Positions 1-24,268 of a DNA stretch of 24,268 nt are shown here, piece by piece. The stretch comes from Candidatus Thalassarchaeaceae archaeon (lineage in GTDB: Archaea; Thermoplasmatota; Poseidoniia; Poseidoniales; Thalassarchaeaceae), in NCBI GenBank assembly GCA_013330385.1, contig DUIL01000143.1, positions 642 to 24,909 on the forward strand. The letters run 5' to 3'. Within the stretch, counting starts at the first letter, position 1. Each line of letters begins with the position of its first letter. The translations under genes were made by a program, and so were the position numbers. Below the pieces are notes generated by a model that searched no databases, was not told the origin of the DNA, and was given only the letters and a program-made list of their open reading frames with translations.

Positions 1-1
1 T

Positions 2-817
2 CATTATCCTCCTTACATGGCCTATCCTCAGATGTATGGGGCGATTACTGTCGAATATCGTTTAGATTCACAAAATGGTTGGCGTATTGACCTTGAAGAC
101 ATACGTTCCAAGATGGACGATAACGTCCGTCTTCTAGTCCTAATTAATCCAAACAACCCAACTGGAAATGTAGCTACTGCTTCCGAGATAGACGCACTAA
201 TCGATATCGCTGAAAAGTGGCCAAAATGTACGATAATTGCAGATGAAATTTACGACGGCCTCGACTTTACTGACAATCTTGTTTCTGTAGCATCTCGCTC
301 TGGCAAAGTACCAATCATCACACTTAATGGAGTCTCTAAGGTCTACTTCGCCCCAGGTTGGAGAATTGGGTACATGGCATGGTATGACCCCGAATCTAAG
401 TTATCCCTCGTACGTGATGGTGTTGAGCGATTATTGCGCAGTAGGTTATGTGCTTCTACCCCTGCTCAATATGGATTCCTTGCAGGACTGAATGATTCAA
501 CCGATTGGCTAATTGGGCACAGAATCAAAATTAAGCAACGAATGGATTATTGTTTAAATCGCATAGAGGAAATTGAAGGAATCGAATGTCAAGCACCCGG
601 TGGGGCTTTCTATCTCTTTGTCCAAATCACGGATGAGAATATAGAATCTGACAAAGAATGGGTCCTTGACCTTCTTCATCAACACCACGTTTTGGTGGTT
701 CATGGTTCAGGATTTTCACCTGAATTCGGAAGCGGTCACTTCCGCATGGTTTGCTTACCTTCTGTCGATATTCTTGAAAAAGCATTTGATCGTATTGACC
801 AATTCATAAATGGTTGA
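2..817 (+). CDS. PLP-dependent class I/II aminotransferase (AlaA/AspC-like), 5'-truncated by the window edge
   Basis: The frame is open from nt 2 (HYPPYMAY...). Motifs: LINPNNPTG, ADEIYD, PLP-lysine segment GVSKVYFAPGWRIGY, C-terminal PGGAFYLF and HFRMV. Confidence 0.93.
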   Translation, partial: HYPPYMAYPQMYGAITVEYRLDSQNGWRIDLEDIRSKMDDNVRLLVLINPNNPTGNVATASEIDALIDIAEKWPKCTIIADEIYDGLDFTDNLVSVASRSGKVPIITLNGVSKVYFAPGWRIGYMAWYDPESKLSLVRDGVERLLRSRLCASTPAQYGFLAGLNDSTDWLIGHRIKIKQRMDYCLNRIEEIEGIECQAPGGAFYLFVQITDENIESDKEWVLDLLHQHHVLVVHGSGFSPEFGSGHFRMVCLPSVDILEKAFDRIDQFING

Positions 818-821
818 TGTC

Positions 822-1910
822 ATGGGCTTCTTCGATTTCTTGAAAGTTGGTAAGGGGCATGAAGATGTGCCTTTAGTTCAGCGTTGGGTTTCAACATCTG
901 ATGGATTAATTAGAGATTCAGCACGGGAAATGCAACCAGTATGGATTATTGGTACTAATTATTTCGAGTCGTGGATTCAAGGTGTCGAAGAGAGAACGAA
1001 TCAAAGCCTTGGTCGCCGATTGGCCCATGCTGCTGCCGAATCTGAAGAATATATGCTTCTGAAAGGCAAATCATACTCCATGCCTAAGGGTGGAAATCCA
1101 GATACTTGGAATTCTTTACAAAACGATTGGATGTCAAGAGGTATTGGTTATTTTAGTTCACTCGATTCATCTAATGAAGAGAAAAGAATTGTCGTGGTCA
1201 AGCCAGCATATGGGCCAATATGTGCTGGGTTTATCGCTTCCGCCGTTGAAACTTCTAGTAATATTCGACATCGATTTAGATGGAGTGAATCGAAAGATCA
1301 GAGCCTAATTGTATCACTTTCTCCAGATCAATCCGAAGTGCCTCCTCCACGAAAAATGAAAACTTTTTGGGCGGATAATGAAAGTGAAAAATGTGATTCT
1401 GAATTATTTGAAACTCTGGAAATTGGACATAACGGAAGTTGGGCAATAATGGGTAATAGATGTATGGTGATTCATCGAGATTTAATTCTTCGATTCGCAG
1501 AATATTGTGAACCATATTTGGATGAAATACACACCGGTTATGACAATTATATATTTTCAGGTAATTCTCAAGATGAGAATTTGATGTGGACTGCGATGGC
1601 CGATTCAATTCGAAAGTCGACATTTGAATCCGCTCCTCATATTTTAATTTCAAAACCCGATGATTGGAAGAGAGTAACTTCTAGACATCTTTCATTGCAT
1701 GGTCTGGGAAATGTATCTTCAGTCGATGCGATTGATTCTCACGGTGGTGTTAAATTATCTCTTTCTGGATGCTTTCATCCTGCAATCTCAGGCGGTGTTC
1801 TTCTAGCTTGTTGGGAAAGGGCTTATGGCCGCCGGGGGAAATTACAGTGCGATATTAACAGCGGCGTAGTGAGCCTATTTCTGTCATCTTCTGTTGCTTT
1901 AGTGAATTGA
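822..1910 (+). CDS. Hypothetical protein with two tandem V4R-like (4-vinyl reductase/Bet3-like) domains
   Basis: ORF 810..1910; ATG 822 is preferred because GGTTGA lies at 812-817. The two halves share a V4R-like pattern: DWMSRGIGYF...GPICAGFIASAVE...RHRFRW, and GSWAIMGNRCMVI...LSLHGLGNV...PAISGGVLLACWERAYG. The CDS is confident; the fold is inferred. Confidence 0.55.
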   Translation: MGFFDFLKVGKGHEDVPLVQRWVSTSDGLIRDSAREMQPVWIIGTNYFESWIQGVEERTNQSLGRRLAHAAAESEEYMLLKGKSYSMPKGGNPDTWNSLQNDWMSRGIGYFSSLDSSNEEKRIVVVKPAYGPICAGFIASAVETSSNIRHRFRWSESKDQSLIVSLSPDQSEVPPPRKMKTFWADNESEKCDSELFETLEIGHNGSWAIMGNRCMVIHRDLILRFAEYCEPYLDEIHTGYDNYIFSGNSQDENLMWTAMADSIRKSTFESAPHILISKPDDWKRVTSRHLSLHGLGNVSSVDAIDSHGGVKLSLSGCFHPAISGGVLLACWERAYGRRGKLQCDINSGVVSLFLSSSVALVN

Positions 1911-1964
1911 CCCGTGAGATGCGTTACCGCTGAAACATTATAGCCGAACCCAAGGTCAAAGGAA

Positions 1965-1982
1965 CGGCCCCATTAGGGGCCG
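1965..1982 (+). promoter_or_regulatory. Perfect GC-rich hairpin abutting the RBS of the repeat-protein gene
   Basis: CGGCCCC-ATTA-GGGGCCG (7-bp stem, 4-nt loop), followed directly by GGGTGA (1982-1987) and ATG 1993. Confidence 0.45.
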
Positions 1983-1992
1983 GGTGAAGAAA

Positions 1993-4900
1993 ATGGCTCT
2001 AACTCATAATCAATATGCAGTTGCCGCAATAGCTGCGACTCTCTGTCTTGCCGGATTTTACACAATTATTGACGCGGGTCTTTCCACTACAGAATCTGGC
2101 GGTTTTGATTCAGCTGGAGATGATGTAATTACTGATGGCTCTGAAAACCAACAGGCTGGTGAAGACTTCGATAATGATGGTCTTCCTGATAGAATGGAAC
2201 AAACTCTTTATGGCACTGATTGGAGAAATAATGATACTGATAATGATGGGTTAGAAGACGGTTGGGAGATACAGAATGGGCTTGACCCACTAGATTCTGG
2301 CGAGCCTACTTCCGGCGAAATTGAAAACGAGAATCCTGGTGAAGAGGAAGAAACTGGTGAGCAGAATGAAACATTCCCAGACCCTGATAATGGCCCATTT
2401 GGAGATCCCGACAGGGATGGTTTGACCAATGAAGAGGAAGCCGCAATAGGCACTAACCCAACTGTCCAAGATAGTGATGGTGATGGACTCAATGATCGTT
2501 GGGAATCTCTATACACAGATACGATCCAAACAGCACAGGGTCCAGTTACTCTTCTAGATCCTCTAAATCCTAATTGGGGCTGTTCTCTTTTGACTCCGCA
2601 AATTGAAACTGAGATTCAAATTTCCATTGGCACTGCAACATGGAACGATTTGCCAATTGGTCCTAATGGAGACCACTCATGTGATTCGGTATTAGATATC
2701 GATCGTCAAGGGCCAGATAGCCTTCCAAACTTCCTTGAAGAGATTTATGATACAAATCCTCTTGAAGAAGATAGTGATAATGACTTAATTCCAGATCGAG
2801 TCGAGGTTGCATTTGGAAGTTTAGATTTACAGGTTCACTGTGGTGTACCTCAATTTGGAACAGTAAGAATGGATGCACCTTACACTGATTTGATGTCCGG
2901 CACAGGTGATTTGACTTGGTTCAATCAAGATATGGACAACGATGGACGACTGAATGGGCCGGGCGATTGGGATACTGACGGCGATGGGATGCCAGATGGT
3001 TTTGAGTACTGTTACAACACACTTCTCAACCCTGCAAATTCTACTGATGCATACGGGGATGGTGATGAAGACAGTCTCAATAATGTAGAGGAGTATGAGG
3101 TTGCCTATACTTGGGGAGCAGTCAATTTCACTAGTCCTCTGGACGCCGATACCGATAACGATGGAATGCCTGATGGTTGGGAGTATCACAATGGAATACA
3201 CCCTAATGATGGAAGTAATGCTGAAGATGATCCTGACTTTGATGGATATGATGCAGATGGTGATGGTGGGGTTCGCTACAGTGAATTGGTTGGTGTAACT
3301 ACCGTCCACACTATCACTGTTGAAATTGGAGAATTTGTCCAAGTTAATCGAACAGTACTTTGGGTTCGCACCGTACAAGAAAGTCAGTATGTCAATATAC
3401 CAATTAAGGCTCCAACTGCTGGATGGATTTATGCAATTAATGTGGAAATAGGTCAAGAAGTAACTAGCCGATTGCAAGATCTAATTATCATCGTCGAGGA
3501 TAATGAAAGATTCACGAATCTAGATGAATACAATGCTCGAGATAGAGACGGAGACGGTATTATCGATGGCCGTTCTACTGACCCTCTAGTTCCAGATACA
3601 GACAATGATGGTCTGTTAGACGGCATAGAAGTTATTGGCTGGACAATTAGAATTGTCGATATGGGTGTTAGAGATGTTCTTGTCCGTTCTGATCCAGGTA
3701 TCTATGATACAGATCGAGATGGTCTCTCTGATTCGGTAGAATACTATGAGACATTTACTAATGCAACCGATAGGGATACTGATAGTGATGGTTTAGAGGA
3801 CTTTACTGAGGCAATTGATGGATTTACTTGGAACGGCACTACTTACTACACAAATGCTTCAATGTTTGATACAGACAATGATGGTCTTGACGACGGCGAA
3901 GAAGTCGTTGACGGGGCCGACCAATACATTACTCACGCCAACAATGCGGACACTGATGATGATGGTCTAAATGATGGAGGTGAGGTGCTCCATATTCCTC
4001 GACCTTGGCAAAGCGCAACTAATCCTCTAGATAATGACACAGATGGTGATGGCCAACCCGACGGTTGGGAAATGCAGGTTTTCTCAGTTCAACAGAATAC
4101 CAATAGCCATAGTCTCTGGGTTACAACTCAGAATTGGCTTCCTCTTGGATGTAATGATATGCAGTTATGTGGACTTGGCCCTGGGGGCTGGGTCTGGGAT
4201 AGTTATCTCAAGGGATTCCAAACTTCTGGAGATCGTAATGGAGACGGTGCCTTGGACCCTAAGTACTTCATCTACGAAATGAATTTGACAGGGTTCAACA
4301 TCCCTACAAATGGCCGTTGGGCACTTGACCCCTCGTTCTCATCATCTCCTGATTCCTCCTTTGACATAGATAACGACACATTACTCAATTCAATGGAAGC
4401 TCCTGATCGCTGGGATACAAATCCAGTCGATGACGATACTGACGGGGATCTTCTTCCAGATGGTTGGGAGGTATCTGCATCCGAGCGAGCTATTAATCTT
4501 GGATTAGTCGATAATAACACTCTAGATGCTCTAGGTGCTAGAGGACCAATGGATCCAAGAATGCCTGATTCTAATCTCGACGGAATCGACGATGGCTCCG
4601 AGGATTTTGATGGAGATGGTCTGAATAAAACACATTTGCTTAACCGCTATTGCCCCGGGTGGGATGACCCACAGAATTACGAGTGTCACATTGACCCTTA
4701 CACCAATAGTGGCTCCTCATTCTACAATGACCTTGCTAATTATACAAATTATGAAGAGTTCCAAAATGGGACCGATGCCGTATTAGCTGATACAGATGGT
4801 GATGGTTGGCATGATGGCTCAGAGGTATATCATCAAGATCATGACAATGATGGTATGTGGTCTGGATGGGAATTTTACTTTGATTTCGACCCATTTGATC

Positions 4901-5025
4901 CAGCAGATGCGATGATTGATTCTGATGGCGATGGTTACTATAACAAATGTGAAAATAAGTGGAATACTAACCCTAAGGATCCAACTAGCTTCCCCAGCCA
5001 AGGTGAATTATGTACCAACGATTGA
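1993..5025 (+). CDS. Large acidic membrane-anchored or secreted Ca-binding repeat protein (bacterial TSP3-like DxDxDG repeats) with an inserted lipoyl-like domain
   Basis: N-terminal hydrophobic segment YAVAAIAATLCLAGFYTII. More than 20 D-x-D-x-D-G-x-x-D/N-x-x-E motifs (e.g. DTDNDGLEDGWE, DTDGDGMPDGFE), often preceded by T[DN]P. ATG 1993 is preferred over GTG 1984 because of the RBS GGGTGA. Confidence 0.85.
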   Translation: MALTHNQYAVAAIAATLCLAGFYTIIDAGLSTTESGGFDSAGDDVITDGSENQQAGEDFDNDGLPDRMEQTLYGTDWRNNDTDNDGLEDGWEIQNGLDPLDSGEPTSGEIENENPGEEEETGEQNETFPDPDNGPFGDPDRDGLTNEEEAAIGTNPTVQDSDGDGLNDRWESLYTDTIQTAQGPVTLLDPLNPNWGCSLLTPQIETEIQISIGTATWNDLPIGPNGDHSCDSVLDIDRQGPDSLPNFLEEIYDTNPLEEDSDNDLIPDRVEVAFGSLDLQVHCGVPQFGTVRMDAPYTDLMSGTGDLTWFNQDMDNDGRLNGPGDWDTDGDGMPDGFEYCYNTLLNPANSTDAYGDGDEDSLNNVEEYEVAYTWGAVNFTSPLDADTDNDGMPDGWEYHNGIHPNDGSNAEDDPDFDGYDADGDGGVRYSELVGVTTVHTITVEIGEFVQVNRTVLWVRTVQESQYVNIPIKAPTAGWIYAINVEIGQEVTSRLQDLIIIVEDNERFTNLDEYNARDRDGDGIIDGRSTDPLVPDTDNDGLLDGIEVIGWTIRIVDMGVRDVLVRSDPGIYDTDRDGLSDSVEYYETFTNATDRDTDSDGLEDFTEAIDGFTWNGTTYYTNASMFDTDNDGLDDGEEVVDGADQYITHANNADTDDDGLNDGGEVLHIPRPWQSATNPLDNDTDGDGQPDGWEMQVFSVQQNTNSHSLWVTTQNWLPLGCNDMQLCGLGPGGWVWDSYLKGFQTSGDRNGDGALDPKYFIYEMNLTGFNIPTNGRWALDPSFSSSPDSSFDIDNDTLLNSMEAPDRWDTNPVDDDTDGDLLPDGWEVSASERAINLGLVDNNTLDALGARGPMDPRMPDSNLDGIDDGSEDFDGDGLNKTHLLNRYCPGWDDPQNYECHIDPYTNSGSSFYNDLANYTNYEEFQNGTDAVLADTDGDGWHDGSEVYHQDHDNDGMWSGWEFYFDFDPFDPADAMIDSDGDGYYNKCENKWNTNPKDPTSFPSQGELCTND

Positions 5026-5073
5026 CCTGCTGGGTTATTGTGCAACATCGTCTTGTAAATATGTGGTGAATTG

Positions 5074-5547
5074 ATGTCTTGGTGGATACTTCCAACCACT
5101 GCAGACATTGGTTTTCGAGCATTTGCCGAGACTCCTGAAGAAGTTTTCAGACAATCTTCCCTTGCCTTGCAAGGTATTCAGTTATCTGAACATGGCGAAG
5201 CAGTTCTTGAGGGTCATCTCCGCAATGTTTCAGAGTGGTCATCGGAATTGCCCAATGGAGACCTAGAAAGAGGACTTGTTCGATGGTTAGAAGAAGTATT
5301 ATTCCAGGGTTCTGTGGAAAACAAGTGGCTTGTAGAGATGCAGGCAGTAATAGAAGAAGGAGCAGTTTCTTGCCAAGTTCTTTGGGTGAACTCAGAAGAT
5401 GTTGAGCTTGAAGTAGAAGTGAAAGCAGTAACTCTACACAATCTAATTTTCAGGCAAGTTGGAAATCACGAAGTGGTGGATGGTGTTGACAGTGTTCCTT
5501 CATTCGAAGGTCCAGGGTGGATGGCCCAAGTCATTCTTGACATTTGA
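5074..5547 (+). CDS. Archease (cofactor of RtcB tRNA ligase)
   Basis: N-terminal PTTADIGFRAFAETPEEVF, internal EVKAVTLHNL and C-terminal AQVILDI match the archease hallmarks (TAD, KAxT, terminal DI). RBS GGTGA at 5065-5069. Confidence 0.88.
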   Translation: MSWWILPTTADIGFRAFAETPEEVFRQSSLALQGIQLSEHGEAVLEGHLRNVSEWSSELPNGDLERGLVRWLEEVLFQGSVENKWLVEMQAVIEEGAVSCQVLWVNSEDVELEVEVKAVTLHNLIFRQVGNHEVVDGVDSVPSFEGPGWMAQVILDI

Positions 5548-5554
5548 TAGTCAA

Positions 5555-6607
5555 TTATTCTTCAACATTGAAGCGCTGATAGACTTCATTTGTTGTTTGT
5601 GTAACTCGAATAAAAGTCGTGCATTTCGGTAAATCTTTGATTCTTCTTGCTCCTACATATGAACAGGCGGAACGAACTCCGCCAAGAATTGCCTGAACCG
5701 TAATCTCAACTGGTCCTCTGTAAGGAACTCGAACTTCTTTCCCTTCTGGTGCACGATGTTTGGCTACCTCGCCGTAGTGTGATTCCATGGCTTTAGCACT
5801 AGACATACCGTAGAACGATTTGTATTGTTTACCATCTCCATTTGTGACCAGTTCCCCCCCTGATTCATCATGACCTGCGAACATGCCTCCAAGCATAACA
5901 AAGTCAGCACCAGCGGCAAATGCTTTGGCGACATCTCCTGGGCTGGAACAGCCCCCATCTGCCATCACATGACCTCCTAAGCCATGCGCAGCGTCAGCGC
6001 ATTCAGCAATGGCCGACAATTGCGGATATCCGACCCCTGCTACCTTTCGAGTTGTGCAAACAGAACCGGGTCCTATTCCAACCTTGACGACATCTGCACC
6101 CGCGAGAATTAGTGCCTCTGTCATTTCGCGGGTTGCGATGTTTCCTGCAATAATTATGTTTGAGGGAAACTCATTTCTAACTCTCTTTACAAATTCTAAG
6201 AATACTTCTCGATATCCATTAGCAACATCTATGCAAATCATCTTTGTATTATCATTAGTTGCCATTTTTCTTTTCAATAGTTCAAATGAGTTTTCTGTGG
6301 AGCCACAAGTTATGGCGACAAATTCGGGGTTGACACCATCTTTCCATGCTTGAGAATAATCCCGGGTAGAGTAGAATTTTTGCATACAGGTAATCATTTG
6401 GTGTTTTTGTAATTCTGCTGCAATACTGAATAACCCAGTTGTGTCCATATTTGCTGCTACTACTGGAACTCCTGTCCATGTGGTGTCGGAGTGCCTGAAA
6501 GTAAAATCACGAACGAGCGTTACATCTGATCTTGAAACAAGTGTACTGCGCTTCGGTCGAATCAAAACATCGTCAAAAGTAAGCTTCACATCGTGCTCTA
6601 CACGCAT
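5555..6607 (-). CDS. guaC: GMP reductase (E. coli/eukaryote type, GMPR1)
   Basis: Begins MRVEHDVKLTFDDVLIRPKRSTLVSRSDV. Contains ANMDTTG, IDVANGY, KVGIGPGSVCTTR (catalytic Cys), ADGG, FYGMSS and GGVRSACSYVGA. No CBS domains, 350 aa. Confidence 0.95.
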   Translation of the reverse strand: MRVEHDVKLTFDDVLIRPKRSTLVSRSDVTLVRDFTFRHSDTTWTGVPVVAANMDTTGLFSIAAELQKHQMITCMQKFYSTRDYSQAWKDGVNPEFVAITCGSTENSFELLKRKMATNDNTKMICIDVANGYREVFLEFVKRVRNEFPSNIIIAGNIATREMTEALILAGADVVKVGIGPGSVCTTRKVAGVGYPQLSAIAECADAAHGLGGHVMADGGCSSPGDVAKAFAAGADFVMLGGMFAGHDESGGELVTNGDGKQYKSFYGMSSAKAMESHYGEVAKHRAPEGKEVRVPYRGPVEITVQAILGGVRSACSYVGARRIKDLPKCTTFIRVTQTTNEVYQRFNVEE

Positions 6608-6719
6608 TGGAACCTTACTTGTCCAACGAAGCGGTGCTTAAGACCGTTCTGACTTGTTTAGGAATCATCTGCAATCCCGATAATTGACCCTTAGTGTCTT
6701 AATGGCACACAACCAATAT

Positions 6720-6797
6720 TGGTGCTCGTGCCGGGATTTGAACCCGGGTCGTCGCCTCGAGAGGGCGACATGATGGACCGAACTACACCACACGAGC
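6720..6797 (-). tRNA. trnE: tRNA-Glu, anticodon CUC, CCA encoded
   Basis: Reverse complement GCTCGTG...TCGCC-CTCTCGA-GGCGA...CCGGG-TTCAAAT-CCCGG-CACGAGC-A-CCA. Acceptor, anticodon and T stems all pair; no intron. Confidence 0.97.
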
Positions 6798-6821
6798 TTG
6801 TATCCGCGCCACTGACCATTC

Positions 6822-6830
6822 GTATATGAA
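6822..6830 (-). promoter_or_regulatory. Putative TATA box of tRNA-Glu
   Basis: TTCATATAC on the minus strand, ending 25 nt upstream of the tRNA 5' end. Confidence 0.55.
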
Positions 6831-6863
6831 AACGATGGATGCAGCGTCTATTTGGTCTTCAGG

Positions 6864-6883
6864 TTCACTTTCACTTTCACTTT
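6864..6883. repeat. Short tandem hexamer repeat (TTCACT)x3.3
   Basis: TTCACT TTCACT TTCACT TT in the intergenic region between tRNA-Glu and the wHTH gene. Confidence 0.7.
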
Positions 6884-7205
6884 ACTCTCTTTTATCGTCA
6901 TTGATATGCAGAAGGTGTGACATTAGGCCATGAACCAAAGCCTAAACACCGCTAGCAGTCTAATCTACAGGAAGAGAGCAGACCCTGTACGAATAGTTAG
7001 CTTATCTGCATTAAGAAAGACAACAAAAAGCCGTATTGCACCAAGTTCAGATGCAATGGTCAACTCTAATGGGACTCCCGCATTAGAAGGAAGTTGGCTA
7101 CCCATGAGGAAGCCTACAATCCGAATCAATGTTAGTCGTAAGAGTTGGTCCGGACTCCATGATAGAGTTCTCGCCTCCCGATCAATCCCTATGGAGGTGG
7201 CATAA

Positions 7206-7460
7206 ATGTCACGTACCCGAAGGTTAAGAGAAGCTATTCGTGTGCTATTAGAAGAAAAAGGAACTGCGAACACGGTCGAGGTATTTGATCACTTGAATGA
7301 GCGCTTCCGATGGGGTGCTACTATGAATCAAGTAGGTAATATTCTAGCCAAAGATAGAAGATTTGCCAAAGTTGGTCATAAGAGAGGACAATTCAGAGGC
7401 AGTGTGTACACTGTATGCGTGTGGGCACTTGCTGAGGAACACATCGCTGTAGTTGTTTGA
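7206..7460 (+). CDS. Small winged-helix DNA-binding protein (DUF3860-like, common in marine Thermoplasmatota)
   Basis: Strong RBS GGAGGTGG just upstream. Sequence RLREAIRVLLEEKGTANTVEVFDHLNERFRWGATMNQVGNILAKDRRFAKVG...YTVCVWAL has three helices plus a wing. The family name is recalled, not searched. Confidence 0.7.
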   Translation: MSRTRRLREAIRVLLEEKGTANTVEVFDHLNERFRWGATMNQVGNILAKDRRFAKVGHKRGQFRGSVYTVCVWALAEEHIAVVV

Positions 7461-7500
7461 AGCGGTAATCATCAAGACTGATTGGTGAGCGCCACATATT

Positions 7501-8394
7501 ATGAGCAGCATAGCCGATTGGATACATCTGTTCAGAGCGGGCAACTGCCTCACTGGTTTCGTTGGCGTTTTCTTAGGTGCCACATTGTCATTGAATGGTA
7601 TGCCAAATGGCGATGAAGCAATCATTACTTTCCTCCTAGCTTTGTCTGTATATTCATTCATGGCTTCATGGAATGCGTTGAATGACTATATTGATGTGGA
7701 AATAGATAAAATGAATCGTCCTGATAGACCTCTTCCCGCCGGGAGAATTAGTCTGAGAACTGCTAAATTTGTAATTTCATTAATGATGATAGTATCATTT
7801 TCTTCACTAATTGGTGCAGCATTAATCGCATCTAACATGAATGAAGATTTCAGTAACTGGTATCCGACAATTATTATTTGGTTTATGGCGATTTTCTTAC
7901 TAGTAAATTATGAGTCAATAGGATCTTACACTTTAGGCTTGAAAGAAAAGGGCCTTCCTGGTAATTTAGCAATTTCATTATCAGTGGGTTTGGTTGCTTT
8001 ATTCGGCGCAGCAGGCGTTTTTGATCCATTGAATTTGAAAGCCATAACTCTATTTTTCATAGGTACATTGTTTAATTTTGCTAGAGAGATAGTCAAAGAT
8101 GTTGAAGATATGGAGGGTGATGAGGGTCGCAATACATATGCAATGAGAGTCGGAGCAGAAAAGGCCAGACTAACTGCTTGGCTAATTCTTTTACTTACTC
8201 TAATTGTGATTATAGCACCGTTTGCTTTAGGTGTATTCCCCCAAATTCATCTTCTATTAGTAACTCCTGCTTTATTCACGCTAATGGGTGTCAAGAAACA
8301 TATTGTTCTAGCTGAGGATACTGCTGCCTCTAAGAAAATAAAAGTTTCAATGATACTGACAATACTTGGTCTTCTCGCTAGTGTCTTAATCTAA
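7501..8394 (+). CDS. Digeranylgeranylglyceryl-phosphate (DGGGP) synthase, UbiA prenyltransferase family
   Basis: LFRAGNCL N-terminus. Asp-rich motifs NALNDYIDVEIDKMNRPDRPLPAGRI and REIVKDVEDMEGD. About 8 hydrophobic TM segments. Confidence 0.9.
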   Translation: MSSIADWIHLFRAGNCLTGFVGVFLGATLSLNGMPNGDEAIITFLLALSVYSFMASWNALNDYIDVEIDKMNRPDRPLPAGRISLRTAKFVISLMMIVSFSSLIGAALIASNMNEDFSNWYPTIIIWFMAIFLLVNYESIGSYTLGLKEKGLPGNLAISLSVGLVALFGAAGVFDPLNLKAITLFFIGTLFNFAREIVKDVEDMEGDEGRNTYAMRVGAEKARLTAWLILLLTLIVIIAPFALGVFPQIHLLLVTPALFTLMGVKKHIVLAEDTAASKKIKVSMILTILGLLASVLI

Positions 8395-9348
8395 TCAGAT
8401 TAAATCACGATAGGTTTTCCATGCATCATTGTTGCACAAGTAAGTCAGCAACGACATTTGTGCCCACATTCTATTTTCAGCCTGATCTAGAATTATACTA
8501 TTTTTTGAATCAATAACGCCATCTGTGACTTCTTCTCCTCTATGTGCTGGAAGGCAGTGCATGAATGCATAATCTGGATGAGCGTGGGATACGAGTTCTT
8601 CATTAACCTGAAATCCTTCAAATGCAGCAAACTTGTCAGACATATGTTCCTCTCCCATAGAAACAAAAATATCTGTGTAAATGACTCCTGCGTCACTAAC
8701 GGCTTCCACTGGGTCGTTAGTGCCGGTGATACTAGCTCCATTCTGCTCGGCTATTTGCCTAGCACGTTGCATAACTTGTTCATTTGGTTCCATACCTAAG
8801 GGCGTGGCGTACTTCACATCGTGACCCATTGCAGCACTTGCTAGAACGAGATCATGAAACACATTGTTACCATCTCCAACCCATGAAATGTGACCTGGAG
8901 TTTTACCACGTTCGGTAATTGCCATCAAATCTGCAGCGGACTGACAGGGGTGATGTAAGTCCGATAATGCATTAATCACAGGAACCGTTGCCGTGCGAGC
9001 CAATTCAGTTACATCTGCGTGGCCGAAACAGCGGTAAGTAATTCCATCTAGATATCTAGAAAGTACTGCTGCAGTATCACCTATGGATTCGGATTTACCA
9101 AGTTGAATATCATTCTTTAGAAGTGTTAGTGGTTGCCCTCCTAATTTGTGTACACCTACCTCAAAAGATACTCTAGTTCTAGTTGATGGTTTTTCATATA
9201 TTGAGCCTATAGACATACCATCTAGTGGCTTGAAATCCTGATTAAATTCAGTATCGTTTTTGTATCGGATAGCCCATTCAATTATGTCAGGTAAATCATC
9301 GACTAAGTCATCAATGGCTAGTAAATCTCTTTTCTCAATGTCGCTCAT
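8395..9348 (-). CDS. argF: Ornithine carbamoyltransferase
   Basis: Motifs YEKPSTRTRVSFE, HPCQ, WVGDGNNV, DIFVSMG, MHCLPAHRGEEVT and QAENR. Start placed at ATG 9348 (MSDIEKRDLL), 9 nt after the RBS GGAG. Confidence 0.93.
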   Translation of the reverse strand: MSDIEKRDLLAIDDLVDDLPDIIEWAIRYKNDTEFNQDFKPLDGMSIGSIYEKPSTRTRVSFEVGVHKLGGQPLTLLKNDIQLGKSESIGDTAAVLSRYLDGITYRCFGHADVTELARTATVPVINALSDLHHPCQSAADLMAITERGKTPGHISWVGDGNNVFHDLVLASAAMGHDVKYATPLGMEPNEQVMQRARQIAEQNGASITGTNDPVEAVSDAGVIYTDIFVSMGEEHMSDKFAAFEGFQVNEELVSHAHPDYAFMHCLPAHRGEEVTDGVIDSKNSIILDQAENRMWAQMSLLTYLCNNDAWKTYRDLI

Positions 9349-10180
9349 GTTCAATATCTCCTGCAAATCCATCTCTGATGTCCGCCATGCCACCAAATAC
9401 TGTTTGTGCAAATGTCAACATATCAGCAAGCCCTTCTTCTTCTTCACTAGAAAGGGGGATTAATCCTGGTTGAATTGCAGCATGCTGCATCATCCGAAGC
9501 TGTCCTATTGCGAATTCTGCACGTGCCGTACCTTTTGTGTGATCCATTGATTCAGCAGCCGATTCTTCGTATAATGCCGCTTCGAGTACGTCAAGGTTAT
9601 CTCCCCACTCCAATATACGTGAGAGCACTTCTGGATCTAATAAATCGGCCTTGGAAAGGAAGTTTGCAGTAGGCAGCCCTAGTCTAAAATGCACTATCGA
9701 AGAAAGAAGCATTTGTGATACGAATCCACTGGGGGTTTGTGATAGCATAGGATCGAATAAGAATGCGAGACAAGCCCTTCCTTGACCAAGAACTTCAACT
9801 AGGTGACTGCTGGCTTCTCTGAACGCGAATAATTCAACTTGTCCCGGTGTGTCGATAACCAATATATCACCTGACAGGCCGTCAATCTCATCAAATACAT
9901 CCAATGCTTGTGCAGCAACTAAATCAGCGGCTAGAATTTGTGCTCCATTAGGTCCCAAATCATATTCATCCATGACATCCGAGAGTGACACTAAATCTCT
10001 AACATCAAATTCAGGGTCATAATGAACTCTTTCTGCCCCAGGATCAAGATTTATTGTTAATACATCAATCTGTAAAAACCGCGACCATCTTTGGAATGCA
10101 GTAACTAGAGTGCTCTTGCCAGCACCGGCAGTTCCAACAACGAAGATTACAGGCGGAGTAGTACCGTCTTGATTACTCAT
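9335..10180 (-). CDS. GPN-loop GTPase (XAB1/GPN family)
   Basis: G1 GTAGAGKST, NLDPG, signature LGPNG, G3 DTPGQVELF, G4 LSKAD. Likely start ATG 10180 (MSNQDG). The 3' end overlaps the argF start by 14 nt. Confidence 0.93.
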   Translation of the reverse strand: MSNQDGTTPPVIFVVGTAGAGKSTLVTAFQRWSRFLQIDVLTINLDPGAERVHYDPEFDVRDLVSLSDVMDEYDLGPNGAQILAADLVAAQALDVFDEIDGLSGDILVIDTPGQVELFAFREASSHLVEVLGQGRACLAFLFDPMLSQTPSGFVSQMLLSSIVHFRLGLPTANFLSKADLLDPEVLSRILEWGDNLDVLEAALYEESAAESMDHTKGTARAEFAIGQLRMMQHAAIQPGLIPLSSEEEEGLADMLTFAQTVFGGMADIRDGFAGDIEHERH

Positions 10181-10204
10181 GCTCAATCCTAATAGGTGGG
10201 GTAA

Positions 10205-10260
10205 TTCAACCATTCGCGAATCCATTCAGTCCCTTAGGACTGTAAGTGAGAATGGTTAAA
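10205..10260. promoter_or_regulatory. Back-to-back divergent promoter elements (imperfect 11-bp inverted repeat)
   Basis: TTCAACCATTC (10205-10215, read as GAATGGTTGAA on minus) and GAATGGTTAAA (10250-10260), 10/11 complementary. Each is oriented toward one of the two divergent genes. Confidence 0.5.
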
Positions 10261-10303
10261 CCATCCAAAGTCACGTCCGAGATTACTACCGAGGCCGTTA
10301 GAC

Positions 10304-13057
10304 ATGTCCGACCCACCTCCACTTCCCCCAGGGATGCCAACCCCTCCTCCCCCTCCTCCAGGCATGCCTCCTCCTCCTCCACCCCCAGGTTTCGAAAATA
10401 TTGAGGAAGAGGATGAGAATACAGAATTAGTTGAGAATGAATCTTTAATCGAAATTGAAGAAACCCCCCCTCTATCTATTCCCCCCCTCCCCCCCTTAGA
10501 GGTAGAGATTGCAGATAATGATGAATCAGAACTTGAAGAATCATCACTTAATGAAATAGAACCCGAAGAAGTCCACTCCTCTCCCCCTAGTATTGACTCT
10601 GAGATTCCAATACCCCCCCCTCCACCTGATTTTGACACCAACACACCTCTCCCTCCACTTCCTGTGATGGGAATAAAGGACGAGTCTGATGAGTCTGAAG
10701 AAGCCCTTGATTCGATATCATTGGAAGCCTCATTAGCTGCTTTTTCATCTACTGAATCCACTGATGATGTAGTTTGGCCAGAGCCTGAAGTTGAAACATT
10801 TTCCGAATCAATAAACGCCTTAGATGGCGTTTTTGAGGCTGATGGAGTGACTGATGTTGATTTTGCAGCAGCTATTGATGCATCTAGTAGAGAAGAAACA
10901 TCCTTGCCTCTTTCAATTAATTTACGTCCTGCTGTAGAAGTCGACTCAATCCCTGGTGACAAACTCTTTGTTACCCTGAAAGAGAAGGAAGAGGCAGTTC
11001 TCAATCCTGACGGTTCCGTCCGTCAACAAACTATTGATGGAGAGTTGATATTAAGGAATTCCAGCCGTAAAGATCGTGCTTGGGATATTGAAGTTAACTT
11101 GCAGAACACTGGAGCGACAGATATAGGCGGCGCTTCAATCAATGTAAGAGAATTAGATGCAACAGAATCGACTACACTTCCCTATACTGCCTCTGGCCCT
11201 AAGATGATGATTTTGCGAGAACATATTGATACGGAACCCGAACGCTCACAGGAACCTTCTCTTTCGATGGTATTTTCACCTGAATCCCAGGAAATTCTTA
11301 TTCGAATTAGCGTGGAAAATGTAGCTCCAGTTGCCCTTAATGACGTGGAAGTTCGTCGTGCTTTACCTGATAATTTTGATTTAACTGAAGGAGCCGAATA
11401 TGAGATTAAAGATTCGGAATTAGTTTGGAAGATAGGTAGACTTCCAGTTGGAGAGACTGCTACACTTTCTATAATCCCTAGGATTACTACTAGGAGCATA
11501 CAGCGTTTTGCAACTGGCGTTGTCCGTGCATCCTATGCTTGTGAAGCTACAGTTTCCCGTTCGCAATTCGATTCAGTCTCGTCTAGAGCCCGACAATTTG
11601 GTTATGTTAGCCCTAAGGAGGACGATAGACCTGATGTATTCCATTGTAAACTGGTTGTCGAGAATCGTTCCTCTTTCGTCGTCAGCCTTTCTGGAGCAAC
11701 GGTTTGGTTGGCAGGTCGCAGTGAACCATTCCTTGAGATGGAAGACCTCCGTGAAGATATACCCCCAGAGGGGCTATGGGATTCACTGGAAAAGCGTATA
11801 GAAACCATTGACAAACCTAATTTCACCCACGAAATTAATTATTCAATTCTTACTCGTGCTAATGTTGAATCATCAGGGGATTTAGAACTCAAGGAACGTA
11901 GTATCAAGGTACTTGATGCTTCAGTGAATAAACAGTACAGTATTAGCAGAATACGTTCATACGTCCCATCTAATCTTGATTGCACTATTATGGTTGAAAA
12001 CACAGGTTCAGCACCAATAAATGTAATACGTTTGTTAGATGATATACCTGGTATTTTCACACCTCCTTCGATTGAACAAATTCGTATTGAAATGGAAGGC
12101 ACCGACTTGAAGGATGACCAATTTAGAATAGAGGTTGTTGATGGTACTCAGTTGGAGGAGCAGTTGGTATCGCCTGATACTCAAGGGCATGCATTACGAA
12201 TTACAGTTGGAACCTCTGCTCCTTTAGGTCTTCAAGCGGGAAAATCCTTAGTTATCACTTATCCACTACACGCCGAAGACCCTTCTCCCTTGAATGATAG
12301 ATTGGGAGCCCCTGTCCGTACTGATTTTAGCATGGAGAGGTTTGGCCCTGTTGCTACTAGATATTGCAATAGATCGCCTCTAATTCGCGTAGTTCACCGT
12401 AGGCGTAGGTTCTCAACCGGGAAAGAGGTATTCCCCGCTGCAGGAGCTGGGCGATATGAAATTCTTTTGATGTTCCAAAACGATTCAGACAGTGCTCTTG
12501 ATGACCTTACTCTGCATGATGTAGTGCCTGGTACTTTCACAATTGAGCGTTCTACTGTTCGTTCTACATTATCCGGCGAGAGGGCTGTCGATTATAGTAA
12601 AGAATCAGCTCGTGAGGGTACTGCAGTAACGTGGCCAATTGGCCGAATTGAGAAGAATGAACGAATAGAGGTTGTCTTTGAAATTCAGGGTGATTCCGAA
12701 AGTGAGTACAAGGTTGCTGATGCCCAGGATTACCATGGTGCTACTTTCGGAGATGAAGTCGATGAAGAACCCAATTTGCCTGATTGGGTCGATGAAAATG
12801 CAAGAGGAATCCCTCCTATCATCCACGAGCCCATATCTGAACCAGAACCAGTTTTCGAAGAAGAACATGAACTTGAAATCGAGGAAGCAGAAGTCGATAT
12901 TAGTGAAGAAAGTCAAGTGGAATCTAAACCTTCTTTAGAAGTAGAATTGGATCCACAACCTACATTCGAGGCAGTTCCTGATATATGCCCCGTGTGTGGC
13001 ACTGAAGCTTCCATTGGGGCCTCTATGTGCGAAACATGTAGTTACCAATTTAATTGA
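10304..13057 (+). CDS. Polyproline/acidic N-terminus, multi-beta-sandwich protein (MHD-like plus DUF11-like domains), C-terminal zinc ribbon; no signal peptide
   Basis: aa1-30 MSDPPPLPPGMPTPPPPPPGMPPPPPPPGF; aa31-210 rich in D/E/P; beta-rich core aa221-800 with three V/F-[EQ]N-x(5-6)-D/N-x-x-[VL]...[LIV]P units; C-terminal CPVC-x10-CETC. Confidence 0.8.
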   Translation: MSDPPPLPPGMPTPPPPPPGMPPPPPPPGFENIEEEDENTELVENESLIEIEETPPLSIPPLPPLEVEIADNDESELEESSLNEIEPEEVHSSPPSIDSEIPIPPPPPDFDTNTPLPPLPVMGIKDESDESEEALDSISLEASLAAFSSTESTDDVVWPEPEVETFSESINALDGVFEADGVTDVDFAAAIDASSREETSLPLSINLRPAVEVDSIPGDKLFVTLKEKEEAVLNPDGSVRQQTIDGELILRNSSRKDRAWDIEVNLQNTGATDIGGASINVRELDATESTTLPYTASGPKMMILREHIDTEPERSQEPSLSMVFSPESQEILIRISVENVAPVALNDVEVRRALPDNFDLTEGAEYEIKDSELVWKIGRLPVGETATLSIIPRITTRSIQRFATGVVRASYACEATVSRSQFDSVSSRARQFGYVSPKEDDRPDVFHCKLVVENRSSFVVSLSGATVWLAGRSEPFLEMEDLREDIPPEGLWDSLEKRIETIDKPNFTHEINYSILTRANVESSGDLELKERSIKVLDASVNKQYSISRIRSYVPSNLDCTIMVENTGSAPINVIRLLDDIPGIFTPPSIEQIRIEMEGTDLKDDQFRIEVVDGTQLEEQLVSPDTQGHALRITVGTSAPLGLQAGKSLVITYPLHAEDPSPLNDRLGAPVRTDFSMERFGPVATRYCNRSPLIRVVHRRRRFSTGKEVFPAAGAGRYEILLMFQNDSDSALDDLTLHDVVPGTFTIERSTVRSTLSGERAVDYSKESAREGTAVTWPIGRIEKNERIEVVFEIQGDSESEYKVADAQDYHGATFGDEVDEEPNLPDWVDENARGIPPIIHEPISEPEPVFEEEHELEIEEAEVDISEESQVESKPSLEVELDPQPTFEAVPDICPVCGTEASIGASMCETCSYQFN

Positions 13058-13123
13058 AATCCTTCCTTCAATCATATTAGTCAGGCCGAATCCTTCAATT
13101 GACTCCTATGGAGGGGGCTAATC

Positions 13124-14044
13124 ATGGCAGCGGCAGCAGGCAGTGGTGGTGCTCAAAATCAAGGCGCTGCTGGAATGATGACTCCAATGCTATTTCTGCT
13201 TGGAATCATGATGTTATTGATGTTTAATCCCGGGCTGAGAGATACACTTTCAGATCTAGCAGGAACTGTAATTGAACCCACGCTACCGTTCCATGAGCAG
13301 TACTTCGTACCTACAGTATTCATCATTGGTTCCTCAATCATGGCTGTTAACACAATCATCCGGTCATTTTTCATGGATCCACTCACTCAAACTCATTTTT
13401 CCCATCGTAATAAGCAGATTTCCAAACAGTTACGTGAGGCCCAAGTAGCTAGAGACACAGCACGTGTAGATAAAATGAGAAAATTACAGATGGAAATGAT
13501 GCCCGATCAGATGGCTATGCAATCAGCTATGATGAGGCCGATGATGTTCACTATGGTCTTCATTATTGCAATATTTAGTTGGATGGCGAACTCCGTAATC
13601 GAATTCAGAGTCGATTATGTCAGCGTACCATGGCAACCTATGTGGAGTATGAATGGAGTAATTATGTGGATTTTCCCAGCATGGGTTGCCACATATATCA
13701 CTATGAGCGCTCCTCTTGGTAGGATAATTGATCGCCATATCAAGATTTTACGATACGGCAGACATCCTTTGATACTTGCAGGTGACACAATACCCGAGCC
13801 ATTACTCCATCTTTTACAAGAAGAAAAGGCCAAGACTTCGAGCAAAACTCGTCATAGCCAGCGCAGAAGTAGAGACGGACCTAGGAAGACAGGTGATACG
13901 GGAAGCGAATCTAGACGAGGTGGAAACCAACATGTAGCGCCACCTAAAGCGGGTACTGCATGCCCAATTTGTTCTGCTACAATGGTCACTCGATCGAGTA
14001 AAGGCAAACTCCGATGCAGTATATGTCTAAATGAATGGAGGTGA
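13124..14044 (+). CDS. DUF106/EMC3-TMCO1 family (Oxa1 superfamily) membrane protein insertase with a C-terminal basic tail and Zn ribbon
   Basis: TM1, then a coiled-coil (RNKQISKQLREAQVARDTARVDKMRKLQMEMM), then Met-rich MRPMMFTMVFIIAIFSWM, VPW and a last TM (WIFPAWVATYITMSAPLGRII). Sits directly upstream of cmk-cbf5, as in the archaeal superoperon. Confidence 0.85.
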   Translation: MAAAAGSGGAQNQGAAGMMTPMLFLLGIMMLLMFNPGLRDTLSDLAGTVIEPTLPFHEQYFVPTVFIIGSSIMAVNTIIRSFFMDPLTQTHFSHRNKQISKQLREAQVARDTARVDKMRKLQMEMMPDQMAMQSAMMRPMMFTMVFIIAIFSWMANSVIEFRVDYVSVPWQPMWSMNGVIMWIFPAWVATYITMSAPLGRIIDRHIKILRYGRHPLILAGDTIPEPLLHLLQEEKAKTSSKTRHSQRRSRDGPRKTGDTGSESRRGGNQHVAPPKAGTACPICSATMVTRSSKGKLRCSICLNEWR

Positions 14045-14048
14045 ACTA

Positions 14049-14585
14049 TTGGTTCACGTGACCATAAGCGGTGCGCCCGGCAGTGGGACCTCAACACTAG
14101 TCGCAAAGTTATGCGCATCTACAGGTTGGTCATCACTTAATGGCGGCGAGGTATTTCGTGCTGAAGCAGCACGTCGAGGCCTCTCTGTTGATGAATTCAG
14201 TGAGTTATGTAAGAATGACTTGGATGTAGATCGATACTTGGATGAATTACTAAAAAATGCGATGACGACTGAAAATGGACCTGAGATTATGGAGAGCCGA
14301 TTATCAGGTTGGTGGGCCTATGGGTTAAAATTAGATTGTCATCGTGTTTGGATTCATACTTCTGATGAAGAACGCGCACGAAGAATACAAAACCGAGAGG
14401 GGGGCGAATTCGAAACACGTCTCGAGCAGTCGATGAAAAGACAATCAGCAGATAAGGCGAGATACGCAACATTGTACGAAATCGATCTAGATGACATGAC
14501 TCCATATTCATTTGTTGTAGATGCAAACAATCTAAGTGCGGACGAAGTTTTTGAGATTGTTTGTTTGGAAATAGGGATTGATTAA
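14049..14585 (+). CDS. cmk: Cytidylate kinase, archaeal type
   Basis: VTISGAPGSGTST P-loop, GEVFR, ESRLSGW, ERARRIQNREG, RYATLYEID and YSFVVD. TTG 14049 follows RBS GGAGGTGA (14037-14044), which overlaps the upstream stop. Confidence 0.92.
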   Translation: MVHVTISGAPGSGTSTLVAKLCASTGWSSLNGGEVFRAEAARRGLSVDEFSELCKNDLDVDRYLDELLKNAMTTENGPEIMESRLSGWWAYGLKLDCHRVWIHTSDEERARRIQNREGGEFETRLEQSMKRQSADKARYATLYEIDLDDMTPYSFVVDANNLSADEVFEIVCLEIGID

Positions 14586-15557
14586 ATGGCATTACAGATA
14601 ATTGATGATTCATCCACGACCGATCCGAAATATGGTAGCGATCCCTACCAACGAGATATTGCGAGTTTACTTGATGCAGGAGTCATCTTAGTCAACAAGC
14701 CACGAGGGCCAAGCAGTCATCAATTAACTGCATGGGCCAGAGAAATGTTAGGTATGCAGCGTCTAGGGCATGGTGGCACATTAGATCCATTTGCAACTGG
14801 CCTGCTCACAATGTTGTGTGGACGAGCCACACGTTTGACTGACATGGTACTTACAGGAGATAAGAGATACGTTGCAGTGCTCAGATTTGGTAAGGCTGTT
14901 GAAGAATCAGATTTAATTCCGCTTCTTGAAAATCTCACTGGTGAAATATACAACGTCCCACCTCTTGAGTCTGCTGTCAAGGTTCAAGTCCGAACAAGAA
15001 TCATTCACGAAATGAAACTTATTGATTCAGAAGGTGATTCTCGAATCTTTGCGTTGACTATTTCTTGCAATGCAGGCACATATATTCGAACTTTGGCTAG
15101 AGATATGGGATTGCTATCAGGGACCTCGTGTGAATTAATGGAATTACATAGAGACTACACCGGGTCATTTAACCAATCCAATGCATGCACTATGCAACAA
15201 TTGACAGACGCAGTTTTCCTATGGCGGGAGCATGATGATGATCGTGCCCTACGTCATCTTATTGCACCGGTAGAATCAATCCTCAATCATATACCTAAAA
15301 TTGTGATTAAAGACGGAGCCACTGCTGCCATTTCACACGGTGCCGCATTAACAAGACCCGGCATAGTTGGCATTGACGATTCGATAGAAAAGGGCTCTCT
15401 TGTAGTTCTACAGAGTCTCAAAGGTGAAGCTGTTGCAATTGCCGAGACCAACTTTTCTGCAACAAAAATAACCTCAATAGAATATGGAGAGGTAGCTAGG
15501 CCAAAGGTAGTTCTAATGCCGGCTGGGACTTATCCGCAAACATGGTCAAAGCAATGA
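14586..15557 (+). CDS. truB: H/ACA RNA-guided pseudouridine synthase Cbf5 (archaeal TruB/Pus4)
   Basis: DPKYGSDP...GVILVNKPRGPSSHQ, catalytic GHGGTLDPFATG, PPLESAVKVQVRTR, CNAGTYIRTL, and a C-terminal PUA domain (AISHGAALTRPGI...KGEAVAIA). Confidence 0.95.
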   Translation: MALQIIDDSSTTDPKYGSDPYQRDIASLLDAGVILVNKPRGPSSHQLTAWAREMLGMQRLGHGGTLDPFATGLLTMLCGRATRLTDMVLTGDKRYVAVLRFGKAVEESDLIPLLENLTGEIYNVPPLESAVKVQVRTRIIHEMKLIDSEGDSRIFALTISCNAGTYIRTLARDMGLLSGTSCELMELHRDYTGSFNQSNACTMQQLTDAVFLWREHDDDRALRHLIAPVESILNHIPKIVIKDGATAAISHGAALTRPGIVGIDDSIEKGSLVVLQSLKGEAVAIAETNFSATKITSIEYGEVARPKVVLMPAGTYPQTWSKQ

Positions 15558-15609
15558 AATCATTGCATTTCATGTTCTTCATATACCCACTCATCAGTTT
15601 CTATGCGGA

Positions 15610-15761
15610 CCTTTAGTTTCATCATCGAAAACACACACCACCGGCCCGTTTGACTGAGCGCGGTAGGCCTACTTGCCAGTTATATCAGGTATAACTATTA
15701 CCTGATTCTCGGTGATTATCAGTCGAACGAGAGTCTAAGAAGGTACAAATCGTGCTTTTTT
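15610..15761 (+). ncRNA. Candidate structured small RNA of unknown class
   Basis: 213-nt gap between convergent genes. 11-bp stem 15647-15657/15719-15729 enclosing further hairpins. Upstream TTCATATAC (15578-15586), T6 tract at 15756-15761. Ends are estimated. Confidence 0.4.
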
Positions 15762-15770
15762 GTAATTCTC

Positions 15771-18143
15771 TTACTTCTGTTTACGATAGGGCTTGCGAAC
15801 TCTCCCCGGTCCAAACTGTAGTGCGGCATAAGAAATAGCCATGATTCCAATGGCTCCTACAATTAATGCCGGTTTTCGATCTATTCCATTATCTCCATTA
15901 TTTCCATCTTCCCTTCCTTCTGAATCGATAGAGATAGATAACTCATTATTATCTTCATTTGTTTCTTCTATGGAGGCGGTTCCATCAACGACGGATTTGA
16001 TGACAATTTGTCCTGATGTGTCTATTCTTGTATCACATGTGGCCACACCTAGTCCCCCTGGTGCTAATGTATCGATTATGGTTGAGCCTACAAGTATTCC
16101 ATCAACCCAACATCTTACATCTAATGTGTTAGCAGTACCTCTCCCTTGATTGCGAACATAGACCTTAATTTCGACTATATCGCCTTCGTCAATACTATCT
16201 ACCGAAATGCCACTCTCCCAGATTTCTATATTTTCTATAATGAGGTCTGATTTGGCGGTTACTACAACTTCAATACTCTGTACTATGTCATTTGTTCCAT
16301 CACTAATGCTAATTTCTACTGTATGTACTCCAGCCTCAACAGGTGTTAGAATTAAATCACCAAACGAATCAAAAGTAGCCCATGAGCGTGATGTTGAGAT
16401 GGTCAAATCAGAGGTATCCGGGTCGGTGATTTCCAAATCAATAATCCTAGTAGTACCTAGCTCAACATAAGTAGAAACAGGGAGCCCAGATATGGATGGG
16501 GCATCTTCAACAGATTCTATGTTTACATTGAAGGAACCAGACCATGTATTTCCACTCTCATCAGATACAATGACTTCAATCTGTGTAGAACCACTAGCGT
16601 CTTTGATAGGCTGAATTCGTATGTCTCCATTGACGGTAGAGGCAGTGACTAGTTGGTCATCTCCAGTAAATGCTTGAACCTCCAAGTCTTCCCAATAGGT
16701 AAGGTCATCTTCACATCTACTAGCCATGGCAATGAGAGCTCCACCTCCGTCTTCAATCAAATTCATGGACTCAGGGGCTGAGCAGGTTACATTCAGGTCC
16801 CAAACTAGGTTATATCCACCAACGATAGACATAGAATCAATGTGTACTACTGTAGATTCAGGTGTCCCATCTGAAGACCATTGAAATCTCGTTGCGACAC
16901 CAACTTCCAGAGCATCTCCTGCACTGGGTAGTGCATGTCCTATAGGTACTTGGAAGCCAAATGAACCAACTGTGAGTGGCAAAGAATGTACCAAAGTATT
17001 CCCTATTGCGAATTTCACATCACTATAACTCCCAGCAAGGCCATCAACAGATCCTGCTATAGTTCCTGTAACTTCGAGATATGGATTATTTACATCAATA
17101 CGAACAGAATTAACACAGCCATCTTGAATCTCAATTCGTATATGTTGTAATGAGTCTGGATTCTCCAGAATATCACCCGAATAAACTTGAGAATAATCGC
17201 CATCAATATCGTCAGAAAGAACCCAAATTGTGTGATTTCCAGTTCCAAAAACATGTATCCTGCCTAATGATTGATCATATGGCACTGGGACATCAAAAGT
17301 CCAAATCCCATCTTCGTTTCCATCATTAGTTAGTCCACAATTTTCCACAGTTAGGTCTTGGGTATTGCCATCATAGGGTCCGTAATCAAGAACCGGAATT
17401 GGCAATCCTATTGTTGTGTGCAATGCTTTAACAGTTTCAAAAGAATACCAAGGTTGATGATATTTCACACGGATCCCAACTGCATCAACTCGGACTTCTG
17501 AATCATCAGGTGCTCCATCGGAGACATAATCTACCGTGATTGATGCAGCAGAGAGGTCATTCCAATTCCATTCCTGTAGATTATCCATTGAGATAACCAT
17601 TGGTGTGGTCATTCTATCCATCGGGCCAAATGTTCGTGCAATGGTGCGCACTAATCTCTGAGGTCCATTTGCTTCTATAGTAACTCTGATTTCATCTGAA
17701 GGAAGTGCATCAGGGACTTCTAAATGAAGAATCATTGAGACATTAGCGATGACTCGAGTGCTAAGTCCTGTAAATGAATATCCAGTGACTGTAATATCAG
17801 GTCCTTTTGACCACGTGTAATATCCATCGGGTTCTCCTAAAGATGAATTTGAATCAGTGGGGCTTGTTGATGCCCATGAGTTCACTGTTTGATAGTTAGA
17901 AGGTCTATCATGTGTGAACGATAGTTCTCCATCGGCTATCATTCCCTGACTATAATCTGCCAGATCATTGGTAAAGGTCTTTTTACTGCTAATATCCCAC
18001 ACATCTGGATTTGAAAAATCACCAGCATTCAGCAACTCTATTCGGTCAGATTCGATAACAACATCTGCTGAACTCAGAGGCGTGAGTAGAGCCAGCAAAC
18101 AAAGCACCACAATAGAGGAACTCACTGTATGCGCCCTGCTCAT
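15771..18143 (-). CDS. Cell-surface protein: signal peptide, beta-sandwich and cadherin/Ig-like domains, CARDB domain, C-terminal TM anchor
   Basis: N-terminal IVVLCLLALLTPLSSA. Ig-like VEDAPSISGLP...DLEITDPD. CARDB pattern SDLIIENI...VYVRNQG...LAPGG...VDGTASIEETNEDNN. C-terminal TM ALIVGAIGIMAISYAALQF with a basic tail. Confidence 0.8.
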   Translation of the reverse strand: MSRAHTVSSSIVVLCLLALLTPLSSADVVIESDRIELLNAGDFSNPDVWDISSKKTFTNDLADYSQGMIADGELSFTHDRPSNYQTVNSWASTSPTDSNSSLGEPDGYYTWSKGPDITVTGYSFTGLSTRVIANVSMILHLEVPDALPSDEIRVTIEANGPQRLVRTIARTFGPMDRMTTPMVISMDNLQEWNWNDLSAASITVDYVSDGAPDDSEVRVDAVGIRVKYHQPWYSFETVKALHTTIGLPIPVLDYGPYDGNTQDLTVENCGLTNDGNEDGIWTFDVPVPYDQSLGRIHVFGTGNHTIWVLSDDIDGDYSQVYSGDILENPDSLQHIRIEIQDGCVNSVRIDVNNPYLEVTGTIAGSVDGLAGSYSDVKFAIGNTLVHSLPLTVGSFGFQVPIGHALPSAGDALEVGVATRFQWSSDGTPESTVVHIDSMSIVGGYNLVWDLNVTCSAPESMNLIEDGGGALIAMASRCEDDLTYWEDLEVQAFTGDDQLVTASTVNGDIRIQPIKDASGSTQIEVIVSDESGNTWSGSFNVNIESVEDAPSISGLPVSTYVELGTTRIIDLEITDPDTSDLTISTSRSWATFDSFGDLILTPVEAGVHTVEISISDGTNDIVQSIEVVVTAKSDLIIENIEIWESGISVDSIDEGDIVEIKVYVRNQGRGTANTLDVRCWVDGILVGSTIIDTLAPGGLGVATCDTRIDTSGQIVIKSVVDGTASIEETNEDNNELSISIDSEGREDGNNGDNGIDRKPALIVGAIGIMAISYAALQFGPGRVRKPYRKQK

Positions 18144-18249
18144 GACTCGTCAACGGTGGTCAACAGTGCTTCAATCCGTTGGTCATCTGAGTATGGACCG
18201 TTCACGCGGAACGCTTGAAATACAGTCGGTTAGTGGCTTGGATGCACAC

Positions 18250-18325
18250 GGCTGTGGTAGTGTAGCGGTTAGCACGGTGGGTTGTGGTCCCGCCGGCCCG
18301 GGTTCAAGTCCCGGCCACGGCCCCA
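18250..18325 (+). tRNA. trnH: tRNA-His, anticodon GUG, with encoded G-1 and CCA
   Basis: G(-1)-GCTGTGG...GTGGG-TTGTGGT-CCCGC...CCGGG-TTCAAGT-CCCGG-CCACGGC-C-CCA. Discriminator C73 lies opposite G-1, the His identity element. Confidence 0.97.
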
Positions 18326-18330
18326 CAAAT

Positions 18331-18972
18331 TTATTCTGAGTTTAGTGTTTCATCTGAAATTTGATGCCCCATGCGCTCGATTTTTGTCTCAATGTATCCA
18401 CGATTCCCTTCATTGATACCGACTACCAATGGCATGCGTTCAACAACTTCAATACCAAATTTCTTCAATTGTTCTTCTTTGTCCGGATTATTTGTCAATA
18501 GACAAACTCTTTCAATATCTAGAGATTTTAGTATCTTAGCTGCAATTTTGTAGTCACGTGCATCAGCAGGATGACCCAATATCAGATTAGCATCTAGTGT
18601 GTCGGCACCTTGGTCTTGAAGGTTGTATGCCTGTATCTTTGCATGAAGTCCAATGCCTCTTCCTTCTTGACGTAAATATACCAAACAACCCCACCCTACT
18701 CCTTGGATTTGTTCCATTGCAGCATCCAATTGTGGTCCACAGTCACATCTTAGACTGCTGAATGAATCCCCAGTAAGGCATTCTGAATGTACACGCACTA
18801 TCACGGGGTCGGGGCCATTCATATCCCCCAGAGTTAGTGCAACATGATCCAGTCCAGTAGTGTCTTCATGGAATACTCGAATTCGAAATTCCCCATGAGC
18901 GGTGGGTAGTCGAGCATCGGCTGGCACGTCATCGATTTCAATGAGGTCAACAGGCCTGTTTGGTACTGTCAT
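18331..18972 (-). CDS. ribA: GTP cyclohydrolase II, bacterial type (riboflavin synthesis)
   Basis: VRVHSECLTGDSFSSLRCDCGPQL (three Zn Cys), YLRQEGRGIGL, AYNLQDQGADT, DARDY and LLTNNPDK. Confidence 0.95.
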   Translation of the reverse strand: MTVPNRPVDLIEIDDVPADARLPTAHGEFRIRVFHEDTTGLDHVALTLGDMNGPDPVIVRVHSECLTGDSFSSLRCDCGPQLDAAMEQIQGVGWGCLVYLRQEGRGIGLHAKIQAYNLQDQGADTLDANLILGHPADARDYKIAAKILKSLDIERVCLLTNNPDKEEQLKKFGIEVVERMPLVVGINEGNRGYIETKIERMGHQISDETLNSE

Positions 18973-18997
18973 CAATATTTCGAAAAGACATCAGACC

Positions 18998-19024
18998 ATG
19001 AATCCATCCACCGGGATGATTCAT
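18998..19024 (-). terminator. Hairpin at the tusA stop / ribA leader
   Basis: ATGAAT(C)CATCC-ACCG-GGATG-ATTCAT, 11 bp with one bulge. On the minus strand it is followed 10 nt later by TTTT. Confidence 0.4.
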
Positions 19025-19257
19025 TTACGAATGTGGAATGTGTACTCTCCAGAATTCTCTGATACACTCAATAATTCTACACCTAGGCGTTCACACAATG
19101 CTGGCATATCATGCAAGGTTTCAGGGTCATCGCCGATTACTTCGATTACTTCACCCTCTAACATTTCTGAAAGTGCCTTGCGAGTTTCATGAACTGGTAT
19201 TGGGCAGAAAAAACCAATCAGGTCAAGACGCCTTTCTGGCGTCTTGCTTTCTTCCAT
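19021..19257 (-). CDS. tusA: TusA/SirA-family sulfur carrier protein
   Basis: LDLIGFFCPIP (CPxP), GEVIEVIGDDP, DMPALC and GEYTFHIRK. 78 aa, RBS GAGGTGA. Confidence 0.88.
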   Translation of the reverse strand: MEESKTPERRLDLIGFFCPIPVHETRKALSEMLEGEVIEVIGDDPETLHDMPALCERLGVELLSVSENSGEYTFHIRK

Positions 19258-19266
19258 GAATTCACC

Positions 19267-20691
19267 TCATACTCCCACAATCATGGGGTTTAGAGAACGT
19301 CCATCTAATTCACGCTTCTTGATTACATCAATTACATAGGCTGCTTTGTCAACGTGTATTTGAAATGTAGATGAATCATTCTCCATTGCAATTTCTCCTA
19401 ATGCAATTTCGGGAATACGTGCTTGACTGACAATCCAGTCTGCTAAAGCCCGCTTTGTAGTTGAAGTGCTTCCAACTTCGACCGCCACGCTTACCATGCC
19501 AAAAGGATCGGTGACTTCCGACCAATCATCCCTCTTCCGCACAGGGTCCCTTGAGATTCCATCTGGTAATTCAGGGGCCTCAACATAAGGTATTTCTAAA
19601 TTCCAAGTGTTGGATATTTTATCTAAGGATGCCATATCTTCTTTTGAGACGAGTGCCCATGCCTCTCCTTTTCGCCCCATTCTTCCAGTTCGGCCAATTC
19701 GATGTACATACGACTCAGTATCATCAGGTAGGTCGTAGTTCACAACATGAGTGATGCCCTCAACATCAATTCCTCGTGCAGCAACATCAGTAGCTACGAC
19801 TATTTTTTCTCGTCCGTCTCTAAGTGAATCGAGAATCTTCTCTCGCTTGTTTTGCGCTTTGTCGCCGTGTAGACCAGTGGCCTTCATACCAAACTTACTC
19901 AATCGTTCTTCCAAAAGATCAACCATACGCTTTGTATTTGTGAAAATCAACATTTGATCATTATCTTTCATATTTGCAATGATTCTTCCTAGGACCCACA
20001 ATTTGTTCGCTCTTCCAATACGGACGGCATACTGTTCGATTTCAGGAACTTCTACATCTAGGTCATCGCTCATTACAAAGACGGGTTCATTCATGAATTC
20101 CTCTGATGCATCTAGAACTTCTTGAGGAAATGTTGCACTGAATAGTAGAGTTTGTTCTCGAGATGGCATCTGTTCGAATATCCATAATACATCGGGAAAG
20201 AATCCCATGTCGAGCATTCGATCAGCCTCATCTAAGCAGAAATGAGTGATTTCCCCTAGTTTTAGGTGCCCTCGCTTAGCCATGTCTATGACTCTGCCTG
20301 GCGTTCCTACGATTATGTCAGCACCGGAGTCAAGCTTTTTCGCTTGCTTTTCGATATCTGTGCCTCCATAGACTGTCTGTATCGATAATTTGAGTCCTCC
20401 TTGAAGCCAAGAAATCTCTTCAGATACCTGGACGGCCAGTTCCCTAGTAGGGCAGAGAATAATCGCTTGTGGGGAACCGGTTGGTGTACACGATTCAATG
20501 ATCGGTATTCCAAATGCAGCAGTTTTTCCGCTTCCAGTTCGAGCCTGACCTACTAAATCACGTCCCTTTCTGGCAACTGGAATCGAACTAATTTGAATTT
20601 CAGTGGGCTGAGTCCAACCTTTCTCTGCTATGGCGGACGCCACTTCAGAGTTTAGGTCCCAATCTGAAAATACACTAGAAGTGTGGCTCAT
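19267..20691 (-). CDS. DEAD-box RNA helicase with C-terminal DbpA-type RNA-binding domain (DeaD/CsdA-like)
   Basis: Q motif PTEIQ, ARTGSGKT, PTRELA, TPGRV, DEAD, SAT, IFTNTK, ATDVAARGID and YVHRIGRTGRMG. C-terminal ~80 aa with a DbpA-RBD-like pattern. Confidence 0.95.
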   Translation of the reverse strand: MSHTSSVFSDWDLNSEVASAIAEKGWTQPTEIQISSIPVARKGRDLVGQARTGSGKTAAFGIPIIESCTPTGSPQAIILCPTRELAVQVSEEISWLQGGLKLSIQTVYGGTDIEKQAKKLDSGADIIVGTPGRVIDMAKRGHLKLGEITHFCLDEADRMLDMGFFPDVLWIFEQMPSREQTLLFSATFPQEVLDASEEFMNEPVFVMSDDLDVEVPEIEQYAVRIGRANKLWVLGRIIANMKDNDQMLIFTNTKRMVDLLEERLSKFGMKATGLHGDKAQNKREKILDSLRDGREKIVVATDVAARGIDVEGITHVVNYDLPDDTESYVHRIGRTGRMGRKGEAWALVSKEDMASLDKISNTWNLEIPYVEAPELPDGISRDPVRKRDDWSEVTDPFGMVSVAVEVGSTSTTKRALADWIVSQARIPEIALGEIAMENDSSTFQIHVDKAAYVIDVIKKRELDGRSLNPMIVGV

Positions 20692-20700
20692 TGAATCGCC

Positions 20701-20985
20701 TCAGAAGGATTCTGAATCGCTGATATCCTTCTGTAATTCACCCATCCAGTACTTTCTACAGTTCTCCTTAGTGAGATACTGGTTTTTACTCGAGAAACTG
20801 TGGTTATAGTGTCCCTTATCAGCACTCGAGAATTGTTCCTTACGCCTCTTGTGGTACTTCTGCATAACATGTTGGCGCATGTACTGTCGGAACTTTAGGG
20901 ACTTGGTACGGTTAATCCCTTTCGGCGTAACGCCGTCCCAGAGCCGCTCAAACTGCTCGAGCTTCTCATCAAAAGTCTCGCTCAT
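20701..20985 (-). CDS. Small basic hypothetical protein (94 aa)
   Basis: RBS GAGGA upstream. Overlaps the HEAT gene stop by 17 nt and ends 9 nt before the helicase start, so it fits the operon. Helical, K/R-rich. Confidence 0.7.
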   Translation of the reverse strand: MSETFDEKLEQFERLWDGVTPKGINRTKSLKFRQYMRQHVMQKYHKRRKEQFSSADKGHYNHSFSSKNQYLTKENCRKYWMGELQKDISDSESF

Positions 20986-22204
20986 CTTCTTTCCTCGCGG
21001 CCCGCCGACCTAACTCCTGTTTATGACCTTCACGCTTGGGCAAATCCACACCACTATGTGGTGGGAGGGTTGTTTCAGGCTCCAAATCATCATTTCCTTC
21101 TACTTTTTCAAGGGGGGCAAGAGCACGGTTCTTCTCATCTTCAGTTCCTTCCCAATCTACATCTCGAGAAAGCCGTTCAAGTTTTTTCCTTATTTCTGGA
21201 TTAGTCTCTTGACGTAGTAATTCGGTAGCAACCTCTCTTAGTCGATCTCCAGATAGAACAATTGAAAGTTGATCTATACACGCTTTTCTCAGGGCGGGGT
21301 CTCTATCGCGTGCCCCATCTTGAATCAGTTGCGCCACCCTAGGATTCTGCATATCCAGAGTTTTTATTGTACGGATAATGTTCTTGCGAACCCCGTTGTC
21401 GTCATCTAACATCGCGGCCTCAACTAATATTGTAGCAATTTTAGATTCACTATTTGCCAATGCTGGAAGGCAGGCCGAGGCACTTCGCCTTACCTGAGCA
21501 TCTTCATCTTGGAGGGACCAGGAAATCAAATCCCATCCAGTAGCGCCACCTTTGACAGTAATTGTTCGTAGAATCTTTGCCCCTCTTCTTCGTAAATCCA
21601 CATCTTCTTCTCTGATTAATTCGTCAAGATGAAGGCACCCGGTTTCAACCCAGTTAGCAGCGGTTTCCTTCAATGTGGCAAAAGCATCATCTCTGTGTTC
21701 TTTTTGAGAATCTCTTAATTCTCTCCTAAGAATCTCTTCACAACCGGATGGGAATACCGGTGCTGATTTTTTTAGCGTTAGACGTGCTTCCTTTCGTACA
21801 TCCGAATCATCCTCTCGAAGGCGATCCGAAAGATAGTAAAACAAATTTTGATGTTTCTTTATTGCAAAGGATGGTAAGACTTGGAGTGCAGCAATCCTGA
21901 TTGCTGAATCATCATCATCCAATGCATCACATAGAACCTCATGTGCTGAATCGATTTGATAGGGCGACACTCGACTCAATGCAAGAATACCATCTATTCT
22001 TCGAGCCAGCCCTCCTCCCTCTGAGCGTGGTATTTCCAGCATAGTTATACTACCTGATGCCAAATTGACAATTTCCCTAGTTGGGATCCTTTGCCAGATG
22101 CCATCTGGAGGTAGCATTGACCTGATATCCACCTGCTTACTAGCCCTTTTTTGGCGAATCGGACGCCCCGTTTTTGGGTCGCGAGCGATGTAATCACGTG
22201 TCAT
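20969..22204 (-). CDS. HEAT-repeat (alpha-solenoid) protein
   Basis: About 8 repeats of L-x-D-x-D-x-x-[VIL]R-x-x-A: ALDDDDSAIRIAA, RLREDDSDVRKEA, ELRDSQKEHRDDA, LIREEDVDLRRRG, SLQDEDAQVRRSA, AMLDDDNGVRKNI, GARDRDPALRKAC, LLRQETNPEIRKK. Confidence 0.85.
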   Translation of the reverse strand: MTRDYIARDPKTGRPIRQKRASKQVDIRSMLPPDGIWQRIPTREIVNLASGSITMLEIPRSEGGGLARRIDGILALSRVSPYQIDSAHEVLCDALDDDDSAIRIAALQVLPSFAIKKHQNLFYYLSDRLREDDSDVRKEARLTLKKSAPVFPSGCEEILRRELRDSQKEHRDDAFATLKETAANWVETGCLHLDELIREEDVDLRRRGAKILRTITVKGGATGWDLISWSLQDEDAQVRRSASACLPALANSESKIATILVEAAMLDDDNGVRKNIIRTIKTLDMQNPRVAQLIQDGARDRDPALRKACIDQLSIVLSGDRLREVATELLRQETNPEIRKKLERLSRDVDWEGTEDEKNRALAPLEKVEGNDDLEPETTLPPHSGVDLPKREGHKQELGRRAARKEDERDF

Positions 22205-22307
22205 ATCGGGGGGGCTGGAGGTGGCCGTCCTTATTCAATCAAATGTCGACAAGTTCTGCCAGTAAGACTCAAGCCAAATGGAGTGTGGAGAATATATTGG
22301 GGTTACG

Positions 22308-22952
22308 ATGAGTACAGGGGGTGATGTAAGCAGATTACTGTACACAGTATTTGACGACAGCCTTGTAGGCGGGTTGAGTAGAGAGAATTTAATCCGTTCT
22401 TGGTCACTTGAGATACAGTGGTTCACTCCTGAAGAGGCCGAAGAAATAGTCGACAAACTCATTGAATTAGAATGGTTAGAGGAAAAAGAGGGAACTCTTA
22501 GTCCAAGTATTGGTGTTCAATTAATCGCCCCTGAACTTGGTTGGAGACCAATGACTAGGAGAATTCTCACACACTCACCATTTCAGAAATCTACTTCACC
22601 TCCCTCCAACATTTTTTCCACCCCCACTGTGTCTCAAGGGAATATTGAGAAAAAAGATATGAAAAAGCATACATCTTCACTTTCAACACCTACTGTGCAC
22701 ACCAATAAAGCAGATGAGATAGAAGTAGTTCGAAGACACCCAATTGATAGAGCCGAGGCGAGTATTCCTATCTTAATCGAACTGATTGCTCGTGAATCCG
22801 GGCTAGAAAATAAGGAGGTTGTCCGTCGTGCTCAACGGAAACGTCGGGCTTTAGGGCCCGTTACATTATGGATGGCTTTGGCATTGGTTGCTAGAGAGCA
22901 GAGCCTAGATATGTTTGGCATAACTTCTGAGATTAATCGTATAGAGGATTAA
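22308..22952 (+). CDS. DUF2240-family archaeal protein
   Basis: LIRSWSLEIQWFTPEEAEEIVDKLIELEWL...APELGWRP N-domain, low-complexity S/T/P linker, C-domain LIELIARESGLENKEVV...ALALVAREQSLD. Start placed at ATG 22308. Confidence 0.7.
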   Translation: MSTGGDVSRLLYTVFDDSLVGGLSRENLIRSWSLEIQWFTPEEAEEIVDKLIELEWLEEKEGTLSPSIGVQLIAPELGWRPMTRRILTHSPFQKSTSPPSNIFSTPTVSQGNIEKKDMKKHTSSLSTPTVHTNKADEIEVVRRHPIDRAEASIPILIELIARESGLENKEVVRRAQRKRRALGPVTLWMALALVAREQSLDMFGITSEINRIED

Positions 22953-24266
22953 TTACTCACCATTTGAAGTTCTAATTTCTGCGGCTAGAAGCCCAGGTAG
23001 TACCAACAGTGCGAGAATCAGAGAGAAGGCCACAGAAATCGAACTGACCAATCCAAAATCACGGATTACAGGAACAGGGGAGAGAAGCAGGACCATGAAT
23101 CCGCAAATTGTAGTTCCTGCCGACATGATTAGCGATGCTCCAGTAGTTGAGTACATGTTTCGCATCGCCGACCAAGTGCCCATTCCATCACTTTGGTTCG
23201 CCTCAAACTTTCTCCAAACGTGGATGGAGTAATCGATACCTAATCCAATTGTGAGAGCAGTTGTCATCACAGTAAGAACATTCCAGTTTATGTTCAAAAG
23301 AGCCATTGCTCCTACGACCCATGATCCAGCAAGTCCAACTGGTAGAATGACAACTAGAGATTGCCCCAATCTGCGAGTTAATGCAAATAGGACCAATAAT
23401 GATACACCAAGGCTAAAGGATGTTGATTCAACAAGTGAAAGAACTAGCCCCGATAGTACGTTGTGAACAAGAATCAAGTCACCTCCAAGGTAAGTTCGAT
23501 ATCCCGTATCCGATTCGAAATCAGCTATGTGGTCTTGAAACACTAGAGCCAACTTTGAGGTTTCTTCACTATTTTGAGCAGTAACATCAACGCTTATTTT
23601 CAGATATAGTAAGGCGGTTTCATCCTCATTTAGAGCAACGAATCTTGCTGTCCTATCCCCCCAAGTCAAGTCTCTTATTGGGTCTCCAATTGTATCATTG
23701 TTCAACAATTCTTTGATTGCAGCAGCTACATCACCATCTTCGAATCCGTCGGTCTCTCCTACCGAACCGTCAAAGACTCCGAGGTGATAACGCTCACCAA
23801 AGGCCTCGTCAGCCTCTATCGCATCTCTGAGTATGGGGTAAATTCCATCGTATGAAGGTCGGGAATTATCCGTTCCTTCTGGCACAACCACATTATTCGT
23901 ATAAGCGAGGGCGCCGTCAAGACGTTCTAATTCCTTGAGCAAATAGTGTTCCTCGTACAATGCGTCTTCACCGTATGCAGGCTCAACAATGATGTCCACC
24001 GATTTTAGAGACTCAACTTCATATGCTTCGTACATTGAATTTCTTACCTCTATTGCGTCCATGTCATCACTAAGGAAGTCAGTTAATTCGAAATTTGTAT
24101 CAAGTTGCCCTAAAGATACGACTACAGAACTGGCAGTTAGTGCGGCAACCATGATGAGAATGACTCCGGTATGTCGTCGTTGGAATTCAGTAGTTGTATT
24201 TGCAAATTTATTTAGCTGCAGGGAACGATGTTTTTGTGCGCCTGCTGTTTTTTCAACTATTACATG
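22953..24266 (-). CDS. MMPL/RND-family transporter, C-terminal half; 5'-truncated by the window edge
   Basis: The frame stays open from 24152 to the window end. TM, large extracellular loop, then 5 TMs with the RND motif ALTIGLGIDYSIH, TGASLIMSAGTT and IRDFG. Confidence 0.9.
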   Translation of the reverse strand, partial: HVIVEKTAGAQKHRSLQLNKFANTTTEFQRRHTGVILIMVAALTASSVVVSLGQLDTNFELTDFLSDDMDAIEVRNSMYEAYEVESLKSVDIIVEPAYGEDALYEEHYLLKELERLDGALAYTNNVVVPEGTDNSRPSYDGIYPILRDAIEADEAFGERYHLGVFDGSVGETDGFEDGDVAAAIKELLNNDTIGDPIRDLTWGDRTARFVALNEDETALLYLKISVDVTAQNSEETSKLALVFQDHIADFESDTGYRTYLGGDLILVHNVLSGLVLSLVESTSFSLGVSLLVLFALTRRLGQSLVVILPVGLAGSWVVGAMALLNINWNVLTVMTTALTIGLGIDYSIHVWRKFEANQSDGMGTWSAMRNMYSTTGASLIMSAGTTICGFMVLLLSPVPVIRDFGLVSSISVAFSLILALLVLPGLLAAEIRTSNGE

Positions 24267-24268
24267 TA

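Follow-up and report, generated by a model that had tools for sequence, protein, structure and literature searches.

The Locus and the Encoded Protein

The window, that is, the whole stretch of 24,268 nucleotides analyzed from a Candidatus Thalassarchaeaceae archaeon, contains a gene for a protein of 917 residues (Table 1) whose closest named relatives are found in Ca. Thalassarchaeum and Thermoplasmatota. It is called here the MGII protein. Marine Group II (MGII) is a group of abundant ocean archaea. In an earlier sequence-only reading, four short blocks of residues (i–iv) were taken as a candidate mu-homology domain (MHD) in a non-Asgard archaeon, extending from residue 221, which begins at nucleotide 10,964, to residue 430, which finishes at nucleotide 11,593. 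The coordinates of the open reading frame, the residue positions and the four quoted stretches are all exact in the translation, and the nearest named relatives agree with a non-Asgard origin. The Pro-rich arm that it considered disordered, the further beta-sandwiches, the C-terminal zinc ribbon and the insertase gene downstream are likewise all present.

Table 1. Features of the MHD gene, its product and the adjacent genes, with positions in the window.
Feature	Residues	Positions	Strand	Basis or remark
Whole gene, stop included	917 aa	10304..13057	+	ORF list and translation
N-terminal polyproline/acidic arm; probably disordered, MGII-specific	1-204	10304..10915	+	Sequence reading
Mu-homology-domain-like unit	~216-533	10949..11902	+	
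MHD subdomain A, first part; contains block i	216-309	10949..11230	+	Six strands in model; profile match
MHD subdomain B; Pfam label DUF11/CLIPPER	~324-416	11273..11551	+	DUF11 match and family-profile alignment
Post-B strands, with a ~50-aa excursion between; superpose on mu2 C-terminal strands	421-454 and 507-531	11564..11896	+	Model superposition
Third beta-sandwich, CnaA/pilin/CLIPPER-like	538-698	11915..12397	+	
Fourth beta-sandwich, DUF11-like	703-795	12410..12688	+	Strands at full-core model residues 499-591
Acidic linker	~816-894	12749..12985	+	Sequence reading; no conservation beyond MGII
C-terminal C4 zinc ribbon, CPVC-x10-CETC	895-917	12986..13054	+	Sequence; weak DZR/rubredoxin-like Pfam matches
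Divergent neighbor, GPN-loop GTPase (context only)		9335..10225	-	PF03029, E 1e-52
Oxa1/EMC3-family insertase, basic tail and C4 zinc ribbon (context only)		13124..14044	+	PF01956, E 1e-14

The N-terminal arm of the MGII homologues contains PPxPPG-type repeats. The Asgard homologues have no arm of this type, and either start directly at the MHD or bear other N-terminal domains. The zinc ribbon is found in most MGII homologues and in a few Asgard homologues. Neither a signal peptide nor a transmembrane segment was detected in 57 family members, none of which has a 19-residue window with a mean hydropathy above 1.7; because of this, the MGII protein is predicted to be soluble and cytoplasmic. 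In four RNA libraries, contigs of at least 99% identity (DNA carry-over being possible) span most of the gene body, and none of them bridges the MHD gene to the insertase gene.

In the fourth sandwich, K707, N726, D739, P742, F745, W777, and Y792 are conserved, and its equivalent in homologues is matched by DUF11 (e.g., residues 499-581 of P0234, E 5e-16). An isopeptide bond was considered for this last sandwich, in which K707 and D739 are spaced like the Lys and Asp of CLIPPER domains (PDB 9ifr); the matching Asn was not found.

Sequence Relationship to Mu-Homology Domains

AP complexes, COPI, TSET, stonins, and muniscins bind cargo and partners through their MHD. When a profile of 80 diverse homologues was compared with PDB sequences, all 36 matches were adaptor-related: AP-3 mu (E 2e-5), AP-2 mu (6e-4), AP-1 mu (5e-3), delta-COP (1e-2) and AP-4 mu (2e-2), together with weak matches to gamma-adaptin ear domains. 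Profile positions 124-232 are those that align to AP-3, AP-2, and AP-1 mu and to delta-COP, with E values from 2e-5 to 1e-2; in this alignment, subdomain B of the MGII family faces subdomain B of those chains. In the reverse direction, the Pfam model PF00928 (Adap_comp_sub) matches 47 of the 80 family members at E up to 0.1 (the best at 1.6e-11), and muHD (PF10291) matches seven of the 80. One member, P0158, scores 35.2 bits with PF00928, over the cut-off of 31.6 bits. The MGII protein itself reaches 19.9-22.7 bits, i.e., below this threshold, and the sub-threshold match is a single collinear stretch in which PF00928 positions 13-194 correspond to residues 219-390. A scan of 151 Poseidoniia genomes with PF00928 returned 20 weak matches, of which none passed the cut-off and several fell in frames unrelated to the gene. 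By itself, the Pfam model fails to recognize the MGII proteins. A single-sequence phmmer search against the PDB gave noise only, so that the MHD signal requires a profile.

A profile made from subdomain A only has as its top hit in the whole PDB the MHD of yeast delta-COP, at residues 6-44 (E 0.011), which are the very start of that domain, and the stretch containing block i also matches AP-4 mu and delta-COP in the family-profile search. In the first hairpin, the conserved Glu and Gly align with those of the AP mu and delta-COP MHDs; in the family, E227, G246, N252, W260, Y294, and E306 of subdomain A are at least 80% conserved. The four blocks of the sequence-only reading thus exceed chance, since block i does correspond to the start of the delta-COP MHD and blocks ii–iv lie in the stretch aligned to mu and delta-COP. 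In conclusion, the profile comparisons relate the MGII protein to the MHDs of AP mu, delta-COP and muniscins by a signal that is reciprocal but modest: against the MHDs of AP-1 to AP-4 mu and COPI delta, which are also reciprocal profile matches, the identity is 10-16%.

Predicted Structure and Topology

The AF2 model of the MHD unit (261 residues; pLDDT 94.5, pTM 0.85) shows two sandwich subdomains in an elongated, all-beta fold, and that of the full core (pLDDT 93.7, pTM 0.79) is compact and globular. Compared by Foldseek with the PDB, the best 50 matches are all MHDs (E around 1e-7, 226-289 aligned columns). The sequence-only reading had named serial Ig domains with no mu profile match as the result that would count against it; these Foldseek matches, as well as the E value of 2e-5 for AP-3 mu, went the other way. 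Among the AFDB clusters, TM scores are 0.55-0.61 for eukaryotic MHD proteins vs. 0.25-0.35 for serial DUF11 proteins, and an ESM Atlas model independently agrees (AP-3 mu, TM 0.70). The two subdomains superpose as a rigid unit over 204-222 residues in seven of seven MHD families, and single-Ig structures (the alpha2-macroglobulin RBD and the CLIPPER domain 9ifr) match model residues 94-210 only.

With respect to the limits of the domain, residues 12-259 of the 261-residue model align to mu2 168-418, and in the full-core model the alignment reaches model residue 327, equivalent to mu2 435 and to about residue 533 of the protein. The earlier proposal of an MHD at residues 221-430 was hence right about the domain and too narrow about its extent. 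The segment mu2 394-435 superposes on model residues 217-257 and 303-327, both located after subdomain B, and these post-B strands have a pLDDT of 93-96 even in the 261-residue model. From this collinear rigid-body superposition we infer that the post-B strands would pair with subdomain A, which is the interleaved topology of MHDs. Taking profiles and models together, residues ~216-533 very probably adopt a true MHD-type fold and not that of a plain string of DUF11 domains. The unit differs from AP mu and delta in the excursion of about 50 residues before the last strands and in the two extra sandwiches behind it.

Distribution Across Archaea

A single full-length copy is present in 58 of the 63 MGII genomes searched (19/21 and 39/42 in two MGII families), and a second Thermoplasmatota family has one full-length copy in 23 of 24 genomes. 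The Asgard members belong to Njord-, Prometh-, Thor-, Hel-, and Hodarchaeota, and the cultured Promethearchaeum and Lokiarchaeum also have members of the family. The survey of homologues that the sequence-only reading had asked for thus yields MGII, a further Thermoplasmatota family and many Asgard lineages. Orthologues of MGIIa and MGIIb have 37-85% identity and conserved synteny.

The literature searched contained no description of an MHD from MGII or from any other non-Asgard archaeon. For Asgard archaea, "Adap_comp_sub" (PF00928) sequences have been listed as candidate C-terminal domains of AP mu (Eme et al., 2023; Nature 618:992, PMC10307638, Supplementary Table S3) in a survey limited to this group, which consists of Pfam matches with a sparse distribution and includes no structural test. 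The sequences from Jord-, Hel-, Hermod-, and Lokiarchaeales in that table share with the MGII family the motifs N-x-S-x3-R-I/L-W-D, E-x-I-D-T, W-x-I-x2-L-x-P, and P-x2-W-x-C-x3-F-x-N-x-S-E-F, and the start of the Lokiarchaeales_B53_G9 entry reads as the N-terminal extension of the family member P0262. Judging from these motifs, the MGII family and the Asgard candidates are the same protein family. In both, the MHD is found without a fused longin domain, no longin-MHD fusion having been found in Asgard either (PMC10307638). The Asgard candidates are sparse, whereas the gene is a near-universal single-copy one in MGII and the other Thermoplasmatota family, and the MGII form adds the polyproline/acidic arm and the zinc ribbon. 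The new elements here are the presence of the family outside Asgard archaea and its confirmation at the level of structure; the Asgard members were already known.

Gene Neighborhood

The adjacency to the GPN-loop GTPase gene is retained in six of six MGII loci examined. The insertase gene lies 66 nt downstream of the MHD gene, and follows it in five of these six loci, the sixth stopping short of the insertase position; the zinc ribbon in the insertase tail is conserved. In MGIIa and MGIIb the order is MHD gene, Oxa1/EMC3-family insertase, and then CMP kinase and Cbf5, within a long stretch of housekeeping genes whose synteny is order-wide. In two other Thermoplasmatota families (six loci), the MHD gene is located between a Sec11-type signal peptidase I, with SGSM, HR, and GDNN motifs and two transmembrane segments (TIGR02228, E 7e-9, below the cut-off), and the ribosome-rescue factor RqcH (NF041120, 401.7 bits vs. 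a cut-off of 400). No neighbor is shared among the Asgard loci and the three further loci examined. At two of the five Asgard places examined, a gene for an Arf-family GTPase is adjacent or two genes away. A complex prediction for the core (residues 205-820) with the insertase scored 0.00; run without controls, it speaks neither for nor against binding.

Proposed Function and Alternative Explanations

The explanation that we regard as reasonably probable as a whole is that of a cytoplasmic protein whose MHD-homologous core acts as a scaffold for protein-protein interactions. This core is rigid and about 600 residues long; it very probably opens with a true homologue of the eukaryotic MHD, which is followed by two more Ig-like beta-sandwiches. 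Subdomain A would be interrupted by the DUF11/CLIPPER-like subdomain B, and the strands that follow would be the counterparts of the C-terminal strands of mu2, on which they superpose in the model. The core is probably an old archaeal family, common to MGII and many lineages of Asgard archaea as well as at least one further family of Thermoplasmatota, to which MGII would have added the polyproline/acidic arm in front and the acidic linker and zinc ribbon behind. The mechanism is more tentative. A short motif or the domain of a partner might be bound by the MHD-like platform, which the ends specific to each lineage (in MGII the polyproline arm and zinc ribbon, in Asgard archaea HEAT repeats or helical domains) might link to other components; that these ends differ between lineages points to a scaffold. 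Against this explanation, the MGII protein falls below the gathering score of PF00928 with a signal that is mostly in subdomain B, this subdomain is acidic, and the gene neighborhoods vary between lineages.

Indeed, most of the family's sequence signal sits in subdomain B, where DUF11 (PF01345) matches residues 330-425 (E 1.5e-9) and outscores PF00928; this bears out the early caveat that blocks ii–iii also fit DUF11, and the similarity may partly reflect a general Ig-like kinship. A strand motif of DUF11 type, h-x-h-x-N-x-G/S, occurs in every sandwich (N252, N339, N454, N566, and N726), and the gamma-adaptin ears are among the weak profile matches. The resemblance to the MHD could be convergent or very generic, the unit being no more than two or three DUF11/CLIPPER Ig domains packed together in a cytoplasmic array, with no specific ancestry in common with the eukaryotic domain. 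We consider this improbable: mu and delta-COP chains are picked up by the family profile, which misses the solved CLIPPER chain at E up to 10, subdomain A by itself finds delta-COP at the collinear position, and the superposition holds across seven MHD families, as opposed to the low TM scores of serial DUF11 proteins. CLIPPER domains form the tandem stalks of secreted adhesins, many of them with an isopeptide bond (PDB 9ifr), and DUF11/CLIPPER and pilin-like domains would fit a secreted or surface protein exported without a classical signal. The MGII protein, in contrast to such secreted tandem repeats, is predicted to be cytoplasmic and compact, with one such domain nested in the MHD. It has neither the signal or anchor nor the tandem independent repeats of a surface stalk. 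This and the absence of a signal peptide or transmembrane segment in the 57 members, the C-terminal zinc ribbon, the compact core and the single-copy, housekeeping-like distribution make an adhesin-like role extremely unlikely.

The MHD fold and homology, as well as a disordered Pro-rich arm in front of an MHD, which recalls stonins and SGIP1, speak for the cargo adaptor or coat-like protein that the sequence-only reading had proposed; such a protein would sort membrane cargo into buds or vesicles of MGII in the manner of AP mu, delta-COP or muniscins. To our knowledge, no internal vesicles have been described in MGII. The medium subunit of AP, COPI and TSET carries a longin domain and has sigma, large adaptin and Arf partners, whereas Adaptin_N (PF01602) was found in none of the five MGII genomes searched, of which four have a completeness of 91-97%, and the Arf family (PF00025) gave no match over the cut-off in the five. 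Clat_adaptor_s (PF01217, sigma/longin) was also absent from the five genomes, a search that is uninformative because no control genome gave a match; on the MGII protein it has no match, and the residues preceding the MHD are polyproline/acidic. Unlike subdomain B of mu2, which has a basic lipid-binding face, that of the MGII protein is acidic (pI 4.8) and without a basic patch. Compared with muniscins and stonins (SGIP1, FCHo, Syp1; PF10291), F-BAR or any other membrane-binding module is missing, and the stonin/SGIP1-like layout stands for MGII and not for the Asgard relatives, which have no Pro-rich arm. The Arf-family neighbors at two of five Asgard places are weak evidence, because small GTPases make up about 2% of Asgard genes (PMC10307638). 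The MGII protein is thus probably not part of an AP/COPI-type heterotetramer, and the trafficking proposal, against which the partners not found and the acidic subdomain speak, is very unlikely. The gene neighbors would suggest instead a function where ribosome and membrane meet, together with the machinery producing membrane proteins and secreted proteins, for instance as a receptor or organizer near the insertase or translocon. The insertase gene directly follows in MGIIa and MGIIb, two other Thermoplasmatota families have signal peptidase I and RqcH on either side of the MHD gene at six loci, and different export or insertion neighbors in two lineages are not expected by chance, a pattern noticed post hoc. 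However, it is missing from the Asgard loci and the three further loci, and the MGII block is a long housekeeping synteny, so that the insertase adjacency, which is conserved across MGII and not kept in other lineages, may carry no functional meaning. Such a role is unlikely, though less so than the preceding alternatives.

Implications

The origin of the MHD is part of the wider problem of the emergence of vesicle coats. Where the literature searched lists the domain in archaea, it does so solely as a "eukaryotic signature" with a sparse occurrence in Asgard (PMC10307638). A near-universal, single-copy gene in MGII and in a second Thermoplasmatota family, with none of the coat partners searched for found in MGII, implies that the MHD module does not mark cell complexity of the Asgard type and that it had, or has, a function independent of coats. 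In addition, subdomain B ties the MHD to prokaryotic DUF11/CLIPPER Ig domains, and this provides a concrete hypothesis for the construction of the domain. It is conceivable, although rather doubtful at present, that the eukaryotic MHD is older than both eukaryotes and Asgard archaea, and that it derives from an archaeal family of cytoplasmic, DUF11/CLIPPER-type Ig proteins which would still serve as a housekeeping motif-binding hub in MGII and other Thermoplasmatota. If this were true, the cargo-binding module of the adaptors would predate any vesicle coat, and its ancestral job, because of the insertase, signal peptidase and RqcH neighbors, might lie at the ribosome-membrane interface, which would be testable in ocean archaea and in cultured Asgard archaea.

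The protein and its mu-homology domain

The domain of interest lies in a 917-aa protein whose N-terminus is formed by acidic and polyproline tracts and whose last residues include CPVC-x10-CETC. No hydrophobic segment is found in it, the highest 19-residue hydropathy mean being 1.01. The sequence-only reading had placed a candidate mu-homology domain (MHD) at 10964-11593, which corresponds exactly to residues 221-430, and all the strings that it quoted occur in the translation. In Pfam, DUF11 (now named CLIPPER) matches residues 330-425 (E 1.5e-9), while PF00928, the MHD family of adaptor subunits, matches residues 219-390 collinearly with positions 13-194 of its 259-position profile, the score of 19.9 bits staying below the 31.6 cut-off.

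Coordinates of the features discussed
Feature	Location	Strand	Remark
MHD-family gene	window 10304-13057	+	ORF, 917 aa
Polyproline-coding gene start	window 10285-10501
Insertase	window 13124-14044	+	Oxa1/EMC3-family
Insertase/CMP kinase overlap	window 14031-14044		14 nt
CARDB-domain protein	window 15771-18143	-	790 aa, convergent to cbf5
Signal peptidase/RqcH arrangement	L031:5937-7082, L031:9179-11449	+	L032-L036 likewise
Arf/Ras-family small GTPase gene	L016:7791-8306	-	adjoins family member, Helarchaeota
Arf/Ras-family small GTPase gene	L013:11127-12188	-	two genes from family member, Promethearchaeota

Close relatives of the protein belong to Marine Group II (MGII), under the names Ca. Thalassarchaeum, Thermoplasmatota and 'Euryarchaeota archaeon'. 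When 1.8 billion cluster representatives were searched exhaustively, 376 proteins matched at E <=1e-3, many of them with 580-750 aa and aligned across the entire 596-residue query. Three alignments were built: A1 (80 diverse sequences, first 260 residues of the core), A2 (the whole core, 57 sequences) and A4 (subdomain A only). Against all PDB sequences, the A1 profile gave 36 matches, every one adaptor-related: AP-3 mu (E 2e-5), AP-2 mu (6e-4), AP-1 mu (5e-3), delta-COP (1e-2), AP-4 mu (2e-2) and, more weakly, gamma-adaptin ears; the solved CLIPPER chain is absent from these 36. In the reverse direction, PF00928 matches 47 of the 80 A1 members (best E 1.6e-11), muHD seven and DUF11 63. Among ten Asgard-type members tested, only P0158 exceeds the PF00928 cut-off (35.2 bits), P0205 falling slightly under it (31.1 bits). 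Since the bulk of the signal sits in subdomain B, subdomain A was searched on its own, and its top match in the entire PDB is the very start of the yeast delta-COP MHD (E 0.011). The stretch responsible is the motif V-x-x-x-EK-x6-DG-x6-G-x-x-x-LR, already likened to the delta-COP MHD start in the sequence-only reading.

The AlphaFold2 model obtained with A1 has a pLDDT of 94.5 and a pTM of 0.85. Its best 50 Foldseek matches in the PDB are all MHDs (mu2, mu1, mu3, mu4, delta-COP), with E about 1e-7, 226-289 columns and TM 0.51-0.67. For the other MHD families the structure search gave mu4 13.2, mu3 12.7, delta-COP 11.9, SGIP1 11.7, mu1 11.2 and Syp1 11.2, and single-Ig structures align to model residues 94-210 only. 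Among AFDB clusters, eukaryotic MHD proteins reach TM 0.55-0.61 and serial DUF11 proteins 0.25-0.35, with rmsd >15 Å; the ESM Atlas's own model matches AP-3 mu at TM 0.70. From these structural comparisons, the MHD-like unit extends to about residue 533, a ~50-residue excursion preceding its final strands, and is followed by two further domains, one of them a DUF11-like sandwich (model 499-591). The collinear rigid superposition and the high-confidence returning strands of the model suggest an interleaved topology. The domain call was right: serial Ig/DUF11 domains with no profile match to mu subunits, the outcome that would have refuted it, are not what the comparisons gave.

Distribution and lineage-specific ends

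A1 was searched against 301 Thermoplasmatota genomes, counting one full-length copy. Such a copy is present in 19 of 21 genomes of f1 (its own family, MGIIb), 39 of 42 of f2 (MGIIa), 23 of 24 of f19 (genomes of 1.3-3.6 Mb) and one of two of f11, and this search found none in f3, of the same class (0/8), or f6 (0/36). The remaining Thermoplasmatota matches are DUF11-only fragments of large proteins. Elsewhere, the named members are exclusively Asgard (Njord-, Prometh-, Thor-, Hel- and Hodarchaeota). Supplementary Table S3 of Eme et al. (PMC10307638), mentions PF00928 44 times; the Jord, Hel, Hermod and Loki sequences examined there bear the family's motifs, and the opening residues of one entry are identical to those of the family protein P0262. 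No mention of the domain in MGII or another non-Asgard archaeon was found in the searchable literature.

In a quick tree inferred by maximum likelihood from 65 cores, MGII forms one clade (SH-aLRT 100), and f19 and f11 form another (99); the two unite at 95, along with three unnamed rows. The tree is unrooted and gives no direction of descent. All Asgard-labelled rows fall across the midpoint root from Thermoplasmatota except that of Njord (P0170), which stands with the unnamed P0144 beside the Thermoplasmatota clan on a weak linking branch (support 23).

MGII has added the Pro-rich arm, whereas the cores of other lineages bear instead HEAT repeats, a ~100-aa N-terminal domain, a zinc ribbon or a helical domain at the C-terminus. 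HEAT-like repeats precede the core in some Asgard members, one of them, from Thorarchaeota, being named 'HEAT repeat domain-containing protein', and the ~100-aa domain is conserved in many others. N-terminal additions occur in P0222/P0323, P0165, P0191, P0267 and P0268, and C-termini of note in P0124 and P0126-P0128. Ahead of the zinc ribbon, an EF-hand-like loop (D-x-D-x-N-G-Y-L-x2-x-E-L) occurs in several MGII members; the protein in the window lacks this loop.

Gene neighbourhood

In both MGIIa and MGIIb the order is UbiA, ATCase, a GPN-loop GTPase (all three on the opposite side), the MHD gene, the insertase, CMP kinase and Cbf5, conserved at 37-46% core identity. The insertase has a K/R/S-rich tail with a terminal C4 zinc ribbon (CPxC-x14-CxxC-x3-W), invariant in five MGIIa/MGIIb orthologues; the two adjacent genes thus both finish in a zinc ribbon. 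A gap of 66 nt separates them, the CMP kinase ORF overlaps that of the insertase, and cbf5 starts one base past the CMP kinase stop. Insertase, CMP kinase and cbf5 thus seem to be coupled more closely among themselves than with the MHD gene. The CARDB-domain protein keeps its position in five of six MGII loci (31-66% identity), the sixth (L026) stopping short of that part of the block.

In four metatranscriptome libraries, contigs of at least 99% identity cover most of the MHD gene at about its neighbours' depth, which is not proof of transcription. The polyproline-coding start is in a contig in none of the four RNA-library assemblies, with the rest of the gene covered, probably an assembly effect of low-complexity sequence.

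At six f19 and f11 loci, the family gene lies between a convergent gene for a Sec11-type signal peptidase I and a divergent one for the ribosome-rescue factor RqcH/NFACT. Besides two TM segments, the peptidase shows the motifs SGSM, HR and GDNN; its TIGR02228 match lies under the cut-off. The arrangement persists to RqcH identity as low as 29%. Among the loci from Asgard and three additional ones, no common neighbour was seen. Actin genes lie close by in Hel and Thor contigs.

Possible function

The cargo-adaptor or coat-like role that had been proposed is not supported. Of the partners expected for an AP/COPI-type complex, neither Adaptin_N nor an Arf-family gene was found in five MGII genomes; Clat_adaptor_s was missing as well, but controls were equally empty. 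Furthermore, subdomain B is acidic and the Pro-rich arm is confined to MGII. The small GTPase genes near two Asgard members may be there by chance, because Asgard genomes hold many GTPases. That genes for export and ribosome rescue recur beside the family in two Thermoplasmatota lineages is a post-hoc lead towards a possible role in membrane-protein biogenesis. Our best guess is a putative scaffold, a role that fits the rigid conserved core with its swappable ends and in which the protein would bind a motif or partner. Because DUF11 and PF00928 both score on subdomain B, the family seems to link the DUF11/CLIPPER Ig domains of prokaryotes with the eukaryotic MHD.
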